64,000 bases of DNA from Nitrospirota bacterium (GTDB lineage: Bacteria > Nitrospirota > UBA9217): the NCBI GenBank assembly GCA_963737155.1, contig CAVTRN010000002.1, positions 1,760,001 through 1,824,000 on the forward strand, in the 5' to 3' direction. Below the pieces are notes generated by a model. That model did no database searches. It was not told the origin of the DNA and saw nothing but the letters and a program-made list of their open reading frames with translations. How positions within the stretch are numbered: the first letter of the stretch is position 1; every line of letters begins with the position of its first letter. This document shows, piece after piece, positions 1-64,000 of this stretch. A program made the position numbers and the translations under genes.

Positions 1-1
1 T

Positions 2-343
2 GCCTCAATGAAGGCAACAAATGCCTCTCCTCATAGTGAGGAAAGCCGTAAAAAGCGGGCTGATGGGATTAGAAAATATTGGGCAGATCCTAAAAATCGT
101 GAAAAACATGCAGAAGCGATGAAACTGAAATGGGAAGATCCATTATTTAAAGAAAAACAATTAGTTGCTTTTACGGCACGAGAATTTACACAATCAGCAA
201 GTCCTGGAGCAAGAGCCAAAATATCAGAAGCACGTAGACGATATTTTGAAGATCCCAAAAATAGGCAGCACTTTTCTGACATGGCAAAACAAAGTGGCTT
301 CGGGAAAAAAGGCAAGGGTTCTTCATCCACTGATGGCGCGTAA
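2..343 (+). CDS. 3' part of a basic protein with NUMOD3-like DNA-binding repeats (possibly the tail of a homing-endonuclease-like protein); probably starts upstream of the window
   Basis: Frame is open to the window edge; HSEESRKK and ARAKISEA resemble NUMOD3 motifs; three (W/F)xDP repeats (YWADPKNREK, KWEDPLFKEK, YFEDPKNRQH). Confidence 0.5.
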   Translation, partial: ASMKATNASPHSEESRKKRADGIRKYWADPKNREKHAEAMKLKWEDPLFKEKQLVAFTAREFTQSASPGARAKISEARRRYFEDPKNRQHFSDMAKQSGFGKKGKGSSSTDGA

Positions 344-400
344 TAGGCACAAATATATGTTGACCTCCACCTCTATCTGCAAGTAATATAGTTTTTACCT

Positions 401-1717
401 ATGAGCATCCTTAATCTGCCCGGTATTCAAGCTGTAACCGTTAATCAAACCGACCAGCACTACCAAATAACCGCTAAAACAACCCATCCGCCTGCCTATT
501 GCCCAAATTGCCAGAGCACGAGCATCGTCAGCTTTGGCGGCCGGGATCTCTTCTTTTCCGATACTCCGATACATGGCAAACAAGTCGGTATCAAGATGAA
601 AAGGAAGCGTTACTCCTGCAAAACCTACCTGAAAACCTTTATCGAACCCCTACCAATGATGGATGATAAGCGATCGGCAACCAAGCGTCTTGTCGAGTAC
701 ATTGAAAAGAACTCCCTCAAAAAGACCTTTGCCAGTATCTCCGAAGAGATTGGTGTAGACGAAAAGACCGTCCGAAACATATTCACCGAGTATACTCAGA
801 GGCTTAAGAAAGAGTACAAAGCTGAGACGCCGCGTTGCCTAGGGATTGACGAGATCTACGTTATCAAGAAATCGCGGTGCGTACTAAACAATATTGAGAA
901 GAAAATAATTATAGATATGCTCCCTGACCGGAACAAAGCCACCGTTACACAGTATTTGTGCAATATCCACGACTATCGCAACATTGAGGTCGTTTGCATG
1001 GATATGTGGAGGCCATACAAGGATGCCGTAAATGACGTTTTACCAGGCCGTCAAATCATCATCGACAAGTTTCACACCGTTCGGATGGCAAACCAGGCGC
1101 TCGAGACTGTGCGAAAATCCATGCGTGGACAGCTGAAGGACAAGGAAAGACGCACTCTCAAAGACGACCGCTACGTCCTGCTCAAAAGAAACTACAATCT
1201 CGACTCTGAAGACATGATTAAACTGGACGTATGGAGTAAAAACTTTCCAGCCCTGGGTGCATCGTACGATCTTAAGGAGTGGTTCTTTAATATATGGGAC
1301 AGTCAGGACCGGAAAGAAGCTGAAGAACGTTATAATGCATGGGCTGCCAGCATCCCTGCTGATTTGCATAGCACATGGGAGTTCGTATTGACAGCCGTCA
1401 GAAACTGGAGAGACGAGATTTTCTCCTATTTTGACCTTCCTGAGCCTTTAACTAATGCCTTCACTGAATCAATTAATAACATCGTCAGGACAACGAACAG
1501 GATGGGACGCGGCTACTCGTTTGACGTGCTTAGAGCCAAAATGCTGTATTCCAAAGCAATTGAGAATAAGGCCACAAAGTTCCCGAAACGAAATTTCCCG
1601 ATGCCTGAAGGAGCGCTCACATTTTGGATGACTACTAAACCGGAAGAAGATGATGATAAATACTACGGAGTAGAGATATCAACCGTGCTTGAGATGATCG
1701 AACAGGGCGAGCTTTAG
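401..1717 (+). CDS. ISL3-family transposase
   Basis: N-terminal CPNC zinc-finger half, HTH region, motifs GIDE, MDMW, IIDKFH, TNAFTESIN, RGYSF typical of ISL3 DDE transposases. Confidence 0.95.
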   Translation: MSILNLPGIQAVTVNQTDQHYQITAKTTHPPAYCPNCQSTSIVSFGGRDLFFSDTPIHGKQVGIKMKRKRYSCKTYLKTFIEPLPMMDDKRSATKRLVEYIEKNSLKKTFASISEEIGVDEKTVRNIFTEYTQRLKKEYKAETPRCLGIDEIYVIKKSRCVLNNIEKKIIIDMLPDRNKATVTQYLCNIHDYRNIEVVCMDMWRPYKDAVNDVLPGRQIIIDKFHTVRMANQALETVRKSMRGQLKDKERRTLKDDRYVLLKRNYNLDSEDMIKLDVWSKNFPALGASYDLKEWFFNIWDSQDRKEAEERYNAWAASIPADLHSTWEFVLTAVRNWRDEIFSYFDLPEPLTNAFTESINNIVRTTNRMGRGYSFDVLRAKMLYSKAIENKATKFPKRNFPMPEGALTFWMTTKPEEDDDKYYGVEISTVLEMIEQGEL

Positions 1718-1796
1718 ACAAAATCAACCGCAAAATCCGGAGTAAGGAAATAATGTACGGTTGCAGAAAATAACAAAATCAACCGCAAAATCCGGA
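1718..1796 (+). repeat. Exact 24-bp direct repeat ACAAAATCAACCGCAAAATCCGGA at 1718-1741 and 1773-1796
   Basis: Read directly; the second copy continues into the terminal TACCC. Confidence 0.9.
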
Positions 1797-1856
1797 TACC
1801 CAATTATTTTAACAACCTGAGCATCTTGGACATCCTGGCAATAAGGGGGAGGAGCT

Positions 1857-2772
1857 ATGGAACAAGTGGGCGGCATAGGCAGTGAAACAATGCTCGACTG
1901 CATTGTAATCGGGGCGGGTCCGGGAGGCCTGCAGTCCTGTATCCACCTCGGTCGGTACAACTTTCGTGTGCTGTTATTCCATACACCCGGAGGCCGGACC
2001 TGTCTCGCAAAACATATCGAGAACTACCTCGGCCTTCGTGAGATCTCAGGCCAGCGACCTCCTTGAGTTGGGCCTTGCTCAGGCGAAGAGTTTCGGCGTC
2101 GCTGTTGAGAACACCAAGGTGGAGCGCGTCGCGCCCCGGGAGAGACATTTCGAGGTTTTGGCAGGGGGGAAGACCTACCGTGCCAGTTACGTCATTGCCG
2201 CCTCTGGAGCCAAGGAAACTCTCGCCCCGTTCAAGAACCTTTATCGCTTCTTCGGAATCTCATACTACACATGCATGATATGCGATGGCTATCGCACAAC
2301 CAACAAAAAACTACTCGTCATTGACCGCACTGTGAACGGCGTGCGCATGAGCATCGGCATGAAACGGATGTTCACCAAGGACGTGACCTTCCTAGCCCAC
2401 GGCTTTACCTTGGCGCCGGTGTACAGGACGCTCCTCGAGGAAGAAGGCATCAGCCTGGTTGAGGGACGGCCGGAAGAACTTCTCGGTGAGAAGGCCCTCG
2501 AGGGGGTGCGACTTGCCGACAGCCGCGTGATCCCCTGTGAAGTCATCCTGGGGTGGGGCGGGATCTCACTCAACGACGACTACCTCAATGACCTCCCCCT
2601 GGAGCGCGACGCCGAGGGATTCAAGATCATGACGAATAGCTATAGTGAGTCGAGCATCCCCGGCATCTTCGTTCTGGGCGCTCTCCGCCATGGTCACTCC
2701 CAGGCGATTATCTCAGCTGGTCAGGGTGCCGAGGCAGCTATCGAGATCAGTACGAGGATCGTCGAGCTTTAG
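1857..2772 (+). pseudogene. Thioredoxin-reductase-like FAD-dependent oxidoreductase with a +1 frameshift near 2052
   Basis: GGAGGAG SD; IGAGPGG FAD motif and IENYLG in the first frame, CMICDG redox motif and C-terminal FAD segment in the second; removing one C at 2051-2052 joins EISG to SDLLE. Confidence 0.85.
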
Positions 2773-3211
2773 AAAAAGACCACTTCAAAACGTTTACAGG
2801 GCGATGTGTCGGAAATGGTTTTTGGCTATTTGATCCCTCTCAATGCAAGATGCTAGTACACCGTAAATTTAGTTATTATTATTTCCGCACCGTCATACCG
2901 GCTAAATTCATGCCAGGGTAACGAACAAACGGGGTGCAATACTATTAAGAATTTTATTTACAGTGCACTTGAATGGATCGAAACTGCTCAAATGGTTTCC
3001 AGAATCTGCGATCAATGTCAGGTACGTAGCAAGGTGTCCACGTAAATCGGGCCGGATGTCCGAATTCGATTAGAACGAGCCTCCGAACCCGATGGAATAT
3101 GCATACTTTACATCCATCCTTCCTTTTGTTAATATACCTCGCTATTGATGGAAGATAATAGGATCTCAGACCATTTGCGATTTCTCGGTACATAGTACTT
3201 AATCGAATTTT

Positions 3212-5443
3212 ATGACATCTCATAACTCAATAATTGCGCAGGAACTGTCAATCTCTGAAAAACAGGTTCTTGCCTGTGCAACCCTGCTCGATGAAGGCGG
3301 GACCGTTCCCTTCATCTCCCGCTACCGGAAAGAGGCTACAGGCTCGCTCGACGAAGTGGCGGTCACGGCCATCCGTGGCCGACTGTCCCAGCTCAGGGAG
3401 CTGGACAAACGCAAAGAGGCGATCCTGAACTCGCTGCAGGAGACTGGGAAGCTGACGGAAGAGCTCAAAACCAAGGTGTTTGTCGCCGAGACCATGACCG
3501 CGCTTGAGGACATCTACCTGCCGTATCGGCCCAAGCGCCGAACCAAGGGGACCATTGCCAGAGGGAAAGGCCTTGAACCGCTTGCGCAGATGCTATTCTC
3601 CCAGGTACAGGGGATCGATCTTCCCGCAGATGCAGCCGCATTCGTGGATGCGGAAAAGGGCGTCGAGACCCCGGAAGATGCTTTGGCAGGCGCCCGGGAC
3701 ATCATTGCCGAGTGGATAAACGAAGACCAGAACGCTCGGGCCAAGATGCGCGAACTATATACTTCGAACGGTATGTTCCGGACAAAGGTTATCACCGGCA
3801 GAGAGGAAGAGGGGAGCAAGTACAAGGACTACTTCGACTGGCAGGAACCGGTTGCAAAAGCGCCTTCACACCGCATCCTGGCCATGAGGCGGGGAGAGAA
3901 GGAAGGGTTCCTGATCCTGCGGGTGAATCCGCCCGAGGATGAAGCCTTGACGCTCCTTGAAGCACTGTTCTTGAAGCCCGATAGTCCTGCTGCAGCCCAG
4001 GTGAAGCTGGCTGTCCATGACAGTTACAAGCGCCTGCTCTCCTTGTCAATGGAAACCGAGATGCGTGTCGCGACGAAACTGCGTGCTGATGGAGAGGCGA
4101 TCCGCGTATTCGTCGAGAATCTTCGGCAGCTGCTGCTCTCGCCGCCCCTGGGCCAAAAGAACGTGCTGGCTATTGACCCAGGTTTCCGAACCGGATGCAA
4201 AGTGGTCTGCGTGGACAGGCAGGGAAAACTGATTGTGAACGAAACCATCTATCCGTACTTCTCGGAAAAGAAAATTGGAGAAGCCGGTACGAAGATCATA
4301 GAGCTGTGCCGGAAGTACGACATTGAGGCGATCGCCATCGGAAACGGGACAGCTGGACGGGAGACAGAGGCCTTTGTGCGGCAGTTGGGACTGCCTTCCA
4401 CGATCCAGATCGTAATGGTGAGTGAGAGCGGCGCTTCGGTCTACTCCGCGTCGGATGTCGCTCGTGAGGAATTCCCCGACCACGATATAACGGTTCGCGG
4501 AGCCGTGTGCATCGCCAGGCGTCTGATGGACCCCTTGGCAGAGCTGGTCAAGATCGATCCCAAGGCCATTGGCGTGGGCCAATATCAGCATGACGTGGAC
4601 CAGAACGCTCTCAAGCAGGGTTTGGACGACACGGTAGTGCATTGCGTGAACGCAGTGGGTGTCGAGGTGAATACGTCGAGCAAACAGCTACTTACCTATG
4701 TTTCAGGACTGGGGCCGCAGCTGGCCAGTAACATCGTCTCATACAGGAACGCAAACGGGCCCTTTCACAGCCGGGAGGAATTGAAAAAGGTGCTCAAACT
4801 CGGGCCCAAGACCTTTGAACAGGCAGCGGGATTCCTGCGCATCCATAATGCTGAGAATCCGCTCGATACAAGCGCAGTCCATCCGGAAGCCTATCACGTC
4901 GTCGATAAAATGGCAAGGGATCTGCACTGTTCCATCCTGGACCTGATGCGGAAGGAAGAGTTGCGGAAGAACATCGACCTCAATACATATGTGACCGAAA
5001 CGATAGGTCTGCCCACGCTCAAGGATATCATGGCAGAGCTAGCCAAACCAGGCCGCGACCCTCGGGACAAGTTCGAAGCGTTTAGTTTTACCGAAGGAGT
5101 AAAAAAAATAGAGGACGTGAAGCCGGGGATGAAGCTTCCCGGCGTGGTGACAAACATTACGGCTTTCGGCGCGTTCATCGACATCGGCGTTCACCAGGAC
5201 GGCTTGGCGCACATCAGCCAGCTTTCTGACAAGTACATAAAGGACCCGAACGAGGCCGTGAAGGTCCATCAAAAGGTGATGGTCACGGTTCTGGAAGTGG
5301 ATGTGGCCAGGAAGAGGATATCACTTTCACTCAAGAAGAACCCGGAGAAACCGGTTTTAAAAAAGCAGGAATGGCTTAAGAAAGAAAGGCCGCAATCGGA
5401 TTTAAATGCACTGAAGAGTGCGTTCACTAAAAATAGAACCTGA
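3212..5443 (+). CDS. tex: Tex-family RNA-binding transcriptional accessory protein
   Basis: TVPFISRYRKEATG N-terminus, YqgF-like IDPGFRTGCK, IGVGQYQHD, HhH motifs and a C-terminal S1 domain. Confidence 0.95.
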   Translation: MTSHNSIIAQELSISEKQVLACATLLDEGGTVPFISRYRKEATGSLDEVAVTAIRGRLSQLRELDKRKEAILNSLQETGKLTEELKTKVFVAETMTALEDIYLPYRPKRRTKGTIARGKGLEPLAQMLFSQVQGIDLPADAAAFVDAEKGVETPEDALAGARDIIAEWINEDQNARAKMRELYTSNGMFRTKVITGREEEGSKYKDYFDWQEPVAKAPSHRILAMRRGEKEGFLILRVNPPEDEALTLLEALFLKPDSPAAAQVKLAVHDSYKRLLSLSMETEMRVATKLRADGEAIRVFVENLRQLLLSPPLGQKNVLAIDPGFRTGCKVVCVDRQGKLIVNETIYPYFSEKKIGEAGTKIIELCRKYDIEAIAIGNGTAGRETEAFVRQLGLPSTIQIVMVSESGASVYSASDVAREEFPDHDITVRGAVCIARRLMDPLAELVKIDPKAIGVGQYQHDVDQNALKQGLDDTVVHCVNAVGVEVNTSSKQLLTYVSGLGPQLASNIVSYRNANGPFHSREELKKVLKLGPKTFEQAAGFLRIHNAENPLDTSAVHPEAYHVVDKMARDLHCSILDLMRKEELRKNIDLNTYVTETIGLPTLKDIMAELAKPGRDPRDKFEAFSFTEGVKKIEDVKPGMKLPGVVTNITAFGAFIDIGVHQDGLAHISQLSDKYIKDPNEAVKVHQKVMVTVLEVDVARKRISLSLKKNPEKPVLKKQEWLKKERPQSDLNALKSAFTKNRT

Positions 5444-6038
5444 GAACGCCGCGACAGGAACGTCTTCCAGACGAAGGGCAGAAAAACCAAGGAATGGATC
5501 GCGAACTGAATTGATGCATGCTGCGACCAATATTCCGCAACCTCTTAATTTGGTCGCATCTGCATGATTGTAAGTGCAATCGATTTTCAAACAATAAAAG
5601 CGAAGGTGTAGAATACATTTTTGTATCATTACATTTTGCGATAAAGTTTTCTGTTAACGACTCCATCCTCTTCGAAGCTGTCATTTTCTCTATTCGCTGA
5701 CACTCTTATATTTAAAACCAAAGCGACAGACCGGGTATAGACCGAAAAGGGAACTTGTTGTTAAATCAGTCCTCGAACAGATGTTAACCAAGAGTGACCG
5801 CCAACAGGATTGCTTTGGCAATGTTATTTGATCCTGAATTATTATTTTGTGCCATTCCTTGCAACTCATCAACTCTCAACCTGACTCTTGCAACATACGT
5901 TTTCAAATTTCATTAGATTACCCTTAAGGTTTCTACATTTCTCGACAAAATTCAGGGAAATCGTACCATGAGCGATTGCGCATCAGGCATTTATACCCTC
6001 GGCCCATGTAATTCTTTCTGGATTACACACTCTCCCTC

Positions 6039-8486
6039 CTACTCCTGCGGCAACACCGCACCCGTGTTGAATAACAGGAGTTGTCCCACAGCCTCGAAGG
6101 TTTTTACCCAGTTGGACGCGCCTTCGTCGCCTGCCTTCGCTTTCGCGAATTGCTCCCGGAAGGCTGTCTTTGCCAAGCCATAATATCGGTTCTGCACCTG
6201 CCAGAAGTTCCCTTCCAGCGGGAGCGAACGCAGCAGTTCCAGCAGGCCTTGAAATTTCGCAAGGAGCGCTTCGTCGGACGGATTTCCCGATATCTTGTCC
6301 ATAAAGTCCTCGACCCGGCGCCTAACGGTGAATTCGAGGTCTTTGGCATACGGCGGACATTTCCAGCGCTTCATTTCCTCGTCAATACTGCGGATTTTAT
6401 CCACATTGATCGTTTCTTCTGCAAAGGCCTTCCGCAGGTCGACGAGAAGGATGAACTCCACAGCCGTGACGTATGCCCTGGGCACAGGCATCCCCGTTTC
6501 GCGGAGGAACGTCATCAGCGTCATATTGTTCTCGTAGATTCCCCGATAACCGGCCTCGAATCCATCGAGCGTCTTCGCGATGAGATTGTTCAGGACCTTT
6601 CGCTGTTCGTCCCGGAATAAATTAAGGAGCGAATATGTATGCATACCGAAGTGATTGTCCATGAGCCGTACGATATCGGCGAACGCGCCCCTCTTGAACG
6701 CCGTGGTGATCTCTACCTTCATGGACTGGTAGGCTTTGTCATCGAGAAAGATGTTGACGCCTCCGTTAAAATCCTGGTCCCCGAGATGGAGCACGGAAAA
6801 GCTGATGCGCTCCACTTCACCCGTTATTGCCGATGAGACAAGGACCCGGCCGACGGCGAGGTCCATCGGGCCCGCTTTCATCCTCTCGTAGTCTTCTCGG
6901 ACGGCCGTGTAGCAGTAGATCCCGGCCTGCTCCGGGTAGTCTCCGAAGAGGGAGCTGATGCCGTAATGCGCGGCCACCTTTTGGAGGTCGACCATGACCG
7001 GCTTGACCGCGTCCGCATAGACCTTCATGCCATCTCCGCGTTCAGGAAGGTTGCTCTTCGCCCCGGCCAGTTTTTCGAGAAAGACCTGTTCCAGGTTTTC
7101 GCTGAAGATGTCTGCCGACAGCTGGATCGCCCTCGCGGCATACTGGATGATTTGGATGGTTTCGAGGCCCGAAAGCTCGTCGAAAAACCAGCCGCAGCTC
7201 GTGTACATAAGCATGGCGTGGCGCTGGAGTTCAAGAAGCTTGAGTGCAAATACCTTCTCACCGCCGTCGAGAGCCCGTGTCGCGTGTTTTTCGAAGAACA
7301 GGGTGGTGCTTTCCGGCAGGCGCTTGAGAACATTCCCGATATAGTCGTCCCTCGCCTGCCAAGGGTCCGTCAGGTATTCTCGCGACTTCAGTTCGTAGCG
7401 GATGGCAAGCTCGTCACGCAGCCAATCCAGCGCCTGTCTGAGCGGTGCCCGCCACTCCTGTTGCCACCCGGAATGGCCGCCTGAATTACAGCCGCAGTTC
7501 GATCTCCAGCGCTCTATGCCGTGGGAACAGCTCCAGGACGTGTTTTCAAATATCTGGACTTCATAGGTGGGAGGATATTTCTCAAGATACTCTCCGAAGT
7601 TCGTGAGCTTTGCTATCCCGTTTGTCTTGATGTGGTGAAGGGCGTAGGCTAGGGCCATATCCCCGAATTCCCAGTGGTGCCCATAAGTCTCGCCGTCGGT
7701 AGCAATGGTGAGGATCTGTGGCCATTGCCGATCTTCAGAAAAACCGGTTGAGAGCCTGCCCGCGAAGTCCTCGCCTTTTGTAAGGAGTTTCTCGAAAGCA
7801 ACGGCCCGAGAGATAGGGCCGTCGTAGAAAAAAAGATGGATCGCCTTGCCCGAAGGCAGCTTGCAGAGATAGACTCGCGCGGGGTCCACCCGACTTCCGC
7901 TCACGTCTTCCCATTTTTCAACGCCAATCTGCCGGATTCGCGACGCTTGGTGAGGGGCGAGAATGGTAAACTGGATGCCCGCGTTCGAAAGTAGTTCGAG
8001 TGTTTCCGTATCCACACCCGTCTCCGGAAGCCACATGCCTTCGGGAAAACGTCTGAAGCGGTGCTCGAAGTCCCTGATTCCCCAGATGATCTGGGTGCGC
8101 TTGTCACGGGCGTTAGCCAAAGGCATGATGAGGTGGTTATACGCCTGGGCGATGGCATTGCCATGGCCGGAATGCAGCTCTATGCTTTTACGGTCCGCAT
8201 CGAGGATGCCTTGGTAGATCTCCGGTGCGAACGTTTCCATCCACGAAAGAAGCGTAGGGCCGAAGTTAAAGCTTATATTCTCGTAGTTGCTCGTGATGTC
8301 GAGAATGCGCTGCCCTCCATCCAGGATCCGCGAAGCGAAATTTGGCGAATAACACTCCGCCGCGACCCGTTCGTTCCAGTCGTGGTACGGGTGCGCCGAG
8401 TCCTGGATCTCGATCGCTTCGAGCCAGGGGTTTTCCCGCGGCGGCTGGTAGAAATGCCCGTGGATGCAAATGTATCGTTCCATCAT
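6039..8486 (-). CDS. Glycoside hydrolase family 57 protein with C-terminal DUF3536
   Basis: HGHFYQPPRENPW, GMWLPE, TDGETYGHH, SWSCSHG, YTSCGWFFD motifs; GGGGGAG SD before MMERY. Confidence 0.9.
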   Translation of the reverse strand: MMERYICIHGHFYQPPRENPWLEAIEIQDSAHPYHDWNERVAAECYSPNFASRILDGGQRILDITSNYENISFNFGPTLLSWMETFAPEIYQGILDADRKSIELHSGHGNAIAQAYNHLIMPLANARDKRTQIIWGIRDFEHRFRRFPEGMWLPETGVDTETLELLSNAGIQFTILAPHQASRIRQIGVEKWEDVSGSRVDPARVYLCKLPSGKAIHLFFYDGPISRAVAFEKLLTKGEDFAGRLSTGFSEDRQWPQILTIATDGETYGHHWEFGDMALAYALHHIKTNGIAKLTNFGEYLEKYPPTYEVQIFENTSWSCSHGIERWRSNCGCNSGGHSGWQQEWRAPLRQALDWLRDELAIRYELKSREYLTDPWQARDDYIGNVLKRLPESTTLFFEKHATRALDGGEKVFALKLLELQRHAMLMYTSCGWFFDELSGLETIQIIQYAARAIQLSADIFSENLEQVFLEKLAGAKSNLPERGDGMKVYADAVKPVMVDLQKVAAHYGISSLFGDYPEQAGIYCYTAVREDYERMKAGPMDLAVGRVLVSSAITGEVERISFSVLHLGDQDFNGGVNIFLDDKAYQSMKVEITTAFKRGAFADIVRLMDNHFGMHTYSLLNLFRDEQRKVLNNLIAKTLDGFEAGYRGIYENNMTLMTFLRETGMPVPRAYVTAVEFILLVDLRKAFAEETINVDKIRSIDEEMKRWKCPPYAKDLEFTVRRRVEDFMDKISGNPSDEALLAKFQGLLELLRSLPLEGNFWQVQNRYYGLAKTAFREQFAKAKAGDEGASNWVKTFEAVGQLLLFNTGAVLPQE

Positions 8487-8834
8487 TGCTCCCCCCGTCA
8501 AGTAGACCGCCATACTGTGGCCGCGCTACGCGTAACCGTGTCGCCATTCGCAAGCTCCCGGAGAGCGCGGTGCGTTTTATTGTTTTATGCGGCAATAAGG
8601 AATTCCCATTAGATACGAGAGCCAATAATCAAGGTGGATCATAAAACCAGGTTCACCATATCTCACGTGCATGATGATAGGAAGAACCTTTAACATGATT
8701 GCGTAAATTATAAATCAATTTTGAAAGGAAAAGAATAGAAGAAGGGGATACCTTTTTTATATGAATCCAGAATCATTAAGGATTGAGACGACATCTTTAC
8801 GTTGGACTCAATCCTTATTGATTGGCATTCAGCT

Positions 8835-9043
8835 ACCTATTTTCCCCTAATCGTCAAAGCATCAGGGATCAACGGTGACCGATGGCTACTTCTCTGCAAG
8901 CAACGCCCAGGAAAACCACTGGGTGGCCGCGCGCCTGCCATCCAACAGTCCAAGCTCCGCGAGCATAAAAGCACCTGTGCAAATCGCGCCAAACCTAGTC
9001 GCTCCCTTGGCGCAACGGGCGGTCCAGTGGCGCACCGCCAGTT
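8835..9043 (-). pseudogene. Relic of a DJ-1/PfpI-domain (GlxA/FtrA-like AraC regulator) gene
   Basis: Minus-strand translation WTARCAKGATRFGAICTGAFMLAELGLLDGRRAATQWFSWALLAEK*PSVTVDP matches the family pattern SICTGAF..GLLDGRRATTHW. Confidence 0.75.
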
Positions 9044-9777
9044 CCCAGGTCGTCGGAATACCCGGCCTTCAGGCGAGACCACTGGGCGATGGGACGTCCA
9101 TCAGTACGATAATTGTGCTCGCCTTCCGGCCGTTGCGGCCATCCAGTCGGCGAGTCCTCCCACCTCTCCTGCCGCCCGTAGACGGTCAAGTCGAGCAACC
9201 GATAGCTGTTATCCATCGCCTCGACGCCGCGCCCATTCGTCCAGTAAGTCTCATAGACATTGGATCTTTGCCGCAGGTAACAAACGAGGTGAAACATGCC
9301 CACCCGGCGTCCAACCAACAGAGTATCGAGCGAGTCCCGGACCGAGTACCAAGGCATCTCCCAGCCCATGAAGTTGCGGTACAAGACGCTCTCTTCGTAA
9401 GGGCCCTGGCAAAAGGTTGTGTAGGTGACGTCGCGAGAATGAATATAGGACAGCTCGCGGACCTGCGATGTATAGAAGGTGCACCCCTCGCACTGCTCCG
9501 CCGCAGGTTGGCCGGTGTGCCACATGAAGTAGTAGGCAATGAGCATCCGGCGTCCCTCAAACACATCCAACAGTGTTACCGCTCCATGTTCGCCAATGAG
9601 CGGTGTCGCACCATCAACCTCGACCATGGGGAGCCGTCTGCGGACAGCTGCAATGGCATCGCCTTCTCTTGTGTGAGCCTTTTCTCGAACCCGCAATGCG
9701 TCTAGATCCGCTTGAAAGGTTTTCCGATCGACTACCTTAGGGACTCCTGATCTCTGAAGCTTGTCTTGCGAACTCAT
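8995..9777 (-). CDS. DUF899-family thioredoxin-like protein
   Basis: REKAHTREGDAIAA.RRRLPMV, LLDVFEGRRMLI, CEGC, LLDLTVYGRQE motifs; AGGAGGAG SD. Confidence 0.9.
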   Translation of the reverse strand: MSSQDKLQRSGVPKVVDRKTFQADLDALRVREKAHTREGDAIAAVRRRLPMVEVDGATPLIGEHGAVTLLDVFEGRRMLIAYYFMWHTGQPAAEQCEGCTFYTSQVRELSYIHSRDVTYTTFCQGPYEESVLYRNFMGWEMPWYSVRDSLDTLLVGRRVGMFHLVCYLRQRSNVYETYWTNGRGVEAMDNSYRLLDLTVYGRQERWEDSPTGWPQRPEGEHNYRTDGRPIAQWSRLKAGYSDDLGTGGAPLDRPLRQGSD

Positions 9778-10506
9778 GACTGCTCCTCCTCTTTAAGATT
9801 GTGTCGTTCTGCCCCATCGAAGAAGAATTGCAACCTGGCTTATAACTTTACTAATTCTCCACAAGATATTGATTTAGAAAAGGAAAAGGTTGTCGATGCG
9901 ATATACTAAAAGTGAATGCTTTAGATAAGTATGATGAGAGATTGCACAATTGTCAAGTGGACAACGGTGCGACGACATATACCGATAGTTTTAGTTGCGG
10001 ATACAATTTTAAAGTGAATTATGCATTATGGACTTAGATACGACTGATACAGAGTTCAGCTTGTATCCGATGATTGTTTCCATTTTTTGAAATAAAAGGA
10101 TTGATGTGAATTTTGATCATAGAGCGGGTTAAGATGTCCTCAACTGTCAATGTTGGGATATTTCATCTATAACAAAGGTGTACTGAAACTGATAAAGTTC
10201 GGAGTTTTCTCGAGCTTATTCATTGTACTCCACGGTGGAGTATTTTAGGCCGTATAACATAGCAAAAAGAAAAGCAAATCCAAATTACCATGCAAATCGT
10301 AATCAGCCGATCTGAGGCTAAACTTCTCTAGTAAGCTATATTTTTTCTGATAGTTGCAAACATTTCCGAGAATTTACTTTATACAAAACTTAACACCAAC
10401 CATGTACCTGTAAAACCTCTTTATGCGGTCATCAGTTGGCTAGTAAGTTCTTGAAGAACATGGCTCTTTTGCTTCGCTGCATTTAACATCATTGGTTGAA
10501 AATTTG

Positions 10507-10515
10507 TGGTATACT
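10507..10515 (+). promoter_or_regulatory. Extended -10 promoter (TG-G-TATACT); predicted start about 10521-10522
   Basis: TGGTATACT lies 5-6 nt before the 5' arm of the structured RNA. Confidence 0.6.
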
Positions 10516-10520
10516 TATAT

Positions 10521-10815
10521 CGGCGTTGCGAAACTGACGAAGCATTAACCGTATTTTTAACATTAGTTGAGGGTCTGAGGTATCAATCCGGCGTGATCCG
10601 AAATCGACAAACAGCAGTACATGCTCGCTGTGAACTGTCGGTTATCAGGTCAACGAGGTATGGATATCGGAAATCCCCTGAGGCCGAAGGAGAATTTGGC
10701 GAAGGAAACGAACCGCTTCAGCAGTAGCGAGAGCGAATCACGGAAGCGATCGTGGATCTTGCTAAATATCCCGAGGTTCAACGGAATGATTAAGATACGG
10801 GTCAGAGCAACGCCG
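10521..10815 (+). ncRNA. Candidate large structured non-coding RNA (about 295 nt), family not recognised
   Basis: Ends pair perfectly (CGGCGTTGC/GCAACGCCG); five further nested basal helices, multiple internal hairpins with G-U pairs, an AGUA/GAA loop-E motif capped by a GAGA tetraloop; flanked by promoter and terminator; no credible ORF. Confidence 0.75.
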
Positions 10816-10840
10816 TAATATTATATTGTTAAAAACAAAT

Positions 10841-10873
10841 GCCGGCAGGGTTGTTCTCCCTGCTGGTTTTTTT
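10841..10873 (+). terminator. Intrinsic terminator
   Basis: GCCGGCAGGG-loop-CCCTGCTGGT followed by a T run. Confidence 0.85.
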
Positions 10874-11330
10874 CGTACTCTTGTCAGAGAGAACCTTTCT
10901 TGGCCGAAATGAAAGATTCTCTGTCATACTTTGAAGCTATGCCACAGGTACCGCAGATAATATTTCTCCCGCCTTACGAGTATGATAACTCTTGAGCGGG
11001 AATCACCAAAGATACCATATGCAGTCTTCTTTAATCTAAATTTGGGAAGTGATATAAAACTGATAGAATTTGTCTTTTTCGCATGACCGACTTATACTCC
11101 TTTTTAACACGTTTTATGTCTCGATCACCGGGCAGCAACTATGATCAATCGGTCAGATAATATTTGTATTTTGTTACTGTTCACCCCAATATGTTTGACC
11201 TTCTTGTTCAAGAACTTAAAGGTCCGCCGCGTCGAATAATTGACGTTGGAACTTCCTAGCATCAAATGCATTTCTAGTGGTTCTATGTGGTGGATTTTAG
11301 GAATACTGATCAGAAATATGGGAGGCTGCC

Positions 11331-11696
11331 ATGAGACAAAAAAGCGCACTTGCAGTTATTACGACAACAGTTCTGCTGGCAGTTTCGCTATTCACATATT
11401 TGACGGGATGTGGGAGGGGTGGTGGCGATGACTCCGGTTTAAAAGCAACCCCCACGTATGCCGTTATTTATGATGGTAATGGCAATACCGGCGGCAGCGT
11501 TCCAATTGACTCAAACATTTACAACCAGGGGCAGACTGTCACGGTGTTAGGGAATACAGGCAACCTTGTAAATACCGGCTATTCCTTCGTGGGCTGGAAC
11601 ACGCAAGCTAACGGATTAGGAACGACTTATACGCAGGGTCAAACCTTAACGATATATACCACAAATATCACCCTGTATGCTATGTGGACCATATAA
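11331..11696 (+). CDS. Lipoprotein with one InlB B-repeat (Listeria-Bacteroides repeat); truncated multi-repeat gene
   Basis: GGAGG SD, signal peptide with LTGC lipobox, YDGNG..GYSFVGWNTQANG.GT.Y..TLYAMW repeat consensus. Confidence 0.8.
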   Translation: MRQKSALAVITTTVLLAVSLFTYLTGCGRGGGDDSGLKATPTYAVIYDGNGNTGGSVPIDSNIYNQGQTVTVLGNTGNLVNTGYSFVGWNTQANGLGTTYTQGQTLTIYTTNITLYAMWTI

Positions 11697-11702
11697 TACC
11701 AC

Positions 11703-11814
11703 TATGCTGTAACCTAATACCAGCAACAGCAGTACCAGCGTCAGCATCCCGCTTGACTTAACCAACGATGAAGAGGGGCAGATCGACACCGTGCAAGGCA
11801 ACACAGACGACCTC
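11703..11814 (+). pseudogene. Decayed second B-repeat of the upstream lipoprotein
   Basis: YAVT then, after a +1 shift, NTSNSSTSVSIPLDLTNDEEGQIDTVQGNTDDL aligns without gaps to YDGNGNTGGSVPIDSNIYNQGQTVTVLGNTGNL. Confidence 0.75.
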
Positions 11815-12266
11815 TGTGCTGCTCGTTAAAGCTTCCTCGAAATGCAGGCTAACCAGGCAGAACGAGGGCTTCGAAAAGCTTTACGAATAATACTATGAGC
11901 AAGGATAGGTGTTCGCTATCTTCCTCACTGACGATTTTACTGGTCAGGAGCCAGGTGCGATTCTCCGCATATGGAAAAATACACAGAGCTAGATTAATAT
12001 CTTCGCCTATGTACTCGTTGTCATTGTAAGAAAACGGTTTAAGGTCAATCGCAGTCTCCATGCAATTTTACAAATTCTCAGCGTAAAATAATTTTGAGAA
12101 AACAGAGATTTAAAGACGAGGGACAATCCATTAACTATCCGTAGTATTTTTGTCTTGACAAAGAGGAGCATCTTACGGCTTAATAATCTCAAGCATTTTT
12201 CTCTATGTGTTTATAAAACAGAGCCATCTGACAGGACAGAAACTTTTAATTTCGAGGGGAAACGCC

Positions 12267-13295
12267 ATGAAGCTCAAAGATCTTGCCGGCAAACTCAATG
12301 CCGAGTTGGAGGGTCCGGGAGAAATCGAGATAATCGGTGTGGCCGGCATAAACGACGCGTGTGTAGGGCTTATCACTTTCATTGACGGGGAAAATAATAT
12401 CAAGCAACTGGAACAGTCGGGTGCATCGGCTGCATTCGCGCCTCCAGATATTCCGAAACTGCGGCTGCCGCTGCTTCGAGTGAAAAATCCGCGGCTTGCT
12501 TTTGCGCAGGCAATCGAATTGTTTCATGTAAAGCCCTCCCAACCGATCGGCATAAGCGACAAGGCAATCATTGGGCAGAACTCGGTTATCGGTGTCGAAC
12601 CTTCTATTCATCCTTTTGCCGTTATTGGTGATAATGTAACGATTGGAGATAGGGTGACCCTCTATCCCGGCGTGTACATTGGCAAAGGATCGGTCGTCGA
12701 TAATGACTGCGTTGTCTACCCCAATGTGTACATCGGGCACGATGTACAGGTAGGCAAACGCGTAACCATCCACGCAGGAGCGGCAATCGGCAGCGACGGG
12801 TTCGGGTACGCGACGGAAGGCGGAATACATCACAAGATTCCGCAGGTGGGCAGAGTAATCATCGGTGACGATGTGGAGATTGGCGCCAACACTGCCATCG
12901 ATCGCGCAACCCTTGGCACGACTGTTATTAAACAAGGAACGAAAATCGACAACCTCGTTCAAATCGCACATAATGTGACCATCGGAGAGCACTGCCTTCT
13001 GATCGCTCAAGTGGGAATTTCCGGGAGCTGCACGCTTGGTGATTTTGTCGTTCTGGCAGGTCAGGTCGGCCTTGCAGACCATGTCAGTATAGGTGACCGC
13101 ACGATGGTATCAGCCCAGAGCGGCATCGTGAAAGACATCGAGCCAGGACAGATGATCGGCGGGTATTACTCCATGCCGCAAAAAGATTGGCTCAAGGTTC
13201 AGGCAATTCTTCCGAAATTGCCTGAACTTAGAAAGCATATCGCACATCTTGAAAAACAGGTACAGGAATTGAAGCAAAAAATATCGGGCGGGTAA
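12267..13295 (+). CDS. lpxD: UDP-3-O-(3-hydroxyacyl)glucosamine N-acyltransferase
   Basis: Hexapeptide repeats, [33 protein letters not shown]; GAGGGG SD before MKLKDL. Confidence 0.95.
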
Positions 13296-13441
13296 CAAAA
13301 TTATTTAGAAAATCCCACCGAGACAAGCAGGAAACGGGGAAGTTGCACGTAAAGTTAAAGTGAAAATGAGGTTTAACAAGTCAAATAGAGATGGCGATGC
13401 CGTACAAAAATATATTTAGACTTATCAACATTTATAAAACA

Positions 13442-13580
13442 GTCCTGAAATACCCAGCAGCTTGCTGCTGGGATGAAAAGGACATCCTGGCGAAGCCAGG
13501 ATAAGTCTTCAGCTTCTTTGTTGTGCTTTTTTAAGGTTTCAAGTTCCGATGCCCCGCAGCTTGCTGCGGGGTAATTCACT
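13442..13580 (-). mobile_element. Non-autonomous IS200/IS605-type palindromic element (PATE/REP-like), about 140 bp
   Basis: Two related hairpins CCCAGCAGC-TT-GCTGCTGGG (13453-13472) and CCCCGCAGC-TT-GCTGCGGGG (13552-13571) plus an internal ATCCTGGC-GAA-GCCAGGAT hairpin; minus strand begins GTGAATTACCCCGCAGCAAGCTGCGGGG. Confidence 0.7.
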
Positions 13581-14457
13581 GTGCCAAGTCAGCGAGCTAG
13601 ATTATTTAGGCGTGCAGATCAGTTCGCCGTATTTGTTGACGGACGCCTGATAGATAAACTTCTCGTTCTTGTAGCACATACCCCTCGTGAAGCGGCTATA
13701 TTGTCACCGATATGGTACACAATAAATCTGGGTAAAAAAACTGCGTGGACAGAAAACGCCTGTTTGCCTATACATCAGGATTACTTGGCCAAGTGCTGCT
13801 TTTTCGTCATGGATACCTGGTGAAAGAAAACCGAGTATTACTAAATCAACTAAGAGACCGCTTCTGGTTTACCATTGGGGAGCGAAAGATCATCTAGAGA
13901 TTGGAAAAGCTTGACGAAAAAGACATAAGATAGGATCGCCAACATCATCCAGACCGATGATTTTTTAAGCGTGGCACCACAGGTCGATTACCCGCAAGTC
14001 TGTCGGTTCCAAAGAGTCTGCGATCTTTGCAGACTGTCAATATGTCCGAGGCTAAAAGGGTCACCAATGCTAAGGTGAAATTCAGCATCGCCGTTTTGCA
14101 TCCCATTTTCATACTGATACACCCGGGGAAGGTACGGGGGTTCCACGTTCCGCGTATATGATCCTCAAATGACGTGGGTGTGACAAGCCCTTAACCGGAG
14201 AGGAATTCAAGAAAGGTCGGCCTGTCACCATTTCTACCTAATTAATTTGGAATTACAGTCCGGGACTGTCCAGAAATGGTGCCCGAATTAAAATGTAATC
14301 GCTGTCCGCCGATCAGAATTTGCAAAGTTACTGTTGCATAATCTACAGTTTGTCAGTTCAAATCTGACTATTGGCACCGCTCAAATTCTGGCAATCTGCT
14401 GTTTACCGCTTTGGGAATTCTGCGAACAAAAACAAATGGTAACAAAAAAAATATAGG

Positions 14458-14486
14458 TTGACAGTACCAATAATTCTATTTAATAT
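14458..14486 (+). promoter_or_regulatory. Sigma70-type promoter for the pgsA-like gene
   Basis: TTGACA-N17-TAATAT. Confidence 0.6.
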
Positions 14487-14520
14487 GGCAGTTATATGAC
14501 ATTTTGAGCAAGAGGCACTG

Positions 14521-15057
14521 ATGAATCTTCCCAACTATATTACGTTACTCAGGATCGTACTCATTCCATTCTTTATCAACTTAATGATTTATGGATATGA
14601 CCGGGAAGCTCTCATAGTTTTTGTTGCAGCGTGCATCACCGATGCGCTTGATGGTCTTATTGCTCGCTTGACCAACACGCAGACAAAACTAGGAGCATTC
14701 CTTGATCCCATGGCGGACAAACTGCTTATTATCTCGGCATTCGTTACTCTCGTTCTCTTGGAAATGCTCCCTGTCTGGCTGGTAATAATCGTCGTGAGCA
14801 GAGACGTTATCCTGGTACTCGGCAGCATCGCCCTCTATTTCACAGGGCATGATTTTGTCGCGAAGCCTACTCTTATCGGGAAGACGACGACTCTGCTGCA
14901 ACTCGTAACGGTGACGCTTTCCCTGGTATTGAGAAATTACGGCACCGAGATGAGGTTGATGACCATTTTGCAATGGGGGACGGCAGGTTTTACGCTGGCA
15001 TCCGGCGTCCAGTATGTTGTTCGGGGCACAACGATTGCAGGACAGAATATTGAATGA
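14521..15057 (+). CDS. pgsA: CDP-alcohol phosphatidyltransferase (PgsA-like)
   Basis: MNLPNYITLLR start and DALDGLIAR...GAFLDPMADK signature; hydrophobic. Confidence 0.85.
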   Translation: MNLPNYITLLRIVLIPFFINLMIYGYDREALIVFVAACITDALDGLIARLTNTQTKLGAFLDPMADKLLIISAFVTLVLLEMLPVWLVIIVVSRDVILVLGSIALYFTGHDFVAKPTLIGKTTTLLQLVTVTLSLVLRNYGTEMRLMTILQWGTAGFTLASGVQYVVRGTTIAGQNIE

Positions 15058-15335
15058 AATAAGGTGCTGTCAAATATTTTCATGAAAGCCAGAAAGGAAG
15101 GTATGAAATCACGCTCGGCGCAGAAGAATGCCGGTATATGCAATGCCTGATTTTTCAATATGATGCTCTGTGCTCCCGAAGTTGACCCATCATGAGAAGG
15201 ATTATAAACGTTGGTAATAAGGGAAGCATAGTGGGGAGAAATGCCAGTGACTGATTCGCCCACTGAATTCAGGATGTTTTCTGTTTTATATGCTTAACAG
15301 TCTGACGATACGTGACATATTAGAAGGAGAAGTGC

Positions 15336-15770
15336 ATGAAAATATCAGAGATGATCAGGCAGGCGCTGGAAAAGAAGGGATTTAGAAACCTAAAAGATGC
15401 CTCGAAAGTTCTTGGGATCAGCCCCGAACTCTTGCGGGTCACGATCAATAAAGGGCATATTCCAAAAGATAAGACGCTTATGATGATTGCGCAGAAGCTG
15501 AACCTTGATAAATCCGTCGTAATACTGTCCGCACACCAAGAAAAAGTGCCGGCTGAAGTCAAAGGTTATTTTCTTTCCCCGTCCCAGGCCAGGTTCAGGC
15601 GCGGTAAACGCAAATACCCGCTATCGGAAGAGCAGATCAATTATCTGGAAAAAATACTGAGTGTTGATGAGATCATGATGGTGAGAAAATTACGGCAGGT
15701 CTCCGATGACGGGAGAACACAGATAGAAGGATATGTTGACTTCATGTTCGCGTCCAAGAGGAGCGCCTGA
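15336..15770 (+). CDS. Hypothetical protein with probable XRE-like helix-turn-helix
   Basis: AAGGAG SD; LKDASKVLGISPELLR...GHIP pattern; abuts the next gene. Confidence 0.7.
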   Translation: MKISEMIRQALEKKGFRNLKDASKVLGISPELLRVTINKGHIPKDKTLMMIAQKLNLDKSVVILSAHQEKVPAEVKGYFLSPSQARFRRGKRKYPLSEEQINYLEKILSVDEIMMVRKLRQVSDDGRTQIEGYVDFMFASKRSA

Positions 15771-17069
15771 GTGCTCAAAATAGCAGCCGCCGCGCCGGGA
15801 GGTACCGCAGCCGCGCTGGGCCTCAGAAGTGGAGATCGCATCCTGACAGTGAACGGGAAAGATGTTCACGATGTCATTGACTACCAATTCCTGATAGCTG
15901 ATCCCGATGTTATTATCACGGTGCGCACCCGCGAGGGGAAAAAGCGGACCCTTTCGTTTGCGAAAGAGCCAGATGATACGCTCGGTATTGAATTCGCCCC
16001 GCTGCAGATCAGGAAATGCGGGAACAAGTGCATTTTCTGCTTTGTTGATCAGATGCCGACGGGCTGCCGAAAAAGCCTATATGTGAAGGATGACGATTTC
16101 CGGGCATCCTTTCTCTATGGAAATTATATAACGCTCGGATCTCTTACCGAGTCGGACTGGCAGCGCATTTTCACCGAGCGGCTTTCCCCACTCTATATTT
16201 CGGTCCACGCGACCGAACCCTCTCTGCGCGCTTTTATTCTGGGCAATAACAAAGCTCCTGATCTGATGGCCAACCTGAAGCGGCTGGCGGCTGGCGGTAT
16301 CAGAATGCATGCTCAAATCGTATTATGTCCGGAAATCAACGACGGTATTCATCTGCAGAAAACATTGATGGATTTGTCCGGCCTTTTTCCTGCTGTCATA
16401 TCTGTTGCAGTCGTCCCGGTCGGTCTCACCGAGTACCGTAAAGGCCGGTTTCCTTTGCGGGTATTTACGCGACGAGAAGCACGGGCCTTAATAGCGGAAG
16501 TAACCCGCTTTGGTGTCCGATTCAGAAAAGAGAAAGGGACGCGTTTTGTTTTTGCTTCCGATGAATTCTATATTAAATCGGGATTGCCTATTCCGCCGCC
16601 TTCTTTCTATGAGGATTTTCCCCAAATAGAAAACGGAGTTGGAATGGTTTCTGAATTTCTGCACGGCGTGGCCCGTGCCCGACTGCCTAAGAAGATAGCG
16701 CGACTCCGCATCACTATCGTTACCGGCGTTTCGTTCAGTAAGTTGCTGCAACGCGCGTTGTCCCGCCTGATGAACATAGAGGGGCTGACATTCAGACAGA
16801 TCATCGCTCGGAATCATTTTTTCGGACCTTCGGTTACCGTTGCGGGCCTCTTGACGGGAAGCGACATCGCGAAAGCGCTTGCCGGGAAACATTTGGGGGA
16901 TATGGTTATCATTCCAGCTGAAGCGCTCAAAGCAGAAGAGCAAATTTTTCTCGACGGGATGAGCCTTGCCCGACTCGCCAATGTTCTCGGCGTCAAAATA
17001 TATCCCGCCGCCGGTTTCAGGGATATTGTGGCGCTGCTGAAAAAGGAAGGGAGGTCGACACAACGATGA
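15771..17069 (+). CDS. PDZ-domain / radical-SAM-like protein with DUF512
   Basis: N-terminal PDZ-like GDRILTVNG, CGNKCIFC cluster motif, KDDDFRASFLYGNYITL, QIENGVG, VTVAGLLTG. Confidence 0.9.
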   Translation: MLKIAAAAPGGTAAALGLRSGDRILTVNGKDVHDVIDYQFLIADPDVIITVRTREGKKRTLSFAKEPDDTLGIEFAPLQIRKCGNKCIFCFVDQMPTGCRKSLYVKDDDFRASFLYGNYITLGSLTESDWQRIFTERLSPLYISVHATEPSLRAFILGNNKAPDLMANLKRLAAGGIRMHAQIVLCPEINDGIHLQKTLMDLSGLFPAVISVAVVPVGLTEYRKGRFPLRVFTRREARALIAEVTRFGVRFRKEKGTRFVFASDEFYIKSGLPIPPPSFYEDFPQIENGVGMVSEFLHGVARARLPKKIARLRITIVTGVSFSKLLQRALSRLMNIEGLTFRQIIARNHFFGPSVTVAGLLTGSDIAKALAGKHLGDMVIIPAEALKAEEQIFLDGMSLARLANVLGVKIYPAAGFRDIVALLKKEGRSTQR

Positions 17070-17920
17070 TTTCCGGTAAGACTAGACTCTATGGAATTTT
17101 CGGTTATCCGGTGGAGCATACGTTCTCACCTGCCATGCACAATGCAGCATTTAGGAAGCTGGACATGAATGCATGCTATGTCCCCTTTGCCGTCAAACCG
17201 GAGCAACTCGCTGAGGCCGTACGCGCGATCATCCCCTTGGGGATTTGCGGATTAAACGTTACAGTGCCGCACAAAGAAAAGGTCATTGATCACCTGAATG
17301 AACTTTCGCAGGAAGCGCAATTGATCGGCGCGGTCAATACGATAGAGGTTACGAAGGGGAAGCTTGTCGGTCACAATACTGATGGGAGAGGATTTATCCG
17401 GTCGCTCCGGGAGCATGCCCGGTTTGATCCGAAGGGAAAAACCGTTTTCCTGGCAGGTTCGGGAGGAGCAGCCAGAGCGATAAGTTTCAGTCTCGCTCTG
17501 GCCGGCGTGCGGCGGATCGCATTCTTCGACGTCGACGGGCATAAGGCGGAAGCGCTTGCGCGTGACTTGAGGGATAAAACAGGTGTGGAAGCAGAGGCGT
17601 TGACGGCGGGCGCGCTCGCTCGAGTCGCGGAGACATCGGAATGTCTCATTAACGCAACGCCGCTGGGACTAAAGAAAATGGATCCTTTGCCGATAAGACA
17701 GGAGTACATCCGTAAGGACCATCTCGTGTGTGATCTTGTCTACAATCCTGCGGATACTCCGCTGCTGATCGCGGCGAAAAAAAAAGGAGCAAAAAGACTA
17801 CCCGGCATCGGCATGCTGCTTTACCAAGGAGTCATTGCCTTTGAAATCTGGACAGGTGTAAAAGCGCCCGTCCTGGTCATGAAGAATGCGCTTTCACGGC
17901 AGATCACCGAGCGCCGCTGA
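17066..17920 (+). CDS. aroE: Shikimate dehydrogenase
   Basis: HTFSPAMHN, NVTVPHK, GAVNT, NTDG, GSGGAARA, DLVYNP, MLLYQG. Confidence 0.95.
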   Translation: MISGKTRLYGIFGYPVEHTFSPAMHNAAFRKLDMNACYVPFAVKPEQLAEAVRAIIPLGICGLNVTVPHKEKVIDHLNELSQEAQLIGAVNTIEVTKGKLVGHNTDGRGFIRSLREHARFDPKGKTVFLAGSGGAARAISFSLALAGVRRIAFFDVDGHKAEALARDLRDKTGVEAEALTAGALARVAETSECLINATPLGLKKMDPLPIRQEYIRKDHLVCDLVYNPADTPLLIAAKKKGAKRLPGIGMLLYQGVIAFEIWTGVKAPVLVMKNALSRQITERR

Positions 17921-17944
17921 TATCTGACAAGGCGCAGTCACGTC

Positions 17945-17973
17945 TTGACATGATGGACGTATTCCAGTAATAT
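17945..17973 (+). promoter_or_regulatory. Sigma70-type promoter for the pil operon
   Basis: TTGACA-N17-TAATAT. Confidence 0.6.
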
Positions 17974-18008
17974 TATAGGTGATTTCTTTTTATATTTAAG
18001 GAGTTCAT

Positions 18009-19865
18009 ATGGCGATGTCAGGTAGGCTCGGCTCCATGCTCGTGTCGTCGGGCCTGATTTCGGATGACCAGCTCAAAAAAGCTCTCTCTGTCCAAAAGTC
18101 AGAGGGCGGCAGGCTCGGCTCCATTCTAGTTAAACTCGGATTTGTTCCGGAAGACAAGTTAATGACCTTTCTGAGCAAGCAGTATGGAGTGCCCTATGTT
18201 GACCTGAGCAAATTTGAAATAAATTCTGCAGTCATCAAACACATCCCTGCTGAAGTTGCACAGAAGTACCGTATCATGCCGATTAACCGCGCAGGCGCCA
18301 CCATCACCATAGCCATGGTAGATCCCTCGAACATTTTCGCCATCGACGACATCAAATTCATGACCGGATACAACGTTGAAGCCGTCGTGGCCACCGAAGG
18401 CGCGATCGTCGTAGCGATAAAAAAATATTATGGCGGCGCGAAAACTCTCGTGTCCCCTAAGTCGTCCGGCCCCGGCGTATCCACGGCTGTTGCATCGAGG
18501 GAAGAAAATAAACTATCTATCGACGCCAAGGACTATTCGCTCGATGACACAGAGGTAGAAACAGACTCGGTTATAGACGATATAGATGTGGGCGGTGTGG
18601 TGGATGTGGATGATTTTGACAGCCTTGTGAGTGGCGCAGTCGAAGACCTTGAAGTTGTGGAAGAGGAACATCTGGAGCAGCTTTCCGGAGAAGTTGAAGC
18701 GCCGATCGTGAAGCTTGTAAACGGTGTATTGCTGCGTGCCGCAAAAATGGGCGTGAGCGATATCCATATAGAGCCCTACGAAAGGAAATTCCGGATCCGT
18801 TACCGGCTTGACGGTGCCCTCTACACGGTGATGGGGATTCCTTTGAAGATCAAGAACGCCATCATCTCAAGGGTCAAAATCATGTCAAACCTGGACATCG
18901 CCGAGCGGCGGCTTCCCCAAGACGGAAGAATCAAGCTGAAAATGGGGAAGACTAAAACCATGGACTACCGCGTGTCGGTGATTCCCACCCTTTTCGGCGA
19001 GAAAATCGTTCTTCGCCTTCTCGACAAGTCGACCCTTCAACTCGATATGACGAAGCTGGGATTCGATGAAGACCAGCTCGCGGATTTCAAAGAAGCGCTT
19101 GACCGACCATTCGGGATGGTGCTTGTTACGGGTCCGACAGGAAGCGGAAAAACAACCACGCTGTATTCTGCCCTGAGCGAGCTCAACAAGGAAGATGTTA
19201 ACCTGATGACTGCTGAAGACCCGGTCGAATTCAATCTGATGGGAATTAATCAGATACAGATGAAGGATGAAATCGGGCTGAATTTTGCTGCCGCTCTTCG
19301 GTCATTCCTCAGGCAGGACCCGGACATCATAATGGTGGGTGAGATCCGTGATTATGAAACAGCCGAAATCGGTGTGAAGGCGGCGCTTACCGGACATCTC
19401 GTCCTCTCCACAATTCACACGAACGATGCTCCCAGCACCATTAACCGATTGCTGAATATGGGTGTGGAACCGTTCCTGGTATCCTCCTCGGTCATTCTCA
19501 TCCTCGCCCAGAGACTGGTGCGCAAGACCTGTCAGAATTGCAAAAAACAGGAAAAGTTCCCAGCGCAGACATTCATAGAGGCTGGTTTCAGCGAGGAAGA
19601 AGCAAATTCGGTCACCAGTTATAAAGGTGAGGGATGCGAAGTGTGCAATAAGACAGGCTACAAAGGCAGGGTCGCGCTCTATGAGGTTATGCCGATCAAG
19701 GACGAGATCAAGGAATTGATTCTGCAGGGAGCGTCCGTGATGGACATTAAAAAACAGGCGGTCTCCCTCGGCATGAGAACACTGAGGAGAAGCGGACTGC
19801 TGAAAGTGAAGGCGGGATTAACGTCGCTTGAAGAAGTCGTTGAGAACACGTTCCCCGATAATTAG
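18009..19865 (+). CDS. pilB: Type IV pilus assembly ATPase PilB
   Basis: MshEN-like RLG.ML..GLI N-terminus, SDIHIEP, GPTGSGKTTT, LRQDPD, tetracysteine motif. Confidence 0.95.
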   Translation: MAMSGRLGSMLVSSGLISDDQLKKALSVQKSEGGRLGSILVKLGFVPEDKLMTFLSKQYGVPYVDLSKFEINSAVIKHIPAEVAQKYRIMPINRAGATITIAMVDPSNIFAIDDIKFMTGYNVEAVVATEGAIVVAIKKYYGGAKTLVSPKSSGPGVSTAVASREENKLSIDAKDYSLDDTEVETDSVIDDIDVGGVVDVDDFDSLVSGAVEDLEVVEEEHLEQLSGEVEAPIVKLVNGVLLRAAKMGVSDIHIEPYERKFRIRYRLDGALYTVMGIPLKIKNAIISRVKIMSNLDIAERRLPQDGRIKLKMGKTKTMDYRVSVIPTLFGEKIVLRLLDKSTLQLDMTKLGFDEDQLADFKEALDRPFGMVLVTGPTGSGKTTTLYSALSELNKEDVNLMTAEDPVEFNLMGINQIQMKDEIGLNFAAALRSFLRQDPDIIMVGEIRDYETAEIGVKAALTGHLVLSTIHTNDAPSTINRLLNMGVEPFLVSSSVILILAQRLVRKTCQNCKKQEKFPAQTFIEAGFSEEEANSVTSYKGEGCEVCNKTGYKGRVALYEVMPIKDEIKELILQGASVMDIKKQAVSLGMRTLRRSGLLKVKAGLTSLEEVVENTFPDN

Positions 19866-19903
19866 TTGCGTCCCTATTTTTGTTAAGAATGAGGTGTCTT
19901 CCA

Positions 19904-21007
19904 ATGGCGAACCTGCATGACCTCCTGAAATACATGATCGAAAAGGGCGCGTCGGACCTTCATATTACTACGGGAATTGCTCCCGCCATCCGCATTGATG
20001 GAAAAATGAAGTCGATCCCAGGACTTGATGCCATGAGCGCGACGCAGACCAAGGACCTTTGTTACAGCATTCTGACGGACGCCCAGAAAAATAAATTTGA
20101 GGAAAACAGCGAACTCGATCTCTCCTTTGGTGTCAAGAATCTTTCCCGTTTCCGTGCCAATATATTTGTCCAGCGCGGAGCAGTGGCCGCTGCAATCAGA
20201 ACCATCCCCTATAAAATAAAAACGTTTCAGGAACTCGGTCTTCCGGAAGTTGTTTCAGACTTGTGCAAGAAACCGAGGGGACTGATCCTGGTCACCGGAC
20301 CGACCGGCAGCGGCAAGTCCACGACGCTTGCTTCGATGATAGACAAGATCAACAATGAACGGCAGGAACATATTATCACGATCGAGGACCCAATTGAATA
20401 CCTCCATTCGCATAAAAAATGCCTGATCAACCAGCGCGAGGTAAATGCCGATACAAAGTCTTTCAAGGATGCCCTGAAATATATTCTTCGACAAGATCCC
20501 GATGTGGTGCTTGTGGGCGAAATGCGTGATTTGGAAACAATCGAAGCGGCGTTGACCATCGCCGAAACAGGCCATTTGACATTTGCGACGCTGCACACGA
20601 ACTCGTCTGTCCAGACCGTCAACCGTATCATCGACGTTTTCCCGCCGTACCAGCAGTCGCAGGTAAGAGCCCAGCTTTCCTTCGTCCTGGAAGGAGTACT
20701 GTCTCAGCAACTTATCCCGAAAGTAGGCGGGGGCAGGGTCCTTGCCCTGGAAGTCATGATCCCGAATGCCGCTATCCGTAATCTTATTCGGGAGGATAAA
20801 GTCCACCAGCTATATTCCGTCATGCAGACGGGTCAATCCAAATATGGCATGCAAACATTGAATCAAGGTCTCTACGAGTTGTATATCAAGAAAATTATTT
20901 CCTACGAAGACTGCATGGGGCGGTCTTCAAACTCGGAGGAGCTCATGCAGATGCTCGGGCGTTCAGGCCTGTCAGCAACGCATCCTGCTCAAAAAGATTA
21001 CCGATAA
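19904..21007 (+). CDS. pilT: Type IV pilus retraction ATPase PilT
   Basis: ASDLHI, GPTGSGKSTT, EDPIE, AIRNLIRE motif; GAGGTG SD. Confidence 0.95.
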   Translation: MANLHDLLKYMIEKGASDLHITTGIAPAIRIDGKMKSIPGLDAMSATQTKDLCYSILTDAQKNKFEENSELDLSFGVKNLSRFRANIFVQRGAVAAAIRTIPYKIKTFQELGLPEVVSDLCKKPRGLILVTGPTGSGKSTTLASMIDKINNERQEHIITIEDPIEYLHSHKKCLINQREVNADTKSFKDALKYILRQDPDVVLVGEMRDLETIEAALTIAETGHLTFATLHTNSSVQTVNRIIDVFPPYQQSQVRAQLSFVLEGVLSQQLIPKVGGGRVLALEVMIPNAAIRNLIREDKVHQLYSVMQTGQSKYGMQTLNQGLYELYIKKIISYEDCMGRSSNSEELMQMLGRSGLSATHPAQKDYR

Positions 21008-21097
21008 TGCCTCAGTAAAGTTCTTGTTCCGTACGTTTTGTGATCCGGTTGCGGCATGAGAGCGAATAGATTACAGCTTTAATCCACGGGGTGAAAA

Positions 21098-22315
21098 ATG
21101 GCAACAACAATCTTTGTCTGGGAAGGAAAAACGCGGCAGGGGGTGATTCAAAAAGGTGAACTGACCGCTAACAACAAGGAAGAGGTAATCACCCTGCTTC
21201 GCAAGCAGAATATTCTTCCGATTGCGGTAAATACGAAACCAAGGGAAATTAAAATCAAGTTCGGTCAGCCGAAAGTAACTGATAAAGACATTGTTATCCT
21301 TACCCGCCAACTGGCTACGATGATTGACGCCGGCCTTCCCCTCGTGCAATGTCTTGATATTCTCGAAAACCAGACGGAAAGCAAAACGCTGGCGACCGTA
21401 GTTACACAGGTCCGTAGCGATGTCGAGAGCGGCGCAACGTTTGCCGATGCGCTTAAAAAACATCCGAAAATTTTCGATAATCTTTATGTGAACATGGTCG
21501 CCGCGGGCGAAGCCGGCGGTATTCTAGACACTATCCTTCAGAGACTCGCCACGTATATGGAAAAATTCGCCAAAATTAAAAAACAGATTAAATCGGCCAT
21601 GATTTATCCCTCGGTGATCCTCGCCGTCGCGGTTTCCGTGGTGGTACTCCTGATGATCGTCGTTGTTCCCATGCTGGCGAACATGTTCGCAGAAATGGGA
21701 CAGGCGCTGCCCTTGCCGACCCGCATTGTGATTGCAATCAGCAACTTTTTGAAAGGCTGGGGAGGGCTCGGTCTTCTCGTCGGGATTATCAGCGTATTTG
21801 TGGGATTGAACCGATTTAGAAAAACGGAAAAGGGTCTAAGAATGACTGACGGCATCGCGCTGCAAATACCCATAGTGGGCTCTCTGATCCAGCGTGTCTC
21901 GGTGGCGAAATTCACCAGAACGCTGGGGACTTTGATGACCAGCGGCGTTCCGATCCTGGAAGGACTGCTGATTGTTTCACGCACAGCGGGGAACAAGGTC
22001 GTGGAGGAATCCATTATGGATACGCGTCAGAGCGTCAGTGATGGGAAAACCCTCGCCGAACCGTTGTCAAAAGCGAAGGTTTTCCCCGCAATGGTCGTAC
22101 AGATGATATCCGTTGGAGAAGCCACTGGAGCTTTGGACAATATGCTGAACAAGATCGCCGATTTTTACGACGATGAAGTGGATTCCGCGGTGGCGACTCT
22201 GACCTCGATGCTGGAGCCGATACTCATGATTTTTCTTGGTGTCACGGTAGGCTTTGTGATTGTGGCAATGTACATGCCCATATTCCAGATGGGGTCCGTA
22301 GTAGGCGGCAAGTAA
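21098..22315 (+). CDS. pilC: Type IV pilus platform protein PilC
   Basis: TRQLATMIDAGLPL, GEAGG, MIYP, VGEATG, duplicated T2SSF domains. Confidence 0.95.
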   Translation: MATTIFVWEGKTRQGVIQKGELTANNKEEVITLLRKQNILPIAVNTKPREIKIKFGQPKVTDKDIVILTRQLATMIDAGLPLVQCLDILENQTESKTLATVVTQVRSDVESGATFADALKKHPKIFDNLYVNMVAAGEAGGILDTILQRLATYMEKFAKIKKQIKSAMIYPSVILAVAVSVVVLLMIVVVPMLANMFAEMGQALPLPTRIVIAISNFLKGWGGLGLLVGIISVFVGLNRFRKTEKGLRMTDGIALQIPIVGSLIQRVSVAKFTRTLGTLMTSGVPILEGLLIVSRTAGNKVVEESIMDTRQSVSDGKTLAEPLSKAKVFPAMVVQMISVGEATGALDNMLNKIADFYDDEVDSAVATLTSMLEPILMIFLGVTVGFVIVAMYMPIFQMGSVVGGK

Positions 22316-22321
22316 CGGCAC

Positions 22322-24031
22322 GTGAAACAGACGTTTTTAAGAAAAGAATACTCCTCGCGCATATCAAAGCTCATTTGGAGCAGGATGGTTCTCACGACAT
22401 TTCTTGTGGGAACCCTTCTTTTTTTTCAGCGGCAGTATAAAATATTTTCTTTTCATGCCGCCGTATTGTATGATATTTTATTTTTAACATACATACTGAC
22501 AGCTCTTTACCAGTACCTGCTGAGAAAATTAAAAGATCTCTATTTTCTTGCATACCTTCAAGTTTTCGTCGATATACTTCTTATCACATTCCTTGTACAT
22601 CTAACCGGCGGGATCGACAGCGGTTTTTCGATTCTCTATCATCTGTCAATCATTTCAGCCAGCATTATCTTGTATCGTCGGGGTGGATATCTGGCAGCCT
22701 CTCTCTCCAGCATCTTGTATGGATCCATGCTGGATATGCAGTACTATAACGTGCTGCATTTTGTACGAAGCCAAAACTACACTGCCGGCCAGGTGTTTTA
22801 TCAGGTCATCATCAGCATCCTCTCTTTTTATATGGTAGCACTGCTGACCAGTTATCTCTCGGAACGTCTTCGCTCCACACGGCAGGAGCTGCAGGAAAAA
22901 AGTATTGATTTCGAGGACCTCCGGGTCATGCAGGAACATATTTTGAAAAGCGTCGGGAGCGGAATCCTAACTGTGGATTTAAAAGGGAGTATCACTTCAT
23001 GGAATCCTGCGGCGGAGCATATGACCGGGTACAGCTATGAAGAGATTAAAAAGCGCTGGCAGGAAATATTCGGGAATAGCATTAACGAACTCTTTGGCCA
23101 AACTGATTCGCTTAAAGAACGTCCATACCGGTTTAAAAGCCAAATTATAAAAAAAGACAGCTCAACAGCTCTCCTGGGAATGACTGCATCACTACTCAGG
23201 GATGATACAAATTTCGTTCATGGCATAATTCTTACGTTTCAGGATATTACAAAACTGGTTGAGATGGAGGAGCAGATGAGACGTCAGGAGCGGCTGGCAA
23301 CTGTTGGCAGTCTTGCAGCGGGAATAGCTCATGAAATTCGAAATCCCCTCGCATCGGTCAGTGGGTCCATCCAGCTGCTTCAAAAGGACCTGAAGCTCGA
23401 CGGCGACGAGAAACGTCTAATGGATATTGTTGTCACGGAGACTGACCGTCTCAACACGATTATTACCGATTTTCTCGAATATGCCCGGCCGAAAGTGGGA
23501 CATGAGGATCATATTGCATTGGGACCGTTGCTGGATGAAACGATTATGCTGCTTAAAAACAGCAAAAACTTCAACCAGCATGTCAAGATTGCCTGCGAGA
23601 TAGACAGTCATGTCATGATTAAAGGGGATGCTCAGCGTATACGGCAGGTTTTCTGGAATCTGCTCATAAATGCTTGCCAATCCATGCCGGATGGAGGATT
23701 GATAACCATTTCCGCTTCACCTTCGTTTGGAGAGGACGACTCCAAAATGTGTGAAATCGTTCTTACAGATACCGGTCAGGGAATAGCTCATGAGTTTCTG
23801 GAAAAAATATTTGACCCATTTTTTACGACAAAAAACCAGGGAATCGGACTCGGACTTGCTATCGCGAACCGTATTATCTATGACCACAAGGGGACTATTT
23901 CCGTGGAAAGCGAAGAGGGCAAAGGGACACGATTCATAATCAAGCTTCCCCTCGGTCGGGACTCGGACAATGCAAAACAACCCGATAGAAATACAGCATC
24001 CGCTGATACCGGAAAGGGAAGACACTTATGA
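22322..24031 (+). CDS. pilS: Sensor histidine kinase PilS
   Basis: Multi-TM N-terminus, PAS, AHEIRNPL H-box, NLLINA, DTGQG, GLGL; GTG start; position between pilC and an NtrC-type regulator. Confidence 0.85.
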   Translation: MKQTFLRKEYSSRISKLIWSRMVLTTFLVGTLLFFQRQYKIFSFHAAVLYDILFLTYILTALYQYLLRKLKDLYFLAYLQVFVDILLITFLVHLTGGIDSGFSILYHLSIISASIILYRRGGYLAASLSSILYGSMLDMQYYNVLHFVRSQNYTAGQVFYQVIISILSFYMVALLTSYLSERLRSTRQELQEKSIDFEDLRVMQEHILKSVGSGILTVDLKGSITSWNPAAEHMTGYSYEEIKKRWQEIFGNSINELFGQTDSLKERPYRFKSQIIKKDSSTALLGMTASLLRDDTNFVHGIILTFQDITKLVEMEEQMRRQERLATVGSLAAGIAHEIRNPLASVSGSIQLLQKDLKLDGDEKRLMDIVVTETDRLNTIITDFLEYARPKVGHEDHIALGPLLDETIMLLKNSKNFNQHVKIACEIDSHVMIKGDAQRIRQVFWNLLINACQSMPDGGLITISASPSFGEDDSKMCEIVLTDTGQGIAHEFLEKIFDPFFTTKNQGIGLGLAIANRIIYDHKGTISVESEEGKGTRFIIKLPLGRDSDNAKQPDRNTASADTGKGRHL

Positions 24032-25401
24032 GTAAAGTTCTCATCGTTGACGATGAACAGAGTCTAAGGGACTTTCTTGCGATCCTGCTCAAAAAAGAAG
24101 GCCATGACGTCGTCACGGCAAATAACGGCACGGACGCACTGAAAGCCGTACATGCTGAGATATTTGACCTTGTTATCAGCGACATGAAGATGCCGGGGGT
24201 AGACGGCATAGGGGTGCTCAAAACGACAAAGGAAATATCTCCTGAAACCGTTGTCATCATGGTTACCGCGTTTGCGACCGCAGAAACCGCTGTCGAGGCA
24301 ATGAAACTCGGTGCGTCGGATTATATTATCAAACCCTTTAAAGTTGATGAGCTTAAATTGATCATCAACAATTCACTCGAAAAACGTTATCTGCGAAAAG
24401 AGAATATCCTTCTTAAACGCGAAATTGAATCACGCGTAGGTTTTGAAAATTTCATTGGAAAAAGCGGGCCGATGCAGAAAATATTCACACTCATCCGGCA
24501 GGTGTCTCAAGCAAACAGCACCGTCCTGATCACCGGGGAAAGTGGAACCGGCAAGGAACTCGTTGCGAGAGCGATTTATTACAACAGCGCAAGGAAAAAC
24601 GGACCTTTTGTCACCGTCAACTGCGGGGCATTACCCGAAACATTGCTGGAAAGCGAACTGTTTGGGTATATGAAAGGAGCTTTTACCGGAGCATCATCCA
24701 ATAAACAGGGGCTTTTCGAAGCTGCCGACGGTGGAACTATTTTCCTTGACGAGATCAGCGCTACGACGCCCGCGCTGCAGATAAAGCTGCTACGCGTTCT
24801 CCAGGAACGGGAATTTATGCGGGTCGGCGGAACAGCCGGGATAAAGGTAGATGTACATGTCATAGCTGCCAGCAACAGGGATTTGCGTGAGGAAGTTGCC
24901 AAAGGGGCGTTCCGGGAAGACCTTTATTACCGGCTGAATGTGATTCCCATCCATCTTCCGCCGCTTAGGGAACGCAAAGAAGATATACCGCATCTCGTCG
25001 AATATTTCCTGAGGAAAACGATCGGCAAGGGAGCCGACCCATCGGTAGTAAAAAAGATTCATCCTGATGTAATGAAAGCTTTTATGAATTACTCGTGGCC
25101 GGGCAATGTGCGGGAACTAGAAAATATGATTGAACGCCTTGTCATAATTTCTACAGAGGACATAATCCGGTTCGAGCAATTACCGGAAGCATTCACGAAC
25201 AGACAGCCCTGCTTCGATCTCGTCGCACTGGACATTCCCGAAGAGGGAGTTGATCTGGAGGCCATACTTGAAAACGCAGAAAAAACACTGCTCCGGAAAG
25301 CGCTCGAAAGGTCCGAGGGCGTAAAAACAGACGCGGCAAAATTGCTTAAGCTTTCCATCCGGTCGTTAAGACACCGTTTACAGAAGTACGAGGCACTGTG
25401 A
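24028..25401 (+). CDS. pilR: Sigma54-dependent response regulator PilR
   Basis: Receiver domain, GESGTGKE, GAFTGA, WPGNVREL, Fis-type HTH; ATGA overlap with pilS. Confidence 0.9.
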   Translation: MSKVLIVDDEQSLRDFLAILLKKEGHDVVTANNGTDALKAVHAEIFDLVISDMKMPGVDGIGVLKTTKEISPETVVIMVTAFATAETAVEAMKLGASDYIIKPFKVDELKLIINNSLEKRYLRKENILLKREIESRVGFENFIGKSGPMQKIFTLIRQVSQANSTVLITGESGTGKELVARAIYYNSARKNGPFVTVNCGALPETLLESELFGYMKGAFTGASSNKQGLFEAADGGTIFLDEISATTPALQIKLLRVLQEREFMRVGGTAGIKVDVHVIAASNRDLREEVAKGAFREDLYYRLNVIPIHLPPLRERKEDIPHLVEYFLRKTIGKGADPSVVKKIHPDVMKAFMNYSWPGNVRELENMIERLVIISTEDIIRFEQLPEAFTNRQPCFDLVALDIPEEGVDLEAILENAEKTLLRKALERSEGVKTDAAKLLKLSIRSLRHRLQKYEAL

Positions 25402-25432
25402 CGCGTCGGAGTTTTGACGTCCGAGTTTTTGA

Positions 25433-25461
25433 TTGCAAATCCCCCCTGATTCCGCTACAAT
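25433..25461 (+). promoter_or_regulatory. Sigma70-type promoter giving a near-leaderless transcript
   Basis: TTGCAA-N17-TACAAT ending 9 nt before the ATG at 25471; no SD. Confidence 0.55.
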
Positions 25462-25470
25462 TCATACCCT

Positions 25471-26940
25471 ATGGCCTACGATTCATTAAGAGATTTCATC
25501 GCAATTCTTGAAAAAGATGGGCAGCTTGTCCGTGTCAAGGCTGAAGTTGATGCCGATCTGGAGATCGCGGAAATCACCGACCGGGTCTCCAAACAAAAGG
25601 GGACCGACAACAAAGCACTTCTCTTTGAGAACGTGAAAGGATCGTCTTTTCCTGTCCTCACCAATGCATTCGGTTCCATGCAGCGAATGTGCCGGGCCCT
25701 CGAGGTTTCCGACCTTGATGAAATCGGTCAGCGAATCAGGGAGATACTGGATCCGACAAAGCTTTTCCCGGGACCAGGCGCGGGATTGATGGACAAAATT
25801 CAGATGCTGCCTAAGCTTACAGAATTGACCGGATTTTTCCCGAAGACAGTAAAAAAGGCTGCCTGCCAGGACGTCGTACTGACAGGTGAGCAGGTTGACC
25901 TTTCCCGCATTCCCATTCTGAAATGCTGGCCCGCGGACGGAGGCCGATTCATCACCCTTCCTATGGTCTGCACGGTGGACCCTGTTACCAAAATTACGAA
26001 TGTTGGCATGTACCGGATGCAGGTATTCGACCATCAGACGACGGGGATGCACTGGCACAAACACAAGGACGGGGCACGGCATTACCAGCATTATGAAGCC
26101 GTCGGAAGACGCATGGAGGTCGCCGTTGCAATCGGTGCAGACCCGTCTATCATCTATGCCTCAACAGCTCCTCTCCCGCCGGTTATCGGTGAATATCTTT
26201 TTGCCGGGTTTCTGAGAAAGGAACCACTCGAGGTTGTTCAGTGCAAGACGATCGATGTGCGCGTTCCTGCCAGAGCAGAGTTCGTATTCGAGGGTTTCGT
26301 TGATCCGCATGAACGCAGGGTGGAAGGCCCGTTCGGTGACCATACCGGCTACTATTCCGAAGCGGACGAGTATCCCGTGTTCCATATTACGGCAATTACG
26401 CACCGAAAAAATGCCATCTATCCGGCTACCCTTGTAGGCCGCCCGCCGCAGGAAGATGCGTACCTTGGTAAGGCAACAGAGCGGATTTTCCTCCCGCTCC
26501 TTCAAATGGTCGCGCCCGACGTGATTGACATGGACATGCCCGTCGAAGGTGTATTTCACAACAACGTTATTGTGAAGATCAGAAAGCGGTTCCCGGGTCA
26601 CGGCAAAAAAGTCATCAACACAATTTGGGGGACCGGCATGCTAATGTTGTCGAAGTTTGTGGTCGTTTGCGACGAGGATGTCAATATACACGATTATTCA
26701 GAGGTGACTTGGAAGGTTATGAACCATGTAGACCCTCAGCGGGACGTGGTAATCATGGATGGGCCCCTGGATATTCTCGATCACTCTTGCCCCCAAATCG
26801 GTTTTGGCGGCAAGATGGGAATCGATGCTACCCGTAAAGGCCCGGGGGAAGGGTTCAACAGGTCCTGGCCAGATGAAATTAGGATGGATCCTGAGATTCA
26901 GAGGATCGTTGATAAACGCTGGAAGGAGTATGGGTTCTGA
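25471..26940 (+). CDS. mqnL: UbiD-family decarboxylase, menaquinone (futalosine pathway) MqnL type
   Basis: NVGMYRMQV, MHWHKHKDG, EGPFGDHTGYY, GRPPQED, GGKMGIDAT. Confidence 0.85.
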   Translation: MAYDSLRDFIAILEKDGQLVRVKAEVDADLEIAEITDRVSKQKGTDNKALLFENVKGSSFPVLTNAFGSMQRMCRALEVSDLDEIGQRIREILDPTKLFPGPGAGLMDKIQMLPKLTELTGFFPKTVKKAACQDVVLTGEQVDLSRIPILKCWPADGGRFITLPMVCTVDPVTKITNVGMYRMQVFDHQTTGMHWHKHKDGARHYQHYEAVGRRMEVAVAIGADPSIIYASTAPLPPVIGEYLFAGFLRKEPLEVVQCKTIDVRVPARAEFVFEGFVDPHERRVEGPFGDHTGYYSEADEYPVFHITAITHRKNAIYPATLVGRPPQEDAYLGKATERIFLPLLQMVAPDVIDMDMPVEGVFHNNVIVKIRKRFPGHGKKVINTIWGTGMLMLSKFVVVCDEDVNIHDYSEVTWKVMNHVDPQRDVVIMDGPLDILDHSCPQIGFGGKMGIDATRKGPGEGFNRSWPDEIRMDPEIQRIVDKRWKEYGF

Positions 26941-27115
26941 AGCGCTGACTGAAGATTCAAATGCCTGATCCTTCGTTATTGTACCATGCGGAAGTAATTT
27001 TATGCAGCTTTTAAACGAATCAATATGTTGCGGACTTGCATGGGTCATAAATATTATCGGGCGCCGATAATTAATTGAGTTTTTGTGATTCCGTAACGGG
27101 AATTTCCCATCATCT

Positions 27116-28450
27116 ATGCTTCTATTCGACATCCTCGTGATTGCATCATTGATTATCGTGAACGGTTTTTTCGCGGCATCGGAGATTTCCCTCATTTCTC
27201 TCAGGAAAAGCCGGATAAGACACCTCGTAAAGAACGGAAATGCCCTGGCGAGAAGGGTGCAGCGGCTTCAGGAGGAGCCGGAGCGCTTTCTCGCCATCGT
27301 AGAGATCGGCATTACCCTCGTCGGCACTCTTGCGTCCGCGATCGGCGGTATTATCGCCGTAGTTTATCTCAAACCTACGCTGCTCTCTTTCAAGGTTGGT
27401 TTCATACAGAGAGCAGCTGGGCCTCTCTCCGTTGCCATCATCGTCGGCCTGATCACGTATTTCACGATCGTAATTGGAGAACTGGTGCCGAAATCGATTG
27501 GAATCAGGTATTCCGAGCGGATTGCCTTTTTCACTGCGAGCCCGATTGAATTTCTTTCACGGACGCTGTCTTTCATTCTCCGGATACTTGACCTTTCAAA
27601 CAATTGTGTTATGCGTCTGCTTCAGATCGAAAAAGGTCGGGAGTCGAGTTTTATCTCCGAAGACGAGGTGAAGTATCTTATCCGGGAGGGCCGTAAAAGC
27701 GGCGTTTTCGAGCCCTCCGAAGAGGATCTCATCCACAGTGTATTCCGGTTCACTGATACCATTGTAAAAGAAGTCATGGTACCACGGACAGAAATCGTTG
27801 CCATGGAGAGAGGCGCCGATATTGATGCCATTCTCCATATAATGAATGAACAGGGTTTTTCGCGATTGCCCGTATACAACGAAACCATCGACAATATCAT
27901 TGGTGTCGTTTATCTCAAGGATATTCTGGCACTCCACATGGAGAACAGGCCCGTTCAGCTAGCGAGTGTGCTCCGTAAGCCCTATATTGTGCCACCGAAT
28001 AAAAATGTGAGCGTGCTCCTGAAGGAAATGCGTGAAAAACGCATTCATCTTGCCCTCGTTGGCGACGAATATGGCGGAACAGACGGGCTTGTCACGATGG
28101 AAGACCTGATCGAGGAAATTGTAGGTGATATCCGTGACGAGCAGGAAAAAGAACTGCGTGAAATACACGAAATCGCCGCCAATCGCTATGTCATTGATGG
28201 GGGAACAGATATCGGAAAAGTAAACGAAAAACTTGGCGTTAAGTTTCCGGAGGATGAATTTGAGACCTTGGGGGGATTCGTTCTAGGGTTGTTCGGTCGG
28301 TTACCTGCGGAAGGTGATCAGGTCAAGTACGAGAATGTGATGTTTACCGTTCTCCGACTTCGACGTAACCGAATTTCTCGCATTAGGTTGCTGAAATATG
28401 TCCCTGAGAATAATGAGAGAGGTGAAGATGAAAACGCAGCTGGTGCTTGA
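27116..28450 (+). CDS. HlyC/CorC (CNNM-CBS) family transporter
   Basis: [51 protein letters not shown]. Confidence 0.93.
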
Positions 28451-29312
28451 AACGAATCTGGAAGGGTTGAATCCACCCCGGCGGGGGAAAGTGAGAGACA
28501 TTTATGATCTCGGCGAGGAACTGCTTATTATAGCGTCAGACAGGATATCGGCGTTTGATGTCGTGTTGCCGAATGCCGTTCCGGAAAAAGGCAGGGTGCT
28601 GACGCAGATTTCGAAATACTGGTTTGCAAAGACCGAAGCTATTGTGCCGAATCATCTGATTACGACTGACGTCACGCAGTATCCTGCCGAATGCCGTCGA
28701 CATGCGGCAATACTCGAGGGCAGGAGCATGCTTGTAAAAAAATCACACCCCCTTTCCGTTGAATGCATTGTCCGTGGGTATCTGAGCGGATCAGGACTTA
28801 AGGAATACAAGACAACGGGTTCGGTCAGCGGCATTAAACTCCCCGGAGGTCTCATGGAAGCATCCCGCCTGCCGGAGCCGATTTTCACGCCCTCGACAAA
28901 AGCTGAGGTTGGCGAACATGATGAAAATATCGATTTCAAAAAGGTCGCTAACCTCGTTGGGCAGGATGTTGCCGACAAAATAAAGGCCTACGCCCTAGCC
29001 ATCTATAAAAAAGCTTGCGATATTGCTGAACCCAAGGGAATCATCATAGCGGACACGAAGCTTGAGTTCGGCATCCATGACGGCCAAGTCATTCTGATCG
29101 ATGAAGTTCTCACGCCGGATTCGTCAAGATTCTGGCCGCAGAATGGATATCGGGTGGGCGTTGCTCAGAAAAGTTTTGATAAACAATTCGTTAGAGACTA
29201 CCTTCTTTCGATCCCCTGGAACCAGAAACCGCCGGCTCCGGTCCTTCCCAATGAAGTGGTCATGAAAACGAGCGATAAGTATCTTGAAGTGCTCAGGATG
29301 CTGACTGGCTAG
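28428..29312 (+). CDS. purC: SAICAR synthetase
   Basis: [49 protein letters not shown]. Confidence 0.95.
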
Positions 29313-29321
29313 TGTTTGTTC

Positions 29322-29351
29322 TTGACATAACTTGCAGCGAATACGTATAAT
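29322..29351 (+). promoter_or_regulatory. Consensus sigma70 promoter upstream of lysS
   Basis: TTGACA-N18-TATAAT. Confidence 0.75.
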
Positions 29352-29356
29352 CCGCA

Positions 29357-29516
29357 TTTGGGACTACTCATAGGAGAATATTGCCAAGCGGTTAACCTGG
29401 CGCGGTCACGCGGGCAAAACAGAATAAAATAAATCAGTTAAACCTTGTTTGGCGTGTCCTGGCTTCATCGGGCCCCCCTGGTTTCATGATTTTGCGTTTA
29501 CCCAAGTAGTGCCAGA
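29357..29516 (+). ncRNA. Candidate structured leader or small RNA upstream of lysS
   Basis: 5' and 3' ends pair (TTTGG-G-ACTACT / AGTAGT-G-CCAGA); internal helix 29372-29396 with 29437-29460; begins at the predicted start site. Confidence 0.45.
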
Positions 29517-29551
29517 CCTCTACTTTGTCTTGTCGTTTGAAAGGGAACTTC

Positions 29552-31033
29552 ATGGACGATTACAACGAATTGATCCAGCAACGGTTTAAAAAACTGGCTG
29601 AGATTAACGCGAGCGGCGTAAAGACCTATGCCGGCAAATTCACGGTTAACGCTGCTGCACAGGACTTGCAGGACAAATACGGCCAAACCAGCAAAGAAGA
29701 CCTTGAAAAGGAACGAATTGAAGTGACGGTTGCGGGACGGCTTGTTGCCATGCGCAGTTTCGGCAAAGCATGCTTCAGCCACATTCAGGATGGCTCCGGC
29801 AGGCTCCAGCTCTATTTCCAGAAGAATACGTTGGGTGATGACCGATACGGATTGTTTAAGAAGCTTGACATTGGCGATTTTATCGGAGTGAGGGGCTTTC
29901 TTTTCCGTACCAAAACCAATGAACTTACGGTCGAGGTTGAAGAGTTCTCACTCCTTTCCAAATCGCTGCGCCCCTTACCGGAAAAGTGGCATGGCCTCAC
30001 CGACGTTGAACTCCGCTACCGTCAGCGGTATGTGGATCTTATCGTCAACCCGGATGTGAAAAAGGTCTTCATCCTGCGCACAAGGATCATCCAGGCGATC
30101 CGCTTGTTCCTAAACTCCCGGGGATATCTCGAAGTGGAGACGCCAATGATGCAGCCTATACCTGGAGGCGCTACGGCCCGGCCGTTCAAGACGTTTCATA
30201 ATGCGCTCGGGATGGATCTTTTCCTGCGTATCGCGCCGGAATTATATCTCAAACGATTGCTGGTCGGCGGCTTCGAGCGCGTCTATGAAATCAACCGAAA
30301 CTTCAGGAACGAGGGGATATCGACGAAGCACAATCCGGAATTCACTATGCTCGAGTTCTACACGGCCTATGCCGATTACCGGGAGCTTATCGATATGACG
30401 GAAACGATGATCAGCACCGTGGCCCAGGACGTGCTCGGGACGACCGAAGTGGAGTATGAGGGCCAAAAGATCAATCTATCGCCGCCGTGGAAGCGGATGA
30501 CCTACCTGGACTCGCTGCGGGAAGCAGGCGTTCCGTCGGAGGTTTTTGAACATGAAAATAAGGCGCGGGAGTACGCGAACAAGCTCGGTGCAGGCCTCAA
30601 AGGCGGAGAGCCCATGGGCAAAGTCCTCAACGAGATATTCGAAGCCATCGTGGAACCGAAGCTTATTCAGCCGACTTTCATCATTGATTATCCCACGGAC
30701 ATATCCCCCCTTTCAAAAAAGTGCGACGACAATCCCGATTATGTCGAGCGGTTCGAACTTTTCGTTCTCGGCAGAGAATTGGCAAATGCTTTCTCGGAGT
30801 TGATCGATCCCCTGGATCAGAAGGAGCGATTCCTGAAACAGGTTTCAGAACGCGAGGCTGGAGACGAGGAAGCCCACCAGATGGACGAGGATTTCATCCG
30901 CGCACTCGAATACGGCATGCCGCCGGCCGCAGGCGAAGGCATCGGCATAGATCGACTCGTCATGCTTCTGACAGGTTCGAATTCCATCAGGGATGTTATC
31001 TTGTTCCCACAGATGAAGAAGGAAAAAATGTAG
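29552..31033 (+). CDS. lysS: Lysine--tRNA ligase (class II)
   Basis: OB anticodon domain, RYRQRYVDL, LRIAPELYLKRL, NFRNEG..HNPEFT, YGMPPAAGEGIGIDR. Confidence 0.97.
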   Translation: MDDYNELIQQRFKKLAEINASGVKTYAGKFTVNAAAQDLQDKYGQTSKEDLEKERIEVTVAGRLVAMRSFGKACFSHIQDGSGRLQLYFQKNTLGDDRYGLFKKLDIGDFIGVRGFLFRTKTNELTVEVEEFSLLSKSLRPLPEKWHGLTDVELRYRQRYVDLIVNPDVKKVFILRTRIIQAIRLFLNSRGYLEVETPMMQPIPGGATARPFKTFHNALGMDLFLRIAPELYLKRLLVGGFERVYEINRNFRNEGISTKHNPEFTMLEFYTAYADYRELIDMTETMISTVAQDVLGTTEVEYEGQKINLSPPWKRMTYLDSLREAGVPSEVFEHENKAREYANKLGAGLKGGEPMGKVLNEIFEAIVEPKLIQPTFIIDYPTDISPLSKKCDDNPDYVERFELFVLGRELANAFSELIDPLDQKERFLKQVSEREAGDEEAHQMDEDFIRALEYGMPPAAGEGIGIDRLVMLLTGSNSIRDVILFPQMKKEKM

Positions 31034-31110
31034 TACTGTCCCGGGTTTCTGGCATCATGTTCCTGTCATTGCTGGATAAAAAGAGGTTTGAGATTCTAAC
31101 TCAATAGGTA

Positions 31111-32346
31111 ATGAAAACTCCCTATGAAATATTCATCAGTCTCCGATATCTGAAGACGAAAAAACGTTACGGCACCATATCTCTCAACACGTTTATTTCA
31201 ATAGCCGGGGTTGTAATTGGCGTCGCTACCTCCATCATCACGCTGGCTGTCATGACGGGCTTTCAGGATTACTTTCGGGATAGGATTCTTTCCGCCCTGC
31301 CCCATATCGTTGTCATGGAATTCAGTGGCAACGGCGTGAAGGATGGCAAAGCACTGGAAGAAAAAATCGACAAGGTTCCGCATGTGACGGCTACGACGCC
31401 ATTTATATATGGTCAATCCATGGTTGCCACCAAAGAACGCATGCAGGGCGTCGTAGTGCGCGGCATCGACCCAGCGACTGAACCCCACGTGACGGACCTC
31501 GCCAAGAATATGACAGAGGGGACGTTGCAAGACCTTGATCAGGCGGGTCAGAAGCTACCAGGTATCATTATCGGTGTGGATCTGGCTCTCAAATTAGGAG
31601 TGTCGGTCGGCGACACCATCACCATGGTAAATCCCTTGGGCGAAGAGACTGCACTCGGGATGGTCCCCAAAATGAAAAAATTCGCAGTCACCGGACTGTT
31701 CGACGCTGGTATGTACGATTACAATACAGGGTTCGTGTACATTTCACTTCCGGATGCGCAGAAATTTTTTGATATGCCAGGACGGGTGAGCGGAGTCCAG
31801 GTGAAGGTTGACCGGATCTATGACGCGGGCCAGATTTCGTCTGCGATTCAGACAGCCGTCGGTTACCCGTTCTACACCCGTAACTGGATGGAAATGAACA
31901 AAAATTTTTTTTCCGCGCTCCTGCTGGAAAAGATCGGAATGTCGCTCATTCTGGTAGTCATCATCACTGTAGCATCGTTTAATATCATCGGCACCCTCAC
32001 CATGATCGTTATGGAAAAAAGCCGGGAGATCGCGATTCTGAAGTCTATGGGCTCGTCTGCAGGGAGCATTGTGAAAATATTCATGTTTGCCGGTCTCGCA
32101 ATCGGCGGCATGGGAACGGCCATCGGAGTCATTATTGGTTCAGGAGCGGTCATGATACTTACGAAAACGGACATCATCTCACTCCCCAAGGATGTATACC
32201 AGGTGAGTCATCTGCCACTGACGTCGTCCGGTCTCGATGTCCTGTTCATCGCCCTGACAGCGCTCGGCATCAGCTTCCTTGCCACACTCTATCCCTCCTG
32301 GCAGGCCGCGCGGCAGGACCCGGTCGAGGTCCTCAGGTACGAATAG
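31111..32346 (+). CDS. lolE: Lipoprotein-releasing ABC permease LolC/E
   Basis: ISIAGVVIGV, AVMTGF, VASFNII, EIAILKSMG, ATLYPSWQAA..DPVEVLRYE. Confidence 0.9.
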   Translation: MKTPYEIFISLRYLKTKKRYGTISLNTFISIAGVVIGVATSIITLAVMTGFQDYFRDRILSALPHIVVMEFSGNGVKDGKALEEKIDKVPHVTATTPFIYGQSMVATKERMQGVVVRGIDPATEPHVTDLAKNMTEGTLQDLDQAGQKLPGIIIGVDLALKLGVSVGDTITMVNPLGEETALGMVPKMKKFAVTGLFDAGMYDYNTGFVYISLPDAQKFFDMPGRVSGVQVKVDRIYDAGQISSAIQTAVGYPFYTRNWMEMNKNFFSALLLEKIGMSLILVVIITVASFNIIGTLTMIVMEKSREIAILKSMGSSAGSIVKIFMFAGLAIGGMGTAIGVIIGSGAVMILTKTDIISLPKDVYQVSHLPLTSSGLDVLFIALTALGISFLATLYPSWQAARQDPVEVLRYE

Positions 32347-32399
32347 CGCTATTGTCGTTTTATTATCTTGCTTGAATTATTCTGAATGAGGAGGAAACC

Positions 32400-32639
32400 A
32401 TGGCTCAAAAGGGCGGAAAGCTGAAGCGGGTCGTGTTGATACTGATTTTTCTCGCATTGGCAGTCACTGTATTTGTCCTTATGGGAGGCGGCAATTTCTT
32501 GAAAAAAACCGCAAGCTGGCTCAGCGGGGTAGGGACCAAAGCGGAAGATGTAAAACAAACAATAGAACATAAGGCCACGACCATTGAAAAAACTGTTGAA
32601 AAATTAAAGGAAGACGCCAAACCGGGAGAAATAAAATAG
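32400..32639 (+). CDS. Small single-pass membrane or exported protein
   Basis: GAGGAGG SD, basic N-terminus plus hydrophobic helix, amphipathic coiled tail. Confidence 0.7.
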   Translation: MAQKGGKLKRVVLILIFLALAVTVFVLMGGGNFLKKTASWLSGVGTKAEDVKQTIEHKATTIEKTVEKLKEDAKPGEIK

Positions 32640-33316
32640 CACAGGATCTTATTCACGTTAGAGAGCTGCGGAAAACGTTCATGAGCGGTCCGGTACAGTT
32701 AACCGTGCTGGAAGGCATTGACCTTGACATCGAACAGGGGGAAATGCTCGCCATTGTAGGCGCATCAGGTGTCGGCAAAAGCACCTTTCTGCATATACTG
32801 GGTGCCCTTGACCGCCCCACTTCCGGCAAGATTCTTTATGGAAACAGCGATATTTTCTCGCTGGATACGAACAAACTTGCCCGTTTCAGGAATGACCATG
32901 TAGGATTTGTGTTTCAGTTTCACCATCTTCTCCCCGAGTTTTCTGCGCTTGAAAACGTTCTGATGCCTGCGCTCATCCGGAGAATGGAACGGGACAAAGC
33001 CCTGGAATTGGCAACAGGCATGCTGAATGATGTCGGTCTCGGAGAAAGAATTCACCACAGGCCCGGTGAGCTTTCCGGCGGAGAGCAGCAGCGTGTTGCC
33101 GTGGCGCGGGCGCTTATGCTTGGCCCCGATGTGGTGCTTGCCGACGAACCGACAGGCAACCTTGACAGTCACACCGGGGAGGCGGTTCATGATCTTCTTC
33201 TCTCCATCAACAAACAGAAAAAAATTACCTTCGTTATTGTAACCCATAATGATAAACTCGCGGTCAGGGCTGACAGGGTGCTCAGAATGACCGAGGGAAA
33301 ACTGATCCCCGCATAA
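32636..33316 (+). CDS. lolD: Lipoprotein-releasing ABC ATPase LolD (start probably ATA at 32636; first ATG at 32681)
   Basis: [37 protein letters not shown]; in-frame upstream [12 protein letters not shown] is the usual ABC first strand. Confidence 0.9.
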
Positions 33317-33493
33317 TTGCACGGGGACAATACTGCCGCACTGCCGATCCGGTTCGGGCTCACGGAGGTGTTTTGCGGCTTTAGTGTTTGGCCTCATCGC
33401 AGCCGGCCAGAACTCTTTTCCCTTGACTTTATAAGAGGTTAAAAAGTAATATCCACCATTTACCAGGGCAAATCACTTACGAGGAATGATCGC

Positions 33494-34306
33494 ATGAATC
33501 TTCTATTTTTTCAAGCAGCAACGATCGCGTATGTGCTAGCGGCAGCGGGATACATTGTTTTCATAATCAGGCCGAGCCATAAATGGACCGGGGAAGCTGC
33601 TCTCTGGGCAACGCTTGCCGGATTTCTCTGCCATATAGGCTATTTTGTCTTTCGCTGGTCCGAGTCAGGAAGGATCCCCATAACCGGCTTCTTTGAGGCG
33701 ATCAACTTTCTCGGGATGGGGATGATTTTTGTGTTTCTGGTCATGGAATTCCGGTATAAAATAGCCGCGCTTGGTTCATTCATGCTTCCGCTCGTTGTCA
33801 TTCTCATGATTCCCGTATTTCTTCTGTCCGGCGACATCAAGTCAATGAACCCAATCCTTAAAAGCGGTTGGCTCGGGATCCATACGAGTTTTGCCGTCCT
33901 CGGAGACGCCGCCTTCGCGTTCGCCTGCATTATCTCGGTCATGTATCTTATTCAGGAACGCCAGCTTAAAGCCAAGCACCTCGGTGCTATTTTCCACCGG
34001 CTGCCTTCGCTTGATATCATGGATACTCTCAGCTACAAGGCCCTTACACTAGGCTGGCCACTGTTTACCATAGGCATGATCACTGGTTCCATCTGGGCCA
34101 ACAGCGCTTGGGGAACCTACTGGAACTGGGATCCGAAGGAGACCTGGTCGTTGATTACCTGGGTGCTCTATCTGGTGCTCCTCCATCTTCGCACGATTGG
34201 ATGGAGGGGCAGAAAAATGGCTGTCCTCTCCATTGTCGGATTTATTTTTGTTCTGGTCAGCTTCTTTGTGGTGAGCCGCATCAATATAGGGAAACATACA
34301 TTTTAA
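33494..34306 (+). CDS. ccsA: Cytochrome c biogenesis CcsA/CcsB (HemX-like) membrane protein
   Basis: WLGIH, WWD motif WGTYWNWDPKETW, C-terminal His; located before hemA. Confidence 0.85.
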   Translation: MNLLFFQAATIAYVLAAAGYIVFIIRPSHKWTGEAALWATLAGFLCHIGYFVFRWSESGRIPITGFFEAINFLGMGMIFVFLVMEFRYKIAALGSFMLPLVVILMIPVFLLSGDIKSMNPILKSGWLGIHTSFAVLGDAAFAFACIISVMYLIQERQLKAKHLGAIFHRLPSLDIMDTLSYKALTLGWPLFTIGMITGSIWANSAWGTYWNWDPKETWSLITWVLYLVLLHLRTIGWRGRKMAVLSIVGFIFVLVSFFVVSRINIGKHTF

Positions 34307-34318
34307 GGTGATGCATAC

Positions 34319-35677
34319 ATGGGAATTATTGTAGTCGGCCTTAGTCATAAGTCCGCACCCATCGAGGTCCGGGAAAAGCTCAACTTTCCGGAGAGCACGC
34401 TTCCCCATGCGCTCAGAAAGTTGATGACCTATGAAGGCATACGTGAATGCCTCATTGTCTCAACGTGCAACCGCGTGGAGATTTACGCTTCGGTGAGCGA
34501 AAGCGCAAGAGGGATCGACGGGATCAAACGGTTTATATCGGATTACCACAACCTTTCCCGTGACATTCTGGAGCAATCGCTCTATGTATATCCCGATGCT
34601 CAGGGTGTACGCCACACATTCCGCGTTGCCTCAAGCCTCGACTCCATGGTGCTTGGGGAGGCGCAGATATTGGGACAGCTCAAGGATGCATTCGATATCG
34701 CGCTAAAAACCAAGACCACGAGCACGATACTCAATAAACTGATTAAAAAATCGATTTCCGTTGCAAAGAGGGTCCGCACGGAGACAAAACTCGCTGAAGG
34801 AGCAGTTTCCATCAGCTCAGCAGCAGTTGAACTCGCGAAAAAGATATTCGGCTCTCTCGAGGGGAAGCACGTAATGCTTCTCGGTGCCGGCGAGATGGCT
34901 GAGCTCGCGGCCCAGCATCTCCTTGGCAATGGCGTGAAAAATATCATGGTCGCGAACCGCACCTTCGAGCGCGCCGAGGAGCTCGCCAAGGAATTCAACG
35001 GCGACGCCATCCGGTTCGAGCATTTCCCCGATGCTCTTGTCATGGTGGATATTCTTATCTGCGCAACGGGGGCTCCACATTATGTCGTCGGCCGCGACAT
35101 GGTCAGCCGGGCGTTGAAAGAACGACGCAACAAACCGATTTTCATGATCGACATCTCGAATCCGAGAAACATCGACCCCGAGGTCGATAAAGTCGATAAT
35201 GTGTATCTCTATGATATCGACGACTTGCAGAGCAAGGTAGATGTCAATGCCGAAGGGCGGGCCAAGGAGGCAGAAAAAGCGGAGGAACTCGTCACCCTTG
35301 AAGTCGAAACCTATCTCCAGTGGGAGCGCGGCCTTGATGCTGTTCCGACCATCGTGGATCTTCGCGAAAAAGTGGAGGACGTCAGGAAGCGGGAGCTGGA
35401 CAAAACCCTCGCTTCGATGAGCGACCTCAGTGAAGATCAGAAGCGGGCAATGGACATCATGTCTCAATCGATTGTGAACAAGCTTCTGCACGCGCCGCTG
35501 GTGGTACTGAAACAGGCCGCCGCTGCGGCGGTTGAGAGCGATAACACCATCGCAGTCGCACGCCGTTTATTCAACCTGGACCGGGAGCTGACGCGACGTG
35601 CGCATGAGAATATAATCATTCAGCAATCTAAGGAAGAGACCTCACCGGGCAAGGAAAAGAAAAGCACGTGCCGTTAA
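34319..35677 (+). CDS. hemA: Glutamyl-tRNA reductase
   Basis: STCNRVE, SLDSMVLGEAQILGQ, GAGEM, DISNPRNID. Confidence 0.97.
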   Translation: MGIIVVGLSHKSAPIEVREKLNFPESTLPHALRKLMTYEGIRECLIVSTCNRVEIYASVSESARGIDGIKRFISDYHNLSRDILEQSLYVYPDAQGVRHTFRVASSLDSMVLGEAQILGQLKDAFDIALKTKTTSTILNKLIKKSISVAKRVRTETKLAEGAVSISSAAVELAKKIFGSLEGKHVMLLGAGEMAELAAQHLLGNGVKNIMVANRTFERAEELAKEFNGDAIRFEHFPDALVMVDILICATGAPHYVVGRDMVSRALKERRNKPIFMIDISNPRNIDPEVDKVDNVYLYDIDDLQSKVDVNAEGRAKEAEKAEELVTLEVETYLQWERGLDAVPTIVDLREKVEDVRKRELDKTLASMSDLSEDQKRAMDIMSQSIVNKLLHAPLVVLKQAAAAAVESDNTIAVARRLFNLDRELTRRAHENIIIQQSKEETSPGKEKKSTCR

Positions 35678-35789
35678 CTTGTCCGGTTTGTTAGGCAACT
35701 ATCATCATATCGATGGATCAGATAAAAGCCGTTCGACGTTCTCATAACGTTCGTCAGCGGGGAAAAACATTAATCCAGGGAGATCTTCA

Positions 35790-36752
35790 TTGCGTAAACA
35801 AATCAGGCTTGGAACACGGGGAAGTGCGCTGGCTTTGTGGCAGGCGGAATGGGTCAAATCGGAACTCGAGAAAAAATACCCCGGCATGACCGTACCGCTC
35901 ACCAAAATTAAGACCACGGGTGATAAAATTCTTGATGTCCCGCTTGCGCAGGTGGGCGGTAAGGGCCTCTTCGTGAAGGAGATCGAAGAGGCCATGCTGA
36001 GCAACGAAATCGACATCGCTGTTCACAGCATGAAGGATGTGCCCACTTTTTTTCCGGACGGCCTTCACCTGTCTTGCATCACCGAGCGTGAAGATGCAAG
36101 GGATGCCCTGCTGTCGCGGAACAAGGTGAAGTTCAAAGACCTGCCCAAGGGAGCAAACGTTGGCACCAGCAGTCTCAGACGCCAGGCGCAGCTCCTGCAT
36201 GCAAGACCTGATTTTGTGATCCATCAACTGCGCGGGAATGTGGACACACGTCTCAGAAAGCTCAAGGAAGGGCAGTTCGATGCGATTATTCTTGCGGCTG
36301 CCGGGGTCAAGCGTCTTGGACTCTCTGAAAACGTGACGGAATACATCGAGCCGGAGATCAGCCTCCCGGCAATCGGCCAAGGCGCACTAGGGATCGAATG
36401 CCGCGTTGACGACCGCGAACTGAACGATCTCATCGCGTTTTTTAACCATCCCGACACACGGACCTGTGTAACTGGCGAACGCGCGCTGCTGCGCAGGTTA
36501 GAGGGAGGGTGTCAGGTGCCGATCGCGTGTTACGGCCAGATGAAAGAAGGCAAGCTCCATCTTATCGGACTGGTTGGAAGCGTCGATGGAAAGCACATTA
36601 TCAGGGATGCCATCGAAGGCGAGCCGGAGAAGGCTGAGAAATTGGGGGTAACCCTCGCAGAGAAGCTCCTGTCCCAGGGCGCCGATGCGGTCCTGCGGGA
36701 AGTATATGGACACAACACCGATTTCAGCGGCAACAACCTGCTGGAAAACTAA
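35790..36752 (+). CDS. hemC: Hydroxymethylbilane synthase
   Basis: GTRGSALALWQ, GGKGLFVKE, VHSMKD, GTSSLRR, RGNVDTRL, GGCQVP; TTG start with GGGAG SD. Confidence 0.97.
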   Translation: MRKQIRLGTRGSALALWQAEWVKSELEKKYPGMTVPLTKIKTTGDKILDVPLAQVGGKGLFVKEIEEAMLSNEIDIAVHSMKDVPTFFPDGLHLSCITEREDARDALLSRNKVKFKDLPKGANVGTSSLRRQAQLLHARPDFVIHQLRGNVDTRLRKLKEGQFDAIILAAAGVKRLGLSENVTEYIEPEISLPAIGQGALGIECRVDDRELNDLIAFFNHPDTRTCVTGERALLRRLEGGCQVPIACYGQMKEGKLHLIGLVGSVDGKHIIRDAIEGEPEKAEKLGVTLAEKLLSQGADAVLREVYGHNTDFSGNNLLEN

Positions 36753-36883
36753 TTATATTATAAAGACCTAATATTCGAGCCGCCCAGGCACAAGAACCAC
36801 GAAATTTATTTGAGCAAGATTGTTTTGTAGTACATCGCGTACTTGGTGTCTTCGCGGTAATTTATATTTAGTCTGAATTATCT

Positions 36884-38416
36884 ATGACAACATCAAAAGG
36901 AAAAGTATATCTCATCGGAGCGGGACCGGGTGACCCCGGACTCATCACGGTAAAAGGGCTTGAATGCGTAAAAAAGGCCGATGTGGTCATTTATGATTAT
37001 CTTGCCAATGAACGTCTTCTTGATCACCGACGTCCTGAATCAGAATTGATTTATGTAGGCAAACAGGGCGGCAGGCATACGCTCCCGCAGGAGGAGATCA
37101 ACGCCCTGATCGTACGGAAAGCGCGGGAGGGGAAAATTGTCGCACGCCTGAAGGGCGGCGATCCCTTTATTTTTGGCCGGGGCGGAGAAGAAGCCGAAGA
37201 ACTGGCGGACGATGGCATCCCTTTTGAAATCGTTCCTGGAGTTACCGCGGCCACGGCGGTCCCCACCTATGCTGGCATACCGCTCACTCATCGCGAGCAT
37301 ACGGCAAGCGTGGCTTTTATTACGGGACACGAAGACCCCACAAAAGAAGAATCGAAGGTCCATTGGGACCGTATCGCGACGGGTATCGGAACACTGGTGT
37401 TCTTTATGGGAATGAAAAACCTCCAGAGCATTGTCGATAACCTGACCAGGCACGGCAGGAATCATGAAACTCCAATCGCCCTCATTCAATGGGGAACTCG
37501 CACCGATCAACGCGTTGTAACAGGCACGCTCCAGAACATCGTTGCAAAGGTTAAAGAGGCGAAACTCGGCCCGCCGGCCATTATTGTTGTCGGAGAGGTG
37601 GTCCGGCTCAGGGAGAAGTTGAACTGGTACGAATCGAAGCCGCTCTTCGGCAAACGCATCGTGGTTACGCGTTCTCGCGGCCAGGCAAGCGTCTTCGCTG
37701 AGATGCTGATCGACCGAGGAGCTACAACCATAGAACTCCCCACCATAGACGTCGTGCCGCCGACCAGCTGGGATGATCTCGATAAAGCCATTCACGATAT
37801 AGAATCCTATGATTGGGTTATCTTTACGAGCGCCAACGCCGTCAGGTTTTTCATGGAGCGTCTCCGCGAACTCGGATTAGATATCCGCATGCTCAAAGGC
37901 ATAGGCATCTGCACCGTGGGCCCGAAAACAGCCGAATCCCTTGGGACTTTCGGGATAAGGGCCGACCTCATTCCTGCGGAATTCAAAGCGGAAGGCGTGC
38001 TTGCGGCCCTCGGAATCGAAAAGGTGAAAGGGAATAAATTCCTGATCCCTCGGGCAAAGGTCGCGCGCGAAATTATTCCAGACAAACTGAAGGAAATGGG
38101 AGCGAAAGTTACTGTGGCAACGGCCTATGAGAATGTAATACCCACGGCCGATATGGTGCGTGCTATACAGCTTTTCAAGGATAAAAAAATATCCGCAGTA
38201 ACCTTTACGAGTTCGTCCACAGTTCATAATTTTGTTGAAATGATCGGCCGAAAAGGTTATAAAGACCTAATAAATGGCGTTTCCATCGCTTGCATCGGTC
38301 CGGTTACCGCAAAGACCGCTGAGGAATACGGGATGAAGATAGATGTCATGCCAAAAGACTATACCATACCTGCCTTCGTTGATGCGCTAGTTGATTACTA
38401 TTATAATAAAAAATAA
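36884..38416 (+). CDS. cobA: Fused uroporphyrinogen-III C-methyltransferase / uroporphyrinogen-III synthase (CobA-HemD)
   Basis: GAGPGDPGL, RLKGGDPFIFGRGGEE, then KPLFGKRIVVTR, FTSAN, FTSSSTV, CIGPVT. Confidence 0.95.
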   Translation: MTTSKGKVYLIGAGPGDPGLITVKGLECVKKADVVIYDYLANERLLDHRRPESELIYVGKQGGRHTLPQEEINALIVRKAREGKIVARLKGGDPFIFGRGGEEAEELADDGIPFEIVPGVTAATAVPTYAGIPLTHREHTASVAFITGHEDPTKEESKVHWDRIATGIGTLVFFMGMKNLQSIVDNLTRHGRNHETPIALIQWGTRTDQRVVTGTLQNIVAKVKEAKLGPPAIIVVGEVVRLREKLNWYESKPLFGKRIVVTRSRGQASVFAEMLIDRGATTIELPTIDVVPPTSWDDLDKAIHDIESYDWVIFTSANAVRFFMERLRELGLDIRMLKGIGICTVGPKTAESLGTFGIRADLIPAEFKAEGVLAALGIEKVKGNKFLIPRAKVAREIIPDKLKEMGAKVTVATAYENVIPTADMVRAIQLFKDKKISAVTFTSSSTVHNFVEMIGRKGYKDLINGVSIACIGPVTAKTAEEYGMKIDVMPKDYTIPAFVDALVDYYYNKK

Positions 38417-38491
38417 AACCAGGGCGAAGAGGGAGGAAGGCGCAGCGCATCAATTCCGCCTGTTCGCAGGTAATATGCAAAAGGAGAACCT

Positions 38492-38878
38492 ATGATTACA
38501 ATTTCAGACAGCGCAGCAGACAAAATCAAGGAAGTCCTCAAGGCAGAAGGGTTGCCAAACCATGGACTGCGCGTTACCTCGGGCGACGGAGGGTGCTGCG
38601 GACCTTCCTATGAAATCATGATCGATGACAAAGCGGGAGACGGCGATATGGTAGTCGAGAAAAGCGGCGCAAAACTGTACGTTGATGCATCGACAGCAAA
38701 GGTGCTCGACGGCGCCGAACTCGGCTTTATCAGCGACGAGCGCGGAGAAGGTTTTGTCCTCGGCTTCCCGAACGGCGCTCCGGCGGGCGGAAGCTGCGGG
38801 TGTGGCAGCGGGGAAGAACCTGGCCATAGCCACGGCCATGGCGGCGGCTGTGGGTCCGGCGGCTGCGGTTGCAGCTGA
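38492..38878 (+). CDS. HesB/IscA-family Fe-S carrier with Cys/His-rich tail
   Basis: MITISDSAA, GGCCGPSY, KLYVD..LDGAEL, SCGCG; AAGGAG SD. Confidence 0.85.
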   Translation: MITISDSAADKIKEVLKAEGLPNHGLRVTSGDGGCCGPSYEIMIDDKAGDGDMVVEKSGAKLYVDASTAKVLDGAELGFISDERGEGFVLGFPNGAPAGGSCGCGSGEEPGHSHGHGGGCGSGGCGCS

Positions 38879-38894
38879 ATCACTAAATCGCAGG

Positions 38895-38941
38895 GGGGGG
38901 CAATGAGTTGGAGGTAAGAACTTAATCCTCTGCCCCCCTTT
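38895..38941 (+). other. Intergenic hairpin between hesB-like gene and hemB (possible attenuator or mRNA stabiliser)
   Basis: GGGGGGCA/TGCCCCCC outer stem with inner GAGG-TAAG/CTTA-CCTC stem. Confidence 0.4.
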
Positions 38942-38965
38942 CGCAGAATATACTCAGGAGATCTC

Positions 38966-39940
38966 ATGTTCCAGCCTCTATACCGTCCGAGAAGATTGCG
39001 GGCGAACGAAAACTTGCGCCGCATGGTCCGGGAGACGAAACTTTCTCCCGATGATTTTATTTATCCACTCTTTGTTACCCATGGCAAAGGTGTAAAAAAA
39101 GAGATCGGATCCATGCCCGGGAACTACCAGCAATCCATCGACAACATCGTAAAGGACTGCGAAGAAGTGAAGAGTCTCGGCATTCCGGCGGTTCTTCTCT
39201 TCGGCATCCCCGAACATAAGGATGAAGTCGGCAGCGAAGCCTATTCGGACGAGGGGATTGTCCAGCATGCGATCAAGGCCATAAAGAATAATATTCCCGA
39301 CTTGGTCGTCATCACCGATGTGTGCCTGTGCGAATACACAAGCCACGGCCACTGTGGTGTAATCAAGAACGGCATCGTCCAGAATGACCCAACGCTCGAA
39401 CTGCTAGCCAAGGAAGCGGTTTCCCATGCGAAAGCCGGAGCGGACATGGTTGCGCCTTCAGACATGATGGACGGAAGAGTTGGAGCCATCCGCCATTCGC
39501 TTGACAGCGAGGGATTTACCGATACCCCGATCATGTCCTATGCGGCGAAGTACGCGTCGAGTTTTTACGGCCCGTTCCGCGAAGCGGCGGAATCGACGCC
39601 GCAGTTCGGCGACCGTAGATCTTACCAGATGGACGCACCAAACAGCCGCGAGGCACTACGCGAGGTTGCCCTGGACATCGATGAAGGAGCGGACATCGTG
39701 ATGGTGAAACCGGCGCTGTCCTATCTCGACATCATTTATCAGGTAAAACAGAATTACAACCTACCCGTGGCAGCCTACAACGTGAGCGGTGAGTTCTCCA
39801 TAATCAAGGCCGCCGCAAAACTCGGCTGGATCGACGGCGAACGCGCTATGATGGAATCGCTGGTATCAATCAAACGCGCCGGCGCGGACATCATCCTTAC
39901 CTATTTTGCCAAGGAAGCGGCAGCTATCCTGAATAAATAG
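38966..39940 (+). CDS. hemB: Porphobilinogen synthase
   Basis: [48 protein letters not shown]. Confidence 0.97.
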
Positions 39941-40218
39941 CTGACGCTCTTGTGTCTTCTTCGAACCTTCGAGACCGCTATCACGGGCACGGATCTTGGC
40001 ATCCCATACATTTCAGCAAATTTCGACAGCCCGTTGCACTTTTAAAACCTGACTTCAATTGTTCTTTATCAACCTTATTCTTGAACTCTGGTCCGCGCAT
40101 TCCCCCTGCTAGGCGCGAAACGCCAGGAGGCAGGTCAAACGGACCGGTGTTGGTTTAAATTCCGTTTAGATTCCTGTGTTTGCAATATTGCGTTGTGTAG
40201 TTGGCTATAATATCTCGC

Positions 40219-41707
40219 ATGGCACCAGTTACAAGCGGAGTTAAATTCAGGGCGTATCCGACGGAGAAACAGCAAGAGAAACTGTCTCAGTTGTTCGGCT
40301 GCCAGCGCCTGATATACAACAGCAAAGTATCAGAATCGCAGTATTTCTACACCTTCAGGAAACACTCCCTTTCTTTAACCGGCATACAGCTGCCAAACGA
40401 TCAACAATACTCGCAGTTTAAGGATAAAGAGCTCACCCCGTTTTTGTACGAGCTGCCTCCACAAGTACTCCGTAATGGCGCCGTCCGATTCATGGGCGCT
40501 CAACAGCGGTTTTTCAAAGGGCTCGCCGAGCGTCCAACGTTCAAGAAGAAATCTGGTCGCCAAACCGTTTGGCTTACAAAAGAACTATTTCAGTTCGAGC
40601 CCACCGGCACGCAAAAGCGGCCACAAAACCAAACAGGGTAAAACAATCTACGAGCACAAGCTGATGATCGGCACAAAAACACACAACCTCGGAGAATTGC
40701 GTTTTAAGGCCCATACGGAATACGATTTACCGGCGACTATTACAATTGCGCGGGATGCCGGTAAGTGGTTTGTCTCCTTCTCCTATGCAGCGTCTGATGA
40801 CCTCAGTTTATCGGAATCCGATCTTATCGCCCGTTACTCAGCGATGAACGCCCAAAATCTCGATAAAATTACGATGGGCATAGACCGTGGTGTGGCTATC
40901 CCCGCTGCGACAAGTGACTGCATCAATCACGATTACTCCGACAACCAAAAGCGTAATCTCGATAAAAAAGAGACCCGCCGGAAACGATACCAGCGAATAA
41001 TGGCCCGCAGGCAAAAAGGATCCCGGCGCTGGAAGCGCGCAAATAGTAAGGTCTCAAGCTGCAATGCGCATGCAGCTAATGTGCGTTTAGACTTCGCCCA
41101 TAAAACCAGTAGAAAATTAGTTGATTCCTATGCAGAAGTCATTGTATTCGAGGACCTGAAAATAAAGAACATGACCAAGACATCGGGACCTAAGCCAGTA
41201 AATGTAAAGAATGGTACTGCCACCGGTAGCGTCGCATACCTTCCCAACGGAGCTGCCGCCAAGGCGGGACTCAACAAAGCGATCCTTGAGTCTGCCTGGG
41301 GCAATATAAAGCTGTTCACCTCCTACAAGGCGAGGAGAGCCAATAAACTCGTCATAGCCGTACCACCGCACGGTACGTCGCAGGAGTGTTCGAAGTGTTC
41401 GCACACTCACCCGGATAACCGCCAGTCTCAAGCGATATTCGAATGCCAACGCTGCGGATATACCGCAAACGCCGACTTCAATGCATCCGCCTCTGTCAAA
41501 AACAGAGGGGTCCGGATGCTGGTCGCCGAAGAGATTGCCGTAAAACAAACAACACGCTCCATGCGGTTAAAGAAAAAGCAGCAACTAGGGCCGGAACGGT
41601 CCGAAGTCACGCGCGGGAAGATGGAAATAAGACGATCTGAGGGCAACTGCCTCCAGATCGCATCCGTCGGGAACCGTGAAACCCCCACAACCATTCCTAC
41701 GGTTTAG
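40219..41707 (+). pseudogene. tnpB: TnpB (RNA-guided endonuclease, IS200/IS605 family) with a +1 frameshift near 40590-40640
   Basis: KFRAYPT..LFGCQRLIYN and PTFKKK in the first frame; MGIDRG, VFEDL, TSQECSKC, CQRC, NADFNAS in the second. Confidence 0.9.
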
Positions 41708-41722
41708 TGGCGGGAGAGTTCA
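41588..41722 (+). ncRNA. TnpB right-end RNA (reRNA/omegaRNA) scaffold ending at GTTCA
   Basis: Hairpins GGGCCG/CGGTCC, CGATCTG/CAGATCG, GATGGA/TCCGTC, terminal CCCCACAACC..GGTTTAGTGGCGGG, then AGAGTTCA; overlaps tnpB 3' end as is typical. Confidence 0.7.
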
Positions 41723-42140
41723 TATTCCACATACCGCATGATTTTCTTTTCATTTAATCCAACCGTATGAAAAAAACCGTGGGACCAGAATTCATTTCGC
41801 CAATACATTATCTTGATCCAGACAACTGCTCCGCAGTTGCCCTAACTTGCGATAATACATTGCTTTTTAAAGAATAAATCGACTTTCTATTGACGAATTT
41901 AGGTAAATCGGGATATCCGAATAAAAAGTTTCCTTTTTTCTACACCACCAATCTTTTCGCACAATTAGATACCTTAATATGCCAAAATATAGTACAAATT
42001 AACTCAAATTATAAACCGTTATCAAAGTTCAGCAATAAGCCCTCAATGGGTCATCCATTACCTTTTCGTCCTTTCGGTGCTATCTTGAATATAAGAGGGA
42101 TTTTTTTTATTTTCCCCACAGCCCGGAGGGATGAGCTGCC

Positions 42141-45100
42141 ATGACAAGATTGGTTAACCGGACAAATACCATCTGCAGTCTTGATTACTTAGTGGGCACG
42201 CTTGCCACGGCATATAAGGGAAACATTACATCGCTTGTTGCAAAGGATTTCTGTATAAATGACGAGGGGATGGAAACGACATTGCAGGGAACCGTCCTCG
42301 CGATACCTGAGGGTAATTATGAGGCATCACTGAACCAGAGTGGTGTTGAGTTGTCTCGCGTCGTCCTCAGGAACGGCTCGTTCGTCTTCAAAGCGGATAG
42401 CACAAGCATCGCGAGGGCTCGCGACCTCCAGATCGATATCGGGCAATCTGGTCGGCATATCGGGACATTCCTGCTGAAAAAGTCAAATGCCAACGGGCTG
42501 TATATTTCAGCGGTTGAGCTCTCGAAAGAACTCGCGGGAATCGACCTTACTCTGCTTACCTCGCCTTTGCGGGATAAGGCGGGCTTGCTGCGCAAAGCCG
42601 AAGATATTGTATCCCAGGCGCACTCCACCAAGAAGGATTGGCCCGCGTTCTCGGAAGCAGTGTACGGCTTTGCGCACGATTTTTTCTGGAGTTCAGCAGA
42701 GGCATTTTACAGAGCCTTCGACATTTTGGCCCGCTTTACGCTACTTGCCGCGGAACATGCCGCCATCGCCGATCAGAGCAAACCGCTATCCAACTATTTC
42801 GATCTCCTGGACCTGCTCATTGATCAGGAAACTGATCACATCCGTCTGCGCACACTGACCGAAATGTGGGCAACGTTGCTCTCTCGGTCTTCGATCGACC
42901 TTGCGCCTCAGGCGCGCCGCGCTGCCGCTTCCCTTGACCGGGTCTGGATAAAATTCCCTGACCTCAATCTCCGGGCACTAGTGCTGATGCTCGTTACCTC
43001 TATCCGAAAAGCCACCGATTCTATAATGTTCCTTCACAGCCGGGTTGTCGATCCGCTTTCTGAGCTGATTCCCGCAGAGGACGCCGAAATACTGGCCCGG
43101 TTCGGAGAGCCAGGACATCGGCGGATGACGCAGGCTCTTTTCGAGGTGGAGCTGCGGGTGGAAAAAGGCGATACTGGCGGTGCAGTGGCATTGATAAGAG
43201 GTCTTGATTTCGATGTTCTTGATGACCGGAAGGCTGTCGGGATCCTGTTCGATATTGCGGAAAAGGATCTCTCGACGGCAACTGCCAGTCTCCTAAATGA
43301 GGCCATAACCCTGTACCTGTCAAAAGCGTCGCACTTGTCCGGCCGGGCAGTGGAAGCTATCAGTGCGTCCCTGCCCCGGATACTTGAACACCTGATCAGT
43401 CTCGATATGGAGGAAATGTGCGAAGACCTGCTACGCAAGATCAACGAGACAAGTTCTGTGCTGCAGGATCGGATCTTACTGGCACCTGCTGTTGCCGGAT
43501 CGATTCTCAGTTCCGGCCGAAGCAGTCTGATAGCTCAGTACCAGGACAGTCTTCGATCGATACTGATACCCGCAGCCCGGGTTCGAGGCATATCCCCGGA
43601 TACGTGGGCTGAGCTTGTCAATCCCCTGCATCTGGAACAATTAACCCGGTTCATGGAATTGCTAAGAGTTGGAGGAGCAGTGCTTGAAAGCGTGATGGTT
43701 CAGGTTATGGCGAACCTTTCAGTGGGCGGAGTGTTGATCCCTGATGACCGGCTGTTTCAGCGCAGGGTTTCAGCCTATCTGAACTCGCCGGCAATGAAAG
43801 GAAGCTTTATACTGAACTTCCTGTTGCTTTCGATGTTCCCCGTTTATTTTAACGATGTGGGTGCGGTAAGCAGAATCAGGGACTATTCCACGGAGCTCGA
43901 CGCTTGGGGCAACGACGTGGTTATATATTTTCTCCGGAAACAGGTACATGTGAACGCGAGCAACAACAACATCCATCTAATCGAGAGTGTTTTGAAGGCC
44001 TGGGCTTTGAACGATCCACGATTACTGAACAACGTAGTGGCGTTCGATATAGCAACCAACGCTGATCTCCGGCTCATGGCACGGTATTCTGCGGTTCTTA
44101 ATCCCTTTTTCAGGGACGTGGGAGTACTGGATGAAAAGGGGCTGCATCTTGAACGGGTGCTGCAGCTTGACGACCATGCGATAGACAAGCGTCTTAGCGT
44201 TGCTGAGAGGGAGGACGTCGAGGAGATAACAAAGGTAAAGCTCCTGTGTAAACTGTACAAGGAGGTTTCGAGAAAATATTCCCTCGTTAACAGGGATATC
44301 GAGATCCACGATGTCCATGCGAGACTTCTCGATATCGTTGCCCGGCTTAAGGTACTTAAAGGCATCATCCTATCTCAGGAACGGACGGAAGCGCATGAAT
44401 CCCTGTATTTCAAAAGACATATAGCCTTCGGAATTCCGTCGGTACTCGGCACGTATCATGAAACTAAGTTCGACGCTCTCAGTGAGCTGATGCGGCACGG
44501 GGAGGAAATCCCGGTCCTTATGGAGATGATCATTGCCGATCTTGAAAGCAAAGGATCATCAGCAACCGATAATGATAAGCGGAAGTGGCTCATTTCTCTC
44601 AGTACGGCATGGCAGGCCCTCAAGCAGTACGGCATGCAGAATGTGCGGATTGACGAGTTCATCATGGTTCTCGAACAGGACCGGCTGTATCCACCTCAGA
44701 TCATCGACGTGCTGAAAATGTGGCAGAAGGAGCTTGCCTGGCTCGTGTACTCGATCAGCAGGACCTTACATCGGCCGCTTGAGGAGATTCTGAAGAGGTT
44801 TCCAGAGGAAGATCTGCCCGAGCACCTCCTGGTTTTGAATACCTCTTTGCCTAATTTTATGGGAAAGGCTGTGGACGCGGTCTTGCGGGACATCCTGAGC
44901 AGTATTCCTGGTCTGGTCGAGTCCGACCGGATGCTCGATAAGCTTATCACGGTCTTGCGTTCACATGCGGATCGAAGGGATGTTAGAGATGAAGGGAGGG
45001 GCAAGTTATCGAAGAATCGAGAATTCTACGATATCTATGCCATTCCAGCGCAGGAGGCACTGAGGCTAGGACCTATTCTCGGAAATAAGGCTAAAAATCT

Positions 45101-46529
45101 TATATTTGCGAAGCAAAAAGGACTAAACGTCCCTCCGGGTGTTGTTCTGCCTGCCGGCCAGGCTGTAGTTCCGGCCAGTGACAGGGACGAACCCGGCTAT
45201 CTTGATTTTCTCCACAAGGCGATTGGAGCTATTGAGACGAAAACGGGGAGAACATTCGGCGGAACGAGGCACCCGCTATTTCTTTCAGTGCGTAGCGGCT
45301 CCTATCCTTCCATGCCAGGCATTCTCAATTCCATTCTATATTGCGGAATGAACGAACAAACGGTAGATGCATTTATCAGCGATACCGGTAATACCGAACT
45401 GGGGTTGGACTCCTACCGAAGGTTCATTGAACATTACGGGACTTCCGTTTTGGGTCTGACTATCGATTTTTTTGAGAATATTTCAAAGGAATATAGAGGC
45501 GCCCATTCCCTCGATCCAGGCGTACCCCAGGAAGCGGTGGATCTAAAATCGATCGTTGGCCTGTATCAGGATCGGCTTCACGAAAAAGGCTTTCAGGTCC
45601 CTTCAGACGTTTACGAACAGCTTCGATGCTGCATAGGCGCAGTGTACAGTTCATGGGAGAGCGAGCGCGCCCTTCAGTTCCGCTCCGCGACTGGAATATC
45701 AGAAGTCTGGGGTACGTCAGTCACGCTCATGGAGATGATTATGGGAAACCAGCAAGGATGCGGTACTTCGATCTTTTTCACGCGGGATCCTGCCACGGGA
45801 GAAAATACCGTGTACGGTGAAACACGAGAAAATTCCAGCGGTGATGACCTGACTTCAGGAAGGACTTCGGGCCGCCCCCTCTCGCGAGGGCAAGGAGCAA
45901 CATTGCGGAAAAGCCTTGAAGAGACTGATCCGGAGCTTTACCGTCTTCATCAAGAAATCGCGATTACAATCGAGGGTGCTTTCGGCAATCTTCCTCAGGA
46001 AGTTGAGGTGACCTACACCCGGGGCAGGAATGGGGCGCCCTGTCTGTTTGTACTCCAGACGAGACGCATGGAGGAGTATGGAGGGATCGCCAGGATATTC
46101 GACGATATATGTAGGATGGAGACCCGGGTGATCGGAAGGGGAATTGGCGCCAACGGAGGAGCGCTGAGCGGCGTTGTGTCGTTCGAGGACACACCAGAAC
46201 GGATTGAAGGCCTAGGCAGAAAAAGCGGCATGCCGGTGATCCTCATACGAAATACAGCTAACACAGCCGATGTTTCGCTTATGCCCTTTATCAAGGGAAT
46301 TATCACGGCCTCAGGCGGGGTCACCTCGCATGCCGCGGTTCTTGCCCATACCTTTGGTCTGTCAGCAGTAGTAGCCTGCGCCGACCTGAAAGTATATACT
46401 GAAAAGCAAGGACGCACCTCAGCTTTTATCGGAGCTACACAAGTCCAAGAGGGAACAATTCTCAGCATTGACGGCAGGACAGGGCTTGTGTTTTCAGGAC
46501 TCTGCGCTTCGGAACAGGAGAGGACTTAA
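42141..46529 (+). CDS. Large PPDK-like dikinase: about 980-aa unknown N-terminal region, ATP-grasp domain, phospho-His swivel domain
   Basis: LGNKAKNL, LSVRSGS..SMPGILNSIL, DSYRRFI, QEVE, LQTR, GGVTSHAAV, LSIDGRTG; ends without the PEP/pyruvate TIM barrel; GGAGG SD. Confidence 0.85.
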   Translation: MTRLVNRTNTICSLDYLVGTLATAYKGNITSLVAKDFCINDEGMETTLQGTVLAIPEGNYEASLNQSGVELSRVVLRNGSFVFKADSTSIARARDLQIDIGQSGRHIGTFLLKKSNANGLYISAVELSKELAGIDLTLLTSPLRDKAGLLRKAEDIVSQAHSTKKDWPAFSEAVYGFAHDFFWSSAEAFYRAFDILARFTLLAAEHAAIADQSKPLSNYFDLLDLLIDQETDHIRLRTLTEMWATLLSRSSIDLAPQARRAAASLDRVWIKFPDLNLRALVLMLVTSIRKATDSIMFLHSRVVDPLSELIPAEDAEILARFGEPGHRRMTQALFEVELRVEKGDTGGAVALIRGLDFDVLDDRKAVGILFDIAEKDLSTATASLLNEAITLYLSKASHLSGRAVEAISASLPRILEHLISLDMEEMCEDLLRKINETSSVLQDRILLAPAVAGSILSSGRSSLIAQYQDSLRSILIPAARVRGISPDTWAELVNPLHLEQLTRFMELLRVGGAVLESVMVQVMANLSVGGVLIPDDRLFQRRVSAYLNSPAMKGSFILNFLLLSMFPVYFNDVGAVSRIRDYSTELDAWGNDVVIYFLRKQVHVNASNNNIHLIESVLKAWALNDPRLLNNVVAFDIATNADLRLMARYSAVLNPFFRDVGVLDEKGLHLERVLQLDDHAIDKRLSVAEREDVEEITKVKLLCKLYKEVSRKYSLVNRDIEIHDVHARLLDIVARLKVLKGIILSQERTEAHESLYFKRHIAFGIPSVLGTYHETKFDALSELMRHGEEIPVLMEMIIADLESKGSSATDNDKRKWLISLSTAWQALKQYGMQNVRIDEFIMVLEQDRLYPPQIIDVLKMWQKELAWLVYSISRTLHRPLEEILKRFPEEDLPEHLLVLNTSLPNFMGKAVDAVLRDILSSIPGLVESDRMLDKLITVLRSHADRRDVRDEGRGKLSKNREFYDIYAIPAQEALRLGPILGNKAKNLIFAKQKGLNVPPGVVLPAGQAVVPASDRDEPGYLDFLHKAIGAIETKTGRTFGGTRHPLFLSVRSGSYPSMPGILNSILYCGMNEQTVDAFISDTGNTELGLDSYRRFIEHYGTSVLGLTIDFFENISKEYRGAHSLDPGVPQEAVDLKSIVGLYQDRLHEKGFQVPSDVYEQLRCCIGAVYSSWESERALQFRSATGISEVWGTSVTLMEMIMGNQQGCGTSIFFTRDPATGENTVYGETRENSSGDDLTSGRTSGRPLSRGQGATLRKSLEETDPELYRLHQEIAITIEGAFGNLPQEVEVTYTRGRNGAPCLFVLQTRRMEEYGGIARIFDDICRMETRVIGRGIGANGGALSGVVSFEDTPERIEGLGRKSGMPVILIRNTANTADVSLMPFIKGIITASGGVTSHAAVLAHTFGLSAVVACADLKVYTEKQGRTSAFIGATQVQEGTILSIDGRTGLVFSGLCASEQERT

Positions 46530-46738
46530 ATGTCGTGACGCAACCCGTCAGTTATGCAGGTGATCATCCCGAATCAAGAGCGATACTGTTCAGCCGCAGT
46601 CGAGAGAGTTTGTTAGTTTATCGCCAAACGGGAATCTATCTTGATATACTTTTATTAAAAGGTCATCTCTGGTTTTCCCTTGTTGATTCGACAAAGGATG
46701 TACCCTGAGGCGCCTCTACCCAAGAAAGGAGGCACTTC

Positions 46739-47749
46739 ATGAAAGCTATCGCCATCAATGGTCTAGGCCGCATCGGAAGGCTGCTCTTGCGCCTGTACAT
46801 CGAAAATCCTCCTGAACAGGTGGTTTTGGTGGCGGCAAACAGCCCAGCGCCGATTGAAGATCTTGCCTACCTCATCAAATACGACTCCGTTCACGGACGA
46901 GCTCCCTTTGAAATCAGGAGTGGGCCCGGATATTTGGAATTGGGTATCCGCCGCATGAGAATAGCGGTTTCCCATGAAAAAGACCCGGAAAAGATTCCCT
47001 GGCGCAACCAGGGTGTTGACATCGTTCTTGAGTGCACCGGCATGTTCCGCAAACGGGAGGATGCGGCAAAACATTTGACTGCAGGCGCATCAAAGGTCAT
47101 CATCAGCGCTGATGCGAAAAGCGATGACCTGACCGTGGTTATGGGGGTGAATGAGAAGTCTTATGACCCGGCTCTGCATCATGTGATTTCCAATGCATCG
47201 TGCACTACGAACTGCCTAGCGCCCACGGCCAAGGTGCTGAACGACTCTTTCGGGATTGAATATCTCATGGCCACGACCGTCCATGCCTATACGTCCAGCC
47301 AGGCACTCATTGATCGTTCATCTTCCGGACATCGGCGGAGAGGGCGGGCAGCGGCCGTATCGCTCGTCCCCTCCAGCACAGGGGCGGCCAGGGCAACTGA
47401 GCGTGTGCTCCCCGAATTAAAAGGAAAAATGAACGCCATGGCGGTCCGCGTGCCTGTCGCAAATGGGTCACTCACGGACATCACGGCGCACTTGACTAAA
47501 GATGCGTCCATTGAAAGCGTGAACGCGGCGTTCAGGGCTGCTGCCGAGAAGACGATGCAGGGGATTTTGGGTTACAGCGAGGACGAACTGGTTTCCGCTG
47601 ACATCGTAGGGGACGAACACTCGGCAATTATTGATGGTGCTTCGACCCTGGTTCTCATGAACAGGGTGGTAAAGGTGCTGGCTTGGTACGATAACGAATA
47701 CGGCTATGCGCGCCGCCTACTTGATTTGGCCGGGTACATTGCACGGTAG
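46739..47749 (+). CDS. gap: Type I glyceraldehyde-3-phosphate dehydrogenase
   Basis: INGLGRIGR, YDSVHG, SNASCTTNCL, TVHAYT, STGAA, AWYDNE; AAGGAGG SD. Confidence 0.93.
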   Translation: MKAIAINGLGRIGRLLLRLYIENPPEQVVLVAANSPAPIEDLAYLIKYDSVHGRAPFEIRSGPGYLELGIRRMRIAVSHEKDPEKIPWRNQGVDIVLECTGMFRKREDAAKHLTAGASKVIISADAKSDDLTVVMGVNEKSYDPALHHVISNASCTTNCLAPTAKVLNDSFGIEYLMATTVHAYTSSQALIDRSSSGHRRRGRAAAVSLVPSSTGAARATERVLPELKGKMNAMAVRVPVANGSLTDITAHLTKDASIESVNAAFRAAAEKTMQGILGYSEDELVSADIVGDEHSAIIDGASTLVLMNRVVKVLAWYDNEYGYARRLLDLAGYIAR

Positions 47750-47846
47750 GGAGGGGAAGCGATGAATCCCTAGGCGCGGACAGATCATATCTACGTCCTC
47801 TTATGTGGTTAATCCGCGGTTCCAGCTGCCATTGACGTCGATTTCT

Positions 47847-47876
47847 TTGACAGCGAGCCCTGAGGAGTGGTATTGT
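47847..47876 (+). promoter_or_regulatory. Sigma70-type promoter for the DEAD-box helicase gene
   Basis: TTGACA-N18-TATTGT with TG extension. Confidence 0.5.
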
Positions 47877-47950
47877 ATCGACGATTTAAAGACGGCGACC
47901 GCTTCCAGTCACCGTTTATTCAAGCAAAATCAGAGAGAAAGAAGGTACTA

Positions 47951-49309
47951 GTGAATTTCGGCTCGTTCAAATTCCATCATCAGATAGCGGCCGGCATCAA
48001 AGCGCTCGGCTATCATACACCAACACCCATCCAGCTCCAAGCCATCCCGCCGGTTCTTGAAGGCCATGATGTTATGGGCCTTGCGCAGACCGGGACCGGC
48101 AAAACAGCCGCTTTCGTGCTCCCCATACTCGAACGACTGCTCCCGGGACCGCGTGGAAAGGTCCGGGCGCTCATCATCGCCCCTACGCGCGAACTGGCCG
48201 AGCAGATCCATGTGGCCATTGCCGAGCTCGGCAATGGCACACACATCAGGAGCTGTACCATTTACGGCGGCGTGGGTTTGAACCCGCAGATTCAAAAACT
48301 TCGCGCCGGTATCGATATTGTTGTGGCATGCCCGGGTCGTCTGCTCGATCACATCAATCAAAAGACGATTGATCTTTCCTCCCTGGAAGTCTTGGTCCTC
48401 GATGAAGCGGACCGCATGTTCGATATGGGTTTTCTTCCCGATGTTCGTAGGATTATCAAGTACCTTCCCGCAAAGCGTCAGAATCTCATGTTCTCGGCAA
48501 CCATGGCTGACGACATCAGAAAACTGGCTCATGAAGTTCTGCATAAACCGGTTACCGTGCAGGTTGGCCATACAGCACCCGCGAATACCGTGTCCCATGC
48601 GCTCTACCCGGTTGAACAGCACCTGAAAACTGGTCTTCTCATGGAGATATTGAAACATACAGACACTGAATCAATCCTCATTTTCACACGGACGAAACAT
48701 CGGGCTAAACGCATCGGACAACAGCTTGAAAAAGCCGGGTATAAAGCTGCTTCGCTCCAAGGTAATCTATCGCAGAACAAGCGTCAGGAAGCTCTTGACG
48801 GTTTCCGCAATGGCAGGTACCAGATACTCGTGGCAACGGACATCGCGGCGCGGGGTATTGACGTCTCTTCTATATCACACGTCATCAACTATGACATCCC
48901 CGATACAACCGATGCCTACACGCACCGCATCGGACGGACAGGCAGGGCGGCAAAAACCGGAGACGCCTTCACCTTCGTTACCAAAGAAGACGAACCGCTG
49001 GTCAGAAGCATTGAGCATATTCTAGAGGAAAAAATTGAGCGAAGGACCCTCAAAGATTTTGATTATCGGAAACCGGCACCTCTACGGGACACTGAGTTTG
49101 TCCGTCCACCGCGAGAACCTCAGCAACGCCGGATCCACCCCAAAGGGAAAAACACAGGAAGCGCTTCAACGACAGGCTCACGGTCATCAGCACCAACTAC
49201 GGCCTCGAAACAGCATAAAGCAGCTCCTCGGAGTCCTTCTGCGCCTCATCATTCCCCGGGCACATGGACGTTCAAACCGCGGAGGCACAAGCCGAGCTCC
49301 AGCTCATAG
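47951..49309 (+). CDS. rhlE: DEAD-box RNA helicase (RhlE-like)
   Basis: PTPIQ, AQTGTGKT, PTRELA, DEAD, SAT, ARGID, HRIGRTGR; basic disordered tail; GTG start. Confidence 0.9.
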   Translation: MNFGSFKFHHQIAAGIKALGYHTPTPIQLQAIPPVLEGHDVMGLAQTGTGKTAAFVLPILERLLPGPRGKVRALIIAPTRELAEQIHVAIAELGNGTHIRSCTIYGGVGLNPQIQKLRAGIDIVVACPGRLLDHINQKTIDLSSLEVLVLDEADRMFDMGFLPDVRRIIKYLPAKRQNLMFSATMADDIRKLAHEVLHKPVTVQVGHTAPANTVSHALYPVEQHLKTGLLMEILKHTDTESILIFTRTKHRAKRIGQQLEKAGYKAASLQGNLSQNKRQEALDGFRNGRYQILVATDIAARGIDVSSISHVINYDIPDTTDAYTHRIGRTGRAAKTGDAFTFVTKEDEPLVRSIEHILEEKIERRTLKDFDYRKPAPLRDTEFVRPPREPQQRRIHPKGKNTGSASTTGSRSSAPTTASKQHKAAPRSPSAPHHSPGTWTFKPRRHKPSSSS

Positions 49310-49369
49310 AAGCTAAAGCATCAGCGGTATTTGAATTTGCTCAATGGTATCCGACAGGGGGCTTGTTTT

Positions 49370-50863
49370 ATGAAGGAAACTTCGCCTAATCAGGAACTTC
49401 ATCATGAAATATTCGGTTCTATCCTTGATCGAACCGAAATGACACCCTTTCTTCTGCTGCCTGCGAGGGACTACGCCACTTCTCTCAAACAGGCGACGAA
49501 GATGATGGCCAACCGCGGATTTGACACGCTCGGCAGTGATGAATTGCGTGAGGGCGAGCGCGAAAGGGCAGTGCAATACATAAAACGTGCTTATGACTAT
49601 TTTTTCTGCGAGCTTTTTCCTTTTGTAACTAATCAGCTTGAAGGTCTCATCGCGCTGAAGTCTCCGAACGCGGATTGTTACCGTAAATGCCTGATCGCTA
49701 TTCAAAAAACGGCTTCACTGCTGCAGGACCATTCTTTCCGGGACATCGTGGACGAAGATCCACGCCATCTCTTTCTCCTTGCATCGTCGCGCAAATATCC
49801 ACTTGCTTTTTCCGGTTACGGGGGAAGGGACCTTGAATTACCAGAGTTGTGGCAACAAGGGGCTTGTTGTCTTCTCAAGATGGGACATCTGATCAAATCG
49901 ATTGAAGAGGACAGCCAGGACATCAATGATTACGTCCAACTCGGTTTTTTTCTGGAGAAGCAGGGCCGGCGGCTCGATGATCTCTACTCTTACGATTGGA
50001 AACATCCAAAGCAAATTCCCGATAATGAAGCGGCTCAAAGGGCTTTCGTCAAGATTTCCACGTTTTTTAACCGCATGAACGAGTCCCTCACTTTTGATCA
50101 ATTCAGAGACTGTCTGGTCTTCAATAGCGGGGACGGAGTTGAAGTCGATATTGTTGATATCAAGGCGCGGTTGAAGAGTCCGGCGAGCATGGTCACCAAA
50201 CTAGGGAAGGATTTGGAAGGGGAGGCATACGACATCAGGGACATCCTTGCCATCACGTTTATATTACGCAATATGGATGATACGCTGAAACTCTTTCATG
50301 CCCTTCAGAAACGAGGGGTGATTCTGCAGGAAAACACGGCTTCACATTCCATAACGCAGACACTCTTCGAGAACCCGGAAAGCATGCGGGAAGCAGTCCG
50401 CAGGCTGGTGGCGAGTCTCGTCAAAAGCGAGGGAGGCGGCGAGATGTACAGCGATGAACGTCTACTCGCCCATGCAAGAGAGTTTTATGAAGCGTTGGGA
50501 GTGAATGCGGAAAAGAATGTCCACACCTCGCGGGGCCACCGGAAATTCCAGTGCAAAATTGCTTTTTCCCTTCCGATCCACCGCTCCGCGGAAACAAACG
50601 AGATCATGGTCCCGGGCACGCAGTTGTATATGGCAAGAGATCAAGTCCGCAAAAAAACGGAGCAGCACACACTGTGCGTGGAATTGCGGATAACCGATGA
50701 GGAGAGCTGGAAAAATTCTGAACGAAAGGGCGATTCTCATCACGATGCCTATAAATTCCGCCAGTTGGTTTCGGTGATGAACCGGGTGTTCAAGAATTTG
50801 TTCCACATGCCGGAAGATAGCTTACCCCAACTCCGCAAAGATCAGGCAGCCTTGTTCGCATGA
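49370..50863 (+). CDS. Hypothetical protein with a divergent RelA/SpoT-like nucleotidyltransferase domain
   Basis: ARLKSPASMVTK, DIRDILAITFI, VELRI, HHDAYK parallel RxKxxxSxxxK, D..G.R, EIQI and HxxYK of RSH synthetases. Confidence 0.65.
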   Translation: MKETSPNQELHHEIFGSILDRTEMTPFLLLPARDYATSLKQATKMMANRGFDTLGSDELREGERERAVQYIKRAYDYFFCELFPFVTNQLEGLIALKSPNADCYRKCLIAIQKTASLLQDHSFRDIVDEDPRHLFLLASSRKYPLAFSGYGGRDLELPELWQQGACCLLKMGHLIKSIEEDSQDINDYVQLGFFLEKQGRRLDDLYSYDWKHPKQIPDNEAAQRAFVKISTFFNRMNESLTFDQFRDCLVFNSGDGVEVDIVDIKARLKSPASMVTKLGKDLEGEAYDIRDILAITFILRNMDDTLKLFHALQKRGVILQENTASHSITQTLFENPESMREAVRRLVASLVKSEGGGEMYSDERLLAHAREFYEALGVNAEKNVHTSRGHRKFQCKIAFSLPIHRSAETNEIMVPGTQLYMARDQVRKKTEQHTLCVELRITDEESWKNSERKGDSHHDAYKFRQLVSVMNRVFKNLFHMPEDSLPQLRKDQAALFA

Positions 50864-51184
50864 AAATCGGGATAAGAGCGGTATACAGCGGAAGGCAGAT
50901 GCTACAAGCCCTAAGAGATGAAAGTCGGCTGATAAGACAGAATTTAAAAGCATCAAAACGAAAATACTCGAGACGGCTTGTAGTGGCGCTTTTCCGAAGC
51001 TTCAACATTGCGTGCAGGCGACACTGCAAAACGACTCATCATGTGGTAATCCGGCATACATGAATACCAATCGCTCTGAGACTGCTTGTTCGTAGGTGCC
51101 GTTTCCTTTAATAAGTATCACTTTTCCCTTGCATTATTCTTTCATCTGTGTTAAAAGAACACAACACTCTGGGAAGTTCCCTTT

Positions 51185-51220
51185 AGAGTGGGCATTTGCA
51201 TCTGCCCACTCTTTTTATTT
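51185..51220 (+). promoter_or_regulatory. rimP leader hairpin (terminator-like attenuator)
   Basis: AGAGTGGGCA/TGCCCACTCT stem plus T run directly before rimP; a hairpin of this form is common upstream of rimP-nusA-infB. Confidence 0.75.
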
Positions 51221-51230
51221 GGGGTTTAAA

Positions 51231-51692
51231 TTGGCTGATTTAACGGAACAAATAAGGCAGCTGCTGGACCCGATTCTGAAGTCTATCGGGCTCACCCTCT
51301 GGGACATGGAGTTTCAGAAGCATGGGCCTCAATGGATGCTAAGGATCTATATTGACCGGGAGGATGCCGGGGTAACGCTAAACGACTGCGAGGTCGTGAG
51401 CAGGGACTTGGGAATGGCGTTGGACGTTGAGGACATTATTCCTCACGCCTACAATCTGGAAGTCTCGTCTCCGGGACTAGATCGGACGTTGAGCAAGCCA
51501 GAACATTTTACCCGGTTTTCAGGTAGCGCAATCAAAATCAAGACATATCAGCAGATCAACGGCCAGAAAGTGTTCCAGGGAAAACTGCTTGGTTTGGAAG
51601 GCGATATGGTAAGGATTGAAATGGAAACGGGGACTGTCATTGAAATCCCAATAAGCGCCATTGCAAAGACCTCTCTTGAGGTAAAGTTTTAA
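51231..51692 (+). CDS. rimP: Ribosome maturation factor RimP
   Basis: LRIYID, DCEVVSR, YNLEVSSPGLDR; TTG start. Confidence 0.93.
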   Translation: MADLTEQIRQLLDPILKSIGLTLWDMEFQKHGPQWMLRIYIDREDAGVTLNDCEVVSRDLGMALDVEDIIPHAYNLEVSSPGLDRTLSKPEHFTRFSGSAIKIKTYQQINGQKVFQGKLLGLEGDMVRIEMETGTVIEIPISAIAKTSLEVKF

Positions 51693-51805
51693 GGAAAGCG
51701 CTGCTTTTGATCCGCGACCATTTGGCCGCGTGTTTTGCGCCCCGCTGAACAGGGCGAATGTCTTATTATCATCCAATAAGAATTTGTTCAAGAGGAGAAG
51801 AACTT

Positions 51806-53158
51806 ATGAGTCAGGAATTAGTTCATGTGATCGACCAGATCAGCAAGGAAAAAGGCATATCCAAAGAGATGGTGATCGAAGCCGTTGAATCAGCCTTGGT
51901 AAGCGCAGCCAAGAAGAAATATGGCGCCCAACGCATCGCCGTGCAGATCGACCCGAAACGGGGAGACATCGTCATGTACGCATACAAAAAAGTAGTGCAA
52001 GACGTTGCCAATCCCGACGAAGAAATAACGCTAGAAGAGGCGCAAACGCTTTATCCCGAGGCTCAGATGGAAGGCGAGGTGCCGATCCAGGTCGAGTTCG
52101 AGGGGTTCGGCCGGATCGCGGCTCAGACAGCACGGCAGGTCATAGTCCAGAAAGTGCGCGAAGCCGAGCGTGACGTTATCTTCAAGGAGTTCAACGACAA
52201 GATTGGACAACTCGTCAACGGTATTGTGCTACGTCATGAGAAGGGGGCATACTACATCGATCTGGGCAAGACTGAAGCGGTGCTGCCCGCACGCGAACAG
52301 GTTCCCCGCGAGAGCTACAGGCGCGGCGACCGTATCAGGGCGTATGTTATGGAGGTCCGGGATACTTCAAAGGGACCCCAGGTCGTGCTCTCCCGCGCTC
52401 ATCCCGAATTCGTCTCCCGCCTCTTCGAGATGGAAGTACCCGAAATTTACGAGAACATCGTGGAAGTCAAAGGCGTCGTACGCGAAGCAGGCGACCGTAC
52501 TAAGATTGCCGTGTCTTCCAAGGAGTCTCAGGTCGACCCTGTGGGGGCATGCGTGGGCATGAAGGGGTCTCGCGTTCAGGCCGTTGTCCGTGAACTGAAG
52601 GGCGAGAAGATCGATATCATCCCGTGGTCCGAAGACCCGCGCACTTTTATCGCGAAAGCGCTCAGCCCGGCAGTGGTCGAGAAGGTCGGCGTTACCGAGG
52701 AAGACCGATCCGCCTTGGCCGTGGTTGCCGATACACAGCTTTCGCTCGCCATAGGCAAAAAGGGCCAGAATGTCAGGCTGGCCGCCAAACTGACGGGCTG
52801 GAAGATAGATATCTTGAGTGAATCGGAATACGATCAAGAACGCCAGAAAGAACGCGAGCAGGAGATTGAGGCAGCGATCGTGGAAGAGACGCGCAAAATG
52901 GCTGAAGAAACAGAGGCCGCGGAAACCATGGAATCCGAAGCCGCGGCAGACGCGGCAGGGATTGCAGCAGACATCGCCGGTCTTACCGCAATTGAGGGAG
53001 TCGATGATAAGATAGCGGAGAAGCTGAGAGAGGCGGGCTATGACACGGTAGATAAAATCGCTGCTATGTCTGATGAGGATATTCTCGCGGTTCCCGGCAT
53101 TGGCGCGAATTCCGCTCAGGAAATTCTCCAGTCGGCGAGGGCACTTATCAAGAAGTAG
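51806..53158 (+). CDS. nusA: Transcription termination factor NusA
   Basis: FGRIAAQTARQ, S1, KH domains DPVGACVGMKGSRV and AIGKKGQNVRLA, C-terminal HhH repeat. Confidence 0.97.
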   Translation: MSQELVHVIDQISKEKGISKEMVIEAVESALVSAAKKKYGAQRIAVQIDPKRGDIVMYAYKKVVQDVANPDEEITLEEAQTLYPEAQMEGEVPIQVEFEGFGRIAAQTARQVIVQKVREAERDVIFKEFNDKIGQLVNGIVLRHEKGAYYIDLGKTEAVLPAREQVPRESYRRGDRIRAYVMEVRDTSKGPQVVLSRAHPEFVSRLFEMEVPEIYENIVEVKGVVREAGDRTKIAVSSKESQVDPVGACVGMKGSRVQAVVRELKGEKIDIIPWSEDPRTFIAKALSPAVVEKVGVTEEDRSALAVVADTQLSLAIGKKGQNVRLAAKLTGWKIDILSESEYDQERQKEREQEIEAAIVEETRKMAEETEAAETMESEAAADAAGIAADIAGLTAIEGVDDKIAEKLREAGYDTVDKIAAMSDEDILAVPGIGANSAQEILQSARALIKK

Positions 53159-53184
53159 GGCTTGAATTTGTTTGTCGGGGGATC

Positions 53185-53766
53185 ATGAAGCACCAACCGG
53201 AAAGAACCTGTATTGGCTGTCGAACCACGATGAATAAGGACGAGGTCATCAGGCTCGTGGCTGGGCCAGACGGAATCCTGGTAGACTACCGGGAGAAGCT
53301 GCCCGGTCGCGCGGCATACATCTGTCCCCGGAAGGATTGTATAGAAAAGGCGCTCATGAAGGATACGCTCGCAAAGGCGCTTAGACTTAAGTTCCAGCCC
53401 CCGAAAGTGGCTTACTTCATGTCGCAGTTGGAAACGATTGTCAGTGAGAAGATCAAATCGCTCCTGGCCATTTCGATGAAGGCGAGCAGGATTGCAGTAG
53501 GATATTCGGCAGTTCATGATGCCTTGGGAAAAGGTCGTGTTTTTCTCCTGCTGTATGCTACTGACGTCTCTGAAGGAACGAAGGATAAAGTTGAAGTTGA
53601 CGGCTTGGTATCAACCCGGCAGGCAACGCTTTTTACTCGGAACGAGTACGGCCAAATTTTGAATCGAGAACTGGTCGGTGTCGTTGCCATCCTCGACGAA
53701 GGGCTCGCTGATTCGTTGTGGAATGAGATTGTGAGATTAAAGAACTTGATAAATAGAGGTAAGTAG
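53185..53766 (+). CDS. Fused YlxR (DUF448) and YlxQ (L7Ae-like) RNA-binding protein
   Basis: PERTCIGCR, GRAAYIC, CIEKA followed by LLAISMKASRIAVG, ATDVS, GVVAILDEGLA. Confidence 0.85.
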   Translation: MKHQPERTCIGCRTTMNKDEVIRLVAGPDGILVDYREKLPGRAAYICPRKDCIEKALMKDTLAKALRLKFQPPKVAYFMSQLETIVSEKIKSLLAISMKASRIAVGYSAVHDALGKGRVFLLLYATDVSEGTKDKVEVDGLVSTRQATLFTRNEYGQILNRELVGVVAILDEGLADSLWNEIVRLKNLINRGK

Positions 53767-53813
53767 GGTAAAATATTCTATTACATTAGAACTACTCGGG
53801 GGTAAGTGATTTT

Positions 53814-56423
53814 ATGACCGTAATCAGGGTACATGAGCTGGCAAAAAAAATGGGGGTTGAAAGCAAGGATCTCATTTCGGTGCTTGAGAAGATGGGTATT
53901 ATGGAAAAGACCCCGTCCAGCGGACTCGATGACAAGGAAACAAAATCCCTGATTGAGAAGCTGAAGGCAATACGGAAGGAAAAGGAAAAGGAAAAAGAAA
54001 AATCAAAAAAAGAAAAAGAGTCCGTTGACCCGCAGCTTTCCAAAGAAGAGCGGCTGAGGAAGGCCGCGGCTCTAATCGGTAAATTTTCTTCCACGCTTGA
54101 AAAACCCGGCGCGAAACCGAAACCCGCGCCTATTCCTCCCATGCCGAAACCGGTCATGCCGGCGCCTCCAGTCATTCCTCCGGCTGCTCAGGTCAAGGAG
54201 GCTCAGCCGGTGACGACTGAGGAAATGAATCATGCTCCCGCACCTCAGCCCGCGCAAACGACTCAAACAGTGCACCGTCCACAGGCTGTGACGCGTCCGC
54301 AGACAATGCCGACTCGTCCTTCGCCGGTGCATCCTGGCGCCGGCCGTCCCCAACCAGGGCAGCGTCCTTTCGGCGGGCAGCCGCGTCCCGCGCGTCCCTT
54401 TGAAAAAACAACTTTTGGTTCGCCCGTTTTGGAGCCCTCGCAAATCCCTGTTTCGCTCGTTCCGCCCGCTGCAGGAAAACAGCCACCGAAGAAAAAGTGG
54501 CAGAAGAAACAGTCCGACTATGGGCAGAAACAAGAACGGGAATTCCGGGAAAAACCTTCTTTTAAAAAGCTTCCTGATCTGAAGACACTCCCGTCCGGCA
54601 AAAGACCGCTCAAGAAAGACGAACGGCACGGGCAGCAGACTGATCTGGCTGAAATCACGAAGCCGAGAAAAAAAGTAGTCAAGATCCAAGAAGGGTGCAC
54701 GATCAAGGAATTCGCTGAAGTCATGGGCCAGAAAGTGGGCGACGTTATCAAGAAGCTCATGGCTGTGGGAGTCATGGCGACCCAGAACCAGCCCATGGAC
54801 ATGGATGCGGCTTTGCTCATGGCTGAAGAATACGGAGTTAAAGCAGAAATCGCGAGCATCGAATCGGCAGAGGACATTCTCGAGGAGAAGGCCGATGCAG
54901 TCGATACAATGGTGGCGAGACCTCCCGTGGTTACGATCATGGGTCATGTGGACCACGGAAAAACGTCCCTCCTCGATTCGATTCGTGAAACAAATGTGGT
55001 TTCTAGGGAAGCGGGCGGCATCACGCAGCATATCGGTGCCTACCAAGTCAGCCTTAAAGGGAGAGACATCACGTTTCTGGATACCCCTGGGCATGCGGCG
55101 TTTACAGCCATGCGCGCGCGCGGTGCCCAGGTCACGGACATCGTGATTCTTGTTGTGGCCGCCGACGACGGCGTCATGCCGCAGACCCGAGAGGCGATCA
55201 GTCACGCAAAAGCGGCGAGCGTTCCGATCATTGTTGCTATCAACAAGATAGACAAACCCGAGGCAAAACCCGATCGGGTCAAACAGGAACTTTCCGAATT
55301 CGATCTCATTCCGGAAGAATGGGGCGGGCAAACAATTTTCTGCGAGGTATCGGCAAAGAAAAAACTGGGGTTGGAACACCTGCTTGAGATGATACTCATT
55401 CAGGCCGACGTACTCGAGCTCAAGGCGAATCCGAACAAGATGGCGCGAGGGACGATCATCGAAGCGAAGCTGGATAGGGGCCGGGGGCCGGTTGCAACAG
55501 TACTCGTGCAGTCCGGGTCACTGAAGGGCGGAGATATCTTCGTAACCGGTATGCAGTTCGGCAGGGTTCGGGCGCTTATCAACGACAAGGGAGAGCGAAC
55601 CGAGCAGGCAGGCCCGTCGGTTCCAGTGGAGGTCATCGGATTCTCCGGCGTCCCGCTCGCGGGGGACCGTTTTTTGGTCCTTGAAGAAGAACGGAAGGCC
55701 CGGTTGATCGCGGAGACCAGACAGGCAAAACAGCGGACGACCGAAATGGCCAACATGAAAAAAGTCACGCTTGAAGACCTCCATACCCAAATTCAGGAAG
55801 GAATGGTCAAGGAGCTGAACATCGTTATCAAGGCCGACGTGTCGGGATCCGCAGGCGCGATCGTTGATTCACTGGAAAAACTTTCCACCCCGGCTGTCAA
55901 GCTCAAGGTCATCCACAGTTCCGTCGGTGCTATCACCGAAACCGATGTAATGCTCGCCGCGGCATCAAATGCCATTATTATCGGCTTCAGTGTCCGTCCA
56001 GAGCCTAAAGCGACCGATCTCGCCCAGAGGGAAGGTGTTGATATCCGTCTTTACAACATCATCTACAACGCCATTGACGATATCAAGGCGGCGATGGAGG
56101 GCCTGCTCGAACCAACGCTTAAAGAACGCATTTTAGGCCACGCAGAAGTCCGCCAGACCTTCCATGTTTCGAAGATCGGCACGATTGCGGGGTCCTATGT
56201 CATTGACGGCATCATGTCGAGGCAGAACGACGGCGTTAGAGTGCTTCGCGACAATGTGCTGGTTTATGAAGGCAAGCTCCATTCGCTGAAACGGTTCAAG
56301 GATGATGTGCGCGAAGTCCAGTCGGGATACGAATGCGGCATCGGTGTCGAAAACTTCAACGACATCAAGGTGGGCGACATAATTGAAGCGTTTGTAATCG
56401 AAAAGATGGCTACAAAACTGTAA
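53814..56423 (+). CDS. infB: Translation initiation factor IF-2
   Basis: [45 protein letters not shown]. Confidence 0.98.
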
Positions 56424-56524
56424 CTATCGGAGACATCATCGGCGGCCAGTAACGGCTATCCCGAAACATGGCTTCACCGGGAAAATTTAAAAACTGCAGT
56501 ACGAGCAGATTGTTATCGAAGGTT

Positions 56525-56806
56525 ATGTTCATTGGCGTTTGCACATTCGAAGTACATGTTCCTGAAAGCGATTCGCTCAAGACCAAGAGACATTCGATTC
56601 GCAGCCTGAAGGACCGGATCCGGAACAAGTTCAATGTATCAGTGGCTGAAGTTGAAGACAACGACCTCTGGCAGAAAGCATGCCTGGCAGTAGCCGCAGT
56701 GAGCAACGATAAAGCCCACCTTAACAAGACACTGGATCATGTCCTGGAAATGGTCCGTGGCGTTCCTGAGCTGAGTCTTCTGGATTATCAGATAGAGATT
56801 TTTTGA
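56525..56806 (+). CDS. DUF503 (YlxP) family protein
   Basis: [19 protein letters not shown]; conserved position between infB and rbfA. Confidence 0.9.
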
Positions 56807-56895
56807 AACGGAGTACAGCTGACGGAACACAGGTGCAGGCAGTGTTGCTTATGCTTGTCTTCCGATCAGTTTGCTCTTTTTATCAAAGGATGATT

Positions 56896-57273
56896 ATGTC
56901 CAAACCGACCTATAAAAGAGCGGAACGTATCAGTGACCAGATGAAAGAGGAAGTCGCTGACATCCTCATGCGCAAGATTAAAGATCCCCGGATCGGCTTC
57001 GTCACGGTCACGGATGTCGAAGTCGCCGATGATCTGCGGAACGCAAAGGTATTTGTGAGCATCTACGGCGGAGACAAGGATAAAACGCTCAAGGGTCTGG
57101 AGAGCGCATCGGCATTCATCCGGTCGGAATTGGGGAGGCGCATGAGATTGAGATACACGCCTGAGATCCTGTTCCGTTTCGATAAAACTGTGGAGGAGGG
57201 TGCCCATATCATGGAACTCCTGCGCACCCTGGAAGAGGACAAAGAAAAGAAGAATGATCACGGAGATGAGTGA
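56896..57273 (+). CDS. rbfA: Ribosome-binding factor A
   Basis: [31 protein letters not shown]. Confidence 0.95.
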
Positions 57274-58267
57274 CCCCGGAAGAATTATAGCAGCACTGCA
57301 GAAGTGTACGACAGTACTGCTTTCCGTACACATCAGCCCTGACGGTGATGCCCTTGGATCACAGCTTGCCCTTATGCTCGCACTGGAAAAAATAGGCAAA
57401 ACCGTGACGGCACACAATCTTGACCCCGTCCCGGAGATTTATAGATTCCTGCCCCATGCTGACCGCATTAGGACAGGCCATCCCGTAACAGGCAGGTATG
57501 ATGCTGCTATCGTGCTCGATGCCGATCCGCCCCGCACCGGACTTTTTGACGCGACACCGCCGGCGAATGTCCTTATAAATATCGACCATCATATTACAAA
57601 TTCCTCTTCTTGGTCGAACACGTGGCTTGATCCCGAAGCTGCGGCCACAGGCGAGATGATCTATAATCTGATACAGCAGTTTGGCATTCCCGTCGATCGT
57701 GATATTGCGCTTTGCCTGTACACCGCGATTTTTACCGATACAGGATCATTTCGCTACTCTAATACATCGCCGAAGAGCATGAAAATTTCAGCGAATCTTC
57801 TCGAAGCTGGCGCTGATCCCTGGCTTGTAACGGAAAACGTTTACGAATCCTTCGCCTTCAGACGTCTGAAATTGCTCGGAAGCGTTCTGACCGGTTTGGA
57901 ACGGAGTGAAGACGGGTGCGTAGCTTGGGTCGTCGTAACCGATGAAATGTACCGCCGGACCGGAACATCGGCAGAGGATACTGACAATTTTATCAATTTT
58001 GTCAGGTCCGTAAAAGGCGTTGAAGTTGCAGTCCTGTTTCGTCAGACCAGTGCTGACGAATACAAGATCAGCCTGCGATCGAAAGGGCGCATTGATCTTT
58101 CGGAACTGGCGCGGTCTTTCGGCGGAGGCGGCCATAAGAACGCCGCGGGCGGCAAAGTGCGAGGACCACTCCAAGAGGCAACGAGAAAAGTCATCGGCGC
58201 GGTGGAGAAAGCCGTGTCGGCACAGCTTGGCTCCGGGGGTATGGTCCTCGATGGACGGCATACTTAA
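57254..58267 (+). CDS. nrnA: DHH/DHHA1 phosphoesterase (NrnA)
   Basis: [35 protein letters not shown]. Confidence 0.92.
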
Positions 58268-59147
58268 TATTAACAAGCCGGCGGGCATGACGTCTCACGA
58301 CGTGGTGCAGCTTGCGCGCCGTCTGCTTAGAGAAAAAAGGATCGGTCACACCGGGACCCTTGATCCGCTTGCAACGGGCGTATTGGTTCTCTGTATCGGC
58401 CAAGCCACCCGGATAGCGCAATATCTCGAGGCCGGTGAAAAGGAATACCGCGCAATAATGCGGCTCGGCGTCACAACTGACACGCTTGATGCGGAAGGAC
58501 GGGTCCTTGAGACCAGCACATATATAGTTCCGGACCGCGAAACTTTGCTCCGGGTGATGCAGGAATTCACCGGCACAATCATGCAGAGCCCGCCGGCATT
58601 TTCAGCGGTGAAAATCGCAGGTGTGCCATCGCACAGACTGGCGAGGCAGGGCAAGGCAAAACCGAACAAACCGAGACAGGCGACGATTCACAGCATCGAA
58701 CTTACTGCATTCGATGATCCACTCGTAAGCCTGACGGTCCGATGCGCGAAGGGTGTATACATCCGGTCCCTCTGTGCCGATATAGGTGTTGTCCTTAATG
58801 CAGGCGCACACCTGACATGCCTGCAACGGACGAGGTCAGGAAGCTTCAGTATCGATACAGCCATAACCATAGAAACGCTCGCAAGAATGGCCGAAGCAGG
58901 AACGGTGGCTGCCGTAATGACATCCATCGATGACGCGCTGGCTGAATTCCCCGCTGTCGAGCTGGGTAATGCCGAAGCAGGAAGAGTGATCCACGGCAAC
59001 AAGGTGGATTGCCCCGCGGCTGATAGGGGCCTAAACACCAGACGCGGTTTGGTAAGAGTCCATGACAGCCATGGCCGGATGCTCGCCCTTGCGCGGCACG
59101 ACGGCATCACGATTTTCCCGGAATTGGTTTTTTCTTGCGATATTTGA
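58251..59147 (+). CDS. truB: tRNA pseudouridine(55) synthase
   Basis: KPAGMTSHDVV, GHTGTLDPLATGVL, PPAFSAVK, GVYIRSL. Confidence 0.96.
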   Translation: MDGILNINKPAGMTSHDVVQLARRLLREKRIGHTGTLDPLATGVLVLCIGQATRIAQYLEAGEKEYRAIMRLGVTTDTLDAEGRVLETSTYIVPDRETLLRVMQEFTGTIMQSPPAFSAVKIAGVPSHRLARQGKAKPNKPRQATIHSIELTAFDDPLVSLTVRCAKGVYIRSLCADIGVVLNAGAHLTCLQRTRSGSFSIDTAITIETLARMAEAGTVAAVMTSIDDALAEFPAVELGNAEAGRVIHGNKVDCPAADRGLNTRRGLVRVHDSHGRMLALARHDGITIFPELVFSCDI

Positions 59148-59223
59148 ATAAAATACTTTACAACATGCTGTAAATATGATAATTTAGGCCGCTTCAGAAT
59201 TTTTGCGAAAGGAGGGTACGGTT

Positions 59224-59487
59224 ATGGATAAAGAACAGAAAACAAGTCTGATTAGCACCTATCGCAGGCATGCATCGGATACGGGTTCTCCGGAAGTGCA
59301 GATCGCTCTTTTAAGCGGACGCATCAGCCACTTGACGGAGCACCTGCAGGCGCACAAGCAAGACCACCATTCACGGAGAGGCCTCCTGAAAATGGTTGGC
59401 CAGCGTCGGCGTCATCTGGACTACTTGAAGAAAAATGATCTGGACCGTTACCGTCAGGTCATAGACCAACTCGGTATACGCAAATAA
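59224..59487 (+). CDS. rpsO: 30S ribosomal protein S15
   Basis: [29 protein letters not shown]; AAGGAGG SD. Confidence 0.97.
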
Positions 59488-59516
59488 CTTTACAAGCGAA
59501 TGAAAAGTGAGGTTTC

Positions 59517-61613
59517 ATGGTAACAACGGTGGAAACAGAAATAGGCGGCAGGCGGCTGATATTGGAAACAGGGCAGATGGCCAAGCAGGCAAGTGGCGCG
59601 GTCGTTGCTCGGTACGGTGATACCGTTGTCCTGTCAACGGCAGTGGCTTCCAAGGTGGAACGGGAAAATGTGGATTTTCTCCCCTTGACGGTGGACTACC
59701 AGGAAAAAGCCTACGCCGCGGGAAGAATTCCGGGTGGTTTTTTTAAACGTGAAGGCCGGCAAAGTGAGAAGGAAATACTCTCCTCGCGTCTTATCGATCG
59801 TCCGATCAGACCATTGTTCCCTGACGGATACTATTACGATACGCAGATTATTGCATCAGTACTCTCAATCGGCGATGAAAGTTCCATGGATCTAATGGGT
59901 ATGATCGCATCATCGGCCGCTCTCGCGATATCAGATATTCCCTTCAGGGGACCTATTGGTGCCGTGCGGGTCGGCTTTGTCGACGGCAAGTTCATTATCA
60001 ATCCGGGCCAAAAGGAACTGGAGACGACGCTTCTTAACCTCGTCGTGGCAGGCACCGCGGATGCCATCATGATGGTAGAGGGGGGGGCAAATGAGTTGTC
60101 CGAGGACCAGATGCTCGAGGCCCTCGGTGTTGCCCATCGTGAAATCAAAAAGATCGTTGCGTTTCAGAATGAACTTGTATCCAAGGTCGGGAAGCCGAAA
60201 CGGTCCGTTAAGATGGTGGAGATCGACAAGGACCTTGCCCGGCAGGTGGCTGCATTAGCCATAGACCAGCTTCGGACTGCAATCGTCATCCCAAACAAGC
60301 TGGAGCGTCAGAAGACCCTTGATGTCCTGCTTGACGAAATCAAGCAGAAGCTCAAAAAAGAAGATGATCCGACGAGGAGCCGGCAAATCTCAACAATCTT
60401 TTTCGATATCGAAAAAGACGAGGTGCGAAAGATCATCCTTGAGAAAAACATTCGCGCAGATGGTAGAAAACCGGACCAGATAAGGCCGATAAGCTCGTCC
60501 GTTGGCCTTCTTCCCCGAACCCACGGATCGGCTCTTTTTACCCGTGGTGAGACCCAGGCTCTGGTAGTAACCACCCTGGGGACCTCCGAGGATGAACAGC
60601 GGATAGACTCGCTCGAAGGCGAATATTTCAAAACTTTTATGCTTCATTATAATTTCCCGCCCTTCAGCGTCGGCGAAACCAAGCCCCTCCGGGGACCGGG
60701 AAGGCGGGAGGTAGGTCACGGAGCGCTGGCAGAACGCGCTCTCAAAGCAATGGTGCCTACGAAGCAGGAGTTCCCCTATACAATAAGGCTCGTATCCGAT
60801 ATTCTGGAATCCAATGGATCATCATCCATGGCCACGGTTTGCGGCGGGACACTGGCGCTCATGGATGCCGGCGTGCCGATCAAAGCACCGGTGGCGGGTA
60901 TCGCCATGGGCCTCATTAAGGAAGGGGAAAGAATCGTCATCCTTTCCGATATCCTAGGACTTGAAGACCATCTGGGAGACATGGATTTTAAGGTTACGGG
61001 CACAAGCAAAGGCATTACCGCGCTTCAGATGGATATGAAGATTGAAGGCATTACGATCGAAACCATGCGGACAGCCCTTCAACAGGCGAAAGACGGGCGG
61101 TTGCATATTCTCGGGAAAATGCTTGAGACGATTGCCGCACCGCGGAACACGCTGAACCCTTTTGCGCCGCGGATTATTACGATGCAGATCAACCCGGATA
61201 AAATCAAAGATGTCATCGGAAGCGGTGGCAAAGTCATCAGGAGCATCGTTGAGCAAACGGGGGCAAAGATCGACATCGAAGACGACGGCACCATCAATAT
61301 TGCGTCTTCCGACGAGGCTGCTGCCAACAAGGCAAAAGAGATCATCAAGGGTATCGTGCAGGAAGCAGAGGTGGGGAAACTCTATATGGGCAAGGTCCGC
61401 AAGATAATGGATTTCGGCGCGTTTGTCGAGATATTTCCCGGCACCGACGGCTTGCTACACATTTCCCAAATCTCTGATAAGAGGATCGAGAAAGTCACTG
61501 ACGAGCTACATGAAGGAGATGAAGTACTCGTGAAGGTGCTAGAAATAGACCGTCAGGGAAAGATCCGGCTGTCTCGGAAAGAAGCATTGCACGACAAGGC
61601 CAAAACACAATAG
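59517..61613 (+). CDS. pnp: Polyribonucleotide nucleotidyltransferase
   Basis: [52 protein letters not shown] and S1. Confidence 0.98.
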
Positions 61614-61651
61614 CATCAGTCAAATCACGAAAGATAAGATGAGTACGGGAG

Positions 61652-61699
61652 AGGAAATAGGGAGAAGTGCTGAAGCGCCTATTTCCTTTTTTGTTTTTT
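61652..61699 (+). terminator. Probable intrinsic terminator after pnp
   Basis: AGGAAATAGG/CCTATTTCCT stem followed by T-rich run. Confidence 0.65.
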
Positions 61700-61715
61700 C
61701 ATTGCCGGAGGGGGC

Positions 61716-62951
61716 GTGGGCCAATACGATTTAGCGATAATCGGAGCAGGCTTAGGAGGGCTTGTATCAGCAGCTCTTCTGGGTACGAGGGGGTTGAAAT
61801 CTTTTCTGTGCACGCCGCAGTCGTCTTTGGTGGACGCTCTGGGTAAGGTAGAGCAGGGAGGCTTTTCCTTTTCGCGCTGTCCTGCCCTCTCCTATGGTTT
61901 TGAACCGGGAGGAGCGTTCCACCAGCTTTTCGCTGATTTGAACATCATCGATATGACGCCCCCTTTAGCCGATCGTTATCAAGTAGTGCTTCCCGACAGG
62001 AGAATCACGGTTTCCGCTCATCTTGATGCGACCCTGGAGGAACTGCGGAGAGAGTTTCCGCGGGAGATAATGGCAATCGAGAACTTTTACCAAAACATTA
62101 AAAAAGTATCAATGGGCGTTACGGGCAACCGCCTTAATGCTTTTATGCTCCGATTCAGGTCTGCGAGGTCATTTATCGCAAATTATCGTTTTAGCAGGGA
62201 ATTTCTGTCTTTTCTCGAAATCCAATCGCTTTTTTTCTTTAGGCAGCCGCTCCTGGAATTATCGTTAAAGGATTTGCTCCTGCTTTGTACCCACAATCCT
62301 TACAGGAACGAGGATTGGTGCGGGAAAATATCTGACCGCCTGGCAACAGAGATTCTCCGCCATGGCGGTGCCATTCAGTATAACGATCCATCAACGGAAA
62401 TCCTCTTCCGCAATAATCGCGCTGTTGGACTCCAGACAACCCAAGGCGCTATTGAAGCCTCCTCGATCCTCGTGGATAATCCAGATAAGGGCATACCAGT
62501 CCTTTTTCTGGGCATTCATGACCAGGTTGTTCCGGTAGGCATGGAACGAGACGTCTTGTACCTTCCCGATTATTTGCAACCGCACAGCTTTCTCTCTCTG
62601 TCGCTGAGCGGCAGGGAAGATCGTAGCGCATCCCCATCCGGTATGAGAACGCTCATAGCAGCATTCCATGCCCCGGAAGATAGTGCGATGACCGACAGAG
62701 ACCTGTTGATAAACCGGATAACAGGCCTCGTGCCTTTCCTGCGCGATTTCCTTGTCCTTTATCTGGAGCCCGTTCCTCTTCTTGGCTCGACTGCTCCCCG
62801 AGAAATTTCATTTAAACCACTTAAAACTGGTAAGAACGACTCCCTCCTGTTCAGGGGATCAAAGACGAACGTGTACCGGCTTGATGATGATCAACATGCT
62901 CAACGACAGATGATGACAGCTATACGAAAGCTCGTAGCGCAAATGACCTAA
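61716..62951 (+). CDS. Divergent FAD/NAD(P)-binding oxidoreductase, phytoene-desaturase-like
   Basis: YDLAIIGAGLGG Rossmann motif, GFSF, ELRREFPRE, GGAIQY segments; GGAGG SD with GTG start. Confidence 0.7.
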   Translation: MGQYDLAIIGAGLGGLVSAALLGTRGLKSFLCTPQSSLVDALGKVEQGGFSFSRCPALSYGFEPGGAFHQLFADLNIIDMTPPLADRYQVVLPDRRITVSAHLDATLEELRREFPREIMAIENFYQNIKKVSMGVTGNRLNAFMLRFRSARSFIANYRFSREFLSFLEIQSLFFFRQPLLELSLKDLLLLCTHNPYRNEDWCGKISDRLATEILRHGGAIQYNDPSTEILFRNNRAVGLQTTQGAIEASSILVDNPDKGIPVLFLGIHDQVVPVGMERDVLYLPDYLQPHSFLSLSLSGREDRSASPSGMRTLIAAFHAPEDSAMTDRDLLINRITGLVPFLRDFLVLYLEPVPLLGSTAPREISFKPLKTGKNDSLLFRGSKTNVYRLDDDQHAQRQMMTAIRKLVAQMT

Positions 62952-63054
62952 AGTGGCGTATGCACTTCAAAGCACCTAGACGCACTGACTCAGGCAGCTT
63001 AGTCTACGTATCATTAGTTTGGAATTGTGATGAAGTGCGCTCGGGAGAAGAGAT

Positions 63055-63085
63055 AAAAAAAGCCGTTGCCTTGGCAGCAACGGCT
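63055..63085 (-). terminator. Intrinsic terminator after clpC
   Basis: AGCCGTTGC/GCAACGGCT stem followed on the minus strand by a T run. Confidence 0.8.
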
Positions 63086-63094
63086 GGTAAGATG

Positions 63095-64000
63095 TCAAAC
63101 TTTCGCCAGGAATACGGCTTCCTCTTCCTGGAATTCAACGGCGCCATCCTTCAGTTTCACCGTTACCCGGTGCACATCTTTGAATCGTCCCTTGAGAATC
63201 TCTTCGGAAAGCGGATCGGACAGGTGCTTCTGGACCGCGCGGCGCATGGGTCTTGCACCATAGGTGGGCTGGAAGTTTTCATGGATGAGCCATTCCTTTA
63301 CTTCCTCGGATACCTCAAGCTGAATGCTGCGATCCGTGATCATCTGCGAATTGAGTTCCGTTACAAGCATATCCACGATTTTAACAAGGTGATCCTTTGT
63401 AAGCGGATGAAATACGACGACATCGTCGATCCTGTTCAGGAACTCGGGGTTGAATGATCGCTTCAACTCCGAAATGACGTTCTCCTTCATTTTGCCGAAC
63501 TGAGTCTTTGTGCTGTCCTGCTGGAAACCAAGGGCAGTGTCCTTGTCGATCATACGCGCGCCAAGGTTCGAGGTCATGATTATGACTGTGTTGCGGAAGT
63601 CCACTCTTCTGCCGAAGCTGTCGGTCATATAGCCGTCATCGAGCACCTGGAGGAGCATGTTGAAGATGTCAGGATGGGCTTTTTCAATCTCGTCAAAAAG
63701 CACAACCGCATAAGGTCTGCGCCGGATCTTTTCAGTCAACTGGCCGCCGTCATCATACCCTACATAGCCCGGAGGTGATCCTACGAGCCGTGAGGAACTG
63801 AACTTTTCCATATATTCGGACATGTCGACCCTGATGAGTGCATCTTCACTGTCGAAGAGGAATGAGGCTAGCGATCGGGCAAGCTCCGTTTTCCCCACGC
63901 CGGTGGGACCAAGGAAAATAAAGGAGCCGATGGGCTGTTTGCGCATTTTGAGGCCTACCCGTGAGCGGCGGATAGCCCGCGCTACGGCGTATATAGCTTC
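63095..64000 (-). CDS. clpC: ATP-dependent Clp protease ATP-binding subunit (ClpC type), 3' part; continues beyond window
   Basis: AIRRSRVGL, GPTGVGKTELA, DMSEYME, GSPPGYVGY, DEIEKAH, PEFLNRID, YGARPMRR. Confidence 0.92.
   Translation of the reverse strand, partial: EAIYAVARAIRRSRVGLKMRKQPIGSFIFLGPTGVGKTELARSLASFLFDSEDALIRVDMSEYMEKFSSSRLVGSPPGYVGYDDGGQLTEKIRRRPYAVVLFDEIEKAHPDIFNMLLQVLDDGYMTDSFGRRVDFRNTVIIMTSNLGARMIDKDTALGFQQDSTKTQFGKMKENVISELKRSFNPEFLNRIDDVVVFHPLTKDHLVKIVDMLVTELNSQMITDRSIQLEVSEEVKEWLIHENFQPTYGARPMRRAVQKHLSDPLSEEILKGRFKDVHRVTVKLKDGAVEFQEEEAVFLAKV

What the first reader, a model, noticed from the sequence alone, without database searches (positions are those of the whole stretch)
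10507..10873. Unassigned, independently transcribed, about 295-nt highly structured RNA
Seen: extended -10 TGGTATACT, then an RNA whose ends form a long interrupted helix: CGGCGTTGC 10521-29/10807-15, CTGAC 10534-38/10801-05, CCGTAT 10549-54/10795-800, TTAA, CATT 10561-64/10785-88 and GTTGA 10566-70/10778-82. This encloses a branched core: AATCGACA 10602-09/10636-43 with ACAGC/GCTGT, GGAT/ATCC, ATTTGGCGA 10694-702/10759-67, CGCTTC 10714-19/10743-48, and AGTA-GC-GAGA-GC-GAA (10723-37). CTGAGG occurs twice, and a strong terminator follows 25 nt later. G-U pairs and the GNRA loop favour the + strand. Known: loop-E plus GNRA modules mark large tertiary-folded RNAs such as group II introns and orphan classes like GOLLD. 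It lacks the hallmarks I know for tmRNA, RNase P, SRP, 6S and common riboswitches, and the next gene is about 450 nt past the terminator. Inference: a trans-acting RNA or ribozyme-like RNA of possibly undescribed class; my best candidate for a new system in this window.
Basis: partly seen in the sequence, partly recalled or inferred. Interest (0 to 1): 0.88.

Follow-up and report, generated by a model that had tools for sequence, protein, structure and literature searches.

The report
New structured RNA family in Nitrospirota
This is a real, separately transcribed, about 295-base folded RNA gene that belongs to a previously uncatalogued RNA family carried by every examined genome of one uncultivated group of Nitrospirota bacteria, and its job is still unknown.

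Summary
Window 10521-10815 (+) folds as described: z -4.46 against -2.51 for the other strand. It has an extended -10 promoter (10505-10515) and an intrinsic terminator (10841-10873). Rfam 15 gives no hit, and the genome has 6S, RNase P, tmRNA and SRP RNAs elsewhere.

A covariance model from 14 close relatives found full-length copies in 52 of 64 genomes of the lineage; its family, order and class scopes return the same 64 genomes. Among 79 copies, 73 of 81 modelled pairs show compensatory double changes. The 8 P1 pairs (GGCGUUGC/GCAACGCC) show none.

The window copy is a dispersed paralogue ("type A"). The ancestral form ("type B", about 317 nt) was found in 27 of 27 sampled family genomes. 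It lies divergently beside a TrpE/PabB-like gene in 38 of 40 loci and ends with P1 followed directly by a U-run. The own genome's type B copy is at C2:3020094-3020417.

No convincing match was found in 123 other genomes of the phylum or in 80 viral pattern hits. Metatranscriptome contigs from four studies hold close relatives at very high word depth.

Conclusion: a new, probably abundant, trans-acting structured RNA family. Its function is inferred, not shown. The claimed loop-E module is not conserved.

The parts
10505..10515 (+). Extended -10 promoter TGTGGTATACT. The -10 hexamer is TATACT at 10510-15. The predicted start is at about 10521-10523, the first bases of P1.
   Evidence: Read. It is conserved as TGTGGTATAnT in the aligned close relatives. 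A TGnTAyAnT box ends 6-9 nt before P1 in 11 of 14 type A copies. The start site is inferred, not mapped.
10521..10815 (+). The structured RNA itself, a type A paralogue of the family. It is bounded by helix P1.
   Evidence: Model R1 matches 10518-10819 at 286.4 bits, E 2e-80. The fold has z -4.46. There is no Rfam hit and no conserved ORF.
10521..10529 (+). P1 5' strand, CGGCGUUGC. It pairs with 10807-10815.
   Evidence: Read. Among 79 copies the 8 modelled P1 pairs are invariant or vary on one side only, and none shows a double change.
10807..10815 (+). P1 3' strand, GCAACGCCG.
   Evidence: In one groundwater RNA run, adapter sequence follows position 10814 in one contig and 10800 in another. 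This is a weak hint of a 3' end near P1.
10534..10570 (+). 5' strands of the interrupted closing helix: P2 10534-38, P3 10549-54, P4 10561-70. Most relatives carry an extra GNRA hairpin (CACU-GAGA-AGUG) between P2 and P3. This copy lacks it.
   Evidence: All pairs in helices 2-5 show double changes. The hairpin covaries: CACG/CGUG in G054 and GACC-GAAA-GGUC in G047.
10571..10677 (+). Domain A, a nested arm. Its helices are 10571-73/10675-77, 10593-98/10648-53, 10601-08/10637-44 and the hairpin 10613-20/10625-31.
   Evidence: The R1 consensus structure was mapped to window coordinates. Helices 6-15 are 63.5-97.4% paired, and every pair shows double changes.
10683..10777 (+). Domain B, a nested arm. 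Its helices are 10683-85/10775-77, 10689-91/10769-71, 10694-99/10762-67, 10708-11/10750-53 and 10714-19/10743-48, with the terminal hairpin GC-GAGA-GC at 10727-34.
   Evidence: helices 16-26. The 10714-19/10743-48 helix corresponds to GCUUC/GAAGC in type B. There it is 99.5% paired, with 3 of 5 pairs compensatory, on a sequence-only alignment.
10778..10805 (+). 3' strands of P4 (10778-88), P3 (10795-800) and P2 (10801-05). This includes the family-conserved UCAACGGAAU.
   Evidence: the consensus shows 'ucaacGgaa'.
10841..10873 (+). Intrinsic terminator: GCCGGCAGGG-loop-CCCTGCTGG followed by T7.
   Evidence: Terminator scan. The aligned close relatives keep the hairpin and the T-run, except G010b and G015. 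DNA similarity to relatives ends at about 10873-10906, just past the terminator.

Best explanation
SHOWN: window 10521-10815 (+) is a genuine non-coding, structured RNA gene with its own extended -10 promoter and hairpin terminator. It belongs to an RNA family that is absent from Rfam 15. The family is found throughout one uncultivated class-level lineage of phylum Nitrospirota and was not convincingly found outside it.

The family has an ancestral, syntenic form ('type B', about 317 nt). It is transcribed divergently from a TrpE/PabB-like gene. Its promoter lies about 55 nt upstream of P1, its leader carries a conserved UCUUU box, and P1 is followed directly by a U-run. The family also has duplicated, diverged copies ('type A'), of which the window copy is one. 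Type A copies start at P1 and have a separate terminator.

The architecture is a long interrupted closing helix (P1-P4) that encloses two branched arms. Every modelled pair outside P1 covaries. P1 keeps its sequence.

INFERRED: the RNA acts in trans as an abundant, stable RNA. Most likely it is the scaffold or decoy of a ribonucleoprotein, working like 6S, Ms1, Y or raiA-type RNAs. In this reading the sequence-invariant P1 (GGCGUUGC/GCAACGCC) is the site read by a protein or processing enzyme. In type B, P1 would also serve as the stem of the terminator. Paralogues such as the window copy would supply additional or differently regulated versions. No partner, ligand or activity has been identified.
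For: Fold: z -4.46 on the + strand against -2.51 on the - strand.

No known family: 0 Rfam hits. The own genome has 6S, RNase P, tmRNA and SRP RNAs elsewhere.

Gene unit: among close relatives, DNA similarity spans only promoter, RNA and terminator, roughly 10464-10906 at its widest.

Distribution:
- R1 hits 52 of 64 genomes and 19 of 19 genera, all full length.
- R2 hits 27 of 27 sampled family genomes. Of 123 other genomes of the phylum, 3 gave weak partial hits, E 1e-3 to 6e-3.
- The pattern scan of 185,579 species genomes returned 111 stretches, of which 80 were listed. All 30 listed Nitrospirota loci match R2 at 141.8-305.2 bits. None of the 50 other loci gave more than a P1-only or weak match, at most 22.7 bits.

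Structure:
- Over 79 copies, 87.9% of cells are paired, against 35.6-45.3% with slid partners. 73 of 81 pairs show double changes. There are 701 double-change cells, against 53-118 with slid partners (this alignment was fitted to the model).
- On a sequence-only MAFFT alignment of 40 type B copies, 96.3% are paired against 34.0-44.7% slid, and 20 of 52 pairs are compensatory.
- P1: 0 of 8 pairs show a double change.

Transcription signals: type B has an extended -10 in 39 of 40, a TCTTT leader box in 39 of 40, and at least 5 T directly after P1 in 38 of 40. Type A has a -10 ending 6-9 nt before P1 in 11 of 14.

Expression: RNA-library contigs from 4 runs in 4 studies (peat, two soils, groundwater) hold relatives of 10661-10819. 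Summed word depth reaches about 9,200 and 11,500 in the two soil runs.

Not cis-acting: the genes downstream differ. A methyltransferase follows in 14 of 40 type B loci and GlgC in 5 of 40. Type A flanks are unrelated.

Not coding: no frame is conserved.
Against: No function, partner or activity is shown; the trans-acting RNP reading rests on analogy.

The expression evidence comes from assembled contigs of relatives, not from this strain. The flanks laid as a silent control are not conserved in those relatives, so they are not a valid control. Contigs cannot show the strand or the true ends.

The large covariation count comes from an alignment fitted to the model's structure, and related sequences inflate shuffle tests.

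The window copy scores second lowest of the 14 close copies (286.4 bits). It breaks a few consensus pairs (UU at alignment columns 98/204 and 105/197, AC at 143/154), so it could be a decaying paralogue.

R1 found nothing in 12 of 64 genomes. R2 was run on only 27 of the 63 other family genomes.

The only conserved neighbour, a TrpE/PabB-like gene, gives no obvious link to an RNP role.
Confidence: 0.6

Rival explanations
1. It is a ribozyme: a self-cleaving RNA, or a trans-acting catalytic RNA with a housekeeping role specific to this lineage.
For: Its size, branched fold, lineage-wide presence and several conserved unpaired stretches (for example GGAAAGC-GAAAGCCCC and UCAACGGAAU in the consensus) fit a tertiary-folded RNA. 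The type B leader implies a processing step.
Against: No known ribozyme model matches, including in the permissive E-value mode. No cleavage-site signature was identified. Only about 20 positions are at least 90% conserved outside P1 across the 79 copies, which is low for a catalytic core. Several diverged paralogues in one genome are unusual for an essential ribozyme.
Confidence: 0.1
2. It is a cis-regulatory leader, such as a very large riboswitch or attenuator, in which P1 plus the U-run is the regulated terminator for the gene downstream.
For: In type B, P1 is followed directly by at least 5 T in 38 of 40 loci, so P1 formation could decide termination. A gene on the same strand often follows; a methyltransferase does so in 14 of 40 loci.
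Against: The genes downstream differ among type B loci and are unrelated among type A loci. In the window, the next gene starts 458 nt after a strong separate terminator. At about 300 nt it exceeds known aptamers. High depth in RNA libraries points to a stable product.
Confidence: 0.06
3. It is a divergent member of a known RNA class that the Rfam models miss, for example a second 6S-like or Ms1-like RNA polymerase-binding RNA.
For: It has a long interrupted closing helix made from the two ends, appears highly abundant, has an independent promoter, and its precursor carries a 5' leader. E. coli 6S shares this last feature (recalled, not tested here).
Against: The genome has a canonical 6S at C2:1131951-1132132, scoring 97.6 bits. 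The fold has two branched arms rather than a rod with a central bubble. No Rfam family reaches E 10 on this stretch.
Confidence: 0.08
4. It is a selfish or mobile repeat (MITE-like) whose terminal inverted repeat is what looks like P1.
For: P1 is a perfect 9-bp terminal inverted repeat with an invariant sequence. Some genomes have 2-5 copies, some of them clustered. The flanks of type A copies differ.
Against: Copy number is low: 2 in the own genome. Type B sits at the same locus in 38 of 40 cases across genera. The conserved unit extends beyond the repeat to a promoter and a terminator. Internal helices covary, which a DNA repeat has no reason to do. No transposase-like neighbour was seen. 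I did not search for target-site duplications.
Confidence: 0.03
5. It encodes a small protein. The window has ORFs at 10506-10727 (73 aa) and 10621-10818 (65 aa).
For: Both ORFs exist. A stop-free frame of 80 aa or more overlaps the RNA in 5 relatives.
Against: No frame stays open across the 14 close copies. Their lengths are not congruent modulo 3, and one copy has no stop-free frame longer than 31 codons. In type B the longest ATG-started ORF ranges from 4 to 91 aa. Substitutions follow base pairing.
Confidence: 0.02

Closest known systems
raiA motif RNA (Rfam RF03072; Firmicutes and Actinobacteria)
   Same: It is an orphan, independently transcribed, complex-folded bacterial RNA of a few hundred nucleotides. 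It is very abundant in cells and widely conserved in a lineage, with unknown function. For raiA, the abundance and unknown function come from the abstract of PMC12968392 as shown in the search listing.
   Different: There is no sequence or structure match: Rfam gave no hit even at E up to 10. The phylum differs and this RNA is longer. It has a sequence-invariant terminal helix and several diverged paralogues per genome.
6S RNA (RF00013) and Ms1 RNA
   Same: The two ends pair into a long interrupted closing helix. It is an independent gene, probably abundant, and the type B precursor has a 5' leader. Some bacteria have two 6S paralogues (recalled).
   Different: The own genome has a canonical 6S elsewhere. 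This RNA has two branched arms rather than a rod with a central bubble. The 6S model does not score it. RNA polymerase binding is untested.
Large orphan ornate RNAs: OLE, GOLLD, ROOL, HEARO
   Same: It is a lineage-restricted, highly structured RNA found by comparative analysis, with no assigned biochemical function.
   Different: It is smaller, at about 300 nt against roughly 400-800 nt (recalled). None of their Rfam models matches. It has no phage or mobile-element context: 0 of 80 viral pattern hits match the model. It is chromosomal and syntenic.
CsrB/RsmZ-type protein-sponge RNAs
   Same: It is a trans-acting RNA with several paralogues per genome. The type A consensus holds 8 GGA triplets (read).
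   Different: Sponge RNAs keep repeated short motifs in loops, not a covarying global fold. Here the fold is what is conserved. I did not test GGA enrichment statistically.

Membership tests
Any Rfam 15 family (4,227 models) | Score at or above the family's gathering threshold. | tested here: not met
   There were 0 matches over the whole window. Over 10300-11000 at E up to 10, the only match was a chance mir-302 hit at 10949-11000 on the minus strand, outside the RNA. There were 0 matches on 8 loci with divergent copies.
6S RNA (RF00013) | Match to the 6S covariance model; a rod with a central bubble; one housekeeping copy. | tested here: not met
   The 6S model hits G000:C2:1131951-1132132 at 97.6 bits and nothing in the window. 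The consensus fold has two branched arms.
RNase P RNA, tmRNA, SRP RNA | Match to RF00010, RF00023 or RF00169, and no other copy in the genome. | tested here: not met
   All three are found elsewhere in the genome above their cut-offs, at 265.2, 199.9 and 74.6 bits. None is found in the window.
Riboswitch or cis-regulatory leader | Constant position upstream of a functionally coherent set of genes on the same strand. | tested here: not met
   The genes downstream vary. In type B loci a methyltransferase follows in 14 of 40, GlgC in 5 of 40, and others in the rest. Type A flanks are unrelated. In the window, 458 nt and a terminator come before the next gene.
MITE or other mobile repeat | Many copies, target-site duplications, variable insertion sites, no selection on an internal fold. 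| tested here: not met
   The own genome has 2 copies. 38 of 40 type B copies sit at one syntenic locus. Internal helices covary. Target-site duplications were not searched for.
Structured non-coding RNA gene (generic) | Own promoter and terminator, conserved fold supported by compensatory changes, no conserved ORF, evidence of a transcript. | tested here: met
   The promoter and terminator are conserved. Covariation is shown. No ORF is conserved. RNA-library contigs hold close relatives, though not this strain.
Protein-binding scaffold or decoy RNA (6S-, Y- or Ms1-like mode of action) | A defined protein partner that binds the RNA. | not testable with these tools
   No partner gene is linked. 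This is inferred only from the sequence invariance of P1 and from apparent abundance.

The most novel reading that the evidence does not exclude
This is a previously undescribed class of large structured RNA that acts as a housekeeping component of an entire uncultivated class-level lineage of Nitrospirota. It would be highly expressed, vertically inherited at a fixed locus, and duplicated into specialised paralogues. Its biochemistry would be its own: for example, a new ribonucleoprotein built on the invariant P1 helix, a new ribozyme, or an RNA-only higher-order assembly of the kind recently seen for ROOL, GOLLD and OLE.
Probability: 0.55. Interest if true: 0.75.

Novelty: new variant of a known kind. 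Interest (0 to 1): 0.66.

Why it matters
Complex-folded bacterial RNAs of around 300 nt or more whose function is unknown are few. OLE, GOLLD, ROOL, HEARO and raiA are the usual examples, and several later turned out to have unexpected biochemistry or architecture.

This family adds a well-defined case:
- 79 copies in one model-based alignment, falling into 42 clusters at 70% identity, plus further copies found later with model R2.
- A fold in which every modelled pair outside P1 covaries.
- A terminal helix whose sequence never changes.
- A fixed ancestral locus, visible gene duplication, and signs of very high expression in soil, peat and groundwater metatranscriptomes.

The alignment is deep enough for R-scape analysis, chemical probing, cryo-EM and pull-down work with in vitro transcripts, without needing to culture the organism.

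It also matters for annotation. Every genome of this lineage has at least one unannotated RNA gene, which could otherwise be read as a spurious small ORF.

Tried and rejected
1. BLAST-level homologue search. It found copies in only 10 of 41 and 19 of 64 genomes (own genome included) and suggested a patchy element. The covariance models overturned this.

2. RNAalifold on a MAFFT alignment that mixed close and distant copies (A3). It collapsed to 19 pairs because the distant rows were misaligned, so I did not use it.

3. The 'order' and 'class' scopes of the genome search. They returned the same 64 genomes as 'family' and added nothing except to show that the lineage is one family deep at class rank in this collection.

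4. Conserved protein neighbours of type A copies. None was found. The early apparent 'shared ORFs' were antisense or chance frames.

5. Pfam on the clustered locus of G015. It holds ordinary metabolic genes and nothing mobile or defence-like.

6. My own all-against-all column covariation scan for extra helices or pseudoknots. It was too noisy to use. I examined a possible pairing of the type B hairpin loop AAGUUGA with CUCAAC of P4 by eye. It showed one compensatory case, six wobble-compatible cases and about three mismatches. It remains undecided and I make no claim.

7. The pattern scan of species genomes. The 50 listed non-Nitrospirota stretches, many from Clostridia, gave no real model match and no Rfam hit at the matched places in the 18 loci checked. 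In a 12-locus sample, 7 lie in reading frames that are open across the whole match. They are chance matches, some within conserved genes, and not relatives.

0 of the 80 listed loci matched R2. The unlisted ones were not examined.

9. Run shares under 0.2 are not used as evidence of habitat. The parts of 10300-11100 without cover are not evidence of silence, because the flanks are not conserved in the relatives present in those runs.

10. Literature. Five full-text searches found no description of such an RNA in Nitrospirota. I saw only search listings and abstract starts and read no paper.

Full report
**Observation.** The stretch reads as the first stage described. TGTGGTATACT lies at 10505-10515. 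A 9-bp helix joins 10521-29 to 10807-15. It is followed inward by 10534-38/10801-05, 10549-54/10795-800, 10561-64/10785-88 and 10566-70/10778-82, and the listed internal helices are all present. A 10-pair hairpin with T7 lies at 10841-10873, and the next plausible gene starts at 11331. On the + strand the minimum free energy is -123.6 kcal/mol, z -4.46, and 0 of 100 dinucleotide shuffles fold as well. The - strand gives z -2.51.

**Not a catalogued RNA.** Rfam 15 gives no match at gathering thresholds over the 64-kb window. At E up to 10 over 10300-11000, the only match is a chance miRNA hit outside the RNA. The genome encodes 6S, RNase P, tmRNA and SRP RNAs elsewhere, each above its cut-off. 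The candidate is therefore not a displaced copy of one of these.

**Homologues and gene unit.** BLAST found copies at 72-83% identity in relatives. Similarity to the window runs at most from about 10464 to 10906, which is promoter, RNA and terminator. The flanks are unrelated. The close copies share TGTGGTATAnT just before P1 and a hairpin terminator about 25 nt after it. No reading frame is conserved. Lengths are not congruent modulo 3, and one copy has no stop-free frame above 31 codons.

**Family-wide search.** A covariance model (R1: 308 positions, 81 pairs) was built from 14 close copies. It found full-length matches in 52 of 64 genomes and 19 of 19 genera of the family, often in several copies. 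G015 has 5, four of them on one contig; G019 and G078 have 4 each. The order and class scopes return the same 64 genomes, so this is a class-level lineage with a single family in the collection. The 79 copies fall into 42 clusters at 70% identity.

**Covariation.** On the model-based alignment of the 79 copies, 87.9% of cells are paired, against 35.6-45.3% when the partners are slid by 1-3 columns. 73 of 81 pairs have a change on both sides. There are 701 double-change cells, against 53-118 slid. That alignment is fitted to the structure and the sequences are related, so these figures are generous.

An independent check uses a sequence-only MAFFT alignment of 40 type B copies with the RNAalifold consensus. 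There, 96.3% are paired against 34.0-44.7% slid, and 20 of 52 pairs are compensatory. G-U and U-G pairs are frequent, which fits the + strand.

The 8 modelled P1 pairs behave differently. Three never vary, the others change on one side only, and none shows a double change. Every one of the other 73 pairs does. P1 is therefore constrained in sequence, not only in pairing.

**Two forms.**
- *Locus of the weaker hits.* Most of the weaker R1 hits lie about 100-150 nt from the start of a divergently transcribed TrpE/PabB-family gene. This holds in 38 of 40 loci. The protein scores below the equivalog cut-offs of NCBIfam. I call these copies type B.
- *Distribution of type B.* A model built from them (R2) matched 27 of 27 sampled family genomes at 141.8-301.1 bits. 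Of 123 genomes from the other 21 families of the phylum, 3 gave weak partial hits, E 1e-3 to 6e-3.
- *Own genome.* It has a type B copy at C2:3020094-3020417, beside its TrpE/PabB-like gene. R1 alone had missed it, even at E up to 10.
- *Type B signals.* An extended -10 box lies 43-94 nt upstream of P1 in 39 of 40. A TCTTT box lies in the intervening leader in 39 of 40. At least five T follow P1 directly in 38 of 40.
- *Type A signals.* Type A copies, such as the window's, have the -10 box ending 6-9 nt before P1 in 11 of 14. None has a U-run directly after P1; they use a separate hairpin instead.
- *Origin of type A.* Close relatives of the window copy (R1 at 140 bits or more) occur in 14 of 64 genomes. 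In G015, two type-B-like copies and one type-A-like copy stand in tandem next to the TrpE/PabB-like gene. G041 and G016 also have neighbouring copies. This suggests that type A arose by local duplication and later dispersal.

**Wider distribution.** I scanned 185,579 species genomes for P1 with a 275-305 nt spacer and a U-run. This gave 111 stretches, of which 80 were listed. The 30 from records titled Nitrospirota, Nitrospirae, Nitrospiria or Nitrospiraceae all match R2 at 141.8-305.2 bits. The 50 others give at most a P1-only or weak match of up to 22.7 bits, and in a 12-locus sample 7 lie in fully open reading frames.

The same pattern in metagenome contigs gave 29 full-length type B copies among the 80 listed loci. 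A looser pattern in viral contigs gave 0 model matches among the 80 listed loci. Apart from the TrpE/PabB-like gene, the neighbours of the RNA vary and look like ordinary metabolic genes.

**Expression.** No run holds this exact strain as RNA. The best holder is a DNA run with 0.43 of the sampled words. I laid contigs from four RNA libraries in four studies (peat, two soils, groundwater) at 80% likeness. They cover 10661-10819, the most conserved part.
- Summed word depth reaches about 9,200 and 11,500 in the soil runs and about 1,700 in the groundwater run.
- The loose ends continue as family-like sequence.
- Two groundwater contigs run into adapter sequence after 10800 and 10814.
- Depths of this size in soil RNA libraries are hard to explain by contaminating DNA.
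- These are assembled contigs of relatives, so strand, true ends and expression of the window copy itself remain unshown.

**What it most likely is.** Shown: this is a non-coding, independently transcribed, structured RNA gene. It is one paralogue of a family that is universal in the genomes examined of one Nitrospirota lineage and absent from Rfam.

Inferred, at roughly even odds: it works in trans as an abundant stable RNA, probably within a ribonucleoprotein. The invariant P1 would be the recognition or processing site. In type B, P1 would also be the terminator stem.

Rivals are a ribozyme (about 0.1), a missed known class such as a 6S-like RNA (about 0.08), a cis-regulatory leader (about 0.06), a mobile repeat (about 0.03) and a small-protein gene (about 0.02). 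The evidence for and against each is given in its own section.

The AGUA/GAA 'loop E' around the GAGA loop is a peculiarity of this copy. Relatives have a regular AUUUGC/GCGAAU helix there. The first CTGAGG is not conserved. Most relatives carry an extra GNRA hairpin between P2 and P3 that this copy lacks. The window copy is not the principal member of the family.

**Prior description.** Five full-text searches found nothing that describes such an RNA. I saw only listings and abstract starts, and supplements were closed.

Noticed in passing
L114 2860-2995 (G000:C2, about 3019960-3020094) and the matching stretch of other type B loci: A conserved box, GGGTCAAGACAAWTCT, lies about 45 nt upstream of the RNA's -10 box in many type B loci. 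On the other strand it reads TTGTCTTGACCC. It could be a -35 element or an operator for the divergent TrpE/PabB-like gene.
   Followed up: no
L075 (G015:C90) 4681-5001, 11690-12000, 12085-12401, 12566-12887, all on the minus strand: Four family copies lie on one contig, three of them in tandem about 85-165 nt apart next to the TrpE/PabB-like gene at 13018. They score differently with the type A and type B models. This looks like a snapshot of duplication and divergence.
   Followed up: partly
L025 (G051:C4) 1403-1590: A 5'-truncated copy of the RNA. Only the 3' part, about 120-190 nt, is homologous, and it is nearly identical to the second copy in G050. It may be a remnant.
   Followed up: no
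window 9778-10500 and 10874-11330: Two AT-rich stretches of about 720 and 460 nt flank the RNA gene. They hold no ORF above about 50 aa and show no similarity to the related loci. Promoter-like sites at 11042-11098 precede the lipoprotein gene at 11331.
   Followed up: no
window 11331-11696 (+) and 8995-9777 (-): The neighbours of the window copy are a small lipoprotein with a Listeria-Bacteroides repeat (TIGR02543, E 1.7e-4) and a DUF899 protein (PF05988, E 1.3e-49). Neither recurs next to other copies.
   Followed up: partly
L126, L129, L182 (Ruminococcaceae and related MAG contigs), at the pattern matches: Three homologous intergenic stretches of about 310 nt from gut Clostridia happen to share the same 9-bp terminal inverted repeat and U-run. 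In the two I folded (L126, L129) they form several strong hairpins. They do not match R2 or, in the two checked against Rfam (L126, L129), any Rfam family at that place. They are unrelated to the finding and may be a repeat element.
   Followed up: partly
L005 1852-1994 against window 13431-13580: In G001 the RNA gene is followed directly by sequence similar to window 13431-13580. So about 2.5 kb of the window (10873-13431, including the lipoprotein gene and lpxD) is placed differently relative to the RNA in that relative.
   Followed up: no
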